Of a stretch of 64,000 nt of DNA, positions 1 to 64,000 are shown piece after piece. The translations under genes and the position numbers were made by a program. Origin of the DNA: a virus (lineage: Duplodnaviria > Caudoviricetes); the IMG/VR virus record IMGVR_UViG_3300022848_000005; one strand, 5' to 3'. The stretch's first letter is position 1, and each line of letters begins with the position of its first letter. The notes under the pieces were generated by a model, which had not been told where the DNA came from, did no database searches, and was given only the letters and a program-made list of their open reading frames with translations.

Positions 1-55
1 CAACCTGGCGAACACAAGTGGTTGAATGATTATTTGGAAACGCATATAAGAAAAC

Positions 56-739
56 ATGAGTTACACCTGTAAGTATTGTACCAAGAGCTATCGCAAGGAA
101 TCAACACTTGCGGTACATCTTTGCGAGCCCAAACGTAGAGTACAACAAGAGTCTGAAACAGGTGTGCAGTTTGGACTCAGGGCATATAAGCGTTTTTATG
201 AGATAACTCAAGGGTCAGCACGTACTAAAGACTACGAGGACTTTGCTAAGAGCCCATACTATATTGCATTTGTAAAGTTTGGACGTTATTGTGTAGACAT
301 ACGTGCCATAAACTTTGTGAACTTTTGTGAATGGTTACTGAAAAACAATAAAAAGATTGACCACTGGACAAAAGACAAGTTGTACCAAGAATGGATGTTG
401 CCCTACATAAAACGTGAACAGTCACAAGACGCACTTGAACGTGGTGTTAAAGAAATGTTGGACTATTGCGAGGAACATCCTGAACTTAAGAATGGTATTA
501 CGGATTACTTTAGATATGCTAACAGCAATCGTATATGTCATCACATCAGCACAGGCAGAGTAAGCGCATGGCTAGTGTTTAATAGCGACAGCGGACGAGA
601 GTTTTTAGATACATTGAATGAAGAACAACTTGCTATTGTGTATCCTTACATTGACCCAGAGTACTGGCAACGTAGGTTTATAGATTTTGTAGCAGACACA
701 GAGTGGGTTACACAGGCACTTAAGGACATTAGGCTATGA
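56..739 (+). CDS. Hypothetical protein with N-terminal zinc finger
   Basis: 227-aa ORF; N-terminal CKYC-x12-HLC motif; overlaps the next gene (ATGA). Confidence 0.6.
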   Translation: MSYTCKYCTKSYRKESTLAVHLCEPKRRVQQESETGVQFGLRAYKRFYEITQGSARTKDYEDFAKSPYYIAFVKFGRYCVDIRAINFVNFCEWLLKNNKKIDHWTKDKLYQEWMLPYIKREQSQDALERGVKEMLDYCEEHPELKNGITDYFRYANSNRICHHISTGRVSAWLVFNSDSGREFLDTLNEEQLAIVYPYIDPEYWQRRFIDFVADTEWVTQALKDIRL

Positions 740-1305
740 AGTTTCAAGCAGATATTGACATAGACTTTGGTGCCAGAGATCGAATACTCGAACACATTAA
801 ACATATTCCTGCCAGCATATATCGCAATGAAGAGTTTGTGCCGCATAACACAGGCGTGTATGTAAATAATATACCACAACACCCAATAACTAAGTTAGCA
901 AGCATTGACCATAAAGAAGCAGAACAGCGTGGTTATGTTAAACTAGACTTTCTAAATGTTAGTGTGTATCAGCAGATTCAGTCAGAAGAAGAGCTTGATG
1001 TGTTAATGGCCACAGAGCCTCCCTGGGCTAGATTACAAGACCCAGAGTTTGTAAAGAACATCATACATATCAGCAACCATTATGATATTGTTCAAAAACT
1101 AAAACCTCAGACTGTTGATGAGATGGCGGCTGTACTAGCAATCATACGTCCCAGTAAACGGTATTTGTTAAACAAAGACTGGGCGACTATTAATCAGGAA
1201 GTATGGACTACACCCAGAGATGGCAGTTACTACTTCAAGAAAAGTCATGCAACTAGTTATGCATATCTTGTAATAGTGCATATGAACTTGTTAAATATGA
1301 TATGA
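736..1305 (+). CDS. Compact DNA polymerase III alpha (DnaE/family C)-like catalytic fragment
   Basis: DIDIDF, HNTG, KLDFLN and YYFKKSHATSYA match, in order, the DnaE motifs PDxDxDF, H-x-x-G, KxDFLG and YxFNKSHxxxY. Confidence 0.7.
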   Translation: MKFQADIDIDFGARDRILEHIKHIPASIYRNEEFVPHNTGVYVNNIPQHPITKLASIDHKEAEQRGYVKLDFLNVSVYQQIQSEEELDVLMATEPPWARLQDPEFVKNIIHISNHYDIVQKLKPQTVDEMAAVLAIIRPSKRYLLNKDWATINQEVWTTPRDGSYYFKKSHATSYAYLVIVHMNLLNMI

Positions 1306-2237
1306 AAATCTATATTGATCACGTAGCTGAGTGTATGCAAGATTTTGTTGAGTATACTCTAAACACTGTTTTTGTTACCGGAAATTTTAGTATCACTTTG
1401 GCGCAGACGAGGTCAATGCAAGAACGTATCTTTTCAGTTAACAATGCCACACTAAACAATCTGGATGGTGATAACAGAATCTATATCGAGTTTACTCAGG
1501 AAGACCTTTTACATATATCACAGATATCGTTAAATCTGCCTAAAAGAATAAGATTAGGATCGGAAGGGGATCTGTCTGTAGATACAATCAGTAAGTTATC
1601 CAACAATTATTATCAACAAGCTCTAGACGATATTATAAAACTAACTGACGTTATACCAGACTTCTACAATGAAGTAAAAGGATCTGATTGGCCCAATATT
1701 AAGACTATTACAGAATTTTACGAACTACCAGTTCACATTGTTGACGAATGTGCTAAACAATTTGGGTTCTCTCCTAAGTTGTTAACCAAGGAATATCCCG
1801 ACGCCAGTGGACCTCTACTGCGTAAGTACTTTACTAACTGGTTCTCCGGAGTTAACCCATTTATGCAAAAACAAGATGAGGTTGTGTACACAAGCAATCA
1901 AAACGTTTACAAGTTACCGTTTTTAGATATCTTTAATACTGATAACATGTTGCAACACATAGATGATATTGCAAAACAGTTTGGGTTAACATTGGTGGAT
2001 AAGAAAGAACTGTCTAGGAATCTCAAGGATTCACGACACTTTCACGAAACTTTTGTGAAAAGACAGCAGTGTGTGGGATTAAAGAAAGAGGTAGACGACA
2101 TATTAGAACAGTCTAGGGGTGTGCGTATTGATTTAACAATAATGCAGGAATCTTACTTAAATGCAAAATTAGGAGGAGTACTGACAGATTTGCCCCGTAT
2201 AGACAACACATCTATAATTTTTGATGCTATTGGGTAG
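1302..2237 (+). CDS. Hypothetical protein
   Basis: 311-aa ORF overlapping the upstream stop; no motif recognised. Confidence 0.6.
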   Translation: MKIYIDHVAECMQDFVEYTLNTVFVTGNFSITLAQTRSMQERIFSVNNATLNNLDGDNRIYIEFTQEDLLHISQISLNLPKRIRLGSEGDLSVDTISKLSNNYYQQALDDIIKLTDVIPDFYNEVKGSDWPNIKTITEFYELPVHIVDECAKQFGFSPKLLTKEYPDASGPLLRKYFTNWFSGVNPFMQKQDEVVYTSNQNVYKLPFLDIFNTDNMLQHIDDIAKQFGLTLVDKKELSRNLKDSRHFHETFVKRQQCVGLKKEVDDILEQSRGVRIDLTIMQESYLNAKLGGVLTDLPRIDNTSIIFDAIG

Positions 2238-2637
2238 GTTTTCGTACTAGTGTTATTGCCCTACGTTTTGTTCGTTTTAAACTTAGGTTTTTAAGACTCA
2301 ACTGAGGACCATACTTAATAACAACGTCTTTGCTGTTAAACGTTTTAAGGAATACCTTAAATACTTTCCAGTCGTTTTTTAAAAACACATTAATAGGCAT
2401 TAATCTATTAGATTCCCACCACCAGGAATCTGCCAGTTCTAAGAATTGTAGACGTTCTTCAGGGGACTTTAACGCAGAATAATCATATAGCGTGGTAATA
2501 ATTTCATCGTAATTTTGTATTATGCCGATGTAATCGTTGCCTCCATAGACAACATAACTCAAAAAAGGATATTTGTCTAAGAGTTGATGGAATTTGTTGT
2601 CTGTCACAATAAATACAATATGCAATTCATTACTCAA
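2227..2637 (-). CDS. Hypothetical protein
   Basis: 136-aa ORF filling the gap between plus-strand genes; basic C-terminus. Confidence 0.55.
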   Translation of the reverse strand: MSNELHIVFIVTDNKFHQLLDKYPFLSYVVYGGNDYIGIIQNYDEIITTLYDYSALKSPEERLQFLELADSWWWESNRLMPINVFLKNDWKVFKVFLKTFNSKDVVIKYGPQLSLKNLSLKRTKRRAITLVRKPTQ

Positions 2638-3378
2638 TATTTATATAGGCAAAAGATACCTTGCCAAATAGTAGAACTTTTGGACACCAACAGAAGGACA
2701 GTCAGTGTGTATAATAGAGACATAAAAGCCTACCGTGGGGTAGCAAATAAATTCTTAATCGAAATTAAAAACCAAGATCAGAAACCCATTAATATCAGCG
2801 ATCGTACAATTAAGTTAAATGTGCTAAATCCAGAGACTAATTCGGTTTATAGCACAACCACTGCCATTATTCATAGTGCCAGTAAAGGTCAGGCACTAGT
2901 GACACTAGATGACAATAACTTACTGGACTTACCTGCTACCTATTACAATTACACCGTGGCAGTAACAAGTGGTGAGGGTAATGACGAGATTGCATATGCT
3001 GACGACAACTATGGGGTGCGTGGCACACTGCAAGTATTAGATGGTCACTATCCAACGTTTACAGCCTCAACTGAGCTCACTGTTAATGCTGATAGTAATG
3101 TAACAAGTTATGTTATCAGTGACAAGAGTTCCAACCAGGGTAGTAAGTTGCATACTGCGGCATTTTACCTAAGCAACTATACAGGTAATATCCTTATTGA
3201 AGGCACACTGGACGATACTCCAAACTACGCTAGTGCAAATTACTTTACCGTACAGACAAAAACATATGCCAGTGCAACAGGTACGTACTATGCAACCTGG
3301 ACAGGTAACTATAGAGCTGTAAGGTTCACTCAAGTAAAAACTTCAGGGAGTATAACCAAAATACTATATCGTGGCTAA
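2620..3378 (+). CDS. Putative virion structural protein (beta-rich, baseplate-type)
   Basis: T/S/Y/N-rich; start moved to ATG 2620, just after ATAAATAC. Confidence 0.55.
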   Translation: MQFITQYLYRQKIPCQIVELLDTNRRTVSVYNRDIKAYRGVANKFLIEIKNQDQKPINISDRTIKLNVLNPETNSVYSTTTAIIHSASKGQALVTLDDNNLLDLPATYYNYTVAVTSGEGNDEIAYADDNYGVRGTLQVLDGHYPTFTASTELTVNADSNVTSYVISDKSSNQGSKLHTAAFYLSNYTGNILIEGTLDDTPNYASANYFTVQTKTYASATGTYYATWTGNYRAVRFTQVKTSGSITKILYRG

Positions 3379-4093
3379 ACGTATAGTATGTTTTGGCGAC
3401 AGTTGGACTTACGGATCAGATTTAGTTGATCCTGCACTTGTTCCTAAATTAGAAAGTGAAGGTTACGGCGTTGACGACGCTGAATACAAATACTTTCACG
3501 AAAATCTTCCTTACAGAGAAGAACATAGATATTCCAGTCTACTCGAAAAAGCATTAGGTACTCCTGTTTTAAATTTATCTAAACCTGCCGATAGTTTAAT
3601 AGGTATGCGTGTTAAATTTATAGAATGGGTGCACCAGCAACCCAAAGATTGTTCAGACAGTCTAATAATATTTGCCACAACCTCACATGAGAGATACAGT
3701 TTTTACTCAGCAAAGGACAAGCAATGGCTAAGCAGTGGCTACTTGCAATACGGTGATCAGCACCAGCCTTTAGTTGAACACTGGAAAAGACATTTGGTGC
3801 ATAGCAGTGGTCCAGAACTGCATGATTATACGTTATTGGATTTTGTTATGTCATCAAGAGCACTTTGTAAAGAACGTAATATGAAATGGGTGTATGCTCC
3901 TGTTTTTCCAAAACGCACTCAAGGCAACATCGACGACAAGTTTGTTACAGAATGGAGTATGATGGATGTATGCACACACCGAGCAATGGAAGGACATAAA
4001 GTCTGGGCATGGGGAGAACATCCCAACGAGCTTGGTCACCAATTTATAGCAAAATACTTGATAAGTTTTATGAAAGAGTGTAAACTTATATAG
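3371..4093 (+). CDS. SGNH/GDSL hydrolase-like protein
   Basis: N-terminal FGDSW and C-terminal EHPNELGH motifs. Confidence 0.7.
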   Translation: MAKRIVCFGDSWTYGSDLVDPALVPKLESEGYGVDDAEYKYFHENLPYREEHRYSSLLEKALGTPVLNLSKPADSLIGMRVKFIEWVHQQPKDCSDSLIIFATTSHERYSFYSAKDKQWLSSGYLQYGDQHQPLVEHWKRHLVHSSGPELHDYTLLDFVMSSRALCKERNMKWVYAPVFPKRTQGNIDDKFVTEWSMMDVCTHRAMEGHKVWAWGEHPNELGHQFIAKYLISFMKECKLI

Positions 4094-5118
4094 TGAATAT
4101 TATACAGCAAACAGTCTTAGATAAATTGCCCTCAAAACGCAAGACAGCACCAAGTGGCTGGACTAGCTTTAATGCACAGTGCTGTACACATTTAGGCCAT
4201 AGTCAAGACACCAGAGGTAGGGGCGGTATTATAACTGCACCAGACGGTTCGATATCCTACCACTGTTTTAACTGTAATTTTAAAAGCACCTGGCGTCCAG
4301 GGTGGCATTTTAACTTCAAGTTTCGTAGACTGTTATCCTGGTTTGGGGTAGCACAGAATGATGTACAACGTTTGGTGTTTGAAGCCATGCGTATCAGAGA
4401 AGAGCTTGTTGATGTTGTTGAAGAGATTGACAAACAGCAGGAAAAAATAGAGTTCGACCCAAGGCCACTGCCTGAAGAAAGTGCAGATATTAGACAAGTT
4501 GCCACAATGATGGCATTAGATCCCAATTACGAAATAACTCAGAACTTCAGAGATGTTGTCGGCTATGCAGTTGAGCGAAAGATTAACACACAACGCTATC
4601 CTATATTTTATAGCACCAGCAGTAATGTTAATATGGATAGGCGAGTTATTATACCGTTTACCTGGCAGGACAAGATAATAGGATATACTGCAAGAGCAAT
4701 GGATCCCAGCATAAAGCCCAAGTACTTTAACAGTTATGATAGCAATTATGTATTCAATACAGATGCACAAACCAAGGACACCAAGTTTGTTATTGTGTGT
4801 GAAGGTCCTTTTGATGCAATGGCAGTTGATGGAGTTGCTATATTAAGTAATAACATAAACGACACACAGGCTGAAATAATTGATAGGTTGGGTAAACGAG
4901 TAATTGTGGTACCAGACTTTGATCGAGCAGGACAGCGTATGATACAAGACGCAATAGAATATGACTGGGAAGTTAGTTTCCCTACATGGTCAGAAACCTG
5001 TAAAGATGTTGGAGAAGCGGTACAACGATATGGTAAATTATTTGTAGTAAAAAACATCTTAGATAACGCACAGGCAAGTAAACTAAAGATTAATTTAATG
5101 CGTAAAGCAATAAAATAA
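4093..5118 (+). CDS. DNA primase (zinc finger plus TOPRIM)
   Basis: Cys/His zinc-binding N-terminus (CCTH...HCFNC), TOPRIM VCEGPFDA and PDFD. Confidence 0.85.
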   Translation: MNIIQQTVLDKLPSKRKTAPSGWTSFNAQCCTHLGHSQDTRGRGGIITAPDGSISYHCFNCNFKSTWRPGWHFNFKFRRLLSWFGVAQNDVQRLVFEAMRIREELVDVVEEIDKQQEKIEFDPRPLPEESADIRQVATMMALDPNYEITQNFRDVVGYAVERKINTQRYPIFYSTSSNVNMDRRVIIPFTWQDKIIGYTARAMDPSIKPKYFNSYDSNYVFNTDAQTKDTKFVIVCEGPFDAMAVDGVAILSNNINDTQAEIIDRLGKRVIVVPDFDRAGQRMIQDAIEYDWEVSFPTWSETCKDVGEAVQRYGKLFVVKNILDNAQASKLKINLMRKAIK

Positions 5119-6236
5119 TGGACCCAAAACAAAAGTTTTTTCTTTTTAAACAGTCACGCAATTTTTGTGCGGTGCCCTGGAACCACTTCAAAGTTGAAAT
5201 GGATGGCACAGTAAAAACCTGCGTACATGGTATGGATACGTTGGGCAACTTATCCACCGACAACATTGATAGCATTTTACATAGCCCTGTAGTAAAGGAT
5301 ATAAGACAAACTCTGTATCAGGATAAGCCGCATAAAAATTGCACACATTGCACCAGACACGAGGACGAAAGTGATCACAAGTACCTAAGAGATCTTTACA
5401 ATCCCATGTTTAAGTTTGAGGACATAGATTACAGTGACGATTCTGCATTCCAACTAAGAGCAGTTGATCTACATTGGAGTTCTACCTGTAACTTAAAGTG
5501 TATTACGTGTTGGGCAAATCAGAGTAGCAGTATTGCACAGGAACAGGGCAAACCAGTCTTACATACACCCAATGACCAAGCAGACAAGATAATAGACATA
5601 ATTGTCGACAACCAGCACAACCTTAAAGAAATATACCTGAGTGGCGGTGAGCCTACCCTCATTAAGCATAATCAAAGACTGTTAAAGCGTTTGGACAAGA
5701 ATATAGATTGTCAGTTTAGAATTAACACTAACATGATGTTCGAACAAGACAATGCCATAATAAACGAAATATTAAAGTTTAAAAATGTATTGTTTACAAT
5801 AAGTGCTGACTCTACAGCAGATAGGTTTAATTATATTAGACGTGGGGCAGACTGGCAGAAGTTCCTAACAAATCTAACATGGTTACAGCAGAGTCACGCT
5901 AAGTTTAGGTTAAACAGTGTGTTCTTCATAGCAAGTGCGTTGTATCTGACAGACTGTCAGAAGTTTTTCCACAATAATTTTGGTATAACAGATTTTACAA
6001 TTAACCAAGTCCTCATGGACCATACTGTTATTAAGTGTCGCAACCTATCACACTCCCTTAAAGAAGATTGTAAAACTAAAATACTTGCACATAAACAGGA
6101 GTTTGCTGATAATGCAAACTTATGTAATGAGTTAGATGCTTGCCTACAAGAATTAAATTGTGATAAGGCAGATGACTATACATCTTTCTTTACACAGTTT
6201 CCAGGCAACTGGCAAGAGGTATTTCCTGAACTATGA
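5118..6236 (+). CDS. Radical SAM protein with N-terminal SPASM/twitch-like Cys cluster
   Basis: CNLKCITC (CxxxCxxC), SGGEP, N-terminal CAVPW...C...CTHC. Confidence 0.85.
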   Translation: MDPKQKFFLFKQSRNFCAVPWNHFKVEMDGTVKTCVHGMDTLGNLSTDNIDSILHSPVVKDIRQTLYQDKPHKNCTHCTRHEDESDHKYLRDLYNPMFKFEDIDYSDDSAFQLRAVDLHWSSTCNLKCITCWANQSSSIAQEQGKPVLHTPNDQADKIIDIIVDNQHNLKEIYLSGGEPTLIKHNQRLLKRLDKNIDCQFRINTNMMFEQDNAIINEILKFKNVLFTISADSTADRFNYIRRGADWQKFLTNLTWLQQSHAKFRLNSVFFIASALYLTDCQKFFHNNFGITDFTINQVLMDHTVIKCRNLSHSLKEDCKTKILAHKQEFADNANLCNELDACLQELNCDKADDYTSFFTQFPGNWQEVFPEL

Positions 6237-6871
6237 ACATTTTGCTAGTAGGTTGTGGTAAAAAGTTTGGTAGAACTATATTAGATAGTTTAGTGCAACG
6301 TGGACATAGTGTACACAGTATTAGCAGTGTGGACGTAGATGGTGTTAATAATATATTATTAGACTGGGATACTCTTAATCCTGCTGTAATAGAACGACAG
6401 TTACAACAGTTGCCCAGAATAGATTTTGTATTTTTTAACCACAATGGAAGTGCATTAAGTACTCAGAGCTTTGGCAAACTAAGCACACTGGAGTTATGGA
6501 AGTTGGGTAAGCGATGGAATCAGCAATACTACAATAGTGTTATATTTCCATTTCATCTTATACAGTCAATTACGTTAGATTTAAATGCAGTAGTAGCCTG
6601 GATGACAAGTTCTTATGTTTACAACCATGCAGATATCACACATAATGACTACATAGGGAATAAGTATCAGAGCTACCTTATAATGAAACAGTTTGGCAAC
6701 ACTGATCGAGCATGTTTTTGCGGCGTAAATCCTGACAGTCTTTATGATGCCAGTGTACAACCAGGTGAGTTTATTGAGGGCATGTACAAGTTAGATAGGC
6801 ACGAGTTAAACGGTTCTGTCATCGGTTTTGACTACACAAAAGATACACATTTTAACAAATTTAATGTATAA
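6233..6871 (+). CDS. Short-chain dehydrogenase/reductase-like protein
   Basis: N-terminal ILLVGCGKKFG Rossmann motif and YxxxK (YIGNK). Confidence 0.6.
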   Translation: MNILLVGCGKKFGRTILDSLVQRGHSVHSISSVDVDGVNNILLDWDTLNPAVIERQLQQLPRIDFVFFNHNGSALSTQSFGKLSTLELWKLGKRWNQQYYNSVIFPFHLIQSITLDLNAVVAWMTSSYVYNHADITHNDYIGNKYQSYLIMKQFGNTDRACFCGVNPDSLYDASVQPGEFIEGMYKLDRHELNGSVIGFDYTKDTHFNKFNV

Positions 6872-6879
6872 TAATTAAT

Positions 6880-8250
6880 ATGAAGAATTACAGTGCAGAT
6901 TTACAAAAACTATTTTTAGAAATGATGATGGCAGACGCTCAAATGTTTGTGCGTGTTGGAAACATCTTTAACCCTGCTAACTTTGATAGAAGTCTACAGG
7001 ACACAGCCAGGTTTATACAAGAGTACACAGACAAACACAAGTCTCTGCCTAATAAAGATCAGGTAAAAGCAACATCTGGTGTAGAGCTTAAAGACGTTGG
7101 TGAAGTGCAGGAAGCACAACATGACTGGTTTCTAGAAGAATTTGAAGGATTTAGTCGCAGACAAGAACTTGAACGTGCCATACTGAAGGCGGCTGACTAC
7201 TTGGAAAAAGGTGACTATGATCCTGTTGAGAAATTAATTAAAGACGCAGTACAAATTAGTTTAACAAAAGATCTAGGCATAGACTATTTTGAGGATCCTA
7301 AGGCTAGACTTAGTTTACTAAGGGACAACAACGGACAAGTAAGTACAGGCTGGCCCACACTGGATAAGAAACTGTTTGGTGGCTTTAACAAAGGCGAGTT
7401 AAACATCTTTGCTGGTGGCAGTGGTAGTGGTAAGAGTTTGTTTATGCAAAACCTTGCTATTAACTGGATTATACAAGGACTTAACGGGGTATTCCTAACA
7501 CTAGAACTTAGTGAAGGCTTGTGTGCTATGCGTATAGACAGCATGTTGTCTAATGTCAGCACACGTGAAATATTTAAAGAGATCGATACTGTGGAGATGA
7601 AGATCAAAATGGTTGGTAAGAAGTCAGGTAGCCTACGCATCAAGTACATGCCGGCACAGAGCAACGTTAATCAAATTAGAGCGTACTTGAAAGAACTGGA
7701 AGTACAGACAGGACAAAAAGCAGACTTTATCATGGTAGACTATTTGGACTTGGTTATGCCAGTTAGTGCAAAGGTAAGTCCAAGTGACTTGTTTGTTAAA
7801 GACAAGTATGTGAGTGAAGAACTACGTAATCTAGCAAAAGAATTTAACATACTGATGGTAACCGCATCACAATTAAATCGCAGTGCGGTTGAAGAAATAG
7901 AATTTGATCATAGCCACATATCTGGTGGGTTAAGCAAAATAAATACTGCTGACAACGTGTTTGGTATATTTACGTCAAGAGCAATGCGTGAACGTGGACG
8001 ATATCAGATACAGTTAATGAAGACTCGTAGTTCTAGTGGTGTTGGACAAAAGATTGATTTAGAGTACAACATGGAGACGCTGAGAATTATCGACGCAGGT
8101 GAAGAAGAGCAGACTAACCAACGACAATCGGGTATTATGAATCAAATAAAAACAAAATCATCAACAACTACAGAAGCACCCAAGGTCACAGCTCAAGTCG
8201 ATAGTTCTAAGCTCAAGTCTATGTTGGCTGGGCTGAGGAAAGTTGAATAA
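6880..8250 (+). CDS. dnaB: Replicative DNA helicase (DnaB/T4 gp41-like)
   Basis: Walker A GGSGSGKS, VDYLD, TASQLNR, MKTRSS. Confidence 0.9.
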   Translation: MKNYSADLQKLFLEMMMADAQMFVRVGNIFNPANFDRSLQDTARFIQEYTDKHKSLPNKDQVKATSGVELKDVGEVQEAQHDWFLEEFEGFSRRQELERAILKAADYLEKGDYDPVEKLIKDAVQISLTKDLGIDYFEDPKARLSLLRDNNGQVSTGWPTLDKKLFGGFNKGELNIFAGGSGSGKSLFMQNLAINWIIQGLNGVFLTLELSEGLCAMRIDSMLSNVSTREIFKEIDTVEMKIKMVGKKSGSLRIKYMPAQSNVNQIRAYLKELEVQTGQKADFIMVDYLDLVMPVSAKVSPSDLFVKDKYVSEELRNLAKEFNILMVTASQLNRSAVEEIEFDHSHISGGLSKINTADNVFGIFTSRAMRERGRYQIQLMKTRSSSGVGQKIDLEYNMETLRIIDAGEEEQTNQRQSGIMNQIKTKSSTTTEAPKVTAQVDSSKLKSMLAGLRKVE

Positions 8251-8503
8251 CGATAGTTTTGAGATAATATATAGAGAATTAGTGATATTTGAATCTCCAG
8301 ATGGCGGACAAACGGTCTACGAACGTAGTCCAGGTCAAATTGCACGTACTCTTGTGGGTAGACGAGACACAATACCATCATGGTATATAGATGTACGAGG
8401 GTTTAATCAGCTAATGCACGAGGCAAAGGATAATGTTACCTTACAGGATGCTCTATTGCAATTAAAAACATTGTGGGAATTAACAAAGAAAGACGACAGT
8501 TAA
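8243..8503 (+). CDS. Hypothetical protein
   Basis: 86-aa ORF tightly packed in the operon. Confidence 0.5.
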   Translation: MNNDSFEIIYRELVIFESPDGGQTVYERSPGQIARTLVGRRDTIPSWYIDVRGFNQLMHEAKDNVTLQDALLQLKTLWELTKKDDS

Positions 8504-9081
8504 TGCATTTATTAGAAAACTTTAATTACATTCAAAGAACAGCAAAACATGCCGCTGAATCGATCGCAAACAGAACTCGTATTGCATCGTGGGCATGGCG
8601 TATAGAAAACGTGTTGCCAGATGATATTATAGTTGACATAAGAGACTTTATGGCGGCAAATCAGAAGTGGGAGACTGAGCAATTAGAATTTGATATACCA
8701 AGACGTGCAGTACACTGGGATCAGGTATCAACTAGTCCATATAGACGTATGCATTATGCTTTTCAACAACTAAGCCCAGTAATATCGGAAGCAATAGGAC
8801 ACCAGGTAGACTTTCAACATTGTAACATGTGGGAGGATGGTACAGAATATATAATTCCACCACATGTAGACAATGATAGTATTAGGGTAGCCATACAAGT
8901 TTATCTTAACGATGCAGATGAGGATTGTGGTACTTCAATATATTCTAGTCAAAACACAGAAATATATAAGTTTCCTTTCATTTCGAACACAGGATACATC
9001 ATGCACAATACTCCAACTAGTTGGCACGGTATGATGACGCCAGGAAATGTTAGGCGTAGTTTATACGCAAACTATCGATAA
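8503..9081 (+). CDS. 2OG-Fe(II) oxygenase
   Basis: PHVD (HxD), SWHGM (distal His), RRSLYANY (RxS); start at ATG 8503. Confidence 0.75.
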   Translation: MHLLENFNYIQRTAKHAAESIANRTRIASWAWRIENVLPDDIIVDIRDFMAANQKWETEQLEFDIPRRAVHWDQVSTSPYRRMHYAFQQLSPVISEAIGHQVDFQHCNMWEDGTEYIIPPHVDNDSIRVAIQVYLNDADEDCGTSIYSSQNTEIYKFPFISNTGYIMHNTPTSWHGMMTPGNVRRSLYANYR

Positions 9082-9940
9082 AAGTATAGTTAGACAAGTA
9101 CTCTTTCTCAAAAATCTTTTTATCACAATCACTGGGAAAACTTAGTTGCCCAACCTGAATAGACCCCAATGCAAATTTAGGCGCAGTATACCCTAACTTT
9201 ATAAACTTTTCTTTATGCTTGTGGTAATAATTTAACACATTGCGTTCTAACTCCGCATACTCTTCCTCAGTGTGATGAGTAAACTTTGCGTTAAAGTCGC
9301 TTTTGAAATATTGTTGAGGTATAAATGCTTCGTCACCGATATGCTGATCATCGTCCCTATACATATCAACCAATGTCTTGCCTATTTCGCAATAGTTTAT
9401 ATACAATCCTCCCCATTGTTCCTGCAGACTAAAGTGTTCGTAATCTTCTGGGGCAAACGGTATCCGTGGTCTCTGATCACTGCTAAACGTACACACAAAC
9501 CTTGCGTACCCGCTACTGCTCTCTAGTCTATGTATGTATATGTTAAGTTGTCCTAGTGCATGTTGTACAGCCTTGGGTGCCTTAGAGTACCAGTCACTGC
9601 TGTCTTGAGCATCATAGAGCCCATGATAGCGTTCAAATATATTATGTAAGTAGTTGAGGTCGTCCTGTGTGTAATTGTAGTTAATATAACGTTCGCATAC
9701 AGGCTTATATGCGTTTATTGTGTCCACAAACCCATTTATTGTGTCCACACAGTATTCCAGTGTATACTTAGATCCAGTAAAGCCATAGAGTCTCTCAGGG
9801 TCGTCTAAATGGGTACCCAAATCTAGTGTTTTTTGCAATTCGGACAACCATTTACTTGCTATTTCGGTGCGAAATATGCTATAATAGAGTGTATATTGAG
9901 AACCATGTATATTGGATAGTGTTATTTCTAATCTTGTCAT
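9050..9940 (-). CDS. Hypothetical protein, paralog of 47575-48357
   Basis: Long minus-strand ORF; likely start MTRLEITL at 9940. Confidence 0.6.
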   Translation of the reverse strand: MTRLEITLSNIHGSQYTLYYSIFRTEIASKWLSELQKTLDLGTHLDDPERLYGFTGSKYTLEYCVDTINGFVDTINAYKPVCERYINYNYTQDDLNYLHNIFERYHGLYDAQDSSDWYSKAPKAVQHALGQLNIYIHRLESSSGYARFVCTFSSDQRPRIPFAPEDYEHFSLQEQWGGLYINYCEIGKTLVDMYRDDDQHIGDEAFIPQQYFKSDFNAKFTHHTEEEYAELERNVLNYYHKHKEKFIKLGYTAPKFALGSIQVGQLSFPSDCDKKIFEKEYLSNYTFIDSLRINYA

Positions 9941-9955
9941 AATGTTTATAGATAC

Positions 9956-9963
9956 TATAAATA
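9956..9963 (+). promoter_or_regulatory. T4-late-promoter-like TATAAATA
   Basis: Exact match to the T4 gp55 consensus upstream of the 9985-14019 gene run. Confidence 0.55.
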
Positions 9964-9984
9964 TACTTAATCCTGGAGCGTGTA

Positions 9985-10233
9985 GTGCAAAAGAAAACAA
10001 GAAGCCTATTAGATGAATTAGATATCTTTGTTTCACAAAGAGATAATAATGTTCTAATAGAGAACAGAGCCCACAATGTTATTCTAAGTGCGATAAACTT
10101 GCTACAGCACATAAAAGAAACTTATGACTCAGAGACTGCCGCAAACTTAGAAAAACGTTTGCTAAACAGCATACGCACCGGGGAACCAGAAAAGTTTACC
10201 AGGGGTATAAGGAGAGCCAAACGTGAAGGTTAA
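9985..10233 (+). CDS. Hypothetical protein
   Basis: 82-aa ORF, GTG start, follows the TATAAATA motif. Confidence 0.6.
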   Translation: MQKKTRSLLDELDIFVSQRDNNVLIENRAHNVILSAINLLQHIKETYDSETAANLEKRLLNSIRTGEPEKFTRGIRRAKREG

Positions 10234-10492
10234 CGAGGTTGTTACAGAAGGCTGGAAAGATCTAGCATCACAGTTTGCTGGCGGACTTGCTGGAAAATCC
10301 GCTGACACTGTTAATTATGAAAAACAGAAAGCAGGAACAGAAAATGCAGAAAAAGAAAGAATACAAAAAGCGGCTAGAGAAAAAGGCATGTCAGTGCCAC
10401 AATACCTAGATTGGCTTAAAAAACAAGCAACAGCACAGGGTAGTAGTATTAGTCTTGACACTAATATTTCTGCCGCAAAAAAGGCGCATTAA
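10223..10492 (+). CDS. Putative internal head protein
   Basis: N-terminus MKVNEVVTE; shares AGGLAGKSA with the next gene. Confidence 0.5.
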   Translation: MKVNEVVTEGWKDLASQFAGGLAGKSADTVNYEKQKAGTENAEKERIQKAAREKGMSVPQYLDWLKKQATAQGSSISLDTNISAAKKAH

Positions 10493-11082
10493 TGAAAGTT
10501 AAAGAATTATTTGAGGCAGGGTTGTGGGCACAAATCGCAGGTGGTTTGGCAGGCAAAAGTGCTGGGCAAATTGATCGTGAAGAGCGATCCTATACAAAAC
10601 AACAAAAAGCAAACCAAACTGCACAACAGTCAGTAACTAATACGCCTGTACAACAAAAAGCAAACCAAACTGCACAACAGTCTCCTGCACAACTTAATGC
10701 AAATTTAGATGCTAAAATAGCGTATGCAAAGTCTAGAGGCTGGATTGGATCGAGGCCTACTAATCAGGATAAAGCATATCTTGACAGTGTGGATGTTGAT
10801 ATAGATCCAAACAGATTTAACAACGTTGATCCTAAAACATTTTTTATACCACACCAACCTCTTCATGTAAAATCCGCCCTGGACGAATTTTCTGTATCAA
10901 CAGTTGAACTTAACAGGGCGTTGGGATTTAAGCATCAAGAAGAATTTAAAGGATACTCTACTATAACACTTACACCAGCAGGTTGGTACTCTGTAAACAG
11001 ACAAGCATATATTAACCCTAACAGTAAAGCACAGACTGTGATTGACATGTTCTATAATAGAAGCAAGGGCGGAACACGATGA
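10492..11082 (+). CDS. Putative internal head protein with Q-rich repeat
   Basis: N-terminus MKVKELFE; QQKANQTAQQS occurs twice. Confidence 0.5.
   Translation: MKVKELFEAGLWAQIAGGLAGKSAGQIDREERSYTKQQKANQTAQQSVTNTPVQQKANQTAQQSPAQLNANLDAKIAYAKSRGWIGSRPTNQDKAYLDSVDVDIDPNRFNNVDPKTFFIPHQPLHVKSALDEFSVSTVELNRALGFKHQEEFKGYSTITLTPAGWYSVNRQAYINPNSKAQTVIDMFYNRSKGGTR
10599..10682 (+). repeat. 33-bp perfect direct repeat, two copies, period 51
   Basis: acaacaaaaagcaaaccaaactgcacaacagtc at 10599-10631 and 10650-10682. Confidence 0.9.
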
Positions 11083-11777
11083 TATCAGAAGGTGGTAAAG
11101 CAATTCCTTCAGCACTGCCAGTTACACTTAAGAACTTTGATGCTGTTAAGAAGAACTTACAAAAGGCGTTACCACTTGGTATAGACATGTACGCTATTGG
11201 TTCAGCAGGCAAGAAAGAAGTTAGCAGTGACGTTGATGTTCTTATTGATGCCGAACAGTTACTAGACATATTTCCGTTAGATGACTTAAAACTAGCTAGA
11301 CAAGCATTGGAAAAACATTTCCAAAACATGGGGCTAGAAGCAAAACGCACTGGTGTTAGTATACACGTTGGCGTACCTAACGGTGAAGGCGGTGTGGCAC
11401 AAGTAGACTTAATGGCAGTTAATAATGCACAAGCGGCACAGCCATTGCATACACATGATTATACTGATCCCAACATGAAAGGTGGGACACTACATGCTAT
11501 GTGGGCAGACCTAGCAAACATGAGTGCGACACCTGAAGCAGAAAGTTTAATGATGAGTCCATACAAAGGACTAGTTAACAGGGAAACTAAGGAATTGGTC
11601 TCCAACAACAAAGATGAAATAGCAAAGATTATTATTGGTCCCAGTGCCACAGCAGACGACATGGGCAATCCCACAAAGTTACTAAAGGCATTGGAGCCCT
11701 ATCCTAAAAAGTACGACGCAATTAAAAACAAATACATGGCAACAGAGTGGAATCAAAAATGGCAGAACCTACAGTAG
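11079..11777 (+). CDS. Pol-beta superfamily nucleotidyltransferase
   Basis: IGSAGKKEVSSDVDV (GS...DxD) plus a distal QVDLM Asp. Confidence 0.7.
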   Translation: MISEGGKAIPSALPVTLKNFDAVKKNLQKALPLGIDMYAIGSAGKKEVSSDVDVLIDAEQLLDIFPLDDLKLARQALEKHFQNMGLEAKRTGVSIHVGVPNGEGGVAQVDLMAVNNAQAAQPLHTHDYTDPNMKGGTLHAMWADLANMSATPEAESLMMSPYKGLVNRETKELVSNNKDEIAKIIIGPSATADDMGNPTKLLKALEPYPKKYDAIKNKYMATEWNQKWQNLQ

Positions 11778-12874
11778 GCAGAAAGTATCAACACATTGAA
11801 GATCTGGTATTCACTAACGGCAGTCGTGGTGGACTACATGCTGTTGGGCGTCTTAAAGACATGCAAGAGTCCGGCGGTATAGAAATAAAGTGGGACGGAA
11901 TGCCTGTAGTGTACTGGGGAGAAGTTCACGGTAAGTTTACGGTTCTGATGAAGAATGCTCTTGCATACCTTAAGCGTGGTGTGAGAGAGGTTGGTGCAGG
12001 TATCCCTACACTGGCAACAGGACCGCAGGATGTAACAGACTTCGTAGCAGGTACAGGTAAGATTAAACCAGAACAACAAGATGCTAGACAGGCACTTGCT
12101 AAAGACATGGGTGCATTATGGCCTTACTTACGTAACGCAAGTCCTAAAAAGGGACTAGTGGAAGGTGGGTTATTGTTCCATCCAGGAAAGCCTGCTGTGT
12201 TAAACAAAGCAACAAACGAATACGAGTTCCAACCTAATGTAACAAAGTTTCATATTCCAGCAGACAGCAATTTAGGCAAGCGTATTGCTACTGCAACAAT
12301 CATGGTAGCGATTACTGGATACCAAGAAGACATAATGTCGCCTGAAGGTCGTCTGGATAATGTAGAGAAGTTAAGCACACCGGATGTCATTGTACAAGGC
12401 ACAGCGTATACTGAAGAAAAACCTAAACTTGACGACAAAGGGTTAGGTATTGTGGAACGTTATATTAGCAGTAATGCCAGTAAAATAGATGACTTTATTG
12501 GTGGCCAGTCAGGATTAAAAAGACCAGGCGATGTGTTATATAAGTTCTACAATCAGTCGCTTAGAATACCAGGTGCAAAGAAAGGTTTTACAGACTGGGT
12601 ACAAAATAACTTAAGTGCTGAGCAAGCACAAAAAGTTTTAAACCATCCTGGATTAGACGCTACGCTTAACGCAGTTGAAATGATAACAGGACAAAAGAAT
12701 CTGGTATTACAGCAGTTAGGGTCAGCAACACACGGTGATATCAGACAGACTAAACCAGAAGGTTATGTGCAAGCTCATCCAGGTAAAGAGTTTAAGGCTG
12801 ACTTACCGGGACAGTTTATTAAAATGATTGATCAACCGACTTGGACGCCTAACAGAGGCTTTAAAGATAAGTAG
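11747..12874 (+). CDS. ATP-dependent RNA/DNA ligase-fold protein
   Basis: EIKWDG (motif I, KxDG), LVEG (III), PEGYV (IV), FIKMID (V). Confidence 0.6.
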   Translation: MESKMAEPTVGRKYQHIEDLVFTNGSRGGLHAVGRLKDMQESGGIEIKWDGMPVVYWGEVHGKFTVLMKNALAYLKRGVREVGAGIPTLATGPQDVTDFVAGTGKIKPEQQDARQALAKDMGALWPYLRNASPKKGLVEGGLLFHPGKPAVLNKATNEYEFQPNVTKFHIPADSNLGKRIATATIMVAITGYQEDIMSPEGRLDNVEKLSTPDVIVQGTAYTEEKPKLDDKGLGIVERYISSNASKIDDFIGGQSGLKRPGDVLYKFYNQSLRIPGAKKGFTDWVQNNLSAEQAQKVLNHPGLDATLNAVEMITGQKNLVLQQLGSATHGDIRQTKPEGYVQAHPGKEFKADLPGQFIKMIDQPTWTPNRGFKDK

Positions 12875-12878
12875 TACT

Positions 12879-13469
12879 ATGAGAGCAAAAGAAATATTAA
12901 GAGAAGCACCAGAACAACGTGTAGCCTTTAGTTGGGGTAGGTTTCAGCCACCACACTTAGGACACGCAGAGGTGTTTAAGAAACTGGAGTCAGTAGGAAA
13001 CTATGGTTTCTGGATAGGCACGGGACAAACAACCGATCCTAAAAAGAATCCATTGCAGTATGCAGACAAAGTTGCTATACTGAAACAGATGTTTCCTGGG
13101 CACAGCGACAACATATTATCTGACCCCAGTATTAAGACAGTATACAATGCTATTGTAGCAATATATAACAAATACGATCCCAAAGAAGCAGAGAACATTA
13201 CTTTAGTTTTTGTTGGTGATCCAGAAAGAATTAACGACTTCGTTGGTAGTTTTAAAAAGTTTAATGGTGTTGAAGCACGTCATGGTTATTACAAGTTTAA
13301 AGATGTAACCGGATTTGCTAACACCGATAAAGGTGATGTGAGAGCAACAGATGTTCGAGGTGCAGTGCAGGCTAAGGACATGACAAAATTTCAACAACTT
13401 ACTGGTTTAACTGGTGAGTTGGCTCAGACAGTTTTTAACAAGGTAGCAAAGGGAATGGGCGTTGTTTGA
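12879..13469 (+). CDS. HIGH-family cytidylyl/adenylyltransferase-like protein
   Basis: WGRFQPPHLGH, KNPL, VGDPER, RATDVR; start MRAKEILRE. Confidence 0.8.
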   Translation: MRAKEILREAPEQRVAFSWGRFQPPHLGHAEVFKKLESVGNYGFWIGTGQTTDPKKNPLQYADKVAILKQMFPGHSDNILSDPSIKTVYNAIVAIYNKYDPKEAENITLVFVGDPERINDFVGSFKKFNGVEARHGYYKFKDVTGFANTDKGDVRATDVRGAVQAKDMTKFQQLTGLTGELAQTVFNKVAKGMGVV

Positions 13470-14019
13470 CTTTATTCAAGAATTAAATGAAAGCAGGATT
13501 TTTAGGTACGAACACGACTTCGAGGGGATGTCTGCTCGTGACCTAGGTCATCTACTGTATCAAATTGTTATGATGTTGGAAATTATTAGACATTATGACA
13601 AAAACTGGGTTAAACAGTATGCTAAGAAGACATATCAGTTTGGGGGGTTTCCAGGAATGAAGGCTGCCCAAACTGATATGTACAATCTTATAAGTGTTGT
13701 TAATAACCAAGACAAATATGACACGTATTTAAAGACTGACAAGTCAGTGTATGTTCCTGACTTTGGCATCAAACGTTATTTGTTAGACATTATTAACGAT
13801 AATAGACACATCACCAGAGACAGAGCACTATTCACTAAACTAGAAGACACATTAAAAGTACAGGATAGTGCTCTTAAAAACATCAGACGCTTAGTAAGTT
13901 ACTGGGACAACTACAGTGACGCACAAAAGAAAACAACAGTAGTAAATCTTAGACAGAACGTTCGTTCTGACACTCCTTATATTGACGTATACTGGTCAAA
14001 ATTTAAAGAACTAGCATAA
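13462..14019 (+). CDS. Hypothetical protein
   Basis: 185-aa ORF overlapping the upstream stop. Confidence 0.6.
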   Translation: MFDFIQELNESRIFRYEHDFEGMSARDLGHLLYQIVMMLEIIRHYDKNWVKQYAKKTYQFGGFPGMKAAQTDMYNLISVVNNQDKYDTYLKTDKSVYVPDFGIKRYLLDIINDNRHITRDRALFTKLEDTLKVQDSALKNIRRLVSYWDNYSDAQKKTTVVNLRQNVRSDTPYIDVYWSKFKELA

Positions 14020-14070
14020 ATAATAGTAAGTTAGCGAACAGGCTAATAATAAAATTTAAGGAGTTTTAAA

Positions 14071-14529
14071 ATGGCAGACGTAACAAGAGTACATGGTAAC
14101 GCACATGGTGTGGTTCATCAGGACAGAGGCCTCTCTGGTAGTGGAGCATTAAGTGGTGACGAGTTAGTAGTTAACATTGGTAGAAGTGCTAAGTTCTTTG
14201 GAATCGTTATTTACAACGCATCTGGATCAGGCGGCGCAGGTAATGTCGATCTACAAAACGAATTAGACGCTGGCGAATCAGTTGAAGCAATTCTTAAAGC
14301 AGTTGCGGCATCTACCGTTTCTAGCGTACAATACGGTGGTGAGATTTTAGCATATCAGGTACAAGACGATGCTAACGGTCAAATCAGCGTTATGGTTGCT
14401 GGTTCAAATTGGACAGGCGCAACATTGCAAACAGCAATTCGTGCATTAGGCGCAACAGTTGGTGGCAATTCAAAAGACGTAACAGGCACACTCGTAACAG
14501 ATACAGGCATGAAGTTAGCACTATCATAA
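14071..14529 (+). CDS. Putative virion structural protein (paralog A)
   Basis: Preceded by ATAAATA (14016) and the SD aaggag; G/A/T/V-rich; MADVTRVHG. Confidence 0.6.
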   Translation: MADVTRVHGNAHGVVHQDRGLSGSGALSGDELVVNIGRSAKFFGIVIYNASGSGGAGNVDLQNELDAGESVEAILKAVAASTVSSVQYGGEILAYQVQDDANGQISVMVAGSNWTGATLQTAIRALGATVGGNSKDVTGTLVTDTGMKLALS

Positions 14530-14548
14530 TTTAGAGTTTTAGTAACTT

Positions 14549-14582
14549 AAAAAAGGGCGCATATTATTTGCGCCTTTTTTTT
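14549..14582. terminator. Rho-independent terminator, bidirectional-type
   Basis: aaaaaagggcgca-tattatt-tgcgcc followed by a T-tract. Confidence 0.8.
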
Positions 14583-14590
14583 ATAACCAG

Positions 14591-14598
14591 TATAAATA
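14591..14598 (+). promoter_or_regulatory. T4-late-promoter-like TATAAATA
   Basis: Exact motif between the terminator and the SD of 14629. Confidence 0.6.
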
Positions 14599-14628
14599 CT
14601 ACAAATACATTTAATTAAGGAGTGACAA

Positions 14629-15060
14629 ATGGCAGATTTAACAAGAGTACACGGTAGCCCATCAGGTAACGTGTCATATGACAGATCAGTAGCAAACGTT
14701 GGTAACATCTCAGCAGACGAACTAGTAGATGTTGTAGGTCGTAAGTTAGACTTTTTCAAAATTGTTATTCAAAACGGTTCTAGTACTAACCAAGACTTGC
14801 GTTCAGAAATGGGACCTAACGAGTGTGTAGAAAAAGTTTTACAAATTATCCAAAACTACACAGACGGTACTAACGAAGGAACTGCAACTCTCGTAGCATA
14901 TCAGGTAGAAGGCGACGACACAGGACAAATCAGTGTTGCAGTTGAAGGTTCTAGCTGGACAGCGTCAGCATTGCAGGCGTCCATTCGTGCTACTACAACA
15001 TTGAACTCAATCAATGTTACAGGTACAGACGTTACAGCACCTGGGTTAGATTTAGCATAA
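14629..15060 (+). CDS. Putative virion structural protein (paralog B)
   Basis: MADLTRVHG; shares AYQV.xD..GQISV.V.GS.WT with 14071. Confidence 0.6.
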   Translation: MADLTRVHGSPSGNVSYDRSVANVGNISADELVDVVGRKLDFFKIVIQNGSSTNQDLRSEMGPNECVEKVLQIIQNYTDGTNEGTATLVAYQVEGDDTGQISVAVEGSSWTASALQASIRATTTLNSINVTGTDVTAPGLDLA

Positions 15061-15081
15061 TACTAAATTAACACTATAAAT

Positions 15082-15112
15082 AAAAAGGCATACATTTTGT
15101 GTGCCTTTTTTT
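15082..15112. terminator. Rho-independent terminator
   Basis: aaaaaggcatac-atttt-gtgtgcc followed by a T-tract. Confidence 0.7.
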
Positions 15113-15529
15113 ATGCACTGTCAAAGTTTACATAGAGATTTAAGAATACAGCAAGTGCCCTTAACACAATTAAGTTCACTTTTTATACACCCCAACGAAC
15201 GTTTTAAATGGAAGGTTCTCCCAACGATGCGGGATCAAGGTATGTATTACCCATTAGCAGTGTGTAAGATAACAACGGAGTTGTTTAGTAAACAATTCTG
15301 GGGTAAACTTAAAGTAGATCCTGTAGTAAACGAGGATAATTTAGTCTGGGCAATTAAAATGGGAGCTAATAGATATGATGCCGCCCTTCATCTTGGATAT
15401 ACATCTATAGATGTAATTATACATCCCAATCTAAATGATTGTATTACCTGGGACCGTTACTTTAAGTATGTTAATCCTTTATTCAATAAAGATCCTGAGC
15501 CTTACCAGGCAAAGTTTACATATGAGTAA
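15101..15529 (+). CDS. ParB/sulfiredoxin-like domain protein (tentative)
   Basis: YPLAV...MGANRYDAALHLGYTSIDVII resembles the ParB N-terminal motif. Confidence 0.4.
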   Translation: MPFFMHCQSLHRDLRIQQVPLTQLSSLFIHPNERFKWKVLPTMRDQGMYYPLAVCKITTELFSKQFWGKLKVDPVVNEDNLVWAIKMGANRYDAALHLGYTSIDVIIHPNLNDCITWDRYFKYVNPLFNKDPEPYQAKFTYE

Positions 15530-16028
15530 AATACACGGTCATAGTGCAGGCAGTGTGGAAGGCAGAGGCAGTTGTGTAATTGATTGTTATACACTAGTGG
15601 ATATGACTAGAACAGGCGTAGTAGCATACTACAAAGAAGGCATGCCTATGTTCAATGATGATGCAGATCAACTAATTAATGACGAGAAGTCCTGGATTAG
15701 AAGCCGTAATCAACAACGTAACTACGAAACCTGCATACAAGTAATTAGTTTAAGGGCCCAACCTGTGTATCTGGAAGATCCTAAACGATTGCGTAAACAG
15801 GACATGTCGCTCTATAATTTTACTGATATCACAGGCACCCACGACATCTGGCATTTTAGTTTTAGTCCAGAACAGCCGGATGTATACAGAATAGGTGACG
15901 ATCCTGTTGCCGCTCTTAATAATGATACACACAATATACCTATAATAACTGGTTTACACGAAACAGCAGTAGTAGAAATACCCATACTACATATAGGTAT
16001 AAATATATATTACAAACTCAGGTGGTAA
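15522..16028 (+). CDS. Hypothetical protein
   Basis: Likely start MSKIHG at 15522. Confidence 0.55.
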   Translation: MSKIHGHSAGSVEGRGSCVIDCYTLVDMTRTGVVAYYKEGMPMFNDDADQLINDEKSWIRSRNQQRNYETCIQVISLRAQPVYLEDPKRLRKQDMSLYNFTDITGTHDIWHFSFSPEQPDVYRIGDDPVAALNNDTHNIPIITGLHETAVVEIPILHIGINIYYKLRW

Positions 16029-16133
16029 AAGGAATAAATACTTGGGTAATAAACGGCACATATACTAGGCACTCACTACTCTGGCACTATCAACAGGCAT
16101 AGCTCTATCAGTTTTAACTTACATAGGAAGAGA

Positions 16134-16424
16134 GTGGTGACAATTAAACAACAAACAATCGAGAAGAAAAATCTTTCCGCCCACGTAGATTTATGTGCCG
16201 AAAGGTACAAAGAATTGAACATTAATTTTAAAATCCTAGAGAACCGATTAGATTCTTTATCTACCCACTTGTTGGGTCTGAAAGAGGACATGAATAAGGT
16301 CACAGCCCGCATTAATAACCGCATCTTAACTATTGCAGGTACTACTATTGCTGTTATGACCACTGCTGTTATAGCCTTAGTGCTGAAACTAATTGATGTT
16401 ATTTCAATCATGCCTGTATCCTAA
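16134..16424 (+). CDS. Coiled-coil protein with C-terminal transmembrane helix (holin-like architecture)
   Basis: Heptad-rich middle, hydrophobic C-terminal stretch. Confidence 0.45.
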   Translation: MVTIKQQTIEKKNLSAHVDLCAERYKELNINFKILENRLDSLSTHLLGLKEDMNKVTARINNRILTIAGTTIAVMTTAVIALVLKLIDVISIMPVS

Positions 16425-16426
16425 AT

Positions 16427-16903
16427 GTGAAAACTCAAACAGCAATAAAACTTAAACAGTCAGCAAAAAAACTTAAACAGTTTACTACTAAGCATCTGCC
16501 AGATATATTATTCAATAGCCCTGATATAATTTGGGCCAAGGAAGATAATAGTCTTATGGTAGGAGAACTGCGTGTTTATAAGAATAAACACGGTACCTAC
16601 TCAGTAAATCTAGCTGGTGGCAAGGTATGTAATTTCTATAAACAAAAACATGCGGTATGTTATGCCAGTTATTACCAACTATGCAACCTCAATCGCTGTA
16701 GTAATATTGCTATTTTAGACAGTAAATTAGAAAATTACACACAAGATGTAGAGTACTACAAACAACAACTAACACTACACTACAAAAACAACAATAAGGA
16801 TAAGTTTTTGCTATACTATGCTAGATATAGTCAAGCTCTTCCAATCAAGAAACAAACCGAACAGGAATGTAAGAAAAGTATCTTTCTGGCTAAATATAAT
16901 TAA
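16427..16903 (+). CDS. Hypothetical protein
   Basis: 158-aa ORF in the operon. Confidence 0.55.
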   Translation: MKTQTAIKLKQSAKKLKQFTTKHLPDILFNSPDIIWAKEDNSLMVGELRVYKNKHGTYSVNLAGGKVCNFYKQKHAVCYASYYQLCNLNRCSNIAILDSKLENYTQDVEYYKQQLTLHYKNNNKDKFLLYYARYSQALPIKKQTEQECKKSIFLAKYN

Positions 16904-16920
16904 ATTTAGGAATTCTTAAT

Positions 16921-17553
16921 ATGCAACTTAACGACTTAAAGAGAAAAAACACAAAAAAAGTAATGGAAAGCAGATTTGGCTTTGCTGTTAACTTTGATAG
17001 AATGACAGTGGAAAAAGCGGAAGGGTTGTTAGAAACAATTTCTTCTGGTATGGAGAACGTCCGTAACAGCAGTTCTTTCCACACAGCCGAAAAGAACCCA
17101 CGTTATATGGAACTTTTAATGGTTAAAGAGAGTCTAACTGACTGGTTAGATGACACAGTTGAAGTAGTGGTAGAAGGTGAAGTACAAACTGCTGAAGTTC
17201 TGTTAGCTGCCAAGGACATTACAGATAGATTACAAGGTATGGTAGAGGATTTGGGAGAAATTCTAAACGAAGATCTTCCACCATTAGGCGATAGCATTAA
17301 TGACCAGATGGGCGGAGGCAAAGGCACACAGTATGTTAATTCAGCAAGCGCCACAATCCAGGGGTTATTAGATGCAATGACGGCCGCACGAATGTCATTA
17401 GACGATGCAAGTAAAATCGTTACTGGTGAAGGTCCTGATCCTGCAATGGCAGGTGAGATGCCCGTAGAAGAGCCTGCAATGGCAGATATGCCAGAAGAAG
17501 AGCCTATGATAGAGCCTGAAGAGGACGAGCCAGTCGGCAGAGAAATGCGCTAA
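16921..17553 (+). CDS. Acidic protein, possibly prohead scaffold/core-like
   Basis: E/P-rich acidic C-terminus; TAAATA upstream; SD aggaa. Confidence 0.45.
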   Translation: MQLNDLKRKNTKKVMESRFGFAVNFDRMTVEKAEGLLETISSGMENVRNSSSFHTAEKNPRYMELLMVKESLTDWLDDTVEVVVEGEVQTAEVLLAAKDITDRLQGMVEDLGEILNEDLPPLGDSINDQMGGGKGTQYVNSASATIQGLLDAMTAARMSLDDASKIVTGEGPDPAMAGEMPVEEPAMADMPEEEPMIEPEEDEPVGREMR

Positions 17554-17900
17554 TGCGTTTTTCAGAGTTACATGAAGATCAACAGGAGCTAGTCTCAAAG
17601 CTGGCTTCTGTCCTTGAGTTCCTTAAAGGTCGATCTCAAGATAGCGGCTTACAGCCAAATATCACTTTAAACAGTCTAGTAAAAATGGTTGGCAATACAG
17701 GAACACAAATTGATCCTAATACAATACAACAGTTGTTTAACGAGCCAACAATACGAAACCTAATTAAAAATATAGACGGTAACATGGTTACTCTTAATTT
17801 AGATGGTGGAATGACCCAATTACAGCCTGGTGGTGGCAACATGCCTCCTGAGGTTAAAGTTAACCAAATGGCAAAAAGAGCATTGAGTCGTAGACAATAA
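17553..17900 (+). CDS. Hypothetical protein
   Basis: 115-aa ORF; N-terminus MRFSELHE. Confidence 0.55.
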   Translation: MRFSELHEDQQELVSKLASVLEFLKGRSQDSGLQPNITLNSLVKMVGNTGTQIDPNTIQQLFNEPTIRNLIKNIDGNMVTLNLDGGMTQLQPGGGNMPPEVKVNQMAKRALSRRQ

Positions 17901-17917
17901 TCTGTTATAATACACAC

Positions 17918-18232
17918 ATGATTACATTTACCCCCCGAGCATACGATCACTTTTACAAGTACGTAAGTGATAATAAAACCCTACGAATAAGTTTTAAACA
18001 ACAAGGCTGTACTGGTTATAGTTATCAACTTGACTGGCTCGATCACATACCAGAAGGCTTCAAGGTTAGTAAGCAAGGTGATGTAACTTATACATGGGAC
18101 CCTGTGCATGAAGACTGGCTTACCGGCACAACTGTAGACATGCAAGTTAAAGGTCTTAATAATTTATTAGTATTCCTAAACCCTAACGAAATAGCTAGTT
18201 GTGGGTGCGGGGAAAGTGTTACTTTTAAATAA
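17918..18232 (+). CDS. iscA: IscA/HesB-type Fe-S cluster assembly protein
   Basis: QQGCTGYSY and C-terminal CGCGES. Confidence 0.85.
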   Translation: MITFTPRAYDHFYKYVSDNKTLRISFKQQGCTGYSYQLDWLDHIPEGFKVSKQGDVTYTWDPVHEDWLTGTTVDMQVKGLNNLLVFLNPNEIASCGCGESVTFK

Positions 18233-18252
18233 ATACACTAAAGGATACTAGC

Positions 18253-18612
18253 ATGGCATTTTTACCAACATCAGCAAACGCAAGAGAACAATCGCAAGGC
18301 AACGCCGTAGTTGCTGGCGAGATTGCAATCTTAACACAGCGTGTACTAATCGCAATTAGTTCGGGTGTGTTTACTATTACTGCCACAAGTGCAACCACTA
18401 TTACTATTAACGGTACCACTATTACTGGCAGTGTAATGACCAACGCTGATGCAACAGGTAGAGAATATTACACAGCCTGGCAAGGCACAACGACAGATGC
18501 AGTAAAAACCGAGCAGATGACAGAAGTTATCTCGCATTTTCAAAAACTAGGATATGCTATTGTCCGCAAATCAACAACAGGTACTGAGCTATATTGGCAA
18601 ATGTCCTGGTAA
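18253..18612 (+). CDS. Putative virion protein
   Basis: T-rich; ATAAATA at 18229. Confidence 0.5.
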   Translation: MAFLPTSANAREQSQGNAVVAGEIAILTQRVLIAISSGVFTITATSATTITINGTTITGSVMTNADATGREYYTAWQGTTTDAVKTEQMTEVISHFQKLGYAIVRKSTTGTELYWQMSW

Positions 18613-18615
18613 TCG

Positions 18616-19290
18616 ATGATCACAGACCGATACGAATACGTAAGAATCAATAGAAAAAACATAGACGGAAAAAGACATTACCTCACACCAGAGGGAGATG
18701 CTGTTCCATCTGTAACTACTGTTCTTGATAAAACTAAACCTGCTGAAAAAATGCAGGCACTAATGAACTGGCGAAAGCGTGTAGGTGAAACCAAAGCACA
18801 ACAGATAGTAACTGAAGCCGCCAACGTTGGTACAGTTCTACACAAAAAACTAGAAGAATACTGTTTAGGTACACTGGAAGCACCAGGTAGTAACCTTATA
18901 CAACAACAAGCAGACAAGATGGCTCGTGTGGTTATTGACACTGGGCTAACGGATATGAATGAGTGTTGGGGGGTAGAGGTTCCTTTGTACTACTCGGGGC
19001 TATATGCTGGCACAACAGACTGTGTGTGCATGTTTAAAGGTGAGCCTGCTGTCTTAGACTTTAAACAAACGAACAAGCCTAAAAAACGTGAATGGATTGA
19101 GGATTACTTCCTGCAATTAAGTGCGTATATTTTAGCACACGACAAAACACACAACACCGAGATTAAACGTGGTGTGATTTTAATGTGTTCAAGAGATTTA
19201 ACCTACCAACAGTTTGAGATCGAAGGTGACGAACTAGAGTTCTGGAAACAGAAATGGTGGGATAGAGTAGAGCAATATTATAATAAATAA
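18616..19290 (+). CDS. PD-(D/E)XK (RecB/Cas4-like) exonuclease
   Basis: PSVTTVL, GTVLH, GTTD, LDFKQ, QLSAY. Confidence 0.8.
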   Translation: MITDRYEYVRINRKNIDGKRHYLTPEGDAVPSVTTVLDKTKPAEKMQALMNWRKRVGETKAQQIVTEAANVGTVLHKKLEEYCLGTLEAPGSNLIQQQADKMARVVIDTGLTDMNECWGVEVPLYYSGLYAGTTDCVCMFKGEPAVLDFKQTNKPKKREWIEDYFLQLSAYILAHDKTHNTEIKRGVILMCSRDLTYQQFEIEGDELEFWKQKWWDRVEQYYNK

Positions 19291-19318
19291 GTAAAATACA
19301 TTAGTAAGGACTCCTAAC

Positions 19319-20902
19319 GTGGCAATTTTACAAATATCTCGAATACAACACAGACGTGGAACATCAGATAACCTACCGCAGTTATCAGCGGCAGAACTTG
19401 GCTGGTCGGTAGACAACAGAAGGTTATACATTGGTAACGGCACACTTGAAGAGGGTGCGCCTGCACTAGGCAACACACAGATCCTGACAGAGTTTAGTGA
19501 TTTACTAAACACGAGCCAAGTGTACACTTATGTGGGCGAACAGTCTGGTTACGTAGTAACAACAGGCACAAGTTCAAGCACCCCTGTTGAGAGATCACTA
19601 CAGAAAAAGTTTGATGACTTTATAAATGTTAGAGACTTTGGCGCAGTGGGTGATGGTGAGTCAGACGACACAGCCGCTATTAATAGAGCACTCTTTCAGT
19701 TGTATTGTAGAGAAGTTAACGAAGAAATCCGCAGATCTCTTTACTTTCCAGCAGGGATTTATAAAATTACAGGCGATGTAATTAAGATTCCTACTTACGC
19801 TAAACTAATCGGCGAAGGCGCAGAAAGCACAATCTTTAAGCAAACAGATTCAGGACAATCTTATGTGTTTAAGACGGCAGATAGTTTACAACAAATAGAT
19901 GCCAGTATTGCAACTAATGCAGCCACAAGACCAGAATTTATTGAAGTGTCTGGGTGTACATTCTGGAACAGCACAACTGAACACGTTGGTTTAGTTTCCT
20001 CTGCCCAGCACATACATTTTGATGATGTTAAATTTAAAGGCAATCTAACGTTGCCAATATCAGTTAGTGACGCAAAGGCATGCCTTCAGATAGAATCAAC
20101 AGCAGTATTAGTTACAGAGCACGTTACATTTGATAATTGCTACTTTACAAACAACACATTTGGTATTGAGGTAGACTACAATTGTAGAAACGTTGTTGTG
20201 CAGAATAGTTACTTCGACGAACTCTATAAAGGAGTTAAGTTGGGCGAAAGTCTAACAGGATCTTCTCCCCAGGACGAAGGACCACGTGGTTTTAAAGTAA
20301 CAGGTAGTTACTTTGATAGAATTGCTAACATGGGTATTCACACATATTCCTCTATTAAACACGTAGTGTCTGCTTACAACTATTTTTACGAGGTAGGTAA
20401 CAACTTTAACGGTGCTGGTAACCAGGCTGCTCCAGTAATATTCTTTGCAAGCGGTGGTAACTTTAGTATAGGTGATGCATTCGAACGTAACGACACAGAC
20501 GATTTAGATCAGCCTAGAATTAGTATAGCCAATGTTTCTAATTATGGCCAGGTTGCTGGCAATAGCATCCAATATGGTGCGCATAGACAGGAAGCAGGTC
20601 TGTCAGTAACTCTTAATGATAATCAGTCAACAACGTTAACAGGCATTACACTTGCAGACAACAAATATACACACGGTGCTATTATTGACTACAGCATTGT
20701 TCGTGCAACAACTTTTAGAACAGGAACATTACACATAGCCCATGGCACAACTGTTGGTTACAGCGAGGATTTTTCAGAAGATTCTGCAACTGGTGTAACA
20801 CTCACTGTTACATTTGCTACCAACACAAGTACCATTAACTATGCAACAACATCAACCGGCAGTAACGCCACAATGAAATATTCAATTAGATACCTATATT
20901 AA
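19319..20902 (+). CDS. Tail fibre/spike with pectate-lyase-like beta-helix
   Basis: N-terminal QHRRG...LPQL..AELGW; INVRDFGAVGDGESDDTAAI; N/F-rich beta-helix repeats. Confidence 0.75.
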   Translation: MAILQISRIQHRRGTSDNLPQLSAAELGWSVDNRRLYIGNGTLEEGAPALGNTQILTEFSDLLNTSQVYTYVGEQSGYVVTTGTSSSTPVERSLQKKFDDFINVRDFGAVGDGESDDTAAINRALFQLYCREVNEEIRRSLYFPAGIYKITGDVIKIPTYAKLIGEGAESTIFKQTDSGQSYVFKTADSLQQIDASIATNAATRPEFIEVSGCTFWNSTTEHVGLVSSAQHIHFDDVKFKGNLTLPISVSDAKACLQIESTAVLVTEHVTFDNCYFTNNTFGIEVDYNCRNVVVQNSYFDELYKGVKLGESLTGSSPQDEGPRGFKVTGSYFDRIANMGIHTYSSIKHVVSAYNYFYEVGNNFNGAGNQAAPVIFFASGGNFSIGDAFERNDTDDLDQPRISIANVSNYGQVAGNSIQYGAHRQEAGLSVTLNDNQSTTLTGITLADNKYTHGAIIDYSIVRATTFRTGTLHIAHGTTVGYSEDFSEDSATGVTLTVTFATNTSTINYATTSTGSNATMKYSIRYLY

Positions 20903-20911
20903 TAGATCAAA

Positions 20912-21457
20912 ATGATCTGGCAGCACCAAAAAATTTCAGAGTGCGTGAGTGATCTTCCTTTAGGCGCAAGATTCAAAAGAAAACATTTGATGATGCACTA
21001 CGGAAAACAGTCAGCCTATGGTCATATGCTCCTATAATAAACACCTGTATGGACTTTACGGGTCATAAGTCCTGGCCTGATCCCTGGGAACTATTAGAGG
21101 ACTCTGGCTATGATGAATTTGCTAAAGCTCTTGGTATGCTGTATACTTTGTTTTTAAGTGGACACGATGATCATAGCAGCTATGTTATAATAATATTACT
21201 TAATTGGGTTATAGTAACATTTAAGCCGCATCTTTTGGATAGTATCCAAAAAAACTTGTATATAACCCACTATGTATTATTAATAGGGTTAAACAGGGAC
21301 CAGGGAAAATATTACTATATAGTATCTGTCAGACGATGGAAAATATATACTTAATTATGAGTGGGACAGTGTAGTAAATACTCAACAAATAGATCCAGGG
21401 GTTAAAATAATGTACCAATACACTCCTCAAGATTTACATTTAGACCAATATATGTGA
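20912..21457 (+). pseudogene. Disrupted phage gene (two frameshifts, an internal TGA and a 90-bp insertion)
   Basis: Coding pieces in three frames: MIWQHQK / NFRVRE*SSFRRK...YIVSV / DDGKYILNYEW...DQYM*. Confidence 0.6.
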
Positions 21458-21464
21458 GGCATCA

Positions 21465-23759
21465 ATGAGCAAAATTTTAGTAACGAAACGAGAAGGTCAC
21501 AAAGAACCTCTAAACATAGAAAAAATGCATAAAGTTGTCATGTGGGCAACCGACGGAATTACAGGCGTAAGTGCCAGCGAAGTGGAAATAAAATCAAGCC
21601 TACAGTTTTATGATGGTATTAAGACATCAGATGTCCAGGAAACACTTATTAAAAGTGCCGCTGATCTTATTTCAGAGGAGAACCCTAACTACCAGTATGT
21701 TGCTGGTAGGCTAATAAACTATCATATCAGAAAACAAGTTTATAACGATTACGATCCCTGGGACCTAAAGCGTATTGTGGAAGCAAACGTGAAACGTGGC
21801 TATTATGATAGTGAATTGTTAGAGGTATACTCAACTGAAGAATGGAAAAAGTTAAACAGTTACATTAATCACGAGCGAGATGAAAACTTTACCTATGTTG
21901 CTATGGAACAGTTTAGGGGAAAATATCTTGTACAGAATCGTGTAACTAAAGATTTGTACGAAACTCCACAAGTGTGTTACATGTTAATTGCGGCAACCCT
22001 GTTCCAAAACTATCCTAAAGAAACAAGATTACAATGGGTACATGATTATTACGATGCTATTAGTACCCACTTGATTAGTTTACCAACTCCTGTTATGGCA
22101 GGTGTACGCACACCGCAAAAACAATTCAGCAGTTGTGTATTAATCGAAACAGATGACAGTCTAGATAGTATTAATGCAACAGCGAGTGCTATTGTAAAAT
22201 ATGTTTCGCAAAAGGCAGGTATTGGCATCGGCGCAGGTCGCATCCGTGCTATTAACTCACCAGTGCGTAATGGTGATGCGTCCCACACAGGTGTTATCCC
22301 GTTTCTTAAATTATTCCAGAGTGCAGTGAAGTCATGTAGTCAGGGCGGGGTTCGTGGTGGAGCGGCAACAATATACTATCCATTATGGCACCTAGAAGTA
22401 GAAGATTTGTTAGTATTAAAGAACAACAAAGGCACAGAAGATAACAGAGTACGCCACATGGATTATGGGGTTCAATTTAACAAATTAATGTACGAAAGAC
22501 TTATCCAAGGGGGAGATATTACCCTGTTTTCGCCCAACGATGTACCGGAATTGTACGAAGCATTCTATGTTAACGCCGACAAGTTTAAAGAGTTGTATGA
22601 GCAAGCAGAGCGTAAAACAAGTATACGCAAAAAGAAAGTTAAAGCAATTGATCTGTTTACTGCCTTTATGCAAGAACGCAAGGATACAGGGCGTGTCTAC
22701 TTAATGAACGTTGACCATGCTAATACACACTCACCGTTTAAACCAGATGTAGCACCTATTAGGCAGAGTAACTTATGTTGCGAAATTGACTTGCCTACTA
22801 AACCTCTTAAAAGTTTTGAGGATCCAGACGGTAGAATAGCATTATGTACACTAAGTGCAATTAACTGGGGTGCTATTAAGACACCTGAAGATTTTGAGAA
22901 ACCCTGTAGGTTAGCAGTACGTGGATTAGATGCCTTACTGAGCTATCAGGGATATCCAGTAAAGGCGGCAGAAGAAGCAACCCGAGAATACAGACCACTA
23001 GGTGTGGGTATTATTAATCTTGCTTACTGGTTAGCAAAGAACGACACGAGCTACAGTGATCCTCGAGCATTGGAATTAGTAGATCAATATGCAGAAGCAT
23101 GGAGTTACTATTTAATTAGAGCAAGCATGGAACTTGCTAAAGAATTTGGTCGATGTGATGGGTTCCAAAACTTAAAGTATGCAGATGGCATACTACCAAT
23201 CGATACTTACAAACGTGATGTGGATGAACTTGTTAAGCCCAAAAAACGACAGTTTGATTGGGACTACTTGCGCAAAGAGATTAAAGAACATGGTATACGT
23301 AATGCAACCCTAATGGCATTGATGCCTGCAGAAACGAGTGCTCAGATTAGTAATGCTACTAATGGTATTGAGCCACCACGTAGTTTTGTTAGCGTTAAGC
23401 AGAGCAAGGACGGGGTACTTAAGCAGGTAGTGCCTGAGTATCGTCGACTTAAGAATAAATATGAATTGCTGTGGGATCAAAGAGATCCAACTGGTTACAT
23501 AAAAATCATGGCAGTATTACAGAAGTACATCGATCAAGGTATTAGTGTTAACACCAGTTACAATCCACAGTGGTATGAAGATGAAAAGATACCAATGAGT
23601 GATATGCTAAAACATCTTATGATGTTTTATAAGTACGGTGGCAAGCAGTTGTATTACTTCAACACCTATGATGGTCAAGGTGAAATAGATGTTAATAAAC
23701 TAGAAGAACTACAACCTGGTGAGTTAGATGACGAAGCCTGCGAAAGTTGCGTAATATAA
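21465..23759 (+). CDS. nrdA: Ribonucleotide reductase class Ia, alpha subunit
   Basis: ATP cone VTKREG, FSSCVL, QSNLCCEI, MPAETS, C-terminal CESC. Confidence 0.97.
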   Translation: MSKILVTKREGHKEPLNIEKMHKVVMWATDGITGVSASEVEIKSSLQFYDGIKTSDVQETLIKSAADLISEENPNYQYVAGRLINYHIRKQVYNDYDPWDLKRIVEANVKRGYYDSELLEVYSTEEWKKLNSYINHERDENFTYVAMEQFRGKYLVQNRVTKDLYETPQVCYMLIAATLFQNYPKETRLQWVHDYYDAISTHLISLPTPVMAGVRTPQKQFSSCVLIETDDSLDSINATASAIVKYVSQKAGIGIGAGRIRAINSPVRNGDASHTGVIPFLKLFQSAVKSCSQGGVRGGAATIYYPLWHLEVEDLLVLKNNKGTEDNRVRHMDYGVQFNKLMYERLIQGGDITLFSPNDVPELYEAFYVNADKFKELYEQAERKTSIRKKKVKAIDLFTAFMQERKDTGRVYLMNVDHANTHSPFKPDVAPIRQSNLCCEIDLPTKPLKSFEDPDGRIALCTLSAINWGAIKTPEDFEKPCRLAVRGLDALLSYQGYPVKAAEEATREYRPLGVGIINLAYWLAKNDTSYSDPRALELVDQYAEAWSYYLIRASMELAKEFGRCDGFQNLKYADGILPIDTYKRDVDELVKPKKRQFDWDYLRKEIKEHGIRNATLMALMPAETSAQISNATNGIEPPRSFVSVKQSKDGVLKQVVPEYRRLKNKYELLWDQRDPTGYIKIMAVLQKYIDQGISVNTSYNPQWYEDEKIPMSDMLKHLMMFYKYGGKQLYYFNTYDGQGEIDVNKLEELQPGELDDEACESCVI

Positions 23760-23772
23760 CCCGAGTGTAATT

Positions 23773-24903
23773 ATGAGCGTTTTTAATATACAGAAAAAAG
23801 ATAACCACCTTAAGGCTTTGGCATTCTTAGACCCCAACGGTGGCAGTAGTGTGCAACGATATGACACCGTAAAATATAGACAGTTTGAAAAGTTAACTGA
23901 TAAGCAGTTAGGGTTCTTCTGGCGCCCAGAAGAAGTTGATGTAATGCGTGACTCCAAAGACTTTAAAGACTTAACATCACACGAGCAACACATCTTTACC
24001 AGTAATCTTAAGAGGCAAATTTTATTAGACAGTGTTCAAGGACGCTCTCCTAATTTAGCATTCCTGCCACTATGCACAATTCCAGAACTTGAAACCTGGA
24101 TCCAGACATGGGCGTTTAACGAAACAATTCACAGCCGTAGTTACACACATATTATTCGCAATGTGTACAGCGATCCTGCGAAAGTGTTTGATAGTATAAC
24201 TGACATTAAGGAGATTGTGACCTGCGCAGAAGCAATTACAGGTTACTACGATGACCTTATTAACTACTCACAGTTTTATGGTTTACTGGGAGAAGGAAAC
24301 CATATTGTTAATGGTAAGAAATATGACATTAACAAGTATGAACTTAAGAAGAAACTATGGTTAGCCATTAACAGTGTTAATGCGCTGGAAGGCATACGCT
24401 TCTATGTATCGTTTGCATGCAGTTGGGCATTTGCTGAACTTAAAAAGATGGAAGGTAATGCTAAAATTATTAAGTTTATCGCCCGTGATGAGAATGTCCA
24501 CTTGGCAAGTACACAGACTTTACTTAAGATATTGCCTACAGATGACAAAGACTTTGCTAAAATTAAAAAAGAGTGTGAGCATCTAGTAACAGATATTTTT
24601 GTTAGTGCAGTGGAACAAGAGACTTCCTGGGCAGAATATTTGTTTAAAGACGGATCAATGATAGGTCTTAATAAACAACTACTAACAGAATATGTTGAGT
24701 GGTTGGCAAACAAACGCATGACTTCTATTGGTGTATATTCACCATACAAAGTAGGACAAAGTAATCCTTTACCTTGGACACAAAAATGGATTGCAGGAGC
24801 AGAAGTACAAGTAGCACCGCAAGAAGTTGAACTGAGTAGTTATGTTATTGGTGGTACTAAACAAGACGTTGACGAAGATACCTTTAAGGGCATAACTCTG
24901 TGA
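23773..24903 (+). CDS. nrdB: Ribonucleotide reductase class Ia, beta subunit
   Basis: FFWRPEE, ETIHSRSY, EGIRFY, DENVH, APQEVE. Confidence 0.97.
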   Translation: MSVFNIQKKDNHLKALAFLDPNGGSSVQRYDTVKYRQFEKLTDKQLGFFWRPEEVDVMRDSKDFKDLTSHEQHIFTSNLKRQILLDSVQGRSPNLAFLPLCTIPELETWIQTWAFNETIHSRSYTHIIRNVYSDPAKVFDSITDIKEIVTCAEAITGYYDDLINYSQFYGLLGEGNHIVNGKKYDINKYELKKKLWLAINSVNALEGIRFYVSFACSWAFAELKKMEGNAKIIKFIARDENVHLASTQTLLKILPTDDKDFAKIKKECEHLVTDIFVSAVEQETSWAEYLFKDGSMIGLNKQLLTEYVEWLANKRMTSIGVYSPYKVGQSNPLPWTQKWIAGAEVQVAPQEVELSSYVIGGTKQDVDEDTFKGITL

Positions 24904-25766
24904 AGGTTGCTCGAGCGTTATTTGTTGCGTGGTATAGGATACCACACGCTTGTCTAAGTCTACAGTTTGATCACTATATCAAAGGTATAGATGAAACATA
25001 CATATTCACAAATTGTGAAAATACTGAGGCTAACCCATTCTTAGATAGAGTTTTATCCAAGTATCTAGACACATCAAAATTTAAATATGTGTTTGATGGC
25101 GAAATGGATAGTCTATATCCCAGTGTGCGTAACTGGTGGATACCTGGTGATTATAGGAACAGTTGGTTGTACCAACAAGCATTAAAACTTGCCAGTTTAG
25201 ATTACATAGATGCAGACGTAATCCTTATACAAGATCCAGATACATTCTGTATTAATCCATATAACTTGTGGGAAGGTGACCTACTTAAGTATTTTATACT
25301 ACCCAACGAGACTCACAGTCTTGCTTACTACCAAACACTGCAAAATGCATTAGGTATTGAGAGACAAGTGCCACACAGTTTTGTTACAGAATTCATGCCA
25401 GTATATAAAGAGGACTGGCTAAGTCTCAAGCATGAGCTCATAGCAAGAAATAACTGCGATCCGTTTGATGCGATAATTAATAATGTTCCTGAGGATCCAC
25501 TCAGTGTTCCTACTCCAAACATAAAATGGTTTAGTGAGTATGAGCTACTGGGTAACTGGATTATGACACAACGTGAAGTTGCTCTAATGGAACAAAAACG
25601 TTATAGTTACACACATATAGACGATATTGCTAACACAACAGCGGAAGATCACAATTGTATATGTGATGCTTGTCCAAATTTAGAAGACAGTATCGTATTT
25701 GACAATAACGAAGAAATAGTCATAAATTTTGATGAAATATTTGGAAAGGTTAAAAAATTCTTATGA
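24900..25766 (+). CDS. Glycosyltransferase-like protein (DUF6492-like)
   Basis: WLYQQALKL, IQDPDTF, FSEYELLGNW. Confidence 0.5.
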   Translation: MKVARALFVAWYRIPHACLSLQFDHYIKGIDETYIFTNCENTEANPFLDRVLSKYLDTSKFKYVFDGEMDSLYPSVRNWWIPGDYRNSWLYQQALKLASLDYIDADVILIQDPDTFCINPYNLWEGDLLKYFILPNETHSLAYYQTLQNALGIERQVPHSFVTEFMPVYKEDWLSLKHELIARNNCDPFDAIINNVPEDPLSVPTPNIKWFSEYELLGNWIMTQREVALMEQKRYSYTHIDDIANTTAEDHNCICDACPNLEDSIVFDNNEEIVINFDEIFGKVKKFL

Positions 25767-26023
25767 TAACAATGTACACAAAAGATCATTGCCCTTTTTG
25801 TCAGTATGCGAAAGCCTGGCTAGAGAAGGCAGATATCACATTCGAAGAGAAAAATATTAGTCATAGTCAAGAACTAAGTTCTTGGTTAAAGGAACAGGGC
25901 CATAGAACAGTGCCACAACTATACGTAAAAGATACATTGCTGGTAGAAGGTGGTTACCAAGGACTAGCAAAGTTAGATGAAAACACAGTTAAACAGAAAA
26001 TTAAGGAAATAAATGCTAATTAA
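25763..26023 (+). CDS. Glutaredoxin
   Basis: CPFC, HRTVPQ, GGY; follows nrdAB. Confidence 0.9.
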   Translation: MITMYTKDHCPFCQYAKAWLEKADITFEEKNISHSQELSSWLKEQGHRTVPQLYVKDTLLVEGGYQGLAKLDENTVKQKIKEINAN

Positions 26024-26312
26024 TACGCCAGAATATAACAAAGGTGACATCGCTACATTTATGTTAGTTACCGGTCAGGAATGCATCGCACGAGTAGAAG
26101 AGTGCCAGGACGACGGATTTTTAGTAGCAAAACCACTGACCTTAATGCCTAGCGGGCAAGGGATGGCTATGGTACAATTGGGTATGACAGCGCAAATAAA
26201 TACAGTAGTGCTAAAGAATCAGCATATTGTGTTTCATGGACCAACAGCCAAAGAAGCCGCTGACGGATATTTACAAAGCACCTCGGGTATACAAATAGTT
26301 AAAGGAGTATAG
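26013..26312 (+). CDS. Hypothetical protein (Sm-like beta fold possible)
   Basis: 99-aa beta-rich ORF. Confidence 0.5.
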   Translation: MLINTPEYNKGDIATFMLVTGQECIARVEECQDDGFLVAKPLTLMPSGQGMAMVQLGMTAQINTVVLKNQHIVFHGPTAKEAADGYLQSTSGIQIVKGV

Positions 26313-26600
26313 ATGCCAGCAACATCTAGAAGGTCAGATGTTAATTCACACGGCGGCACAATTGTGGGTGTAGTGGTTGAATCTGTAATTGTTGAAGGAC
26401 AAGCCTGTGCAGTTATAGGATCTACATTAACACCTGATTCTCTATGCCCACCAGTCGGTGGCGCCCATTGTGGTCCTGTGGTTGTATCAGGTAGTGGCAC
26501 AGTAAATGCAGGCGGCCGACCGGTAACAAGAATAGGTGATTCGAATAACTGTGGTGCATCAAATGCAAGTGGTGCGGGCTCAGTAATTACAGGCGGATAA
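26313..26600 (+). CDS. PAAR spike-tip protein
   Basis: MPATSRRSD, GQACAVIGS, H.C, GRPVTRIGD..NCG. Confidence 0.85.
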   Translation: MPATSRRSDVNSHGGTIVGVVVESVIVEGQACAVIGSTLTPDSLCPPVGGAHCGPVVVSGSGTVNAGGRPVTRIGDSNNCGASNASGAGSVITGG

Positions 26601-28259
26601 ATGACACAACCAAGCACATTAACAGCAACGCAAGGATTGTTAGCCGATGGCGGCTTAGACAATGCTTTTGTGAATACGCTGTTTGCTGCCATGTACAGTA
26701 CTGATATTATATCTAAAGCACAGGCGGCTATAACAGATGCTAATGCAGTGAGCGTAGATATAAGTGACCTAGGCAATAATATTATGCCAGGGCTAGTGGG
26801 AAATATACCAAGTGCATACACTACCGTAACACCCACAGGTAGTTTACGTACGGCATATTATAACCATGCTACAACACTATTTGCTTCAGGTGACATCTCA
26901 GGCTTTGGACAGTTTTTTATGCAAGCGTCTGGGTATGCAACTCAGTGCTTTCGCATAATCAAGGACGCAACAAAAAAGAATACAACTGATTTGTCTGACT
27001 ACGGCGCCAAGGTTTCAAAGCAAAGTGACATCAGTACAGGTGGATTAACTGGGTTTTTAACTGTGAACTCGCAAGAAAACTTAACAAAACTAGGCAATGA
27101 TTTTATTGCTATGGGAACTGTATTTGATTACAAGGATTTGGAGTTATACGGCACAGCAAGAGGATTAGCAAAACAATTAATAGACGCAGAATTGCCTCTG
27201 TCAGACCCAATTAAAACCTGGATATCTGGTCTTAATCTAGTTGATGAAATAGATTATTATGATGAACAATATGAAGACATACTCTATGATGTACTATCTC
27301 TGATAGCAATAGACTCCTCTTTTTATCAGACATTTCAGTACACTCCCAACGAACGATTGGAAAACGTAGTTGATGTATTGTTGCCTTCGACGGCTCTACG
27401 TACATCTTCAGATTTAGTAACATTTAGTAGTTTTACCGAAGTGGCACAAGCATTAAACACATTTACATTTTTAAAACTTCAAGATAATATTGCATTTGGA
27501 AACACCATTAGGCAAGTTACCACTTCAGGACCACTTGCTAATTTAGATGTTGTTACTACTCCTATACAAACAACAACTTTTACTGCCCTGTTAGCACAAC
27601 TAGGAACAGGTAGTGGGCTGTATGGACAACCAACTTTAAGAGATATTATAGGTCCTGTATCAGGCTGGCTACTTGAAGCACGTTTAACTCGTATTGCCAC
27701 CGCCTTAACTGTTATAAGTGCAAGCTCAGATGGACTTAATCTAATATCAGGATATGAGCGCATCACTAATGTAGCAACAGATGTATATGGGGAACCAGAC
27801 GGGTCAACACTGTCAGTAATAGTACCAGCAGGTGTTGGTGCAGGATCATATGGCTCTTATTCGGATGCTATAAGTGCTATCGAAACAGGGCTAGACGCCT
27901 ACTACAACAACTTGCGTTCTTTTCTTGCGATTGGCAGTCTGGAACTCAGAGAAGCCTGCGAAACTGTACACACAGATTACGATGCTATAGCAAAACAAGT
28001 TTCAGACTCAAAGTCATTATTGTCTAAAGCTGGTATAGATACAGCACAATTCTCATCAAATAAAAACACTATTCTTGCGTTTGCCGGGTCACTTGAATCT
28101 TTCGGTGTTGATCTTGATGATCTGGGAACTAGGGATATATTGTTAGGCATGGTCGAATCAAACATAACAGGTGATGCAATCAAATCAAGTGTATACTCTG
28201 GACAAAATCAGACAGTTCTGACGACTGCGGGCATAATACCAAACGCAATGCAAGGTTGA
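26601..28259 (+). CDS. Putative virion (tail/baseplate) protein
   Basis: 552 aa, A/T/S/G-rich, directly after PAAR. Confidence 0.5.
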   Translation: MTQPSTLTATQGLLADGGLDNAFVNTLFAAMYSTDIISKAQAAITDANAVSVDISDLGNNIMPGLVGNIPSAYTTVTPTGSLRTAYYNHATTLFASGDISGFGQFFMQASGYATQCFRIIKDATKKNTTDLSDYGAKVSKQSDISTGGLTGFLTVNSQENLTKLGNDFIAMGTVFDYKDLELYGTARGLAKQLIDAELPLSDPIKTWISGLNLVDEIDYYDEQYEDILYDVLSLIAIDSSFYQTFQYTPNERLENVVDVLLPSTALRTSSDLVTFSSFTEVAQALNTFTFLKLQDNIAFGNTIRQVTTSGPLANLDVVTTPIQTTTFTALLAQLGTGSGLYGQPTLRDIIGPVSGWLLEARLTRIATALTVISASSDGLNLISGYERITNVATDVYGEPDGSTLSVIVPAGVGAGSYGSYSDAISAIETGLDAYYNNLRSFLAIGSLELREACETVHTDYDAIAKQVSDSKSLLSKAGIDTAQFSSNKNTILAFAGSLESFGVDLDDLGTRDILLGMVESNITGDAIKSSVYSGQNQTVLTTAGIIPNAMQG

Positions 28260-28284
28260 CAAGCTAGCCGAGCGGTTATATAAT
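28256..28284 (+). promoter_or_regulatory. sigma70-type promoter
   Basis: TTGACA(28256)-17 bp-TATAAT(28279). Confidence 0.75.
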
Positions 28285-28314
28285 TACACTATATACTTAC
28301 AAAAGGATGCGGAG

Positions 28315-28875
28315 ATGAGGGTTTACGCTACACTTAGTGCAGGAATATTGAGTTTACTGGCTTTCTTAGTAGTAGTACAACAACAACAAGTACAGCATGT
28401 GGTATCACATGTACCGGTAGTCGACTTAAAGTATTATAACAAAGAGCAATTAGGGTGCCTCTACCAAAACATATACCACGAAGCACGTAATCAACCCAGA
28501 GCAGGGCAGTTGGCAGTAATGTATGTAACACTTAACCGTGTTACTGACCATCGGTATCCTAACACAATATGTGAAGTAGTGATGCAAGGTCCTCATCAAC
28601 CTAGTTGGAAAAGCATAAAAAAACTAGTACCCGTCAAACATCAGTGCCAATTTAGTTGGTACTGTGATGGCAAGTCAGATACATTAATTAATTCTGCATC
28701 ATTTGGTGCTATTAAGATGTTAGTGGGCGACGTATTATTGGGTAAAACACAGATGATAGACATAACTGACGGTGCAACCCATTACCATGCTACCTATGTG
28801 AGTCCATCGTGGGCCCGTACTATAACAAAGACGGTAGCAATCGAGGATCATATTTTTTACCGTTGGGAAAACTAG
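28315..28875 (+). CDS. Cell-wall hydrolase (SleB/Hydrolase_2)
   Basis: N-terminal signal/TM, CLYQNIYHEAR, CQFSW, GATHYHA, HIFY. Confidence 0.85.
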   Translation: MRVYATLSAGILSLLAFLVVVQQQQVQHVVSHVPVVDLKYYNKEQLGCLYQNIYHEARNQPRAGQLAVMYVTLNRVTDHRYPNTICEVVMQGPHQPSWKSIKKLVPVKHQCQFSWYCDGKSDTLINSASFGAIKMLVGDVLLGKTQMIDITDGATHYHATYVSPSWARTITKTVAIEDHIFYRWEN

Positions 28876-29138
28876 TACGTCAAAGTAAAGTACAAGATGT
28901 CGTCCTCATCATCTAAAAATATCAGGTATTCGCCCTGGGATCGCCAGGGAGTGTGTTGCCATGCCCAACGACCGTTGGCATGTTCCATAAACCATTTAAA
29001 GCACTTTATGGATTTTTCTTCGCCTTGTATTAAACGACAGAATCGGTAACCACCTTCGCTTGTTCTAATTCGGTGGTCTGCGAGATGCCCGGCACGTAAT
29101 GTGTTAAGTATTGACATATGAATAGAATGACTGTACAC
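28872..29138 (-). CDS. Hypothetical protein
   Basis: 88-aa ORF convergent with the hydrolase. Confidence 0.45.
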   Translation of the reverse strand: MYSHSIHMSILNTLRAGHLADHRIRTSEGGYRFCRLIQGEEKSIKCFKWFMEHANGRWAWQHTPWRSQGEYLIFLDDEDDILYFTLTY

Positions 29139-29170
29139 TATTTACATATAAAAACTATTAGAGGGGAAAA

Positions 29171-29314
29171 ATGACTTCAGTAATTAACAGGCTAAAAAAA
29201 CGTAATCCGTATGCAAAAGAATTGCTAAATCGGCAGGGTCCTTACAAGGCTAAAGTAGAGCAAGATCGTACCAAGCATACTCGTAAAACTAAGCATAAGA
29301 ACCAGGAGCTCTAA
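29171..29314 (+). CDS. ArfA-like (alternative ribosome rescue factor-like) basic peptide
   Basis: 47 aa, not in the ORF track; SD gagggg; RNPYAKELL...PYKAKVE...HTRKTKH. Confidence 0.5.
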   Translation: MTSVINRLKKRNPYAKELLNRQGPYKAKVEQDRTKHTRKTKHKNQEL

Positions 29315-29421
29315 TGTCAGATCAATGGGCATGTAGTGGTGGCAAAGAATCATGGGATGGACATCCATTGGTGTATATACCAAATGGTGAGTCTTGTCCT
29401 TACTGTGGAGAGAAAAAATGA
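29314..29421 (+). CDS. zf-CHCC-type zinc-finger microprotein
   Basis: 35 aa, not in the ORF track; C...GHPLVY...CPYC. Confidence 0.6.
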   Translation: MSDQWACSGGKESWDGHPLVYIPNGESCPYCGEKK

Positions 29422-29624
29422 CTGATAAAAAACTAGATGAAGATTGGGACGATGAAGAACTTGTAGACTTTGACGAAGAACTATTGCCAGGACTACAGGA
29501 CATGCTTGCCAGCATTGCGGCAAACACATACGATACTCACAAGAAGTTTTGGTATGCAGATAATATATCTCAAGAGCAACGAGACCTATACATGTATTTG
29601 CCAAGAAATCGACAAGAACATTAA
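29418..29624 (+). CDS. Small acidic hypothetical protein
   Basis: Start overlaps the previous stop (ATGA). Confidence 0.45.
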   Translation: MTDKKLDEDWDDEELVDFDEELLPGLQDMLASIAANTYDTHKKFWYADNISQEQRDLYMYLPRNRQEH

Positions 29625-29635
29625 ATACTCATACT

Positions 29636-31003
29636 ATGATTTTTGCCGCATTTATATTAACTGTTGCACTTGCTATTAGCGGTATTGCCGCTTTTTATAG
29701 CATTATCGGGCTTATAGCAATATTTGCCGCGGCTGCCGTACCTGTTATTGTTATGGGCGGAGCACTTGAAACTGGTAAGATTGTTGCTACAGTTTGGTTA
29801 CACCAAAATTGGAAACGAATGCCGGTGGCATTCAAACTTTATCTAATACCTGCAATTGCTATATTGATGTTTGTTACCAGTATGGGTATCTTTGGTTTCT
29901 TATCCAAAGCACATATCGAACAGACTGCAATGAGCGATGAGCAACGTGCAGAAGTAACTCAGTTAGCAAGTAAAATAATCAGAAGTGAGGCTAAGATTGC
30001 TAGATGGAACACAGAACTTGGCAGACTCAGTAAAGGTGAAGATCAGCGTGTAGATAATCTGGTAGACCGGAACCAAGACACACTTAACGAAGTACGGGGA
30101 CAGATTACTCAGGAAAAAGCAAATGCTCGTACTGATGCAGAGAAACAAATAGCATTACAGCAAAAGCGTTTAGAGCAAGCCTTAGATCGTAAAGACGCAG
30201 ACATCAAAGCGGCACAGGTCAGAAAGACAGCAGACATTGCGGCCGCACAGGCTAGATATCAAAACTCCTTTAATAAAAAAGGGCTAGACGACGCAATAAA
30301 AGAAGCCCAGACAACTGAACTAGCAACAACAGAAACAGCAAAACGCAACGAACTAAGTGTTGCCAGCGCCGCCCAACGTGAAATTAAAAACATCAACACA
30401 ACACTGAATACTCGTCTTAATACGATCGACCAAAAGTATGCTGATGGTTTAGCATCAACAAATGCTAGAATACAAAATTTGCGTAATGCCGCTACTACTA
30501 AAACAGATGACATAGACGGCAAAATAGATGAATTTGAAAACCTAGTAGATTCTGAACAGTTGGAAATAGACAAACTTAATGAAGAAATTGCTGTCTACGA
30601 AAAGGAATATCGTAAACTAGAAGCAGAAGTAGGTCCAATTAAGTATGTTGCCGCAGTAATTTACGGTGACAATCCTGATGTTAATATGTTGGAACGTGCT
30701 GTTCGTTGGGTAATTTTACTGCTGGTTGTGGTATTTGATCCATTGGCACTTACACTGATACTTGCCGCAACCAAACAATTCCAATGGGCTAGAGAGGAAA
30801 AACAGAGTCCCACACATGCACACAGAGAGTACACTAAAGAAGATGATGATCTTATGAATGAAATGTACCCTCCGAATATAGAACCTGAAGTAAAAATTGA
30901 AAGGGTCTATGTTGAGGCAAACGTAGACACTTCCATGCCTGCAGATGTAGCAGATCTAGAGGGTAACGTTAATGATAAACTAAGGAAAAAGAATAATGGC
31001 TAA
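29636..31003 (+). CDS. Membrane protein with long coiled coil
   Basis: Three or four N-terminal TM segments, coiled coil, C-terminal TM (WVILLLVVVFDPLA). Confidence 0.7.
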   Translation: MIFAAFILTVALAISGIAAFYSIIGLIAIFAAAAVPVIVMGGALETGKIVATVWLHQNWKRMPVAFKLYLIPAIAILMFVTSMGIFGFLSKAHIEQTAMSDEQRAEVTQLASKIIRSEAKIARWNTELGRLSKGEDQRVDNLVDRNQDTLNEVRGQITQEKANARTDAEKQIALQQKRLEQALDRKDADIKAAQVRKTADIAAAQARYQNSFNKKGLDDAIKEAQTTELATTETAKRNELSVASAAQREIKNINTTLNTRLNTIDQKYADGLASTNARIQNLRNAATTKTDDIDGKIDEFENLVDSEQLEIDKLNEEIAVYEKEYRKLEAEVGPIKYVAAVIYGDNPDVNMLERAVRWVILLLVVVFDPLALTLILAATKQFQWAREEKQSPTHAHREYTKEDDDLMNEMYPPNIEPEVKIERVYVEANVDTSMPADVADLEGNVNDKLRKKNNG

Positions 31004-31223
31004 GCCACAACAGGAAATTGATGGAATTTGGGCAAAGTATAAGAATACCCTGGCACAACTCAACGAGGTATTGGACGATAATGAAGCACTGAAAAATGAA
31101 CTCAACGAGGCTTTGGACGAGAATGAAGCACTGAAAAGTGAACTTGATCTTGACTTTACAATGCCAGCAGATATTGCAGAACTAGAAGCAAAAATCAATT
31201 CACGTTTAGGAACAGATGCATAA
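30996..31223 (+). CDS. Coiled-coil protein with tandem 14-aa repeat
   Basis: LNEVLDDNEALKNE / LNEALDENEALKSE. Confidence 0.55.
   Translation: MAKPQQEIDGIWAKYKNTLAQLNEVLDDNEALKNELNEALDENEALKSELDLDFTMPADIAELEAKINSRLGTDA
31059..31142 (+). repeat. 42-bp tandem repeat, two imperfect copies
   Basis: ctcaacgagg...aatgaagcactgaaaa at 31059 and 31101. Confidence 0.85.
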
Positions 31224-31755
31224 GCATCAAGAAACAGTAGAGAGCATTTGGCGCAAATATCAAATAGCTCTACAGCGATTAGATAAGGCTTTAGACGAAC
31301 TAGAGCGTAAGCCTAAAGAAGTCGTTGTTGAAAAGGTAGTAGAGGTGTTTGTAGAGATCGAAAAGTTTGTTGAGGTAGAAGTAGAAAAAATAAAAGAGGT
31401 TGTTAAACCTGAATACTTTAGACTAGTTAAAGAAGAACTAGGTCTACAAGCAGACAATAACGATGCTCGGTACGCTAGTAAAACAGGCTTTGGTATTAAA
31501 TTTCCAGAGCACCCCAACAAAGGCGACATGTTTTTACGTGTCGACAGTAAACCAACTAAATTATTCAAATACAATGGTAATAAATGGATAGAAGTTGACA
31601 AAGATAACACAGACATTTATACTTACGATGAAGAATATTTAAAGCACTTAATAGATCGTATTAACAAAGGCGATTATACACTAGAAGAACTAACTGTAAC
31701 TGAACAAGAACAACTCAAACGTTATCTAAAAAAGGAGACAGTCCTTGGTAAGTGA
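31216..31755 (+). CDS. Hypothetical protein
   Basis: N-terminus similar to the previous gene; GIKFP..P.KGDMFLRVD domain. Confidence 0.6.
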   Translation: MHKHQETVESIWRKYQIALQRLDKALDELERKPKEVVVEKVVEVFVEIEKFVEVEVEKIKEVVKPEYFRLVKEELGLQADNNDARYASKTGFGIKFPEHPNKGDMFLRVDSKPTKLFKYNGNKWIEVDKDNTDIYTYDEEYLKHLIDRINKGDYTLEELTVTEQEQLKRYLKKETVLGK

Positions 31756-32077
31756 AATTAATATTATATCGGCACCAGACAGACTGGACAGAGACAGTAA
31801 AAAGTTTTTGTTGTTTGATATAAACATGGACGAGCTCATGGGAGTTAAGGAAACCTTTACTAACTTCGATATGAATATTGATTTTTATATATACGGAAGT
31901 TATAGCGATGATGTAAAATGGCTAAGTAAAGTTGCTGAGATTGTGGACTACACTATAGTAAACAATACACAGTTAACAGAACATATAGATTTAAAAACAG
32001 AGTTACTTAAGAGTAAAAAAGCAATCTCAACAGACAGCCAAACCGTTTTAGAACTAATTTTAGAAAGATGCCAATGA
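31745..32077 (+). CDS. Hypothetical protein
   Basis: 110-aa ORF in the operon. Confidence 0.55.
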   Translation: MVSEINIISAPDRLDRDSKKFLLFDINMDELMGVKETFTNFDMNIDFYIYGSYSDDVKWLSKVAEIVDYTIVNNTQLTEHIDLKTELLKSKKAISTDSQTVLELILERCQ

Positions 32078-33297
32078 ACACCAAGGATAAGCCAGAAGTA
32101 GTATGTAATTTCTGCGGCAAAAATAAAAGTGAAGTAGAAACGTTAATAATAAGCAATGATGTTGGTATTTGTGATGAATGTACAGAATTATGTACTAATA
32201 TCTTAGCGAAAGAAAAACAAGATAAAATCATACCAGAATTAAAGATCGCTGAGACCCTAGACCCTGTGGGAATAAAGAAACATTTAGACGAACACATTAT
32301 TGGGCAGGATGAGGCAAAAACAGCTATTGCTGTAGCCGTGGTCAATCATTATAAAAGAGTGTTTAACAATACCAACATCAAGTTGGATAAGAGTAATTTA
32401 TTATTGTTTGGTCCTACGGGAACAGGCAAAACATTATTAGCTAAGACTATCGCAGAATACCTCAAGGTGCCATTTGTTATTACTGATGCAACTAGTTTAA
32501 CCGAAGCTGGTTACGTGGGCGAAGATGTAGAGAACGTTATAGAGCGTTTATTAGCAGAAGCAGGATTCGATCCCAGGAAATGTGAACAGGGTATTGTGTT
32601 TATTGATGAGATAGATAAAATTGCACGTAAAGGCGAATCAAGTACTACTAGCAAGGACGTCTCAGGAGAGGGCGTTCAACAAGCACTTTTAAAGCTCGTT
32701 GAGGGCACCAAATGCAAAATATCAGTAAAAGCAAGCAAGAAAATGGTCGTTAGTGAGAGTGTAGACATAGACACAAGTAATATACTCTTTATCGCTGGTG
32801 GTGCATTTGTGGACTTAGAGAAAATTATCGAAAAACGTATCAATGCCACTGCTATTGGTTTTGGCAGCAAACTTAAAAGTAAAGGAACAGATAGAAGTCA
32901 GATTATACACGAGGACTTTGTTAAGTTTGGTATGATACCAGAATTTACGGGCAGATTTCCTGTTATAGTGCATACAAATGACTTGACACTAGACGACTAT
33001 GTTGCTATACTTAAAGAGCCTAAACACAATTTATTAGCACAAATGAAATTTTACTTTGGTGTTGATAACATTAAATTAAACTTTGATAGTGGTTCATTAA
33101 GAGCCATTGCCGAAGAAGCAGTAAAATTAAAAGTAGGTGCTCGAGGACTTAAGGCTGTGTTAGAACGAATATTACAGCCTTATATGTTTGACATGGCCGA
33201 AATTAAAAAGAATCACATTAAGAGTATTACTATTACCGAAAAAGTTATTAAGGACAACAAAAAAGCAAACTTTAAATATGAAATACCAAAAAAATAA
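32068..33297 (+). CDS. clpX: ATP-dependent Clp protease ATPase subunit ClpX
   Basis: Zinc finger CNFC/CDEC, GPTGTGKT, GYVGED, DEID, DVSGEGVQQ, IGF loop. Confidence 0.93.
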   Translation: MPMNTKDKPEVVCNFCGKNKSEVETLIISNDVGICDECTELCTNILAKEKQDKIIPELKIAETLDPVGIKKHLDEHIIGQDEAKTAIAVAVVNHYKRVFNNTNIKLDKSNLLLFGPTGTGKTLLAKTIAEYLKVPFVITDATSLTEAGYVGEDVENVIERLLAEAGFDPRKCEQGIVFIDEIDKIARKGESSTTSKDVSGEGVQQALLKLVEGTKCKISVKASKKMVVSESVDIDTSNILFIAGGAFVDLEKIIEKRINATAIGFGSKLKSKGTDRSQIIHEDFVKFGMIPEFTGRFPVIVHTNDLTLDDYVAILKEPKHNLLAQMKFYFGVDNIKLNFDSGSLRAIAEEAVKLKVGARGLKAVLERILQPYMFDMAEIKKNHIKSITITEKVIKDNKKANFKYEIPKK

Positions 33298-33529
33298 TCA
33301 ATTTGATGCACACCTATCAGGCACATCAGTGTTCGTTAAAGATGGTAATGTGGAAACAGCATTACGCAAACTAAAGAAAAAAGTGCAAGAAAGCGGAAAA
33401 TTACAACAGGTGCAGGATAAAACTGAGTATATTAAACCAACAACTCTCCGCAAACGAAAAGCCGCCCAAGCACGTAAACGTTGGCTTAAACAACTTGCTT
33501 TGGAAAAATTACCCGAAAAGAAATATTGA
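33278..33529 (+). CDS. rpsU: 30S ribosomal protein S21 homolog
   Basis: VKDGNVETALRKLKKKV...EYIKPTTLRKRK; start moved to ATG 33278. Confidence 0.85.
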   Translation: MKYQKNNQFDAHLSGTSVFVKDGNVETALRKLKKKVQESGKLQQVQDKTEYIKPTTLRKRKAAQARKRWLKQLALEKLPEKKY

Positions 33530-33554
33530 CTTATACAGAAAGACCCTGTATAAA
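33526..33554 (+). promoter_or_regulatory. sigma70-type promoter upstream of the small HSP gene
   Basis: TTGACT(33526)-17 bp-TATAAT(33549). Confidence 0.7.
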
Positions 33555-33618
33555 TAAATGTGTACAAAGGATGAACCGGAGTACATTTACCGGCACGCCG
33601 AAAGGGTGCTACAATTAA

Positions 33619-33639
33619 TCTTGCTTAATATTAAGGAGA
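33619..33639 (+). promoter_or_regulatory. ROSE-like RNA thermometer hairpin
   Basis: UCUUGCUUAA-UA-UUAAGGAGA: the UUGCU motif pairs with the SD AGGAG, leaving a bulged G. Confidence 0.65.
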
Positions 33640-33644
33640 AAACA

Positions 33645-34097
33645 ATGACAAGACTAACAACTCTAGACCTACCACACTTCCACAGAGCCACTATTGGCTT
33701 TGATAGACTGTTTAACGAAATGGAAAGACAATTTGCAAATAGTCCAAATGGAAATGGTTACCCCCCATACAACATAGCACAAATTAACGAAGATGAGTAT
33801 ATGATTTCGTTAGCAGTTGCTGGCTTTGGTATGGAGAATCTTGAGGTTACTACAGATGGTGATCAACTAAAGATTGAAGGAACTGCTCCTAAAGGAGACG
33901 AAGATGTCAACTACCTACACAAAGGTATTGGCGGCCGCAACTTCCGCAGAGAGTTCACACTCGCTGACCATGTTAAGGTAGCAAACGCTACACTTGAGTT
34001 GGGTATGTTGAATGTGCATTTAGTGCGTGAAGTACCAGACGCATTAAAACCTAAAACAATCAAGATCACTGATTCAACAGTAACCGACAGCAAATAA
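33645..34097 (+). CDS. ibpA: Small heat-shock protein (Hsp20/IbpA family)
   Basis: IGFDRLF, YPPYNI, LAVAGF, YLHKGI, LGMLNVHL, KPKTIKI; SD-supported start 33645. Confidence 0.9.
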   Translation: MTRLTTLDLPHFHRATIGFDRLFNEMERQFANSPNGNGYPPYNIAQINEDEYMISLAVAGFGMENLEVTTDGDQLKIEGTAPKGDEDVNYLHKGIGGRNFRREFTLADHVKVANATLELGMLNVHLVREVPDALKPKTIKITDSTVTDSK

Positions 34098-34105
34098 ACA
34101 GTCTA

Positions 34106-34127
34106 GGGGGAGTGAAATATCTCCCCC
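34106..34127 (+). terminator. GC hairpin after the small HSP gene
   Basis: gggggag-tgaaatat-ctccccc; no clear U-tract. Confidence 0.45.
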
Positions 34128-34142
34128 ACATATAGAAAGACA

Positions 34143-34451
34143 GTGATGCCAGACATAAAAGAAGTAGATTCAAAACCAGCAGTAAATGAGAAGGTTAAAG
34201 AACCGTCAATGTTTAATGTTATCTATCTAAATGATAACGAAACCACTGTAGAATTTGTAATTACCACTTTAATCTCAATATTTTCTTACGACCCAACTGA
34301 TGCTACCGATATAACACAAAAAATACACGAGTATGGCAGTGCAATTGTAGCAACTTATCCATACGAAATTGCAGAACAAAAAGGCGTGGAAGTAACACTA
34401 CTTGCACGTAATCATAATTTTCCGTTACAAGTAAAACTAGAAGCAGATTAA
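34143..34451 (+). CDS. clpS: N-degron adaptor ClpS
   Basis: NVIYLNDNETTVEFV, IHEYGSAIVATYPYEIAEQK, FPLQV. Confidence 0.9.
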   Translation: MMPDIKEVDSKPAVNEKVKEPSMFNVIYLNDNETTVEFVITTLISIFSYDPTDATDITQKIHEYGSAIVATYPYEIAEQKGVEVTLLARNHNFPLQVKLEAD

Positions 34452-34452
34452 T

Positions 34453-34980
34453 ATGGATGTAATGATAGATATCGAAACTCTGGCAACTCAGCCCGACGCA
34501 GTTATACTCACAATAGGTGCGTTGAAGTTTGATCCCAAATCAAACGCTGAAGGTAACACCATTTACCATAGGCTAGATGTAGATTCTCAAATTAAAATGG
34601 GACGTCGTGTCGACGAAGACACTTGTGCTTGGTGGGGCAAACAAACACTGGCAGTTAGAGAAGAAGCTTTGGGAACGAGTAACAGAGATCCACTCGATGT
34701 GGTATTTGACAGCATATCAAGATTTATGGTTGGCGTAGATAATATATGGGCACAAGGCCCGGTATTTGATATTGCATTAATGGAGAACCTATTGCGTCAA
34801 GTTAAAAGACCTTGTCCATGGCACTACTGGCAAATTAGAGATTCTAGAACATTATTCAAATTACTCAACGAAGATCCAAGACCCAAAAATTTTGAAGGTG
34901 CGCATAATGCACTAACTGACTGTTACTATCAGGCCAAGGCAGTTCAAAAAGTTTTTAGACAACTAGGCCTTAATCGTTAA
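34453..34980 (+). CDS. DEDDh 3'-5' exonuclease
   Basis: MIDIETL, FDIALM, RDSRTL, HNALTD. Confidence 0.85.
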   Translation: MDVMIDIETLATQPDAVILTIGALKFDPKSNAEGNTIYHRLDVDSQIKMGRRVDEDTCAWWGKQTLAVREEALGTSNRDPLDVVFDSISRFMVGVDNIWAQGPVFDIALMENLLRQVKRPCPWHYWQIRDSRTLFKLLNEDPRPKNFEGAHNALTDCYYQAKAVQKVFRQLGLNR

Positions 34981-35008
34981 ATATTGTATTAATATATAGG
35001 AAAAAACA

Positions 35009-35602
35009 ATGACTAAGTCGCAAAAGAAAGTTGGATTTGCACTGTTAATCGCATTTTTTATATCAGCGTTAATGTTTATTGGCTGGTTAATTACTACGTC
35101 AGTGTTGGCACAAGAGTACACAGAAGATAACCCTCTTCAATTAGAAGATGGGACGGAACTAACAGGTGACATATTAGATATTACCCCACACCCTACCAGT
35201 AGATACGGCCAACTGGAGAACGACACCAAAGGCTGGCGACAAGTGGGTCATGTAGATAATAGACGATTGTATCTTAACATAGATAAAATTGAGAAAGTCA
35301 CAATATATAGACACGTTTGGGTAATGTTTGAATTTACAGATGGTCCAAAAGTAATACCAGGATACGCCGTGGGTGTTATCAAAGTAGTTAGTGAAGCAAC
35401 TATTGAGTGCTCAAGTGGGCTAGTGCAACCTTTGCGAGATTATTATGTTGACAAAGACTGGGTTATCAGAACACAAACAATTTATGAAACTGGACAAGCA
35501 AGGAGTTTTGCTAAAGCCAAAGGCAGTATTGCATGGGCAATGAAAGCGGTGGCATGTCATGGTGCTTCAATAGAAGATGTACAGATAGGAAAAGGCGCAT
35601 GA
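35009..35602 (+). CDS. Membrane-anchored exported protein
   Basis: N-terminal TM helix; beta-rich domain with two Cys. Confidence 0.55.
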   Translation: MTKSQKKVGFALLIAFFISALMFIGWLITTSVLAQEYTEDNPLQLEDGTELTGDILDITPHPTSRYGQLENDTKGWRQVGHVDNRRLYLNIDKIEKVTIYRHVWVMFEFTDGPKVIPGYAVGVIKVVSEATIECSSGLVQPLRDYYVDKDWVIRTQTIYETGQARSFAKAKGSIAWAMKAVACHGASIEDVQIGKGA

Positions 35603-35934
35603 ATGTAGTTTTTACTAAGGAATCGGCAGACAAGTTAGCGGAAACTTACACAGTATTACCGTTACCCCCAATCACACAAACAGAGGGAGAAAAAACTGTC
35701 ACAGTGGAACCTCACGTTATTATAGACATGGATAAAGTACCATTGCAAGAAATATCAAGTCTAGAAGAATGGTGTGGTCTACACAGAGAGGTGGTTAAGA
35801 ACCATATTAAACAGGATTATAGTTTTTGTGAACAAGCCATAAGTCATCTGATGGGGAAATTTAAAGGCGAACTAGACAGTTATTATAAACACATACTAAC
35901 AGAGGCGGGGAATTCATCTGATGATGTATATTGA
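35599..35934 (+). CDS. Stand-alone protein resembling the adenylate cyclase C-terminal tail
   Basis: KFKGELDSYY aligns with AFSGELEQYY of 45542-47572; start 35599. Confidence 0.5.
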   Translation: MNVVFTKESADKLAETYTVLPLPPITQTEGEKTVTVEPHVIIDMDKVPLQEISSLEEWCGLHREVVKNHIKQDYSFCEQAISHLMGKFKGELDSYYKHILTEAGNSSDDVY

Positions 35935-36460
35935 GCAATTAGATATCCCCAGTATACCTAAGGAAGTAATATCAGAACTGTTACAAACAAATCCAGATAC
36001 CGGTATATACTCTTATAAGTTTGATCCAGAGTTCAGTAATGTGGCAACGTTTAAAATTTACAACGTGGATTTGTCTCGTCTTAAAACAACGTGGTTTAAA
36101 GATAATGGACAGGACAAGTTTAACTGGATAATACAGATACTGGAAAAAGGTTCCTATCTTGTGCCTCACAGAGACGACCATAGAGACTTTACTATATCGT
36201 ATATTATTGATCCTGGTGGGGATAATGTTAGTACTTGTTTTTATAAAAAATTGTTAGATAAACAATATCTACCAATTAAAGCAGTACCCAGAGACGAGAT
36301 AGAACTAGTGTATTCTAAAGTATTAAAGCGTGATAAATGGTATAAGTTATCAGTACAGGAGATACACAGTGTTGAAAACTTAGAGTCTATTAGAGTATGT
36401 TTAATAAGGCAATTACCTGAAGAACCTATATTCTATGGAAATGTGCCTATTTCAAAATAG
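35921..36460 (+). CDS. 2OG-Fe(II) oxygenase-like protein
   Basis: VPHRD (HxD), IHSVEN, RVCL. Confidence 0.65.
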   Translation: MMYIEQLDIPSIPKEVISELLQTNPDTGIYSYKFDPEFSNVATFKIYNVDLSRLKTTWFKDNGQDKFNWIIQILEKGSYLVPHRDDHRDFTISYIIDPGGDNVSTCFYKKLLDKQYLPIKAVPRDEIELVYSKVLKRDKWYKLSVQEIHSVENLESIRVCLIRQLPEEPIFYGNVPISK

Positions 36461-36500
36461 GCATAAATACATTGAATAACTAATTTAAGGATTGACCGAC

Positions 36501-37124
36501 ATGGCAAAGCAAGTATTAAGTTTAGGGGAAGGTGTTACGGTTCGTAATGTAGATTACGATTTCGAAAGTCAGACTACAAGTCAGGAAGGTGCAAACGGAC
36601 ATACCTACTTGGCCTTAGGGGCTGGCCCCACCGATGGGATGACCAAGACAATTACAGATAATGCTGTTGTTAGTAATGCGTTATCATATGAATTCTTGCA
36701 ATTGATATATGGCGTAGGATTAAGTGTTGACTCTATAGAAATATATAAGATTCCTCAAAACTACGATGGATATCCACAAAATTCAACAACTGCTGGTGAA
36801 ATGTGTGTTATTGTAGAACAATGGGGCGGGGATGCCCTGGTCACAGGATCTTATGATGTAACTGGTAAGACTGCTACTGAGCAGGGCGGCGCCTGCAATG
36901 TTTATGTTAACGATGGCGCAGGCACAGAAGAAGCAAACTGGAAATACTGTAGTGAACTTACAGCAATAGACTCAGTAACTGATAGCACACCTACCATAAT
37001 GCAATTTAATCTGCCTACTAACAGCACAAATGGCGCTGGTGCAGTAGGCTGGGCAGTATGTGTGTTCCTAATAGGGGCGACTACACTGGCAGAACATCAA
37101 ACAGCATTAGCTGATTACATTTAA
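36501..37124 (+). CDS. Putative virion protein
   Basis: ATAAATA at 36463, ATG at 36501; T/G/N-rich. Confidence 0.5.
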   Translation: MAKQVLSLGEGVTVRNVDYDFESQTTSQEGANGHTYLALGAGPTDGMTKTITDNAVVSNALSYEFLQLIYGVGLSVDSIEIYKIPQNYDGYPQNSTTAGEMCVIVEQWGGDALVTGSYDVTGKTATEQGGACNVYVNDGAGTEEANWKYCSELTAIDSVTDSTPTIMQFNLPTNSTNGAGAVGWAVCVFLIGATTLAEHQTALADYI

Positions 37125-37140
37125 CCGTTGTTAACAAAAT

Positions 37141-37168
37141 AAAAAGGCACGTGATGTGTCTTTTTATT
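37141..37168 (+). terminator. Probable rho-independent terminator
   Basis: aaaaaggcac-gtgat-gtgtc followed by a T-rich tract. Confidence 0.55.
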
Positions 37169-37175
37169 CTTTGCG

Positions 37176-37832
37176 ATGAGATATACCAGATATAAATTTC
37201 CATACCTTGACAATATAATCGATCCTGATGTTGACTTAGACAGTTTACACATTGTTTGGTCTGAGAAATATAAATCTAGGTTTGTGGTTGATTCAAAAAA
37301 CCGTGCAAACCTGCCAGCCGAATACGCCTATAAAATACTTAGTGCAGACTTTTTGTCTTTTATACATAATGAGTTACCTTGGCAAATAAGTCATTTAGAG
37401 ATATATCCCTTACCACCCAACACAAATTGTGTTATTGTACAAGAGGTCGTCGAAGAAAACAGAAATAATATAGGGTTGTATATGACAACAGGTGGCGTGT
37501 CATGGAATATACATGACATAACTGGTTTTAGACGTCGACAGGTTAGTAGGCCAGACTATACAACAGAAGCATGGCCCACATTTTGTGCCTTTTCTAAACC
37601 AGTAACAGATGCTGAGCCATCTGACAAGTGGCTTGATAGTAGCGAAATGCCAATTTTAGAGACATATAAAAATTGTGGTTTTATAGGGAACGGTTCTGTT
37701 CCGCATTCGTTGCGCTCAGACAACTCAGAAAAATCTGTATTTTTTATAATATCGTTTGAGATTGCTTTTGATAATAATATACCATTGCTGTATAAACAAC
37801 TTGGTGATGTATTTAAAAAGTGGGCTATTTAA
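37176..37832 (+). CDS. Hypothetical protein
   Basis: 218-aa ORF; no clear motif. Confidence 0.55.
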   Translation: MRYTRYKFPYLDNIIDPDVDLDSLHIVWSEKYKSRFVVDSKNRANLPAEYAYKILSADFLSFIHNELPWQISHLEIYPLPPNTNCVIVQEVVEENRNNIGLYMTTGGVSWNIHDITGFRRRQVSRPDYTTEAWPTFCAFSKPVTDAEPSDKWLDSSEMPILETYKNCGFIGNGSVPHSLRSDNSEKSVFFIISFEIAFDNNIPLLYKQLGDVFKKWAI

Positions 37833-39018
37833 ATTTCCATCTTTCTCTAAACTGTTTCCCTGCATTACCTGGTAATGTGTTAACACTCCCCAGTTCACCA
37901 TCTATTACTTTTAAGTCAGGGTGTCTTGCATAATGCTGTTGCTTATTCTGTAACAGATTATCCGCTATTTCAAAGTTATCCAATAGCTCTTGCCAACATA
38001 TATCAAATAATGTATTATAAAAGTGATTAAAGTTATAATCTAAAATAGGCAACATTTCTAGATACATCCTACGTTTGTCTGTTGCTGACAAGTTACATAT
38101 ACTTTTTATCTGTTTAATTACCATATCTAATCTAATAGCGGGATCTGTTTCTGTATCGTAACTCTCATCAATAAATCCGTCAAATGTCTTAAAACCATAT
38201 GAACGTAAGTACTCTAAGTTGCCTGTACAGCCTAATAGCATAAACGGTTGTCTAGCAACGATAGGTTTAAATATTTTTTCGGTAAGATGATTTGTTTTTT
38301 CGTAAAAGCAGGTCTCACTGACTATATGCCAAAAACCACTTGTCCAGAGATCGTACTCTAGTTCAGCACTTGCATTGTCACGTAGGTAATTGGTCTTTTG
38401 TATCCTAAAAGTGGGACTACGCTCTGACATCTTTTTAATAAGTTTTTTATCTTGCTCTGAAATAAATGTGTTATTGTCATAGTCCTTAAGATTGTATGAA
38501 ACAACACCTTCCCCTAACAGCCCTTGATCATACAGTTTTGCCACAAACAACGATCTATAAATTCTTGATTCAGAGCACAGGTTATTTAAACTTATATAAC
38601 TTGCTCCTTGACTGACATCGACCCTGGGGGAAAATTTTGCACTTCTAAACCAGTCAAGACTAGCAAATGCATGATAAAAATAATACCATTTAATTAAGTT
38701 ATTCTTGTTACAAAATGCATCTAACAAGGGATTATTAACCTCGCTAGTTGCCCATATATTATACTTTAAATCCCACCTGCCATCTTGTAGTTTACGCACG
38801 ACGTCATACATACTTTGCGGTATCTGCGTACTAATCCCAAAAGGTTCTTGGTCATAAAAATACACATCTTCAAGTTGAAACAGTGAAGAATCTGGATACT
38901 TTAGCATGTCGTTATTTGATTCACACGTATCAAAGCTCTTTAAAGCATGCCCTTGTAAATGCTTATTTGATAACAAGTTGGCGTATAGGATGTCATAATG
39001 GTGGTCAATATTAAACAT
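37825..39018 (-). CDS. Glycan-related protein (glycosyltransferase-like), paralog of 44413-45534
   Basis: IVSET...LTEKIFKPI..RQPF...L..LRSYGFKTF...DESYD. Confidence 0.55.
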   Translation of the reverse strand: MFNIDHHYDILYANLLSNKHLQGHALKSFDTCESNNDMLKYPDSSLFQLEDVYFYDQEPFGISTQIPQSMYDVVRKLQDGRWDLKYNIWATSEVNNPLLDAFCNKNNLIKWYYFYHAFASLDWFRSAKFSPRVDVSQGASYISLNNLCSESRIYRSLFVAKLYDQGLLGEGVVSYNLKDYDNNTFISEQDKKLIKKMSERSPTFRIQKTNYLRDNASAELEYDLWTSGFWHIVSETCFYEKTNHLTEKIFKPIVARQPFMLLGCTGNLEYLRSYGFKTFDGFIDESYDTETDPAIRLDMVIKQIKSICNLSATDKRRMYLEMLPILDYNFNHFYNTLFDICWQELLDNFEIADNLLQNKQQHYARHPDLKVIDGELGSVNTLPGNAGKQFRERWKFK

Positions 39019-39066
39019 ACAAGTGTTTGGGGCCTATTAAGTAGTAAATACAAATAAGTAGTATAT

Positions 39067-39528
39067 TTGAGGATAAAAGTGAAGTACCTATTAATGTTTT
39101 TATTTATGGCCTCAGTGGCATCTGCAGACAATTTAACGTTTAATTATAAGAGCCCTGCGTTTACAGGAAACGGGTATAGTGCGCATGTGCTAACTATTGA
39201 ACAGTTAGAGTCTAATAGAAGAACTGAAAACGATAAAAAAGCAAAGGCTTCGTCTGATGAATCAGAGCGAGATTTGCGAGCCACAAATACCTGGAAGTTT
39301 CAGAATAACCTGGAATCTAGGATCTACAGTCAGCTCAGTAAGCAAATTAGTGATAGCCTTTTTGGTGAGGCGGCGGCGGCAGCTGATGCTGAAGGAATAG
39401 TAACAACACCGTTTGGTGACACAGTAGCATGGTCTCGTATTGATGGTGTTATATCTGTAACAGTGTCTGACAGTAATGGGTCGATATTATCCACATTTTC
39501 TGTACCTGTAGGAGACTTTTCTTTCTAA
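39067..39528 (+). CDS. csgF: Curli assembly protein CsgF-like
   Basis: Signal peptide, LTFNYKSPAFTGNGY..H.L..EQ, FQNNLESRIYSQLSKQI. Confidence 0.75.
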   Translation: MRIKVKYLLMFLFMASVASADNLTFNYKSPAFTGNGYSAHVLTIEQLESNRRTENDKKAKASSDESERDLRATNTWKFQNNLESRIYSQLSKQISDSLFGEAAAAADAEGIVTTPFGDTVAWSRIDGVISVTVSDSNGSILSTFSVPVGDFSF

Positions 39529-39529
39529 T

Positions 39530-40420
39530 ATGAAAATCTTGATGATGTTAATGGCAACACTGTTAGTTTCAGGATGTGCAACTGTCGCTGGTAAAACATC
39601 CTTTGAAGCACCTACAATTGTACAGAGCCAAGACGAAATGTTTTATAATATCCCGCCTCCTGCACAAGGACCTATATACATTGCTGTTTATTCGTTTGAA
39701 GACAAAACAGGTCAACGTAAACCCAGTGAGCGTTTTTCAAACATATCTACAGCAGTAACACAGGGGTCGGTTGAATGGGTAATTAAAAGTCTTAAAGAAG
39801 TAGGCAACGGTGAGTGGTTTAAGGTTATTGAGCGTGTTGGCTTAGACAACCTAACTAAAGAGAGACAGATTATTAGGCAACAAAGACAAGCAGTTGACGA
39901 TCAAAGTACACTTAAGCCATTAAAATATGCAGGAATTTTACTGGAAGGTGCTATAGTAGGGTACGATAGTAATATAAAAACAGGCGGTAGTGGTGCAAGA
40001 TATTTAGGAATAGGATTACACCAGGAGTATAGGGAGGATGTAGTAACAGTTGCGATGCGAGTTATTTCTACTCAGACTGGTGAGGTATTAGTGGCAGTTA
40101 CTGCTAGTAAGACTATTATAAGTTATGGCACTAGTCTATCAGCATTTAGATTTATTGATATGGGAACACGTGCCGTAGAGATAGAAGCTGGTAACTACAC
40201 AAACGAGCCTACCACAGTTGCAGTTCAACGAGTTATTGACGCCGCAGTAATAGAAATGATTATGCAAGGCAAAGCAAATGGGTACTGGGACTTTAAAAAC
40301 TCAGAGGTCACTGTATCATCTGACAGAATAGAAAATGTGTCAAAACAGCTGTCAGAGGTCGAAATGTTACAAGAAGAGTATGAAAAACAGCTAAAACTAA
40401 TAGAAAAGAACCCACTTTGA
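39530..40420 (+). CDS. csgG: Curli secretion pore CsgG
   Basis: Lipobox LVSGC, AVYSFEDKTGQRKP, STAVTQG, WFKVIER.GL.NL..ERQII. Confidence 0.92.
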   Translation: MKILMMLMATLLVSGCATVAGKTSFEAPTIVQSQDEMFYNIPPPAQGPIYIAVYSFEDKTGQRKPSERFSNISTAVTQGSVEWVIKSLKEVGNGEWFKVIERVGLDNLTKERQIIRQQRQAVDDQSTLKPLKYAGILLEGAIVGYDSNIKTGGSGARYLGIGLHQEYREDVVTVAMRVISTQTGEVLVAVTASKTIISYGTSLSAFRFIDMGTRAVEIEAGNYTNEPTTVAVQRVIDAAVIEMIMQGKANGYWDFKNSEVTVSSDRIENVSKQLSEVEMLQEEYEKQLKLIEKNPL

Positions 40421-40526
40421 AATAGTGCTATGTATTTATTTGTGCAGTATTATTTAAATAGCAATAAGTGTTATATCATCACTATGATCTGATATGTGTG
40501 GCTACATGGCCAAGGGAAGAGGAAAA

Positions 40527-41168
40527 ATGAAAATTTTAAGAACTATTGTAGGTGCAATATTACTGATAACTTGTGGCACGGTTTTTGCGAATGACGTGTA
40601 TATTGATCAGGCAGGTGATAGTTCAACAATCACAGTTATACAACAGAACGGGACTAACACAGTAAACTCGTCGGGAGATGCCGCAACACTCAGTGGTGAT
40701 AGTATTACATTAAGTATTACCCAAGACGGTAATTTGAATAATGCAGACATTGAATTAGAAAATAGCGCAACTTCATCAAATGTTGATATTGATGTTCTGG
40801 GTAGCAGTAACGAAACTAACGTTAGTGTTGACGGTGCATCCAGTACAACTGTTGATATTGACATTACGGGTGATACAAACTGGGCAACAGTTTGTGGATC
40901 TAACGACAGTGCATCAGGGGTTGCAATGACTTGTACAGGCGGTATTACTGACAGTACAACTTCAAATACTATTTCGATAACAGGTGATACCAACGCTGTT
41001 AACATTGAAGCAACAGGTGCAAGTCAAACTAACACAGTAACTATTGGAGCAGATTCGTTAGACCTAAGCGATGCTAATACTGTTGACATCTTAAATGATG
41101 TTACAGGTTCAAATGTTATTCTTAACATCGACGGGCAAGACAACGATGTTGACATCACAGTTCAGTAG
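40527..41168 (+). CDS. Secreted curlin-repeat-like protein
   Basis: Signal peptide (VFA-N); repeated I.Q.G..N and I.I.G..N units. Confidence 0.6.
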   Translation: MKILRTIVGAILLITCGTVFANDVYIDQAGDSSTITVIQQNGTNTVNSSGDAATLSGDSITLSITQDGNLNNADIELENSATSSNVDIDVLGSSNETNVSVDGASSTTVDIDITGDTNWATVCGSNDSASGVAMTCTGGITDSTTSNTISITGDTNAVNIEATGASQTNTVTIGADSLDLSDANTVDILNDVTGSNVILNIDGQDNDVDITVQ

Positions 41169-42243
41169 GACTCTATTTGCTGTAACATTTCTTATATCCT
41201 CTACAGTATTTGCAAAAGGTATAGGGAATGTTACAGAACAAACTGGGCCTGCGGAGATAAGCAGAGCAAAATCAAAACTACCTAGCGAAAAAGGTGCTGA
41301 CATCTTTATGCAAGATGTTATACAGACAGCAAAGTCAAAAGTAGGCATAACTTTTGCAGATAACACCAAAATCCGCATTATCGAACAAAGTAAATTAATA
41401 GTAGATGAATTTATCTACGATCCAGGGAGTGAAACGCCAGGTAAACTAGGCATGAAAGTAGTGTTAGGCACAGTACGCTACGCATCTGGTAAAATAGCAA
41501 AAGACAATGCTGAGAATGTTAACATTCAAACACCAACTGCTACTATTGCTGTTCGAGGAACAGACTTCACAATGACTGTAGACGAGATAGGACGTAGTCT
41601 TGTTATTCTACTACCTAGTTGCCCAACTGACAATGAAGTAGACTGTTATGTGGGGGAGATTGAAGTTCTAACAGACGTGGGTGCTGTTATTATGAATCAG
41701 GCATTTCAGGCTACATTGGTAACTAGCAGTGATTCAATGCCTACTGAACCAACAATTGTTAACATTACAGAAGCATTGATTGACAATTTTCTTATTATTA
41801 GTCCACCAGAAGAAGTTAGGATAGCTCAAGAAGAGCAAGAGCGCAGTAAAGATCCACTAGACAAAGACTTATTAAAATTTGATGATTTAGACACTAACCA
41901 GTTAGACGAAGAAGATGAACTAGCAAATAATTACGAACTTGACATAAATTACTTAGATTTTGATTTCTTAGGCAATATGCTGGACTTGACCACAGTGGAC
42001 TTAAACAGAGACCAATTGGAAACAAACGAGACGCTACCAACAATACAACAGTACAGTTGGATATTATGGTATGCAAACGAAGAAGAGATTTTTATGAGAA
42101 GTGAGAGACCACCTCATGTTGCTGAGATAAGTCTGGAACGAGTTATGGAAGGCAACGTAAATATTACACAGGATGACGTCCCAGCTCAAATACAAGTTCA
42201 AGGTGGTTCAGGAACAGAAATAACTATTATACAGAGTCAATAA
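41146..42243 (+). CDS. FecR-domain exported protein
   Basis: Signal peptide; ITFADNTKIRI.EQSKLIVDEF, GTVRYASG, QTPTATIAVRGTDF; likely start 41146. Confidence 0.8.
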   Translation: MLTSQFSRTLFAVTFLISSTVFAKGIGNVTEQTGPAEISRAKSKLPSEKGADIFMQDVIQTAKSKVGITFADNTKIRIIEQSKLIVDEFIYDPGSETPGKLGMKVVLGTVRYASGKIAKDNAENVNIQTPTATIAVRGTDFTMTVDEIGRSLVILLPSCPTDNEVDCYVGEIEVLTDVGAVIMNQAFQATLVTSSDSMPTEPTIVNITEALIDNFLIISPPEEVRIAQEEQERSKDPLDKDLLKFDDLDTNQLDEEDELANNYELDINYLDFDFLGNMLDLTTVDLNRDQLETNETLPTIQQYSWILWYANEEEIFMRSERPPHVAEISLERVMEGNVNITQDDVPAQIQVQGGSGTEITIIQSQ

Positions 42244-43469
42244 TGTTTAAAAGACTTGTCTTAATACTCTTTAGTTGGTTAATATTTGTTGCTACTCCTA
42301 CATGGGCAGATTTAGATTATACCTCATATTACATAACCTCATATGCACCCAGTCTTGAATTTCCATACTACGATAACGTAGCAGGCTATAATAGTGATGG
42401 ATCGAACTCAAGTCCATCTTATCTAAGCAGTGTACTCAGCACAGGAACGATGTCAGGCATAAGTGGGTATAATTGGGGTAGTGTATTAGACAGTGGTCGT
42501 TCAGATTATGTAGCATTAGAAATAACAGGATACATCACATGGCCAGGCACAGCAGGTGTATCAACAACTGTGTACTTTGGTGTAAGAGCAGATGATGGCG
42601 TGTTTATGAACATAGATGGCACTAACGTAATCCAGGACTGGCAACAACAAGGTGGTGCCACTTGGAATGCTCAAGGTTCTATTACACTTACGGGCGGGCA
42701 AGAATATCCAATTACAGTTTGGTGGTACGAGTGGGGAGGCGGTGCAGAACTTGATATCAATTACAGTTTAACTGATTATCAGTATTCTAATCAAGCAAAC
42801 ATACCCACAAGTTGGCTCAGTACAACTTCTACATCGAGTAGTTCTTCAGCAACGCCATCATATTCTTCTGGGCCAACTTCTGCACAACAAACTAGAATAA
42901 ACTCTAATAGATCAGCTATAAGTTCAGGCTCTAGTAACGATATAGATATTAATATAACAGGTGATAGCAATGATATTTTTATTTCGCAGGCAGGTGAACC
43001 AAGTCTTTTGTTGCTAAATGTTACAGGAAACCTTAACGACATCGACATAGATCAAGATGCTAGTACGTCAGCAACCAGCTATGGGCATTATACAGAAGCT
43101 GAAATTTTAGGCGACAGTAATATACTAGACTTAACTCAAACAGGCAGTGGGAACCATACAGCATTTATTGATGTTAACGGAGATAGTAACTCAGCAACAC
43201 TGATTCAGAAAGATGGGGGCAACCATTATCTACAATTGGATTTAATTGGTGACAACAATACTGCTACAATAACACAGCAAGGTGCTGGTGACCATGCGGC
43301 TACTGTTGAACTAACAGAGAGCGGTGGTAGTTGGACATTTAGTCTAGATCAGAACGGCACCAACGATAAAACATATAGTTTACCACATAGTATGAGTGAT
43401 GAATCAACAACAAGCGGAACATGCTATACCAGTGCAGGATGCTCATTGACTGTAACACAAGGCGACTAA
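42243..43469 (+). CDS. Secreted PA14-domain plus curlin-repeat protein
   Basis: Signal peptide; PA14-like RADDGV and YPITVWWYEWGGGA; S/T linker; C-terminal Q.G..N repeats. Confidence 0.7.
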   Translation: MFKRLVLILFSWLIFVATPTWADLDYTSYYITSYAPSLEFPYYDNVAGYNSDGSNSSPSYLSSVLSTGTMSGISGYNWGSVLDSGRSDYVALEITGYITWPGTAGVSTTVYFGVRADDGVFMNIDGTNVIQDWQQQGGATWNAQGSITLTGGQEYPITVWWYEWGGGAELDINYSLTDYQYSNQANIPTSWLSTTSTSSSSSATPSYSSGPTSAQQTRINSNRSAISSGSSNDIDINITGDSNDIFISQAGEPSLLLLNVTGNLNDIDIDQDASTSATSYGHYTEAEILGDSNILDLTQTGSGNHTAFIDVNGDSNSATLIQKDGGNHYLQLDLIGDNNTATITQQGAGDHAATVELTESGGSWTFSLDQNGTNDKTYSLPHSMSDESTTSGTCYTSAGCSLTVTQGD

Positions 43470-43631
43470 ACGTCTTGACTACACGGATCTAGTGTGTTAT
43501 AGTAATGCATGTCTAAAAGTTTTACAAACATTGGAGCAATAAATAGTTGCAACCGGCCTTTTCTGGCATTCAACCCGGTATACAAATTCTGCAAGTCTAT
43601 GTTATAATTACTTTTAATATAGGACATAATA

Positions 43632-44132
43632 ATGAACGAACCAAGACAATACAAGTACGTGAGCACAAAAGAATACGTTGATCAGTTTCCGTGTGCATAT
43701 AGACAATGGAGAGCTGACAGTCACTGCAACGTAATACACGGTTATGCGTTTACAATGCGTTTCTTTTTTGGAACAGACGACCTAGATGTTAGAAACTGGG
43801 TTGCCGATTACGGCGGATTAACGGAACTAAAGCAAATATTACAGGATCAGTTTGACCATACGCTACTGGTTGCTGAAGACGACCCAGAAATAGAAATGTA
43901 CAAGCAACTGCAAGCAAAGAAGTTGGCTAAACTAACTATCTTACCAAAACTTGGTTGCGAAGGCCTTGCAGACCAACTGTACAAATATGTAAATGGTGTG
44001 TATATCCCAGACATGTGGGGGCAAAGCGAAGCAGATAGACTTTGGTGTTACAGAGTAGAAGTACGTGAAACACAAAGCAACATGGCTTGGCGTGAGGGAC
44101 ACAGAGAATGGAACGAGGACTTGTATGAGTAA
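43632..44132 (+). CDS. queD: 6-pyruvoyl tetrahydropterin synthase / QueD
   Basis: SHCNVIHGY, QFDHT, GCEGLA, RVEVRET. Confidence 0.85.
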   Translation: MNEPRQYKYVSTKEYVDQFPCAYRQWRADSHCNVIHGYAFTMRFFFGTDDLDVRNWVADYGGLTELKQILQDQFDHTLLVAEDDPEIEMYKQLQAKKLAKLTILPKLGCEGLADQLYKYVNGVYIPDMWGQSEADRLWCYRVEVRETQSNMAWREGHREWNEDLYE

Positions 44133-44281
44133 TGCAATCACCTTGTCAGAAAATTTGTGTTATGGAAAATGGCTATTGTTTGGGCTGTAATCGTACACAA
44201 GAAGAAATAGCCAACTGGATTAGCTATACAGATGCACAACGTGACAGCATAGTACAACAACTAGAAGACAGAGAAGTATGA
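44132..44281 (+). CDS. DUF1289-like small Cys protein
   Basis: 49 aa, not in the ORF track; SPCQKIC...YCLGCNRTQEEIANW. Confidence 0.7.
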   Translation: MQSPCQKICVMENGYCLGCNRTQEEIANWISYTDAQRDSIVQQLEDREV

Positions 44282-44416
44282 ATCATTTTATTAGTGGATA
44301 TGGATTCGATGAAATTGGACGACAGACAGTTTCATGTATAAGGAGGTGACACCATATTGATTCCGGATGGTGCGTTTCATCGAGTCCATAACACTAGTGA
44401 CGATGGTGTTCTTTGA
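44278..44416 (+). pseudogene. Cupin remnant, 5'-truncated and frameshifted
   Basis: HFISGYG, then in another frame MKLDDRQFHV*GGDTILIPDGAFHRVHN (cupin motif 2). Confidence 0.65.
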
Positions 44417-45534
44417 AAATATCTGAACACAAAATATTTAATTTTGTTACCCCAACCAGTGCAATAAATGTTGCTAGTGACTGGTTAGGCCACGATCACG
44501 TAAACTGGCAGTTTACTGATGATTACACAGAAGCACTAGCACAACCGTGTAAGATTGCTATGATGCCTGCATTGTTTAATTGTCCAGGCAGTTATACGTA
44601 TAGAGAGAAGTTTAAAAAATACGACTTTAGCAAGTTTGATCTGGTGGTGTTAAGTGATATAGAATGTCATAGCCAAGACTATATTATAGAAGAATGCATT
44701 CAACCTGCTGGAATTAAAAACTATCTGGTTGCGGCTGGTGGGGTTACAACTGAACTAACAGACCCCGACTTTATATACAGACCTTGGTGGATGTTTCACC
44801 ATCGTAACCTAAACTCTATTCAAGTGAGTAGTTATAATAAGCGTGAGTTTCTGTTTGATGCGTTATTGGGATCCCGTAAATTGCATCGTAGTTATGTAAT
44901 GGCACGTTTACAACAGCGTCCAGATTTACTCTCAAACTCTATTGTAAACTATAGAGACACGTTTATTAATCATTGGGGAGACAACCCTAAGTACTTGTAC
45001 GATCATGTACGAAAAACACTAGATGGCAAAGAGTTGCTGTGGCCTTACGTAAGCAAAAACTTTACAGAAGAACAACCACAAGATTTAGAACCACATCAAA
45101 TAAGTGAAGTCACACCCTGGGACATATACGAAAAGACACACTACAGTATATGTTGTGAAAGTTTTGGCAACAACCCAGATGACACAAATCCTGGACCTTT
45201 CTTCCTGACAGAGAAGACTGCTAAGATGTTTATGGCGCAACGTATGTTTATAATGTTTGCACCACAGCATACGTTACGATTCATAAAAAGTCTAGGATTT
45301 GAAACTTTTGACTCGGTTATAGATGAAAGTTATGACGACATAGCAGATCCTAGAAAAAGATTTGATAGAGCATTTGACCAAGTTGAATATCTAGCTAAAC
45401 AAGATCCTGCAGGAGTCTACGAAAAAGTTATGTTTATAACACAATATAACTTTTTTATGTTTATGGACCTTATTAAAAAGACCAAAGAAGCCATGCTTAA
45501 CAAGTTGCTACAAAAAATAGATAACATAGAGTAA
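44413..45534 (+). CDS. Glycan-related protein (glycosyltransferase-like), paralog of 37825-39018
   Basis: YSICCES...FLTEKTAK...QRMF...GFETF..VIDESYD. Confidence 0.55.
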   Translation: MKISEHKIFNFVTPTSAINVASDWLGHDHVNWQFTDDYTEALAQPCKIAMMPALFNCPGSYTYREKFKKYDFSKFDLVVLSDIECHSQDYIIEECIQPAGIKNYLVAAGGVTTELTDPDFIYRPWWMFHHRNLNSIQVSSYNKREFLFDALLGSRKLHRSYVMARLQQRPDLLSNSIVNYRDTFINHWGDNPKYLYDHVRKTLDGKELLWPYVSKNFTEEQPQDLEPHQISEVTPWDIYEKTHYSICCESFGNNPDDTNPGPFFLTEKTAKMFMAQRMFIMFAPQHTLRFIKSLGFETFDSVIDESYDDIADPRKRFDRAFDQVEYLAKQDPAGVYEKVMFITQYNFFMFMDLIKKTKEAMLNKLLQKIDNIE

Positions 45535-45541
45535 ATACGTT

Positions 45542-47572
45542 ATGTTCAAAAAAATATTGCTGAGTCCCTGGACAGCAATAATCACATTATTAATATGCGC
45601 ATATATTAAAATGTCGGATCCAGGATTTGTGGAAAGTGTTAGGCTACGTTACTTCGATACTCTAATTACAAGCCAAGAACCAGTACAAAATAACATACAC
45701 ACTGTTAATATAGACGACCTTGCACTAACCGAAATAGGCGCATGGCCCGTGCCCAGAGACTATTATGCAGACTTAATTGTAGACCTATATAACAGGAATG
45801 CAGGGCTGGTTGTGTTAAATGTTCTCATGCCAGAAGCATCAGATCAGGACCTAGCACTAGCAGAGGCAATGGAGTCTTATCCTGTCATACTAACAAGTGT
45901 ACCTAGCCAATGGAGCAAAAACACACCTAAGAAACCAGGTGCAGTGATTTTAAATCCAGAGTACATGAACACAATTATCAACTATCCTGGCATAATAGCA
46001 AACACTGAAGAGCTAGAACAACGTGCATACGGTGTTGGTATTGCTAACACATTACCAGAGATAGATGGTGTTACTAGACGCATTCCATTAGTTGCCGCAG
46101 TGGGCGAAAACTTATACCCAGGCGTACCGTTAGAGATATTAAGATCAGCCGCAGGAGACACAACCTTTCAGATCAAACTGTTTGAATACGGTGTTGAGAA
46201 AATGCGTATACCAGCCTTTGGTACTATAACTACTGATGCACTGGGACGTATCTGGATAGACTGGAGCCAACAAAGTTATAAACATAGTCTAACTAATCTG
46301 CCAGAAGATTTTGGTGGAGGCGTAGTTATTATTGGCCCAACAGCGGCAGGTACTAACCAGCCTGTAGCAACAGCATTAGGTGGCAGTTGGCCACATGAAG
46401 TACAAGCCGCAGTAGTAGGTACAATGTTCAATGGTGTAAACATTGTACGTGCTGATTGGGCAGACGGTGCAGAACTACTGGCAATTGTAGTATTAGGCTT
46501 GCTTGCTATTTTTATATCAAGTTGGACATATGGCTTTGTGCCTGTAATAGCGGTTGTTGTAGGCATTTATTATGCGGCTCAATACTATTACACAGAACAA
46601 CGACTATTGTTTGACATAACAGCAATTATATTTGCCTTGGTGTTAACTTATGTGCATGCATATACAGTTAAGTTCTTAAGCGAATTTTATCAGAAGCAAC
46701 AGATTAAGAAACAGTTTGGAACTTACATCAGTAAAGAGCTGGTAGCAGAATTACAGAAGCATCCTGAGAAGATGCAGTTAGGTGGTGTTACCAGAGTCAT
46801 GACATTCTTGTTTTGTGATATCAGAGGATTTACCCCTATTAGTGAACAGTATAAAACAGATCCACAAGGTCTAACACGACTTATTAATAAGTTCTTAACT
46901 CCCATGACTAACATAATTATGGAGCATAGGGGAACCATAGATAAGTATATGGGAGACTGTATTATGGCGTTCTGGAATGCGCCACTGGAGATAGAAGGTC
47001 ATGAACAAAAAGCAGTACTGGCGGCGCAAGACATGGTTGATGGAGTTAGGCGACTTAATGAAGAACTATCCAAAGATAATCTACTACCTATTAATATTGG
47101 TATTGGTATTAACACTGGTGCCTGCGTCGTGGGTAATATGGGTTCTGATCAAAGGTTTGATTACAGTGTACTCGGTGATGCTGTCAATCTTGGAAGCAGG
47201 CTTGAAGGCCAATCCAAATCGTACGGAGTCATCACAATCATTGGTGAAGAAACAGCAAAGTCGGTAACCGACACACAATTAATCGAACTAGACTTAATTG
47301 CTGTTAAAGGCAAAGAAGATCCAGTAACAATATACACTCCTGTAACTTCATCATTTGATGTCGAGATAAAGAAACATCAGGAGTATCTCGACGCATATAG
47401 AAACAGAGACTGGAACGAAGCTAAGAGGATTGCTGGCGGTAATAAGTTGGCCTTTTCAGGAGAACTTGAACAGTATTATGTGTTAATGAGCGAGCGTATT
47501 ACGGAACTTGAAAAGTCTGACATTAACGACTTAGAGATCTGGGACGGAATTTTTAGAGCGCAAACTAAGTAG
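45542..47572 (+). CDS. CHASE2-domain class III adenylate cyclase
   Basis: N-terminal TM, CHASE2 (IDGVTRRIPL), three TM, FCDIRGFT, IDKYMGDCIMAFW, GNMGS..RFDYSVLGDAVNLGSRLEG. Confidence 0.92.
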   Translation: MFKKILLSPWTAIITLLICAYIKMSDPGFVESVRLRYFDTLITSQEPVQNNIHTVNIDDLALTEIGAWPVPRDYYADLIVDLYNRNAGLVVLNVLMPEASDQDLALAEAMESYPVILTSVPSQWSKNTPKKPGAVILNPEYMNTIINYPGIIANTEELEQRAYGVGIANTLPEIDGVTRRIPLVAAVGENLYPGVPLEILRSAAGDTTFQIKLFEYGVEKMRIPAFGTITTDALGRIWIDWSQQSYKHSLTNLPEDFGGGVVIIGPTAAGTNQPVATALGGSWPHEVQAAVVGTMFNGVNIVRADWADGAELLAIVVLGLLAIFISSWTYGFVPVIAVVVGIYYAAQYYYTEQRLLFDITAIIFALVLTYVHAYTVKFLSEFYQKQQIKKQFGTYISKELVAELQKHPEKMQLGGVTRVMTFLFCDIRGFTPISEQYKTDPQGLTRLINKFLTPMTNIIMEHRGTIDKYMGDCIMAFWNAPLEIEGHEQKAVLAAQDMVDGVRRLNEELSKDNLLPINIGIGINTGACVVGNMGSDQRFDYSVLGDAVNLGSRLEGQSKSYGVITIIGEETAKSVTDTQLIELDLIAVKGKEDPVTIYTPVTSSFDVEIKKHQEYLDAYRNRDWNEAKRIAGGNKLAFSGELEQYYVLMSERITELEKSDINDLEIWDGIFRAQTK

Positions 47573-47574
47573 TA

Positions 47575-48357
47575 CTACTTAAACTCTATACTTTCTAATT
47601 CTAGCGGTACTGGGTACGATAGAAACTTGTTTAACAAGTCTAAATTTAACACTTGTCCTATAATCGGATAACCAGTATACAGTTCTATCTTATCTAACCC
47701 ATGTTGCTCTACAAACTCAGGAGCATGTTTAGTAAAATCAGATGTCAGTTTGTCTATATCGGCAAACTCTTCATAATTAATAGTAGCAATGTTTATACCT
47801 GGTTTAACAAACGTATGAAACTTACAGGTTTGACTGATGTTTTTGTAATCGTTTTCTAGGTAAATTTGCAAAGGCCCGTGACCCACAAACGGATTCTGCA
47901 ACTTTAAATCTCCCACAGACATGCTAGTACTAAATTCTATATCGACACTGTCGAACCCGCTATCGTTGTACCACTCTATTTGTAGCCAACCCAACCTACT
48001 AGGTGCTGTGTCGTCTTGTAGTAAATGTAACCCGTAATGCAAGTCGTGTACAGTGTTATCTAGGTGTTCTGGTACACTATCAAAATCTTTGCCAACAAGA
48101 CGTTCTATGTCCTTGTGCATTCGAGCAGTGTTCTCTAATGATAAGTTACTGGCATCCCATGACCAATTAAAATGTTTGTTAACCTGTTCTGCCAGTTCGC
48201 TGAGATATGCAGGTGTAAATTTTAGCCTATCTCGGTAAATGGGGAACTGTTGTTGATAGTTTGTCTGCACTAAATCGTAGTATTTTGTACCAAGTTCGGT
48301 ATTAAAAATGTTACAATGTAAGGCAGGAAAGTTTTTATACTTTATGCTTAATTCCAT
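47575..48357 (-). CDS. Hypothetical protein, paralog of 9050-9940
   Basis: 260-aa ORF. Confidence 0.6.
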   Translation of the reverse strand: MELSIKYKNFPALHCNIFNTELGTKYYDLVQTNYQQQFPIYRDRLKFTPAYLSELAEQVNKHFNWSWDASNLSLENTARMHKDIERLVGKDFDSVPEHLDNTVHDLHYGLHLLQDDTAPSRLGWLQIEWYNDSGFDSVDIEFSTSMSVGDLKLQNPFVGHGPLQIYLENDYKNISQTCKFHTFVKPGINIATINYEEFADIDKLTSDFTKHAPEFVEQHGLDKIELYTGYPIIGQVLNLDLLNKFLSYPVPLELESIEFK

Positions 48358-48980
48358 AAAAAACGACCGTAGTTTTCTCCTACAAATCCAAAGTAATTAG
48401 TTTTATATTTGTTTTGTTCTTTCATGTGTAAGTGATGCCATTCGTCTTTGCGTTTAAGTAGTTGTTTCGCACCATCTTCCCAGTCTGTATTCAGTATTAC
48501 TGGTTCGTATTGTTGTCGATATTGTTCTATCTCATCGTAGTTATCACTGTCATACTCCCAGTGTAATATTTCAAACATGTCACCTTGTCTACTTATGTAC
48601 TCCAAACTAATATCTAGTCCCCATCTAGGACGTTGTTGTAGCACACGATGTATTCTACCGTCTTGTTCTGCTAAACGCCATAATTGTTTTCTGGCTTCTC
48701 CCTGATACCCTCTCCTATATAGTACGTTGCTGTGATTTAACACAACTCCAAACTTAGTTTCTGCCTGGATAAACCAGTCCGCTTTTTCGCTGGGATAACG
48801 TTCGCTGTAGATATCACCTGTATTTGCTTTAACAAGTGCTATCTCTAATTCGACAAGATCAAAACTGTTTGGATCCATTAGGTCCGTGGGATTGTCAGAA
48901 AGCATTGATGCATCACAGGGTTTTGTGTAATATCCCACGGGGTCGAGTGGTTTACTGTAAACCAGTTCTAATGTTGTCAC
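48348..48980 (-). CDS. Hypothetical protein
   Basis: 210-aa ORF. Confidence 0.6.
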   Translation of the reverse strand: MTTLELVYSKPLDPVGYYTKPCDASMLSDNPTDLMDPNSFDLVELEIALVKANTGDIYSERYPSEKADWFIQAETKFGVVLNHSNVLYRRGYQGEARKQLWRLAEQDGRIHRVLQQRPRWGLDISLEYISRQGDMFEILHWEYDSDNYDEIEQYRQQYEPVILNTDWEDGAKQLLKRKDEWHHLHMKEQNKYKTNYFGFVGENYGRFLWN

Positions 48981-49270
48981 TTCTGCGTACTGCCGTCTTT
49001 CTCTATTTCTCTTATCCTGTCTTCATTTTTACGTCTCTGTTCTTCTTCACGCATCTGTAATACAACATTTAGTTTTTGATTGAGCCTAATTAAGTCATTG
49101 TCAAGCATACGAATTCTATCAATCAACGCAATCAGCGTCGTTTGTGCTTCGCTTAGTACAGGCTTAACTTGTTCGGTCGCCCACTTCCAGACGTAAACTA
49201 CAAAATATCCAAGACCAACTGCCGCAACTACGGGAAATCCGTATTGCTTTATAAGTTCTACTATATCCAT
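48977..49270 (-). CDS. Small membrane protein (TM plus coiled coil), paralog 1
   Basis: YGFPVVAAVGLGYFV; LIDRIRMLDNDLIR. Confidence 0.7.
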   Translation of the reverse strand: MDIVELIKQYGFPVVAAVGLGYFVVYVWKWATEQVKPVLSEAQTTLIALIDRIRMLDNDLIRLNQKLNVVLQMREEEQRRKNEDRIREIEKDGSTQK

Positions 49271-49548
49271 TAATCTCTCCTGGCATCATTTTTCCCATCA
49301 GCTCGTGCAATGCGATCTAAGTCAGGTTTGACATGTAGAGCGTTTGACATAAGAGTATCAATTCTTATGACGTCGTGATTCATTGTACGCACACGGTTAT
49401 CTAAGGCGTTAATAATACCAGTTAATCCTCGCACACTGCCCATAACTCCCTCAAGTATGAAACGTAGGCTTAGAAAAACAAAATATCCACCAGCGATAGC
49501 CGCCGCTATTGGAAAACCAAGCTCCCCAATTACTTCGAATATTTCCAT
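49270..49548 (-). CDS. Small membrane protein (TM plus coiled coil), paralog 2
   Basis: LGFPIAAAIAGGYFV; LDNRVRTMNHDVIR; start MEIF at 49548. Confidence 0.7.
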   Translation of the reverse strand: MEIFEVIGELGFPIAAAIAGGYFVFLSLRFILEGVMGSVRGLTGIINALDNRVRTMNHDVIRIDTLMSNALHVKPDLDRIARADGKNDARRD

Positions 49549-49614
49549 TTGTAATTCCCTCACAAGTATTTAGCTGTCAGCTAAATAAAATATAGCAACT
49601 TTCAAATACAACAA

Positions 49615-51120
49615 ATGTTAAACAAAGTACTGTTCCTAGGAACAAACGACACCAGTACAGATCAATTAGTAACAGACATAGCCAAAAACAACAACACAAC
49701 TAATTATGGGTTGGTGTCTGACAGCAAATTTGTACCAGACAATTCGGGATACTATCATACCACTATAGTAGATATCTGGGCGGGTGGTATTGTTGAGGTT
49801 GCTAAGAACTTTGATAGGATTGTGTTGCTAGACCAACCTGTTGCAGTATGGAGCCATTGGAAAGCTCTACTAAGCACATATAAAATCATGGTAGAGTTAG
49901 AGAAGTTAGCGCATACCACAGAATTTAGAGATAACGAAAATATAAAAAGCATACAGTTTATGTGGGACCTGTTACAGGATAACAAGGCATTTTGTACCTA
50001 TCCCTGGATGCACCTATTAGAAGAATACGGTGATGTGTTAATATGCAGTAAAAGTAAAATACCAATTAAGAAACTTGAAGACCTTGGTGATTGGCGCACT
50101 GATCCTGAGTTTGTGGAGATCAGGAACAAACTGAAAAGTGGCGAAAGAATACATAACTGTAACTTGTGTTATAAGGAAGAAGAGCTAGGCTTTGTTAGTA
50201 CTAGAGTTCATGAAAGCATGGACTGGGCAGTAAAAATGAATATACAAAGTATGGAAGATTTGGAAGTAGCCCTGCCTACATATTACGAAGTTAGACCTAG
50301 TAACAAGTGTAACTTGCAATGTAGGATGTGCTGTCCTGAAAACAGTCACTTGATTGAGAAAGAATTTAAAGAAATAAAGTTTGAATATCCCAGTTATAAA
50401 AAACAATGGGGCAACTACGAACATATTGATGTAGAGAACTTGTTGCCAGGTACTAGGATATACAGCACAGGCGGTGAGCCAACTATCATACCAGAGTTCT
50501 ATAACTTCTTAGACAAATGTATTACACTAGGAAGAACAGACTTAGATATCACACTAAACACAAATGGACAAAAAGTAAATGACAAGTTAATTAATCTTAT
50601 GCACAAGTTTGATGAGGTAAATTTTAGTTTTAGTATTGATGGGTATGGTAAAGTAAACGATTACATACGTTGGAACAGTGTTTGGGACAAAACCGTTGCC
50701 AATGCTAAACGACTTGGAGCAGAAGGTTTCTATGTAAGTTTAGAATGTATACCTAGTCCTTGGAACATTACTAACTTACATTTACTTTATGAGTTTTATG
50801 ACAGAGAGTTTCCAGGCAGTACAGTTTTCCTACAGCAGGTATACTGGCCAGACAAAACCGTTAATGTGTTTAATCATCCATTTCCAGAGTTGGTAGTAGA
50901 CAGTTTAACACGAGTAACAAAAACAAATGCATATTACACAGACGCAAGAGACAACAAAAGTATAATAGACTCGTTGCTAGAGTATTATAGTAACGATCCC
51001 AAGACAGACTTGCACTGGCTAGGTAAATTTTATGAGTTTAACGACTTGCTAGATAAGTCAAGAAATGTTAAACTAGTTGATTATGTTCCTGAATTAGAAG
51101 AGGGCAGAAAATTATTATGA
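49615..51120 (+). CDS. Radical SAM protein with extra N-terminal domain
   Basis: CTYPW..., CNLC, CNLQCRMC, TGGEP. Confidence 0.85.
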   Translation: MLNKVLFLGTNDTSTDQLVTDIAKNNNTTNYGLVSDSKFVPDNSGYYHTTIVDIWAGGIVEVAKNFDRIVLLDQPVAVWSHWKALLSTYKIMVELEKLAHTTEFRDNENIKSIQFMWDLLQDNKAFCTYPWMHLLEEYGDVLICSKSKIPIKKLEDLGDWRTDPEFVEIRNKLKSGERIHNCNLCYKEEELGFVSTRVHESMDWAVKMNIQSMEDLEVALPTYYEVRPSNKCNLQCRMCCPENSHLIEKEFKEIKFEYPSYKKQWGNYEHIDVENLLPGTRIYSTGGEPTIIPEFYNFLDKCITLGRTDLDITLNTNGQKVNDKLINLMHKFDEVNFSFSIDGYGKVNDYIRWNSVWDKTVANAKRLGAEGFYVSLECIPSPWNITNLHLLYEFYDREFPGSTVFLQQVYWPDKTVNVFNHPFPELVVDSLTRVTKTNAYYTDARDNKSIIDSLLEYYSNDPKTDLHWLGKFYEFNDLLDKSRNVKLVDYVPELEEGRKLL

Positions 51121-52349
51121 AGAAGATAGGGTTTATTGGATTAGGTAAATTAGGATTACCATGTGCAGAGGCCTTTGCTACGAAGTATGAAACTTCAGGC
51201 TATGATGTTGCATCTGTAACAAGTGATACTGTAACAGTGAAGGACAACATTAAGGATGTAGTAGAATCTAGCGATATAGTTTTTATTGCTGTCCCTACTC
51301 CACATGACCCTAAGTATGATGGCAGTCAACCTATTAGCCATTTAGAAAACAAAGATTTTGATTATAGTATTGTTATTGACGTATGTAAAGAAGTTAATGA
51401 ACACGCTACCAAACAGCAATTGGTTGTGTTAATTAGCACAGTTTTACCCGGTACAACACGTAAAAACTTTATAAATCTGCTCTCGAACACACGCTTTATA
51501 TACAACCCCTACCTTATTGCTATGGGATCAGTATCATGGGACATGGTTAACCCTGAAATGGTTATTATTGGCACAGAAGACGGGTCAGAAACTACAGACG
51601 CAAAAGAACTTATAGATGTTTATAAAGAAATAATGGAAAATGATCCACGTTACGTGGTAGGCACATGGGACGAAGCAGAAGCAATTAAAATATTTTACAA
51701 TACGTTTATTAGTGTTAAGATTGGACTAGTAAACATGATACAGGATGTAGCAGAAAAGTCTGGCAACATCAATGTTGACGTTGTTACTAATGCACTAAAG
51801 CATTCTACAATGCGTATAACAGGACACAAGTATCTTACAGCAGGTATGGGAGACGCCGGACCTTGTCATCCACGTGATAACATTGCACTACGTTATATGG
51901 CACAAGAACTTGGCTTAAACTATGATTTGTTTAATGCTATCATGGATGCAAGGGAAATACAAGCACGGAATATATCAACAAGACTATGTAGACTTGCAGG
52001 AGAATATAATTTACCTATCTATATACATGGTAAGGCTTACAAGCCCAACGTACCTTACGTAGACGGTAGTTACAGTCTACTAATTGGGCATTATATTGAA
52101 AATGAGTACAACAATAAGGTAACTTACATAGATCCTCTTACCGAAGGCGATAACCCAACCAGTGTGCATGGAGTTGTCCTACTAGCACATAATCAAATAG
52201 TAACATATGGTTATGCAGGAGTTATAGAGGAACAAAAATTATATTGTGAGATAGAAGATGGCAGTATCGTAGTTGATCCTTGGCGTTCATACACAACAGA
52301 CAATCCTAAAATTATGGTAGTACACTATGGCAACAGCAGAGGCAGGTAG
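51117..52349 (+). CDS. ugd: UDP-glucose/GDP-mannose 6-dehydrogenase
   Basis: GLGKLG, AVPTP, EAIKIFYN, GDAGPCHPRD, AYKPN. Confidence 0.9.
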   Translation: MKKIGFIGLGKLGLPCAEAFATKYETSGYDVASVTSDTVTVKDNIKDVVESSDIVFIAVPTPHDPKYDGSQPISHLENKDFDYSIVIDVCKEVNEHATKQQLVVLISTVLPGTTRKNFINLLSNTRFIYNPYLIAMGSVSWDMVNPEMVIIGTEDGSETTDAKELIDVYKEIMENDPRYVVGTWDEAEAIKIFYNTFISVKIGLVNMIQDVAEKSGNINVDVVTNALKHSTMRITGHKYLTAGMGDAGPCHPRDNIALRYMAQELGLNYDLFNAIMDAREIQARNISTRLCRLAGEYNLPIYIHGKAYKPNVPYVDGSYSLLIGHYIENEYNNKVTYIDPLTEGDNPTSVHGVVLLAHNQIVTYGYAGVIEEQKLYCEIEDGSIVVDPWRSYTTDNPKIMVVHYGNSRGR

Positions 52350-52938
52350 TTCCAACATATTTTTTGTTACCCGGTTTGATAGAACGTGGTCCACAGAGCA
52401 TACCATTCTTAACTATGAGAATGAATGTTTTAATGACAAATTAACAGTACAACGCTGGCAAGATCAAGGGCATATTTATAGATACTATACAGGTGACATG
52501 CACGACTCACGGAAGCCACAGCCCACGTTCGTTGAAGGACTATGCGAACAATTAGGCTGGGCGCACTGCCTAAGTAGTTTTTACTGTATGCCTCCAGGGC
52601 GTATCTTGCCAGAGCACAGAGACACCTATAAGAAGTACAGAGAACTTTTTAATGTAGATAATCCTTACAGCATATGGCGAGCAGTTATATTCTTAGAGGA
52701 TTGGCAGTCAGGACACTACTTGGAAGTAGCAGATTGTCCTATTACCGGTTGGCGAGCAGGTGATTGTATTACGTGGCAGTACGATACTTCACATATAGCC
52801 GCAAATCTAGGCAGACAAAACAGATATACATTACAATTAACAGGAATCACGAATGATAGTAAACTCACACAACGAATGGGACCAGCTGAAATCGGTCATA
52901 GTTGGAACAGCGGAAAATTTACACTACCCCAACAATGA
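52327..52938 (+). CDS. 2OG-Fe(II) oxygenase-like protein
   Basis: PEHRD (HxD), SHIAAN, RYTLQLT. Confidence 0.65.
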   Translation: MATAEAGSSNIFFVTRFDRTWSTEHTILNYENECFNDKLTVQRWQDQGHIYRYYTGDMHDSRKPQPTFVEGLCEQLGWAHCLSSFYCMPPGRILPEHRDTYKKYRELFNVDNPYSIWRAVIFLEDWQSGHYLEVADCPITGWRAGDCITWQYDTSHIAANLGRQNRYTLQLTGITNDSKLTQRMGPAEIGHSWNSGKFTLPQQ

Positions 52939-53869
52939 CAAAGTATTCTCATTATGTGATACAATAAGCACCTGGGATAAATCTAAACAATGGCGTGGTT
53001 ATATACCAGAACATGTCAGAGCTGAAACAGAAGAGGATCTGCAAGGACTAGTTGATGAGTTAGAGAAACTGGGTGTAACTGTATACAGACCCAAAGCACT
53101 AGAGTTCAGTAAGATAACTGTGGGCCATGACTGGGTTGCTGATGGGTTTAATGCGTACAACCCCAGAGACAGTCTATTAGTTGTAGGAGATACTGTTATA
53201 GAGTGTCCTATGGCGATGAGAAGTAGACAACAAGAAGTATTGTGTTATGATCACATAAGACGAGAAGCGATTAAGGATGGATGTCGTTGGATATCTGCAC
53301 CTAAACCTAGATTGTTAGACAGTGAAATATTTGTAAAAAATAAAACACTACACATACCACAAGACGAACCTATATTCGATGCCGCAAATATTTTACGTTT
53401 AGGCAAAGACTTACTTTACCTTGTCAGCAACACAGGCAATAAACTTGGTGGGCAATGGTTGCAAAACATTTTAGGTAAAGATTATAGGGTACAATTTTGC
53501 CATAACCTCTATGCTTTTGCGCACATTGATAGTACAATAACAGCACTTAACGAAGAGCAGTTTGTCGTAAATGCTTCTAGAGTAAATGATGCTAACCTAC
53601 CGCCTGTCTTACAAGACAAAGATATCATTTACGTAACAGAAGATATGATTGAACCTCAGACTTTCTGGCACTACCCCTACGCAAGTGCCTGGATTGCGAT
53701 GAACATGCTCTCCGTTAACCCCTCTACTGTAATTATAGAAAAAACACAAACAAAATTAATGAAACTACTTAACAAACGAGGTATCGATACGGTGCCCGTG
53801 AGCTTTAGACACGCACGCACATTAGGCGGAGGGTTGCACTGTGCTACACTAGATTTATACAGGAGGTAA
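52853..53869 (+). CDS. Amidinotransferase (glycine/inosamine-phosphate amidinotransferase family)
   Basis: NSHNEWD.LK..IVG, YNPRD, FDAAN, HIDST, GGGLHCAT with catalytic Cys. Confidence 0.88.
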   Translation: MIVNSHNEWDQLKSVIVGTAENLHYPNNDKVFSLCDTISTWDKSKQWRGYIPEHVRAETEEDLQGLVDELEKLGVTVYRPKALEFSKITVGHDWVADGFNAYNPRDSLLVVGDTVIECPMAMRSRQQEVLCYDHIRREAIKDGCRWISAPKPRLLDSEIFVKNKTLHIPQDEPIFDAANILRLGKDLLYLVSNTGNKLGGQWLQNILGKDYRVQFCHNLYAFAHIDSTITALNEEQFVVNASRVNDANLPPVLQDKDIIYVTEDMIEPQTFWHYPYASAWIAMNMLSVNPSTVIIEKTQTKLMKLLNKRGIDTVPVSFRHARTLGGGLHCATLDLYRR

Positions 53870-53876
53870 ATATATT

Positions 53877-54578
53877 ATGAACGATTTTACGAAATATAAC
53901 GCTCTCCTGCTTAAAGCATATCAAAAATATGCAAATACAAGAGACCTTGTTTCAAAAAAACAAGACATAATTAGATCTCTGGTTACAGCACCAGAGCCTA
54001 CAATTTTATTTGCTGGATTTAATCCTCTGTGTTTATTAGTAGACAACTTTGGTATTATGGAAGCAGATGAAAGTGTATTAAAGTTTTTAACAGAGCAAGA
54101 TAAGACATATACAGAAGTTGATCCCACTAATACTACCCTCTGGGATTATGTTATTGCAACTGACGAATATTATACATTTGCAAAAGATGAACAGGACCAA
54201 CAACAAAAAATAAATATATTAAGCGCAATAACAAAGCGTAGTCTAATAACTACTTTGCGTGATTATAAAAACATGAATCACAGAGATAAAGAATTTTCAA
54301 TGCCTATTTCTGTTGTCAATGATACAGATAGAACTATATACTTAGAGTATCATATACATTGTGGAACCAAGCACTGGGACAGTCTAGTATATGAATTAGA
54401 TGGTGAAGACAATCAAACACATGGGCCGTACAAGCGTATGCCTATGTATTTTAAACAGTTAGCAAAGTTTAGCATCGACGGAGGTGCTACGTCCTTTCAG
54501 GTACAGAAGAACATGATGTGGAAAGGTCTTATTCGACGAAACTTTGAACATGTAATATCAATAAACTATGATAAATGA
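53877..54578 (+). CDS. Methyltransferase-fold-like protein (tentative)
   Basis: ILFAGFNP, WDYVIATDE; low-resolution resemblance only. Confidence 0.35.
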   Translation: MNDFTKYNALLLKAYQKYANTRDLVSKKQDIIRSLVTAPEPTILFAGFNPLCLLVDNFGIMEADESVLKFLTEQDKTYTEVDPTNTTLWDYVIATDEYYTFAKDEQDQQQKINILSAITKRSLITTLRDYKNMNHRDKEFSMPISVVNDTDRTIYLEYHIHCGTKHWDSLVYELDGEDNQTHGPYKRMPMYFKQLAKFSIDGGATSFQVQKNMMWKGLIRRNFEHVISINYDK

Positions 54579-55779
54579 AAATGAAATAAATCAACTATTA
54601 GCCAATGAAATAACCAAAGCAGTAAAACAAAAGATACTTCATAATGAAAATGAAATAGATCTTCTATTGGCCAATGAAGTAGCCAACGTAGTAAAACAAA
54701 AGATGCTTCTATTGGCCAATGAAGTACCCAAAGCAGTAAAACAAAAGTTACTTCAAAATGAAAATGAAATAAACCAACAGTTAGCCAATGAAATAACCAA
54801 AGCAGTAAAACAAAAGATGCTTCACGTTGACATACCACACCTGGTGTCAGAAGCAACAACACGTGAACTGGCCGACAAAATCACACATATAAAATTTCCA
54901 GAAGGCAGTATTCCTTTTGACAGCATTAGGAACAACACTGTAACGATATCTGGGAACCAAGTTAATGGTGGTATACACAAAAAATTTAAGTCTAGAGGCA
55001 TAGAGGATCATGCTATAAATTGTGAACTTAGTGTCTTAGATGATAACGTAGTAGTAGAGAACACATTAGTTGCACGAAATGCCAACATAAAAGAAAATTT
55101 AATAGTGGATGGTAACTTAATTGTTCACGGAACTATTCCAGCAGACTGTAATTTCTTTATTGACATCGTGGAAGGTGTTATTTGTAGATTAGGTGAAGAA
55201 TTTGACAAAGTGTTTAAACAGAGTATAGTTGATGGTGTCTTGTTTACACTTAAGAACCAAGGTATAGACGTTAGCAAAATAAGTCTGAATGGTAACGTGT
55301 TTACAGACGGGACCAGCATTGCTGGTACAGTAACGACTAGCAACTTACAGAAAGTTGGACAACTTAAAGAACTACAAGTAAAAGGTGAATCACTCTTAGC
55401 AGACACATTGTATGTTACCAAAGGTCGCATCGGAATAAACACAGTCGAACCTAGCGCATCACTGTCAGTCTGGGACGAAGAAACTGAGGTAGTAATAAAG
55501 AAGCATTCTAGACATAAAGCGTATATCGGTAGCTCAAGAGATACCACCGTGGTCTTGGGTGCTAACCGTAACGATAACATAGTACTAAACCAAGACGGCT
55601 CTGCGTCAATAGATAATTTAAAAATAGGCGGTAATAAATTCACAAGCAATCCTATACTGCCCAATGTTGAATCAGTTAAAGGGCATATTGTGTTTAACAG
55701 TCATCCAGACATAGGGAGACCAGTGGGCTGGGTTTGTTTGGGAGGAGATCGTTGGTCATCTTTCGGTAATTGTGAATGA
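54568..55779 (+). CDS. Hypothetical protein with N-terminal helical repeats and tail-fibre-like beta segments
   Basis: Four LLANE..KAVKQK repeats; GRIGINTVEPS. Confidence 0.55.
   Translation: MINENEINQLLANEITKAVKQKILHNENEIDLLLANEVANVVKQKMLLLANEVPKAVKQKLLQNENEINQQLANEITKAVKQKMLHVDIPHLVSEATTRELADKITHIKFPEGSIPFDSIRNNTVTISGNQVNGGIHKKFKSRGIEDHAINCELSVLDDNVVVENTLVARNANIKENLIVDGNLIVHGTIPADCNFFIDIVEGVICRLGEEFDKVFKQSIVDGVLFTLKNQGIDVSKISLNGNVFTDGTSIAGTVTTSNLQKVGQLKELQVKGESLLADTLYVTKGRIGINTVEPSASLSVWDEETEVVIKKHSRHKAYIGSSRDTTVVLGANRNDNIVLNQDGSASIDNLKIGGNKFTSNPILPNVESVKGHIVFNSHPDIGRPVGWVCLGGDRWSSFGNCE
54574..54825 (+). repeat. In-frame tandem repeat, four units of 69/63/51/69 bp
   Basis: gccaatgaa...gtaaaacaaaag repeated four times. 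Confidence 0.9.
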
Positions 55780-56402
55780 ACTTAACCTTTATTATAGGTA
55801 ACGGTCAAAGTCGAAGTAACATCAGTATAGATAGACTCAGAGACTTTGGTCCAGTCTGGGGGTGTAATAGGATATACAAGGACTGGCATGTAGATAACCT
55901 TGTTGCTATTGATCAAGCCCAAGTAGAACTTATTCTCAGAGACGAGTACCATACTAAAGCAAACGTCTATACTAGAAAAAGATGGTCACCGTTGTACAAT
56001 GGGGTGCCTGGGGTAAATTACATTCCTGAATTTAAAGAAGAAGGAACAAACAAGTGGCAGAAGCAGTGGCATTGGAACTCAGGACCACTTGCCATGTTCG
56101 TAGCATGTGAGCAAGGCGCAGAAATACTGTGTATGTTTGGATTTGATTTTTACGGTGTTGCTGGCAAGTCCAACAACGTTTACAAGGGATCACCAGGCTA
56201 TGACAAAGCAGATCACAGAGCAGTTGATCCAGGCTTTTGGATACAGCAATTTGTTCAATTAGCTCAATGGTACCCTGATACGCAATTTGTGCAGGTACAG
56301 CCCGCTGGATGGCAAGTACCAGCTGCCTGGCACGGTGTAAGCAATCTGTCGATAGATACCCCTGAAACTTTTTTTGATACCTTAGTAGCAACTGATGCCT
56401 GA
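55776..56402 (+). CDS. MptE/DUF115-like (glycosyltransferase-type fold) protein
   Basis: IIGNGQSR, WGCNR, NSG..A, FGFDFY. Confidence 0.5.
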   Translation: MNLTFIIGNGQSRSNISIDRLRDFGPVWGCNRIYKDWHVDNLVAIDQAQVELILRDEYHTKANVYTRKRWSPLYNGVPGVNYIPEFKEEGTNKWQKQWHWNSGPLAMFVACEQGAEILCMFGFDFYGVAGKSNNVYKGSPGYDKADHRAVDPGFWIQQFVQLAQWYPDTQFVQVQPAGWQVPAAWHGVSNLSIDTPETFFDTLVATDA

Positions 56403-57660
56403 TAAAGATATATTCTGCAATGTACCTTGGTACCAGGGGCATGTGTTCTGGGACGGTACCTATGGACACTGTTGTTTTTCCAACAAAGATACCACACACG
56501 GATATAATGTAAAAACTCATACAGTAAAACAATGGATAGAGTCCGACAGCATGGTGGACTTTAAGAAAGAACTACTGGGTAGTAAAAAAAGCAATAGGTG
56601 TCATGGCTGTTATCTAGAGGAAGATCAAGGACATACAAGTAAACGTCAGAACGAAAACTTAAAAAGTGCTATATGGTCAACTAAGTTTGATCAGAGTTTT
56701 AACGAGGCTCATACTAGAGACAAGTTCTTAAACCTAGACCACAGTATGTACAGAGAGTGGCATATAGACTTAGGCAATGAGTGTAACTTAGCCTGTAAGA
56801 TGTGCAACTCTGATGCTAGTAGCAAAATAGAGACACTGTACAGACGTTGGGGAATGCCTGTAGAGTACACAAGCAAGAAGCTCTGGATTAACGATCCTAG
56901 AGCAGACCAATTTATAGAACAAATATGCACTACCACTAAACTAAAGCGTATACACATAATGGGAGGAGAACCTCTTATACAACCAAAGTTTAAACATTTA
57001 CTAAAGACACTTAGTGAACGCAGACCAGACATCAGTTTTAGTTTTGTAAGTAATGCAACTAAATTTGACAGCAGTATACTAGAATATTTACAAAAATTTA
57101 GTAGTGTAGATGTCGAACTTAGTATAGAAACAACTGATCCAGTAAACGATTATATCAGACAAGGCAGTCGAACACAGGATGTAATTAAAGTAATAGAGCA
57201 GTGGGTAGAGCATAGATCAGAAAACTTTAATATAATTTTGCGTCCTACTCCAAGTATCTTAAGTGTTAGTAGGTATAAGAGCCTGTTAGATTTTGCATAT
57301 AAACATAGACTTATTGTTATGAGTGTTATACTCAGTGATCCAGGCTATTTACGAATAAGCCTACTTCCTAAACAGTACAGACTATCTATTATAAAAGAGT
57401 TACGACAATGGAGCGACAATATAACTGTAGACATCAACGAACAAGTTGGTAACAGAGATGCTACTAGGTGGCAAGCACAACTAAAACAGGAGTGCGAGGG
57501 TATAATTAACTGTTTAGAACAGGAGCACAAACCAGGCAACGAAAAAGAATTAATAACATGGTTGCAACGTTGGGACAATGAGTATAAACTTAATGTGTTA
57601 GACTACTTGCCGGAGTTCGCAGATTTCTTTCGAGAACATGGATACAAAATACCAAACTGA
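56395..57660 (+). CDS. Radical SAM protein
   Basis: FCNVPW...CC, CHGC, CNLACKMC, MGGEP. Confidence 0.85.
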   Translation: MPDKDIFCNVPWYQGHVFWDGTYGHCCFSNKDTTHGYNVKTHTVKQWIESDSMVDFKKELLGSKKSNRCHGCYLEEDQGHTSKRQNENLKSAIWSTKFDQSFNEAHTRDKFLNLDHSMYREWHIDLGNECNLACKMCNSDASSKIETLYRRWGMPVEYTSKKLWINDPRADQFIEQICTTTKLKRIHIMGGEPLIQPKFKHLLKTLSERRPDISFSFVSNATKFDSSILEYLQKFSSVDVELSIETTDPVNDYIRQGSRTQDVIKVIEQWVEHRSENFNIILRPTPSILSVSRYKSLLDFAYKHRLIVMSVILSDPGYLRISLLPKQYRLSIIKELRQWSDNITVDINEQVGNRDATRWQAQLKQECEGIINCLEQEHKPGNEKELITWLQRWDNEYKLNVLDYLPEFADFFREHGYKIPN

Positions 57661-58096
57661 AATACAAGTGACACTTGAACCTCACTATAAAACTGTGATT
57701 CCATATGTGTTTGTTAAGTTAGATGGGGAAGAACGTAGTATGGTATTAAAAGATATAGAAACTGTGACGTTCGACACACTGTTGGACATTGGTCCACATC
57801 AACTAAGCGTATGGTTTGAGAATAAAGAAAACTCAGACAGCACCACAGCAGTAGAGATAAAAGACATTACAATTCAAGGACTTACTCTAAATAGAGTAAA
57901 GTGGGCAGGTAATTATACTCCTCAATATCCTGAACCATGGGCAACAGAACAACATCAACAAGGCAATCCACTGCCTAAAGTTATACCAGGTGGACACTTC
58001 TTAGGCTGGTTAGGTACATACACACTAGACTTTGAAGTACCCACATTCACTTGGCTACACAAACTAGAAAACTTAGGTTGGCTATACACTGATTGA
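57638..58096 (+). CDS. Hypothetical protein
   Basis: 152-aa ORF. Confidence 0.55.
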   Translation: MDTKYQTEIQVTLEPHYKTVIPYVFVKLDGEERSMVLKDIETVTFDTLLDIGPHQLSVWFENKENSDSTTAVEIKDITIQGLTLNRVKWAGNYTPQYPEPWATEQHQQGNPLPKVIPGGHFLGWLGTYTLDFEVPTFTWLHKLENLGWLYTD

Positions 58097-58122
58097 CATA
58101 AGCAGTGAGGTGAGCACATAAT
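58093..58122 (+). promoter_or_regulatory. Possible sigma70 promoter for uvsE
   Basis: TTGACA(58093)-18 bp-CATAAT(58117). Confidence 0.45.
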
Positions 58123-58128
58123 AACCGT

Positions 58129-59244
58129 ATGTTTACACAAAATCTAAAACGTATTGGGTTTGCTTGCAAGTACTTGCATCCGGACCAAACACAACCCAAA
58201 AAGTTACTGGAGGAAATCCAGCGTCCGTTGAATACCAAATCAACAACAGTTGCATGGCTTAATAGGCAAACAAAGGAAGTTGCAGAACAACGACTGTGGG
58301 ATATTATGGTACACAATATACAGTCGTACTATAACCTAATAGAATACGTAGGAGGATTACCCGATGCATTACGAATGGTCAGACTTGGCAGTGATTGCCT
58401 TCCAGTATATACTCATGATCAATGGTCTTATTACTGGCGGTTACCTGACGTACGTCAGTACTGTGGAACTTATTTGGCAAAAGTCGGTGACTTGGCTCGT
58501 CTTTTGGATGTTAGGCTTAGTATGCACCCTGGCCAGTTTACTGTACTTGCTAGCGATAACCCGGATATTGTTGATCGCAGTATAGAAGAATTTGAATATC
58601 ACGCTGACATGATACGGTGGATGGGGTACGGTAAACAGTTTCAAGACTTTAAATGTAATGTACACATTGCAGGCCGCAACGGTCCAGCTGGCATCAAAGC
58701 ATCCCTCAAGCGACTCTCGCAAGAAGCTCGAAACGTAATTACAATCGAAAACGACGAAAACAAATGGGGAATCGCAGACAGCCTCGAACTTGCAGACGAC
58801 CTCGCTTTGGTGCTAGATGTACACCATCACCTGTGCCGTGAAAACGAATACATTTTACCAAACGACGATAGATTTAAACGCATAGTAGATTCTTGGAGAG
58901 GGGTACGCCCTGCAATACATTATTCGTATAGTAGAGATACTGCACTATCCGACGGATTTGCACACGACACTGTGCCTGACTTTTCAGCGTTACTAGAAGC
59001 TGGCCACAAGAAAAGCAAACTACGAGCACATAGTGATTGGTATCCTAATGCAAAGGTAAATGATTATGCACTTGGCTTCCTAGAACATGCAGATATTATG
59101 GCGGAGGTAAAATATAAAAACCTTGCATCTATTGATTTATACAACTATGCTGTTAAGACTGGAGTCTTTTCTTTGCCCAGTACACCAGCGACGCTTGACG
59201 TCTTTTCTCAAGAGTCGCAGGAGACTGCTTCCGCCCTTTGTTAG
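58129..59244 (+). CDS. uvsE: UV-damage endonuclease UvsE/UVDE
   Basis: IGFAC, RLSMHPGQF.VL.S, IENDE, LDVHHH, LRAHSD, MAEVKYK. Confidence 0.92.
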   Translation: MFTQNLKRIGFACKYLHPDQTQPKKLLEEIQRPLNTKSTTVAWLNRQTKEVAEQRLWDIMVHNIQSYYNLIEYVGGLPDALRMVRLGSDCLPVYTHDQWSYYWRLPDVRQYCGTYLAKVGDLARLLDVRLSMHPGQFTVLASDNPDIVDRSIEEFEYHADMIRWMGYGKQFQDFKCNVHIAGRNGPAGIKASLKRLSQEARNVITIENDENKWGIADSLELADDLALVLDVHHHLCRENEYILPNDDRFKRIVDSWRGVRPAIHYSYSRDTALSDGFAHDTVPDFSALLEAGHKKSKLRAHSDWYPNAKVNDYALGFLEHADIMAEVKYKNLASIDLYNYAVKTGVFSLPSTPATLDVFSQESQETASALC

Positions 59245-59284
59245 CGTTACCGTAGTACGAACTTGCTTCTTTTGACAAGAACAT
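59153..59284 (-). pseudogene. NUMOD3-like homing-endonuclease module remnant
   Basis: 43-aa ORF containing GNANKGRKQSPATLEKRRQA. Confidence 0.5.
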
Positions 59285-59434
59285 ATGTTATGTGCTATAA
59301 CTATGTATAATATTTATTTATTGCGGTACAGAATAATGCTGTACTACAGGGTTCTTTTATTACAATAACTATAAGGAGGATACAAACAAAAGGAAGTTGC
59401 AGAACAAGGCACAAACAAATAAGGAGAAAACAAC

Positions 59435-59551
59435 ATGAACAAAGATATGAACTTTGAAAACATGAACATCGAAGAAACAAAGAAAGAAGCAGATCAAGGT
59501 CATGCCACGGCTAAACAATCTTTAAAAGGAATGCCCGGTGAATTTATATGA
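59435..59551 (+). pseudogene. Sel1-like repeat fragment
   Basis: 38-aa ORF with SD taaggag; KEADQGHATAKQSL. Confidence 0.45.
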
Positions 59552-59575
59552 GATACACAAAACAATGAGGAAAAA

Positions 59576-59854
59576 ATGAATATGTTTAAATATCCAGTCA
59601 CTTTAACGAAAGATGGCGACACCATCTTGGCGACATTTCGGGATGTTCCAGAAGCCATTACTTTTGGTGCTGATAAAGAAGAGGCGTTACTCAATGCCGT
59701 TGATGCTTTAGAGGCTGGGTTATCTTTTTACGTTGAGGCGAATAAAACTCTACCCGTACCGAGCAAGGTCAAGCGCAACGAGGTGACGGTGTGCCCATCC
59801 GCTTTAGCGTGTGCAAAATTGGGTGTATACCAAGCCATGACTGCGGATAGATAG
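59576..59854 (+). CDS. hicB: HicB antitoxin, N-terminal domain only
   Basis: KYPVTLT...FRDVPEAITFG..KEEAL.NA.DAL; ends where the HTH normally starts. Confidence 0.8.
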   Translation: MNMFKYPVTLTKDGDTILATFRDVPEAITFGADKEEALLNAVDALEAGLSFYVEANKTLPVPSKVKRNEVTVCPSALACAKLGVYQAMTADR

Positions 59855-59955
59855 CGGTCTGGTGCTCAATACAATTTAAGACCAGGAGAAGCTAGGGCAA
59901 TCGAGAAGCACTTAAATACCTAGACTAAAAATTATTAACCTTACTAAGTATTATT

Positions 59956-60267
59956 ATGCAGATATTATACAAAAAAGAACTAGAGCAATTGCTGGATAAA
60001 ATTGCTACAGGAAAAACTGACGTTAACCGGCTCCAAGAGGACGAACTAGAGGAGTTGATGGACTACATTCACGAGCGAGCTGAGGAGTTGGATGATCCTG
60101 ACTATGACGAGTTTAAGCAACAGTTACTCCAGTTGTTTGACCTGCTCGGACATGTTATTGATAACAGGATTGAAGCGGAAGATAATGAAAAGTTTATAGA
60201 CTCTATACGAGGAAGTATACAAAGAGGCAATTTTTACTTTGAATTGGGCAGTTTTATAGTGCATTAA
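59956..60267 (+). CDS. Acidic hypothetical protein
   Basis: 103-aa ORF. Confidence 0.55.
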   Translation: MQILYKKELEQLLDKIATGKTDVNRLQEDELEELMDYIHERAEELDDPDYDEFKQQLLQLFDLLGHVIDNRIEAEDNEKFIDSIRGSIQRGNFYFELGSFIVH

Positions 60268-60453
60268 CTTCCCGATATGGAACAACTCTTAGAGTCTGGT
60301 CACAAAAAACAAAAACTAAGAGCCCACTCATTCACTTTCCGGGTAGGATAGCAGTCTGAGTGGGCTCTTAGTTTTCTAGATAACTTTGACGTCATGTGCG
60401 AAGCCAAATCAAAGAACTTGGCTAGTGCAAAACTAGCCAAACAAATTGCTTAG
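60268..60453 (+). pseudogene. uvsE: 3' remnant of a second uvsE allele
   Basis: LPDMEQLLESGHKKQKLRAHS...EWALSFLDNFDVMCEAKSKNLAS aligns with the C-terminus of 58129-59244. Confidence 0.8.
60312..60375. repeat. Perfect 19-bp inverted repeat around a 26-nt spacer
   Basis: aaaactaagagcccactca / tgagtgggctcttagtttt. Confidence 0.92.
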
Positions 60454-60454
60454 C

Positions 60455-60673
60455 CTAAGACTTTTTAGTAGTTGTCTTCTTTTTTGTTGATGTGGCCTTC
60501 TTCTTAGCAGGCGACTTTTTTGTTGTTGTGGCCTTCTTCTTAGCTGGTGCATTGTCAGCAAGAGGGAACGTTGTTCCCTTAGGGAACGGCCAAGCGGCTG
60601 GTTCTTTAACTTCAGGGTTGTTGTTTCCAAATAACCAGTTAATTAATTTTGACAGCATGTTATCGATCTCCAT
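60455..60673 (-). CDS. Small K/A/T-rich histone-H1-like basic protein
   Basis: AKKKATTTKKSPAKKKATSTKKK. Confidence 0.6.
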   Translation of the reverse strand: MEIDNMLSKLINWLFGNNNPEVKEPAAWPFPKGTTFPLADNAPAKKKATTTKKSPAKKKATSTKKKTTTKKS

Positions 60674-60703
60674 TGTATAATATACATATATTTATATTAG
60701 GTA

Positions 60704-60732
60704 TTGACAAACGAACAGAAAGGCCCTATAAT
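60704..60732 (+). promoter_or_regulatory. sigma70-type promoter
   Basis: TTGACA(60704)-17 bp-TATAAT(60727). Confidence 0.75.
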
Positions 60733-60761
60733 AACACTATTAATAACGATATAGGATTGAT

Positions 60762-61097
60762 ATGAAGCAATTTATTATGATTTTTACTATGTTGGGTATT
60801 ACTGGATGTGCGGGCCTAAACACGCACTCTAAGCCAGATATTGAATATGTTAGGAACTTTAAAATAGATTGCAGTCAAGCACATGCGCAGTACCAGTATA
60901 TTGACAGTTTAACACCCACGCATTGGGAAAAACAAAGTGCTAAGATTATTACCTCATCAGTAACTGGTAGTATTGGTGGTGCTATTTCTGGTGATCATAG
61001 AAACAGGGCACATATTAGTTCTGGAGTATACGAAGCAAACATCAGTATGATTAAACATGATATTAGAAGTCAATGTGGATATAAGGATTATACATGA
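60762..61097 (+). CDS. Lipoprotein
   Basis: Lipobox ITGC. Confidence 0.6.
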   Translation: MKQFIMIFTMLGITGCAGLNTHSKPDIEYVRNFKIDCSQAHAQYQYIDSLTPTHWEKQSAKIITSSVTGSIGGAISGDHRNRAHISSGVYEANISMIKHDIRSQCGYKDYT

Positions 61098-61375
61098 AAT
61101 ATTTCGCAATATTTTCAATGCTGTTTTTAACTGCATGTGGATCTGTATACAAGGCACCATTACATCAGGTTGAGAGAATGTATGTGGACTGTGCCAATAA
61201 GGAACAACAGGAGCGATACCTAGAAAGTTTATTAACGAAACAACATGACGATGGTATTGAATACTGGAACGACTGGTTGTTAAATTTAAACTCTGAGGAA
61301 AGACATCAAGACGAGGCGTTATATCGTAACCGTGTTAGATCATTACTGTGGGAGGTTAGATCAACATGCGGTTAA
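61094..61375 (+). CDS. Lipoprotein
   Basis: Lipobox LTAC. Confidence 0.6.
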   Translation: MKYFAIFSMLFLTACGSVYKAPLHQVERMYVDCANKEQQERYLESLLTKQHDDGIEYWNDWLLNLNSEERHQDEALYRNRVRSLLWEVRSTCG

Positions 61376-61920
61376 TTACTCTACTATTAATTGTTCCTGG
61401 TTTAGTGTTTGCTGAATGCAGGGTCGTGCAAAACAATCACAGTAACGCAGTAGGCACGATTAATCAGATCAGAAACATACAATCACAAGTACTGGAGTTT
61501 AGAAATAAAACCAGACAGTGCGAAGTTACATTTGAAGGCAACATTGCTAATGGCTGGCACATTGGGTCTGGAGTGTACAAATGGCGTAATGACATGCCAG
61601 ATGATGTAGCGTGTGGCAATGCATTTGAGCTCGCCAAAGGTAACTTAATTAAAACAGTGGGTAAGATGCAGATTAGTTCTGAGACTTCATTAATCTGTGA
61701 TGAGAGCAACGACCCTGCACTTAAAGTATTAACACCAGGACAAGTTCTCGCATATGGTCAATGGAGACCACATCCCAAAAAGCCACAAGTGTTTTGGTAT
61801 CAAGGCACAAGTTGCATGTGGTTTGTGGAAACCAATCTAGCAGGCAACAGTATGCGGCAATGGGAAGGTATTGTATGTGAAGCCAACGACAACAACTGGG
61901 TTGTGGTTGACAAATTTTAA
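61366..61920 (+). CDS. Secreted Cys-rich protein
   Basis: Signal peptide (VFA-E); six Cys. Confidence 0.6.
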   Translation: MRLITLLLIVPGLVFAECRVVQNNHSNAVGTINQIRNIQSQVLEFRNKTRQCEVTFEGNIANGWHIGSGVYKWRNDMPDDVACGNAFELAKGNLIKTVGKMQISSETSLICDESNDPALKVLTPGQVLAYGQWRPHPKKPQVFWYQGTSCMWFVETNLAGNSMRQWEGIVCEANDNNWVVVDKF

Positions 61921-61965
61921 AAGTGATGTTAATGTATGTTATATTATTTGCGTAGGAGGTATAAT

Positions 61966-62130
61966 ATGAAAGGTTTTATCGTAGGAGTAATACTAACACT
62001 AGCGGTAGTGTTTCCAGACAAAACCAAAGATGTGTTTACTTGGTCAGTAGAAGCAATGGAAAACGTTATTGCTGGCAGTGAAACAACTTTAGATACAGTT
62101 AGTAGTTCAATAGAAGAGAGGACATTATGA
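61966..62130 (+). CDS. Small membrane protein
   Basis: SD aggagg; hydrophobic N-terminus. Confidence 0.5.
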   Translation: MKGFIVGVILTLAVVFPDKTKDVFTWSVEAMENVIAGSETTLDTVSSSIEERTL

Positions 62131-62681
62131 AAACCCTTGTGATTGCGTTGACAGCACTGTCCTTAGTGGCGTGCAACTCAACAGGCAAGTATGCTAAGAT
62201 TGAGCAGAAAAAGTTTGAGCAAGACGCCAAGTATGCAGAGAAGGCACTGGATAAAATGCCAAAATGGATGACTGAGATGCCAGAAGATCAAGCCGCAGTA
62301 TATGCAAACGGAACGGCAACCAGCTTTGACATCAATATGGCAGATACGAAAGCCATGGTAATGGCACTAGGCAAAATCTGTATTAGTGCAGGTGGCACAG
62401 TAGACGAGCGTTCCAGGGTCTTTATGCAGGATACTCCTGATGGCACAATAGAACGCAGTGAGTTAGCAATTCAGAGTGTATGTGATACCGTTGATGTTAG
62501 TGGGGCAGAGATTGCCGACATTAAACGTATAACACAAGGCACAAAGTATAGAACATATGTGCTAATGGTGTTGCCTTTTGGTAATGCTAATTATCTAGCA
62601 ACCAAGCGAAGAACCGCACAAAATCAAGCACTAGCAGAAGAACGTATGGAAGATGTATTTGAAGAAATGGAGTCTAATTAA
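62127..62681 (+). CDS. Lipoprotein (LPP20-like)
   Basis: Lipobox LVAC; MPKWM...VYANGTATS. Confidence 0.6.
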
Positions 62682-63304
62682 TGCCAAATTTAGTACCAAT
62701 AGTTATTGAGCAAACTAGTAAAGGTGAACGCAGTTTTGACATCTACTCTAGATTACTTAAAGACAGAGTTGTGATACTGGACACAGAAGTATCGAGTCAC
62801 TCAGCAAGTTTGATTGTGGCTCAACTACTGTATCTAGAGTCTGAAGATCCAGGGCAAGACATCTTGCTCTATATTAACAGTCCAGGAGGACTTGTGTCAG
62901 CAGGCTTATCTATATATGATACCATGCAGTACATCAAACCAGATGTATCTACTATTGTATTAGGACAAGCCGCAAGTATGGGATCGTTCCTAGCAATGGC
63001 TGGTGCTGAAGGCAAGCGTATGGTATTACCAGAAGCTCGCACAATGATACACAGAGTGTCGTCTGGCACTCCAGGAACTAAAGGCAGTGTGCATGTACAG
63101 GCACTAGAGTTTGAGGATGCTAAACGTTCATTTGAAGAAAGTCAACACATTAACAAGCGTCTAACAGAACTCTACGTTAGACACAACACCGCTGGCAAAT
63201 CGTATAAGGATCTGTATGAAGCAATGAAGTTTGATACATATCTATCAGCTGAAGAAGCAGTCGATTATGGACTGGCAGATACAGTTATTACAAACAGAGA
63301 ATAA
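62681..63304 (+). CDS. clpP: ATP-dependent Clp protease proteolytic subunit ClpP
   Basis: [36 protein letters not shown] (Ser), MIH (His), DTYLSAEEA. Confidence 0.95.
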
Positions 63305-63348
63305 GCGCAATACCGCTGTCCAAATAAATACACTATTAAGGACAGCAA

Positions 63349-64000
63349 ATGCAGTTATTTGAATTACGTAAAGGTCAACCCGAAGTCTATGTAGACATGG
63401 ATGGCGTGTTGGCCGACTTTTTTGGCGCACTTAGCCAACAACACCAAGTTGATCATTGGACGGATATACCAGACAGTGACGATACTGTAGTTAAAAGTGC
63501 AAACCAAAAAGGTTTCTTTGAGAACTTACCAAAACTGCCCAATGCAGACAGTTTAATCGATAGTGTTGTTGCCATGGTGGGCACATACAACATTCTCAGC
63601 AGTCCTCTTCAAAGTAACAAAGAACAAAGTGCTAGTGAAAAGTCTGCTTGGATAGACAGGAATATAAACCCTAAGCCAGCACAACGTATATTTGACCATA
63701 ACAAATACAAGTATGCCACACAATCAGATGGCACACCTAACATATTAATAGACGATTATCCCTACAATATTAAACTCTGGCAGTCTAGAGGAGGTATAGG
63801 TATACAGTACAAGGATAGATGGTCCGCAGACGTCATTAAAGAGCTAGAAACAGCCTTAAAGAACGTTAAACAAGCAGAAATAAGCGAAGAATTTGAAATT
63901 ACAGTACCAGTCAACGATGCACTATACACTAACAAAGATGTGTTAAAATACGTAAAAGACACACATCACAAGTATAATTTACCCGAGCCAATATTAAAAC
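63349..64000 (+). CDS. HAD-family 5'(3')-deoxyribonucleotidase, truncated by the window end
   Basis: Not in the ORF track; open to the window end; VYVDMDGVLADF, ILSSP, LIDD. Confidence 0.8.
   Translation, partial: MQLFELRKGQPEVYVDMDGVLADFFGALSQQHQVDHWTDIPDSDDTVVKSANQKGFFENLPKLPNADSLIDSVVAMVGTYNILSSPLQSNKEQSASEKSAWIDRNINPKPAQRIFDHNKYKYATQSDGTPNILIDDYPYNIKLWQSRGGIGIQYKDRWSADVIKELETALKNVKQAEISEEFEITVPVNDALYTNKDVLKYVKDTHHKYNLPEPILK

Follow-up and report, generated by a model that had tools for sequence, protein, structure and literature searches.

Three consecutive genes on the plus strand of a 64,000-nucleotide stretch of DNA (the window) from an uncultured giant phage of salt-lake origin encode three different nucleotidyltransferase-type proteins, which raises the question of whether these enzymes serve a common purpose and, if so, what they act on. 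The preliminary description of the locus viewed the trio, here called N, L and H, as a single anti-defence pathway that would either repair cleaved tRNA or restore NAD+. The sequencing runs listed as containing this sequence are all DNA, all from salt-lake metagenomes and none RNA, and a DNA-level search of the stretch against GenBank phages returned no match.

Gene organization and predicted folds of N, L and H

The three genes and their motifs are as follows.

11079..11777, plus strand: gene N, 232 aa, minimal family-X (Pol β-like) polymerase-like protein predicted to comprise palm and thumb only (ORF, AF2 model, Foldseek, VIA-align)
11199-11204, plus strand: catalytic GS of N (motif coordinates checked)
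11229-11237, plus strand: DVD of N (motif coordinates checked)
11400-11408, plus strand: QVD of N (motif coordinates checked)
11759..12874, plus strand: gene L, predicted DUF6267 ligase-superfamily enzyme without an OB domain (Pfam PF19782, motifs, AF2 model, VIA-align)
11792-11806, plus strand: HIEDL, invariant N-terminal H-x-E-D motif of L
11888-11899, plus strand: KWDG, motif I of L; K48 and D50 invariant, W49 and G51 in at least 90% of 62 sequences
12227-12238, plus strand: FQPN of L; motif III/IIIa assignment tentative (VEGGLL, FQPN)
12758-12769, plus strand: EGYV, motif IV of L; E338 and G339 invariant (62 relatives)
12815-12829, plus strand: FIKMI of L, containing the motif V lysine; K359 invariant (62 relatives)
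12879..13469, plus strand: gene H, 196 aa, HIGH-motif nucleotidyltransferase of the cyanophage 'cytidyltransferase' type (Pfam, PHROG, motifs)
12936-12965, plus strand: GRFQPPHLGH, HxGH motif of H, invariant in the family
13341-13358, plus strand: RATDVR (ISxTxxR-type) of H, invariant in the family

The coordinates and motifs of these tightly packed genes proved exactly as first reported, and the motifs of each protein lie at invariant positions. The genes are translationally coupled and belong to a compact block of seven (9985-14019). The ATG of N shares bases with the TGA of the gene before it (ATGA). The first 19-31 nt of L lie within the end of N, and L more likely starts at ATG 11759 (371 aa), behind a Shine-Dalgarno-like GAGTGG, than at GTG 11747 (375 aa). 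The H reading frame is open from TTG 12828, although its most likely start is ATG 12879 (M18 of the long ORF), 4 nt past the L stop. A programmed frameshift joining N and L was considered, since the two are fused in relatives, but the overlap contains no slippery heptamer; given this and the Shine-Dalgarno-like site before ATG 11759, we read N and L as separate, coupled genes.

N was initially described as a Pol β nucleotidyltransferase. The palm and the GS/DVD signature stand, but a generic nucleotidyltransferase assignment does not, since the match extends over a family-X palm and thumb (Z ∼10). Among 124 relatives, residues G41, D51, D53 and Q108 never vary and D110 is kept in at least 90%. 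N displays both the hG[GS] motif and the three carboxylates (DxD and a further D) of Pol β-type palms. Foldseek comparison of the AF2 model (pLDDT 93.5) with the PDB identified Pol λ and Pol μ (E ∼2e-6, ∼200 columns). In VIA-align the closest structures were Pol β (Z 10.4), Thermus PolX (10.3), TdT (10.2) and ASFV PolX (10.0), and across eight PolX chains (Z 10.0-10.4) 159-178 residues aligned within model residues 1-208. Both methods place the PolX thumb, the nucleotide-selecting C-terminal subdomain, after the palm of N, whereas Pol β-fold nucleotidyltransferases outside PolX align to the palm only (∼95 residues, within 16-135; Z ≤8.7). The 8-kDa dRP-lyase domain and fingers of the full Pol β core are absent, the model starting at the palm. 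N thus fits only the minimal family-X form, as ASFV Pol X also lacks these two domains. At the sequence level N has no match in Pfam, PHROG or NCBIfam, a single-sequence search against solved structures gave nothing useful, and the family profile reached a TUTase palm among PDB sequences at E 0.003 and Pol λ only at E 0.74; a search of 50,697 GenBank phage records yielded no N homologue. The model supports reading N as a DNA-polymerase-like protein of the minimal family-X type, with predicted polymerase activity.

L belongs to Pfam family PF19782 (DUF6267; E 2e-16), which no paper found in a literature search mentions. Its motifs IV (EGhh) and V (hhKh) follow motif I in the expected order. The ligase fold previously read from KWDG, EGYV and the motif V lysine agrees with the invariance of these residues in 62 relatives and with the AF2 model (pLDDT 91.7), for which RNA or DNA ligases were the top 19 structures in a wide VIA-align search and all of the top 50 in a second look, with 160-203 residues aligned. 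The best match, NgrRnl (Z 7.0, 181 residues aligned), scores below the safe level of the tool and within the range it calls common; TbREL1 (6.5), Trl1 (5.9), T4 Rnl1 (5.7) and T4 Rnl2 (5.5) follow, and the gap in Z between RNA and DNA ligases is <2. Foldseek found nothing significant in the PDB (best E 0.045), and searches of solved structures with the single sequence or the profile were of no use, the latter giving noise. Since motif V sits 16 residues from the C terminus, with the H domain directly after it in fusions, L lacks the OB domain (motif VI). In this it resembles the nick-sealing RNA ligases NgrRnl/Rnl5 (Naegleria), T. brucei REL1 and T4 Rnl2 (171-182 residues aligned), which likewise carry a motif I lysine in their nucleotidyltransferase domain and are free of an OB domain. 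L differs from them in having no detectable sequence similarity, two helical insertions (model residues ∼69-130 and ∼230-325) and the H-x-E-D motif. The model thus points to L as a ligase-superfamily member without an OB domain, nearest to nick-sealing RNA ligases, and its ligase function is predicted.

This likeness lends some weight to the tRNA-repair proposal, in which L would reseal host-cleaved tRNA or other RNA, N would restore or tail RNA 3′ ends and H would supply an activated nucleotide. Family X also includes template-independent terminal transferases, TdT among them. N, however, has the template-reading PolX thumb and lacks the body and neck domains of CCA-adding enzymes or TUTases, which argues against a tRNA end-adding enzyme, and the small difference in Z between RNA and DNA ligases does little to favour an RNA substrate for L. 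Breaks made by anticodon nucleases have 2′,3′-cyclic phosphate and 5′-OH ends, and their repair needs a kinase and a phosphatase. No such end-healing domain is conserved with the module in the 80 related loci described below, nor was one of these families found in the operon or flanking ORFs, leaving a T4-type tRNA-repair pathway incomplete. We consider RNA repair rather unlikely.

H scored 33.9 bits against PF01467 (CTP_transf_like; cut-off 21) and matched PHROGs 3041 and 395, both 'cytidyltransferase', which, with the invariant GRFQPPHLGH and RATDVR motifs, upholds its earlier description as a HIGH-type transferase. The majority-type H proteins of N-L-H loci are not recognized by Pfam, the family profile retrieved only noise from solved structures, and a literature search for 'cytitidyltransferase' found no paper. 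Resemblance to nicotinamide mononucleotide adenylyltransferases (NMNATs) is confined to the region of the HIGH motif: the best solved match is NMNAT 1f9a (E 1e-4, residues 34-109 only), PRK01153 (NMNAT) is matched at E 1e-5, and the NCBIfam NMNAT equivalogs gave 25 bits over residues 33-89 only, compared with cut-offs of 127-181. From its sequence H is a HIGH-motif transferase, weakly NMNAT-like, with a predicted activity.

Known routes of NAD+ reconstitution combine Adps with Namat (NARP1) or Nampt with NMNAT/Nudix (NARP2). If H were an NMNAT it could rebuild NAD+ in the face of NAD-depleting defences, with N and L engaged in unrelated tasks. GRFQPPHLGH is indeed of the archaeal NMNAT/NadM type, NMNATs are the best solved and NCBIfam matches of H, and cyanophage homologues have been annotated as NMNATs by their authors (PMC9602691, PMC12801897). 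The score far below the family cut-offs and the failure of Pfam to detect the majority type argue against this role, and an independent metabolic enzyme would not account for the fusion of H with L and N that many phages show. No gene for Nampt, Adps, Namat or a Nudix enzyme, moreover, was found in the operon, and relatives keep none next to the module, so N-L-H is probably not a described NAD-reconstitution pathway. The NAD+ proposal made for the locus is accordingly viewed as very unlikely.

Conservation, fusion and distribution of the module

The N-L-H order is retained in 80 of 80 related IMG/VR viral loci of sufficient length, N being undetected in one (L009), and in six metagenome loci, truncated contigs excepted. 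The relatives display the fusion states N|L|H, NL|H, N|LH and NLH, together with L-N and H-N-L orders; among distant representatives H-N-L, L-N and N-L-H occur as single polypeptides, and N is located at the N terminus of the L homologue in 66 of the 120 closest. Of the window's operon only N, L and H are conserved across related loci. As the domain order is identical in every sufficiently long locus, the linkage is far beyond chance. The co-occurrence across phage genomes anticipated in the preliminary description is thus evident, and the conserved order and the occurrence of all fusion states identify the trio, at the level of sequence, as one functional unit. A complex prediction for N, L and H, with H as partner, returned a score of 0.00 without controls and informs neither way.

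L was detected in 466 phage records and H in 532, in the same taxa, which are mostly cyanophages and include essentially all T4-like ones; about 470-530 cultured phage records contain the L-H pairing. DUF6267 and its HIGH-motif partner are also found in metagenomic data, where related proteins and viral contigs number several hundred. Cyanomyophages carry L and H without N, showing that L-H is a core pair independent of the polymerase. The 287-aa gene before L in cyanophage S-8S53, examined as a counterpart of N, is not a homologue.

These data bear on a second interpretation, that L, aided by H, takes the place of the DNA ligase missing from T4-like phages without a gp30-type enzyme and seals replicative or recombinational nicks, N being a later gap-filling addition. 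The number and shared taxa of the records indicate that L and H behave as near-core genes, the cyanomyophage pair adjoins genes for gp41 helicase, UvsX and MazG, and in the window the module follows a DnaB/gp41-like helicase gene by 3 kb. PF01068 and PF01653 ligases went undetected in four viral contigs of relatives, all fragments (18-74% complete), among them a 260-kb relative estimated to be 74% complete; as these genomes are incomplete, the apparent absence of a canonical ligase is tentative. In this interpretation L would act during replication and not from the virion, so the evidence on packaging is also relevant.

Leader sequences, candidate late promoter and virion proteins

The capsid delivery suggested for the module was assessed from its promoter region, its N-terminal sequences and published virion proteomes. 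One further feature is needed here.

9956..9963, plus strand: TATAAATA (T4 late-promoter consensus), followed by GGAG and GTG 9985; candidate promoter of the seven-gene block

The window contains 8 matches to TATAAATA against a chance expectation of 7.7, so this is weak evidence, and only position, 22 nt upstream of a start codon with a Shine-Dalgarno site, favours it as a promoter. The late-promoter argument applies to the window alone, since TATAAATA is almost absent near the module in relatives' loci.

In T4, Alt is cleaved at ITE-6 and LTE-619 (PMC5694885), and a capsid-targeting sequence is used by all internal head proteins (PMC5694885, PMC3012670). The internal proteins and Alt, which are processed by gp21 and injected, have short N-terminal leaders ending in [IL]-x-E. 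Similar sites precede all three domains of the module: of 74 N ORFs, 71 have [ILVM]-x-E immediately ahead of GGN (background 1%), and the motif falls within the 12 aa preceding GRKYQH in 71 of 75 L ORFs (background 10%) and within the 22 aa preceding the HIGH motif in 71 of 79 H ORFs (background 19%). These counts come from sequences related to one another. The motif is retained at fusion junctions. In the window N begins MISE|GG and H begins MRAKEILRE|AP; the leaders of N and L comprise just 3-4 residues, and the conserved [ILVM]-x-E could instead belong to the folds. In contrast to the T4 cargo the candidates are nucleic-acid enzymes, and their processing and packaging are deduced from sequence.

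Mass spectrometry detected H homologues in CsCl-purified virions of S-SZBM1, S-SCSM1 and S-CREM2 (PMC9146016, PMC9602691, PMC10665884). These virion-associated 'cytidyltransferase / NMNAT-like' proteins (S-SZBM1_140, S-SCSM1 ORF91 and S-CREM2 ORF154) are encoded by phages that have no N and are longer (∼360 aa) than the window H. Cyanomyophage H homologues are 29-30% identical to H (E 6e-13 and 7e-10), and their genes lie directly downstream of the DUF6267 gene. The S-SZBM1 homologue is encoded beside the L gene of that phage, whose product is not listed in the published virion proteome. N, L and H may therefore be loaded into the head, as the operon lies behind the T4-late-type TATAAATA and a site of the T4 prohead-protease type precedes each domain. 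Capsid delivery is thus plausible, as the preliminary description had it.

The H homologues in virions, the protease-type site before each domain and the late-type promoter candidate argue against an enzyme set that works only during replication, and the reading of L as the replicative ligase of these phages appears distinctly unlikely. Injection could also serve a purpose other than repair, the proteins being effectors that attach nucleotides to host proteins, or that synthesize or degrade signalling nucleotides, in counter-defence or takeover. Pol β-fold nucleotidyltransferases in phage polyvalent proteins have been predicted to modify proteins (PMC5512222), a survey that does not describe the N-L-H module; CD-NTases and MenT toxins are among the palm-only matches of N (Z 6-8), and in relatives H is fused to LysM + VanY, HD and SprT-like domains, a make-up typical of injected multi-domain proteins. 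The match of N to PolX, however, includes the thumb and lies well above the palm-only matches, L has kept all ligase motifs, and the N-L fusion resembles known polymerase-ligase repair enzymes (PMC5537341). An effector role is highly improbable.

A possible fill-and-seal repair module

In related phages N, L and H always travel together and are often fused, and they therefore probably constitute a kit that mends broken nucleic acid. The evidence points to fill-and-seal repair rather than to T4-style tRNA repair or a known NAD-reconstitution pathway, and we give about an even chance to the view that N-L-H is a conserved phage module acting on broken nucleic acid, most likely nicks or short gaps in the phage's own DNA. 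Against this reading stand the best Z of L, only 7.0 and to RNA rather than DNA ligases, the weak profile matches of N, the cyanomyophages that have L and H but no N, the absence of L from the listed S-SZBM1 virion proteins, the chance-level frequency of TATAAATA and the lack of a linked AP endonuclease, glycosylase or lyase. From the folds, motifs, linkage and fusions observed we infer the substrate, cofactor, timing and packaging as follows. N, a stripped-down PolX built like ASFV Pol X, would add one or a few nucleotides, maybe ribonucleotides, at a 3′-OH. L would become nucleotidylated at the motif I lysine (K48) and then seal the resulting nick. H would perform a third, coupled nucleotidyl transfer; most plausibly it would supply or restore a dinucleotide cofactor of L (NMN + ATP → NAD+) or handle a 5′-adenylated end. 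Perhaps the enzymes travel in the head and enter the cell together with the genome, in which case repair could precede any phage gene expression. An anti-defence role is possible.

Several known systems resemble parts of this scheme. ASFV Pol X (174 aa) is, like N, a minimal family-X enzyme of palm and thumb, with 159 of 176 residues aligned, although identity is only ∼16% and N has no Pfam match. ASFV, a large DNA virus, pairs this polymerase with a ligase-superfamily DNA ligase in viral base-excision repair, as N is paired with L. By contrast, L is not a classical OB-containing ligase, the phage module includes an additional HIGH-motif enzyme but has no AP endonuclease, glycosylase or lyase linked to it, the host is bacterial, and head packaging is possible. 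In bacterial LigD (polymerase, ligase and phosphoesterase; non-homologous end joining) an end-filling polymerase is also joined to a ligase in one protein. In LigD the polymerase favours rNTPs and the ligase works best on nicks with a 3′ ribonucleotide, preferences that offer a possible model for a PolX coupled to an RNA-ligase-like sealer. LigD differs in the AEP (primase) fold of its polymerase and the OB domain of its ligase, and no Ku partner is seen here. PgVPolX of Phaeocystis globosa virus 16T, a fusion of PolX and NAD+-dependent DNA ligase that is functional in gap filling and sealing (PMC5537341), combines the two activities in one polypeptide, as do most relatives of N and L, and shows that a PolX-linked viral ligase can use NAD+ (PMC5537341). 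Its Pol β core, however, is complete and includes the 8-kDa dRP-lyase domain, and its ligase is of the LigA type, whereas the window encodes a minimal polymerase and a member of a new predicted ligase family (DUF6267) in split genes.

A bolder version of fill-and-seal repair, to which we assign little probability, is a self-contained DNA repair kit delivered by the virion. The mini-PolX and OB-less ligase would be packed via T4-type leaders and separated by the prohead protease. Entering the cell together with the genome, they would fill and seal nicks from sunlight, packaging or host nucleases before phage genes are expressed. H, as an NMNAT, would turn the NMN set free by an NAD+-dependent L back into NAD+, allowing ligation to continue in NAD+-depleted cells, and the L-H half would represent a so far unrecognized, near-universal ligation system of marine cyanomyophages.

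The module is directly testable, as cultured cyanophages with virion proteomes carry its L-H half. If confirmed, L would represent a new OB-less branch of the ligase superfamily and N would place a family-X polymerase in bacteriophages. Should the proteins prove to be packaged, this would be, to our knowledge, the first known phage to inject a polymerase-ligase repair set with its DNA, a property relevant to phage survival of UV damage in surface waters and of host defences that act by nicking or by NAD depletion. A confirmed function would also give a name to two near-core genes of the most abundant myoviruses in the ocean.

Three coupled genes in a large phage genome

The window, whose genes nearly all lie on the + strand, appears to be a piece of a very large phage genome. 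Close relatives of the three genes considered here, termed N, L and H, sit on contigs of 200-360 kb. In addition to a helicase, the window encodes several radical-SAM, tail-spike-like and AAA+ proteins; radical-SAM-domain proteins occur separately at three positions within this one 64-kb phage stretch, 5118-6236, 49615-51120 and 56395-57660 (PHROG 14086). N, L and H are a tightly coupled trio, located as follows:

6880-8250, DnaB/gp41-like helicase of the window
11079-11777, + strand, N; its ATG overlaps the stop of the upstream gene as ATGA
11759-12874, + strand, L; start codon ATG 11759, preceded by a GAGTGG site, or alternatively GTG 11747; overlaps the 3' end of N
12879-13469, + strand, H; ATG 12879, 4 nt past the L stop, is the most likely start

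The T4 late-promoter consensus, TATAAATA, is present with GGAG and GTG at the head of a seven-gene block (9985-14019). Its frequency in the window is at chance level, and it is absent near the N/L/H module in relatives. The consensus occurs again at 14591-14598, 31 nt upstream of gene 14629-15060, and at 15075-15082, before the next gene. Gene 14629-15060 and gene 14071-14529, which follow the operon, encode paralogous small proteins that both start MAD.TRVHG. The stretch 11079-13469 is contained fully or mostly in at least 20 salt-lake metagenome runs (2017-2018), several of which are possibly source samples, showing that the phage recurs in this habitat.

Assignment of the three proteins

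N has no match in Pfam, PHROG or NCBIfam. Among 124 sequences G41, D51, D53 and Q108 are invariant, and D110 is found in at least 90%. When a confident fold model (pLDDT 93.5), built with 124 diverse homologues as input, was searched with Foldseek, the top ranks went to Pol lambda and Pol mu alone (E ∼2e-6 over ∼200 columns). In a VIA-align search of 48,161 chains, which is independent of Foldseek, eight family-X polymerases led the list (Pol beta Z 10.4, Thermus PolX 10.3, TdT 10.2), and ASFV Pol X scored Z 10.0 with 159 of its 176 residues aligned. In contrast, TUTases, CD-NTases, MenT and poly(A) polymerases aligned on the ∼95-residue palm only (Z ≤8.7). As both searches rank PolX first and the other nucleotidyltransferases match the palm only, N, as modelled, is a PolX-like protein reduced to palm and thumb, like ASFV Pol X; at the sequence-profile level this link is weak. 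N is accordingly more specific than the Pol-beta nucleotidyltransferase of the preliminary description. In L089, a related locus on a 260-kb contig (G001:C1:248717-249487), the N match contains one internal TGA, which may be an ORF boundary, a frameshift or a recoded stop.

L matches Pfam DUF6267 (E 2e-16), a family for which a literature search by name returned no mention. K48, D50, E338, G339 and K359 are invariant in 62 sequences. The model of L (pLDDT 91.7) had no significant match in Foldseek. With VIA-align, RNA or DNA ligases took up the first 19 rows of a wide search and every one of the 50 rows in a second look; the best matches were NgrRnl (Z 7.0, 181 aligned), TbREL1 (6.5), Trl1 (5.9), T4 Rnl1 (5.7) and Rnl2 (5.5), with DNA ligases at Z 5.0-5.5, values that would be unsafe evidence if taken alone. 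The KxDG, EG and motif V lysine of L are invariant and correctly ordered; combined with the ligase-only structural matches, they place L in the covalent nucleotidyltransferase superfamily. As motif V is at the extreme C terminus, L is without an OB domain, which is similar to RNA ligases and in contrast with classical DNA ligases. The ESM Atlas contains a viral cluster of 65 members in which DUF6267 is fused to a Cu/Zn superoxide dismutase domain.

H scores above the cut-off of PF01467, carries the PHROG annotation ‘cytidyltransferase' and, from its sequence, is a HIGH-motif nucleotidyltransferase, HxGH and RATxxR being invariant positions of the family. Similarity to NMNATs is limited to the HIGH-motif region and lies far under curated cut-offs. 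The H of the window, a bare 196-aa domain, is of the cyanophage-type subfamily. In most N-L-H loci H belongs to a divergent subfamily that has a GWGRGMGHKGH motif and is unseen by Pfam; the E value of 3e-14 between the cyanophage and majority types indicates that the two are homologous. In relatives H bears long and variable C-terminal extensions, comprising LysM plus VanY peptidase, HD and a weak SprT-like match (related loci L018:4856-7660, L087:6125-9130 and L044:4248-8954), a combination characteristic of multi-domain phage proteins that are injected (PMC5512222). The motifs by which the trio had initially been recognized are thus present and correspond to invariant positions of the three families.

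Linkage, fusion and distribution

An HMM search of 80 IMG/VR loci encoding L relatives (47-60% identical) and six metagenome loci revealed the order N-L-H wherever the locus was long enough, except in L009, in which N was not detected. The order is kept in all fusion states: N, L and H separate, NL plus H, N plus LH, and one NLH polypeptide of 887-1569 aa. N is located at the N terminus of 66 of the 120 closest L homologues; H-N-L, L-N, H-N and N-H arrangements are also present among 50%-identity representatives. The genes that flank the trio in the window are not conserved in these loci. N, L and H are one unit, which sustains the earlier proposal that the trio constitutes one pathway.

Among cultured phages, 466 records contain L and 532 contain H, and the taxon make-up is the same for both (Synechococcus and Prochlorococcus myophages, Methylophilales phage Melnitz and pelagiphages), and L adjoins H in the cases inspected. 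A 591-aa protein of S-PM2 (BFVD A0A0M6VVW4), named as having a cytidyltransferase-like domain, matches the L fold, which suggests that it is an L-H fusion. N has no match in 50,697 phage records, nor in S-8S53 or S-CRM01, both searched as complete genomes. These data indicate that L-H is the old core, which N joined in a clade of uncultured giant phages.

Possible packaging and reaction of the module

The N terminus of stand-alone L proteins reads M-[KR]-I-x-E-L-[IL]-x-E and then AAAP, and that of NL fusions reads MLLRELF...[IL]-x-E and then GGN; the fusions retain P-[IV]-N-E, then AAAP, at the junction. The T4-prohead-protease-type site [ILVM]-x-E is found immediately before GGN of N in 71 of 74 distinct ORFs (background 1%), at most 12 aa before GRKYQH of L in 71 of 75 (10%) and at most 22 aa before the HIGH motif of H in 71 of 79 (19%), although these ORFs are interrelated and the counts are not independent events. 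The matching N termini in the window are MISE/GG (N), MAE/PTVGRK (L) and MRAKEILRE/AP (H). The T4 prohead protease cleaves after Glu, with Alt cut at ITE-6 and LTE-619, and an N-terminal capsid-targeting sequence is common to all T4 internal proteins (PMC5694885, PMC3012670). Just upstream of N, the genes 10223-10492 and 10492-11082 have the N termini (M)KVNEVVTE/GW and MKVKELFE/AG and a common AGGLAGKSA motif. The pair, which have no Pfam or PHROG match and are not conserved in related loci, resemble paralogous leaders, again of the T4-CTS-like type.

Independent support for packaging comes from mass spectrometry of CsCl-purified virions. Those of S-SZBM1 contain the H homologue SSZBM1_140 (PMC9146016), encoded directly after the L gene SSZBM1_141, and H homologues are present in those of S-SCSM1 (PMC9602691) and S-CREM2 (PMC10665884). 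L, however, is not among the virion proteins listed in the published S-SZBM1 proteome (PMC9146016), and the proteomics authors themselves caution that abundant proteins may carry over into virion preparations. Capsid delivery, as suggested in the preliminary description, is plausible in view of the leaders and the virion H homologues; packaging of the module in the head falls just short of an even chance.

On the most economical reading of the module, N would extend a 3'-OH by one or a few nucleotides, after which L would seal the nick. Viruses are known to fill gaps and seal nicks with a PolX joined to a ligase: ASFV Pol X works with the ASFV ligase, and the PolX-ligase fusion of Phaeocystis globosa virus polymerises, removes dRP and ligates with NAD+ (PMC5537341). 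L most resembles nick-sealing RNA ligases, which need a 3' ribonucleotide, and ribonucleotide insertion is performed by Pol mu and bacterial LigD. This makes attractive a putative ‘ribo-patch' variant, in which N would add an rNMP and L would seal the rNMP end. The two functions originally offered for the trio are unlikely: T4-style tRNA repair because the module is not accompanied by any kinase or phosphatase, and a described NAD-reconstitution pathway because no partner enzyme is linked to it and H forms fusions with L and N. These fusions argue that H serves the same reaction as L and N. There are two best guesses: H may regenerate NAD+ from NMN for an NAD+-using L, NAD+ being the cofactor of the Phaeocystis globosa virus ligase, or H may act on a 5'-phosphate or 5'-adenylate end.

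While the combination of polymerase X and a ligase for break repair is already known, the ligase family, a minimal PolX in bacteriophages, the obligatory third nucleotidyltransferase and the possible delivery from the head are new. In marine cyanomyophages the L-H half of the module is nearly universal and directly testable.

Follow-up and report, generated by a model that had tools for sequence, protein, structure and literature searches.

A jumbo-phage version of the marine-phage curli secretion cassette with a FecR-fold protein and a CHASE2 adenylate cyclase

Described relatives of the phage locus

Curli-type gene modules (type VIII secretion system, T8SS) are known from Pelagibacter phage HTVC008M, Methylophilales phage Melnitz and HTVC023P-type podophages (PMC7029224, PMC9004378, PMC9599517), whose known hosts, e.g. 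Pelagibacter, have no T8SS according to these papers. One of these studies (PMC9599517, mSystems 2022) presents T8SS, FecR and adenylate cyclase genes as a conserved, co-selected and transcribed multigene phage module, without functional experiments, and reports that CsgE is absent, that podophage versions often lack the cyclase and that cassettes occur at all 65 GOV2.0 stations, making up ~0.1% of assembled viral proteins. In these papers FecR is taken as an iron regulator, and CHASE2, PA14 and the bacterial type I secretion (T1SS) context are left unmentioned. The first-pass annotation of the present locus had held that its parts were not new, which these phages bear out; its further remark that no functional description as one system was known is overtaken by the 2022 account.

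The E. coli CsgBAC/CsgDEFG system has in common with the phage locus a CsgG lipoprotein channel, CsgF and secreted curlin-repeat substrates. However, the phage is devoid of CsgE, CsgC, CsgD and a recognisable CsgB, and adds a FecR protein, a cyclase and a folded-domain head (PA14) on one substrate. On the sensor side, the S. meliloti clr-cyaD1-smc02177-smc02178 cluster (PMC5498481) displays, as in the phage, a CHASE2 adenylate cyclase, here alphaproteobacterial, adjoining a non-cytoplasmic FecR-domain protein. Removal of CHASE2 from CyaD1 results in a constitutive cyclase, while smc02177 is induced by the Clr/cAMP cascade and is needed for the phenotype but dispensable for signal perception, i.e. 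it acts as an output (PMC5498481). In contrast to the phage, this cluster has a Crp-like regulator, Clr, and no secretion channel or curlin genes. In the Burkholderia 'BiofilmReg' operon (PMC5192318), which has been tied to a biofilm phenotype, a periplasmic FecR-domain protein is likewise co-transcribed with a CHASE2 sensor. This operon is formed by a response regulator, a LysM-FecR protein, a CHASE2 histidine kinase and DUF4136; it differs from the phage locus by its kinase and response regulator output, by the LysM on its FecR protein and by having no secretion system.

Cassette layout and export genes

The window, i.e. the whole 64,000-nucleotide stretch of viral DNA analysed (IMG/VR record IMGVR_UViG_3300022848_000005), belongs to a jumbo-phage lineage with genomes of ~290–350 kb. 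Indeed, its helicase shares 66-67% identity with helicases from 338-349 kb genomes, compared to only 27-28% for 161-168 kb T4-like genomes. It carries a jumbo-phage version of the already known marine-phage 'curli' cassette, and each gene named in the first-pass annotation lies on the + strand at the position given there (Table 1). Gene content and order are those of the pelagiphage module, which is contiguous in HTVC008M and Melnitz; the proteins of these two phages, which lack CsgE too, are 35-47% identical to those of the window. What sets the window apart is its jumbo-phage carrier and a three-gene insertion ahead of the cyclase and, unlike in the pelagiphage module, no histidine kinase was found upstream among the cassette and flanking ORFs. 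The carrier, the separation of this FecR protein from iron anti-sigma factors, the separate bacterial contexts of the two halves of the cassette and the count of FecR–CHASE2 linkage are the new elements reported here.

Table 1. Features of the cassette in the window
Feature	Position	Strand	Basis
csgF, secreted CsgF-like coupling/nucleation factor	39079..39528	+	PF10614
csgG, outer-membrane lipoprotein channel, type VIII (curli) secretion system	39530..40420	+	PF03783
First curlin-repeat protein, probable fibre subunit	40527..41168	+	family profile hhalign, BLASTP to Melnitz
Secreted FecR-fold protein	41146..42243	+	PF04773, AF2 + Foldseek
PA14 head, Ser/Thr-rich linker, curlin repeats, C-terminal Cys-x5-Cys	42243..43469	+	PA14 + Curlin_rpt
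Variable insertion outside the system, three genes	43632..45534	+	PF01242, DUF1289, paralogy BLASTP
Receptor adenylate cyclase: TM1, periplasmic CHASE2, three TM helices, class IIIb catalytic domain (by sequence), conserved C-terminal helical tail	45542..47572	+	

Nearly all of 80 viral loci from IMG/VR keep the order csgF-csgG-curlin-FecR-(second curlin)-cyclase, the cyclase being absent from one locus only among those with enough flank, and it accompanies the csg and FecR genes in three phage lineages. The neighbourhood check proposed in the first-pass annotation thus returns csg, FecR and cyclase genes as one conserved linked unit. The presence of the module in a third phage lineage, the jumbo phages, strengthens the case for its selection as a unit.

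The CsgF ORF opens at TTG 39067, with a likely true start at GTG 39079 preceded by GAGGA; the protein begins with MKYLLMFLFMASVASA followed by DNLTF and scores 51.5 bits against PF10614 (E=1.4e-13, cut-off 25.8), while phmmer gave no match between it and the solved CsgF. CsgG (PF03783, E=1.1e-54) can be aligned end to end with its E. coli counterpart (3X2R/6L7A, E=4e-53). In this alignment the lipobox announced as intact is indeed seen as LVSGC, Cys included, compared to LLSGC in E. coli, and the constriction loop keeps its Asn but shows an Ile at the position of E. coli Phe56. As had been noted, CsgE is not recognisable: neither the cassette nor 15 ORFs flanking it gave a CsgE-like match. Hence, the locus has the CsgG, CsgF and secreted curlin-repeat substrates that characterise type VIII secretion, but not the CsgE periplasmic gate/adaptor.

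The first curlin ORF opens at 40494, with a likely true start at 40527 preceded by AAGAGGA, and encodes a Sec signal followed by degenerate xIxQxGxxN-type repeats. Although it stays under the Pfam threshold for Curlin_rpt (E=0.85), its family profile aligns with the curlin part of the PA14 protein (hhalign 98%, E=3e-13), and it matches the Melnitz curlin-repeat protein, which itself passes Pfam (BLASTP 1e-11); the secreted curlin-repeat protein previously annotated is thereby recovered, and it is probably a fibre subunit. The second substrate combines PA14 (E=2.6e-10, 40.7 bits against a cut-off of 24) and Curlin_rpt (E=2.6e-11) and would represent an adhesin-tipped curlin, its PA14 being of the sugar-binding type by family. 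Among 27 orthologues, Curlin_rpt is detected in 16, PA14 in 2 and F5/8-type-C in 1, hence the head domains vary. Signal-peptide-like N-termini were recognised in the exported proteins of the cassette by inspection and hydropathy. Given that CsgE is missing and that CsgB-like and CsgA-like proteins are not clearly distinguished, fibre formation is only predicted.

It has also been suggested that CsgG/CsgF form an ungated pore serving lysis timing (pinholin/secretin idea, PMC9004378) or letting in nutrients or iron chelates (PMC7029224, PMC9599517), FecR being an iron-signalling regulator. The missing CsgE gate, the Ile in the constriction loop and the absence of clumping in Melnitz cultures (PMC9004378) are consistent with such a pore; the last also counts against the extrusion of fibres. 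However, two conserved curlin-repeat proteins bearing signal peptides always accompany CsgG/CsgF, and the FecR protein, as described below, lacks the parts and partners of an iron regulator and has relatives fused to adhesin repeats rather than iron systems; we therefore find an ungated pore very doubtful.

FecR-fold protein and CHASE2 cyclase

The FecR ORF opens at 41095 and its likely true start is at 41146. In the protein (PF04773, E=3.6e-10), a signal peptide is followed by a FecR/PupR-like beta domain (~27-200) that contains two conserved, paired Cys. An acidic linker, in which 25 of 85 residues are D/E, then leads to a second, C-terminal beta domain of six strands, which was modelled with a pLDDT of 87 and for whose model no PDB relative was found. 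Using Foldseek, the AF2 model of the protein (pLDDT 84) matches the PupR CCSSD signalling domain (6OVK, E=3e-4, prob 1.0) and FecR-domain clusters of the AFDB. Furthermore, a 977-aa FecR-RTX protein from a marine single-cell genome of 31% GC has an N-terminal domain that shares 31% identity with the phage FecR domain (E=1e-22).

The periplasmic fold and the Pfam family are common with FecR/PupR anti-sigma factors. Unlike these, the phage protein is devoid of a cytoplasmic anti-sigma domain and shows, according to hydropathy, no internal hydrophobic segment or TM helix, only a cleavable-looking signal peptide; moreover, neither an ECF sigma factor nor a TonB-dependent transducer is found in the cassette and flanking ORFs. 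An iron-citrate anti-sigma factor of the FecR type was thus rejected, as only the periplasmic domain is present.

The cyclase matches CHASE2 (PF05226, E=2.4e-32, residues 21-322) and Guanylate_cyc (E=4e-18). Its hydrophobic segments at 4-24, 305-343 (room for two helices) and 353-379 fit 1+3 TM helices, which puts TM1 before the extracytoplasmic domain and a membrane anchor of three helices after it, as in CHASE2 receptors. Among solved structures, P. aeruginosa CyaB (3R5G) gives the best match (E=5.5e-34). Both metal-binding Asp (D426, D472) and the transition-state pair (N549, R553) reported earlier are present, but the announced Lys/Asp specificity pair is in fact Lys/Ser: the substrate residue K468 is accompanied by S542 at the canonical position, 7 before Asn and 11 before Arg, with Asp540 two residues upstream. 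Among 58 homologues, 29 have T, 17 have S and 11 have D at the canonical position, while D426, K468 and D472 are invariant, R553 is found in 57/57 and N549 in 46. Judged by its sequence, the enzyme is a class III adenylate cyclase of subclass IIIb with a full catalytic residue set. The subclass is assigned from the alignment to CyaB together with Lys plus Thr/Ser, which we take to be class IIIb features.

The insertion that precedes the cyclase contains a PTPS/QueD-like gene (43632-44132, PF01242 E=2.3e-13), a 49-aa gene (44132-44281) whose DUF1289 assignment comes from the gene calls of identical contigs, and a gene for a 373-aa protein (44413-45534) paralogous to the product of the flanking gene 37825-39018 on the minus strand (BLASTP 5e-14). 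The block is absent from HTVC008M and Melnitz, and in other phages the insertion at the same site ranges from 0 to 5 kb. Given that in several phages the cyclase lies on the opposite strand or behind up to 5 kb of unrelated genes, and that sigma70-like sites occur in the gap after the PA14-curlin gene of the window, the cyclase may be a separate transcription unit. Such variable insertions and strand flips, the candidate promoters and the podophage versions often without cyclase (PMC9599517) would also fit a host-takeover enzyme raising cAMP independently of the curli genes and merely co-located with them in a hypervariable island. We regard this as quite unlikely, since cyclase and cassette co-occur in nearly every long-enough viral locus in three phage lineages, the viral cyclases form one group (100% branch support), and FecR and CHASE2 pair up in bacteria even without curli genes.

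Bacterial contexts and proposed function

In order to place the pair in bacteria, 40 CHASE2 loci drawn from 301 Pseudomonadota genomes were compared with control regions 80 kb away. A FecR-like ORF was found within 10 kb at 26/40 CHASE2 loci and at 0/40 controls (Fisher p=6e-11), and inspection of coordinates showed 17 of the 26 in the arrangement of the phage, upstream and in the same orientation. This confirms the statement that CHASE2 cyclases often neighbour FecR-domain genes and extends it to kinases, given that 17 of the linked receptors have a cyclase as output and 7 a histidine kinase; the linkage hence follows the sensor domain. Together, there is good support for FecR and CHASE2 as an envelope sensor pair, one that is common among bacteria as well.

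Among bacterial cyclases, the 80 nearest are 32-37% identical and mostly from Alphaproteobacteria, and no CsgF, CsgG or curlin was found within 10 kb of them. FecR domains are uncommon in these genomes (1-22 copies). Where full flanks were available (n=46), FecR genes are present at 21 loci and ABC+HlyD genes at 17; 15 of 26 FecR ORFs beside the nearest cyclases are at least 900 aa long and carry RTX/cadherin domains, and at five loci HlyD secretion proteins fused to a cNMP-binding domain adjoin the cyclase (e.g. L009:8243-9958). Conversely, neither FecR nor a CHASE2 cyclase lies near any of the 7 best CsgG loci from Alphaproteobacteria. Bacterial CsgG and the FecR/cyclase pair therefore occupy separate contexts, and the phage cassette is a chimera of an alphaproteobacterial-type curli locus and a FecR-exoprotein/CHASE2-receptor pair. 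Since the closest bacterial relatives of the pair sit with type I secretion and giant FecR-RTX/cadherin proteins, the phage keeps the combination of secreted repeat adhesin, FecR domain and CHASE2 cyclase while swapping the secretion machine.

The reading that we prefer, and to which we give an even chance, is that this chimera couples curli-like fibre export to an envelope sensor setting cAMP. As its sequence shows, the phage supplies the CsgG/CsgF channel, two Sec-exported curlin-repeat substrates, the soluble exported FecR-fold protein and the CHASE2 cyclase; the infected cell would be made to extrude curli-like, adhesin-tipped fibres, and the FecR-fold protein, as periplasmic accessory partner of the CHASE2 domain, would form with it a sensor that sets cAMP production during infection in response to fibre export, the condition of the envelope or an external cue. 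Given that no cNMP-binding protein or domain was found in seven cassette-bearing phage genomes, we propose that the cAMP is read by host proteins. Fibre state could conceivably be what the FecR protein passes on to the cyclase, but caution is called for, as the sole experimental precedent, S. meliloti smc02177, is a cAMP-cascade target dispensable for perception (PMC5498481).

A broader proposal, which we put forward tentatively and consider rather improbable as a whole, is that FecR-fold exoproteins are cognate, ligand-presenting co-sensors of CHASE2 in general. The phage pair, wired to a self-supplied amyloid-adhesin exporter, would then be a portable 'secrete-and-sense' circuit in which fibre export or surface contact acts through cAMP to reprogram the infected cell (aggregation, superinfection exclusion or lysis timing). 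If true, general partnership would answer what CHASE2 receptors sense, a question spanning hundreds of bacterial cyclases and kinases. If FecR–CHASE2 is truly a sensor, the phage version offers a compact seven-gene start, free of host background, for finding the CHASE2 cue. Moreover, the carriers are very abundant ocean phages, and their hosts would gain a surface organelle absent from known hosts such as Pelagibacter.

The direction of the signal could also be reversed, the CHASE2 cyclase alone sensing an outside cue and cAMP controlling how the FecR protein and fibres, as effectors, are made or exported. This is suggested by the induction of smc02177 by Clr/cAMP and its phenotype-essential but perception-dispensable role, and by the HlyD–cNMP-binding fusions beside related cyclases, which point to cAMP-gated secretion. 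We nevertheless hold this reversal to be unlikely and retain the sensor pair: FecR genes show an equal linkage to CHASE2 histidine kinases, enzymes that do not produce cAMP, no domain to bind cAMP was found in the seven phage genomes, and relaying signals in the periplasm is a known role of the FecR/PupR fold.

Organisation of the cassette and identity of the phage

All the genes listed by the first-pass annotation are present between 39067 and 47572, on the + strand, most of them with Pfam matches. E. coli CsgG aligns with the window CsgG over its whole length, lipobox included (E=4e-53), and in the constriction loop the Asn is conserved and Phe56 is replaced by Ile. Based on start-codon context and hydropathy, the likely starts are at 39079, 40527 and 41146, and signal-peptide-like N-termini are found on CsgF, both curlins and the FecR protein. 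The repeats of the first curlin, a 224-aa ORF, lie below the Pfam threshold; on hhalign its family profile aligns with the curlin part of the PA14 protein (98% probability, E=3e-13), and the ORF also matches the curlin-repeat protein of the Methylophilales phage Melnitz. The heads of the second curlin were compared in 27 orthologues by alignment of the viral loci: PA14 is present in 2, an F5/8 type C (discoidin) domain replaces it in 1, and the remainder, hence most heads, are unrecognised by Pfam. This variability suggests shifting binding targets. A Surface-adhesin protein E domain is found in a 197-aa protein encoded 3.5 kb upstream of the cassette, which could possibly be a further envelope protein.

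Features of the cassette and its surroundings in the window
Feature	Coordinates	Strand	Match or remark
ClpX-like ATPase, ribosomal protein S21, HSP20, ClpS, Rv2179c-like exoribonuclease cluster	32068-34980 and onward		gene calls, identical contigs
Surface-adhesin protein E domain protein	35009-35602	+	PF16747, E=1.7e-5
Paralogue, 397 aa	37825-39018	-	flanks cassette; no Pfam match
CsgF		+	Pfam 1.4e-13
CsgG		+	Pfam 1.1e-54
First curlin	40527-41168	+	
FecR protein	41146-42243	+	FecR, Pfam 3.6e-10
PA14/curlin protein (second curlin)	42243-43469	+	PA14, Pfam 2.6e-10; Curlin_rpt, Pfam 2.6e-11
Gap between PA14/curlin and PTPS genes	43475-43608		sigma70-like TTGACT-17-TATAGT and TATACA-18-TATAAT
PTPS (insertion)		+	Pfam 2.3e-13
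Paralogue, 373 aa (insertion)	44413-45534	+	no Pfam match
Cyclase	45542-47572	+	CHASE2, Pfam 2.4e-32; class III cyclase domain, Pfam 4e-18

Other genes of the window encode an RNR, a replicative helicase, tail-spike-like proteins, ClpX, S21, HSP20 and ClpS, several of which are clustered ahead of the cassette. The helicase is nearest to those of PA5oct-type jumbo phages and Atu_ph07; it is 66-67% identical to the helicases of complete cassette-bearing IMG/VR genomes of 338 kb and 349 kb, and merely 27-28% identical to those of T4-like genomes of 161-168 kb. Furthermore, an identical FecR protein occurs on contigs as long as 289 kb. From its sequence, the window is assigned to a jumbo phage.

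The module in other phages

No match to the cassette was obtained by megablast against phage records, its relatives being detected at the protein level only. The csgF, csgG, curlin, FecR, curlin and cyclase genes are contiguous in the Pelagibacter phage HTVC008M and in Melnitz, and the gene order is conserved across 80 IMG/VR loci, the cyclase being absent from just one of those with enough flank. Ahead of the cyclase these loci carry insertions of 0-5 kb with occasional strand flips, and this insertion-prone site thus accounts for the PTPS/DUF1289/373-aa block of the window. The inserted 373-aa protein and the 397-aa one flanking the cassette are paralogues, with C-terminal parts 35% identical (E=5e-14) and a common FIDESYD motif. 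Scans for sigma70 promoters and terminators gave no excess over shuffles, and the T4 late motif TATAAATA showed no enrichment. In the gap before the PTPS gene, two near-consensus sigma70-like sites with an extended -10 TG can be seen; transcription of the inserted block and the cyclase might start from a promoter of their own.

The suggestion that these genes had no earlier description as one system did not hold. Curli genes were described by Zaragoza-Solas et al. 2020, and Buchholz et al. 2022 (PMC9004378) proposed a role as a pore or in lysis timing and saw no clumping. A co-selected module of T8SS, FecR, histidine kinase and adenylate cyclase in podo- and myophages, present at all 65 GOV2.0 stations and also in metatranscriptomes, was then reported (PMC9599517, mSystems 2022). 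CHASE2 is mentioned in none of these three papers, nor PA14 or a lectin in PMC9599517. The upstream histidine kinase known from podophages was not found in the window cassette or its flanking ORFs. One paper places curli genes in a T4-like genome with a predicted Flavobacteriaceae host, and no report of the module in jumbo phages was found in the literature. The cassette is a jumbo-phage representative of an already published kind of module.

The cyclase and the FecR protein

By hydropathy, the cyclase shows a 1+3 transmembrane topology; among solved structures its closest relative is P. aeruginosa CyaB (3R5G, 5.5e-34). Across 58 aligned homologues from phages and bacteria, the two metal-binding Asp and the Lys are invariant, the Arg is found in 57/57 and the Asn in 46. 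At the specificity position, residue 542, 29 sequences have Thr, 17 have Ser and 11 have Asp; the window cyclase has Lys/Ser and not the Lys/Asp pair read initially, a pattern which we take to be that of class IIIb. An Asp at this position always occurs together with Ser for the transition-state Asn, in 11/58 sequences from at least four separate clades of the tree (Melnitz and the homologue loci L088, L091, L101, L103, L104, L110, L126, L140, L145 and L157). This coupled change may mark a different mode of catalysis or regulation. A separate copy of the tail of the cyclase at 35533-35934 was considered as well and is unsupported, with a BLASTP match of only E=0.036 over 35 residues.

The AF2 model of the FecR protein (pLDDT 84) displays three parts, namely an N-terminal beta domain, an acidic linker and a six-strand C-terminal domain. 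The first resembles the cell-surface-signalling domain of PupR (6OVK, prob 1.0), as well as numerous AlphaFold clusters (200-1,250 aa) named "FecR domain-containing"; structure comparison of the C-terminal domain, confidently modelled, gave no recognisable relative. Given the absence of an anti-sigma domain and of a transmembrane helix, the label of "iron regulator" is unjustified for this protein. The idea that its C-terminus (…NITQDDVPAQIQVQGGSGTEITIIQSQ) is a curlin repeat docking the protein on the fibre is rejected for now: there is no Pfam match, hhalign against curlin gives E=0.015 with 3% probability, and the model matches no curlin or beta-solenoid, the best Z of 3.6 being to Ig-like sandwiches. 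The predicted complex of CHASE2 (25-312) with the FecR protein (24-365) scores 0.02, which weighs neither for nor against binding. That the FecR protein would report on the fibre is conjecture. In S. meliloti, the FecR-domain gene of the cyaD1 cluster is itself among the targets of the cAMP cascade, and signal perception does not depend on it (PMC5498481). No cNMP-binding domain was detected in seven cassette-bearing phage genomes, therefore any cAMP would have to act via the host.

Association of FecR and CHASE2 genes in bacteria

The claim that CHASE2 and FecR-domain genes neighbour each other in bacteria is a part of the initial interpretation that was borne out. Using a FecR-domain HMM built from phage and bacterial sequences, we searched the surroundings of 40 CHASE2 genes, all on large contigs and drawn from 301 sampled Pseudomonadota genomes, together with 40 control regions lying 80 kb from them on those contigs. 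A FecR match was obtained at 26/40 CHASE2 loci vs 0/40 controls (Fisher p=6e-11), and inspection of coordinates places it upstream on the same strand for 17 of the 26. The FecR-linked CHASE2 proteins have a cyclase output in 17 cases and a histidine-kinase output in 7, and those without the link comprise 9 cyclases, 2 kinases and 1 Ser/Thr kinase. Since the link is found with both cyclase and kinase outputs, the association tracks the sensor domain, in agreement with the LysM-FecR/CHASE2-kinase operon of Burkholderia (PMC5192318). FecR-fold proteins and CHASE2 receptors would hence form a general pair, which is an added and testable point.

Among bacterial cyclases, the 80 nearest are homologous over their full length at 32-37% identity and come mostly from Alphaproteobacteria; no CsgF, CsgG or curlin gene lies within 10 kb of them. 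Conversely, neither FecR nor a CHASE2 cyclase is near CsgG at the seven best CsgG loci of 401 alphaproteobacterial genomes. In the cyclase tree, which is unrooted and serves for no claim of a donor, a branch with 100% support separates all the viral sequences from the part across which the FecR-linked bacterial ones are scattered. Full flanks are available for 46 bacterial loci: a FecR-domain gene occurs at 21, a type I secretion ABC and HlyD pair at 17, and at least one of the two at 30. FecR domains are rare in the genomes of these nearest cyclases; a 1.4-Mb marine single-cell genome (31% GC) has one copy, near the cyclase. The neighbouring FecR proteins are mostly giants of 900-2,100 aa, such as the 1,517-aa ORF at L008:5308-9861 and 14 similar ones (loci L011-L080), in which cadherin-like, Big_9 and RTX repeats come after an N-terminal FecR domain; no description of such giants beside CHASE2 cyclases was found in the literature. 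In addition, a cNMP-binding domain is fused to or adjoins an HlyD-type membrane-fusion protein at five homologue loci (L009:8243-9958 (+), L065, L067, L070 and L082), these genes directly adjoining CHASE2 cyclases of marine Alphaproteobacteria, and this arrangement hints at cAMP gating type I secretion there.
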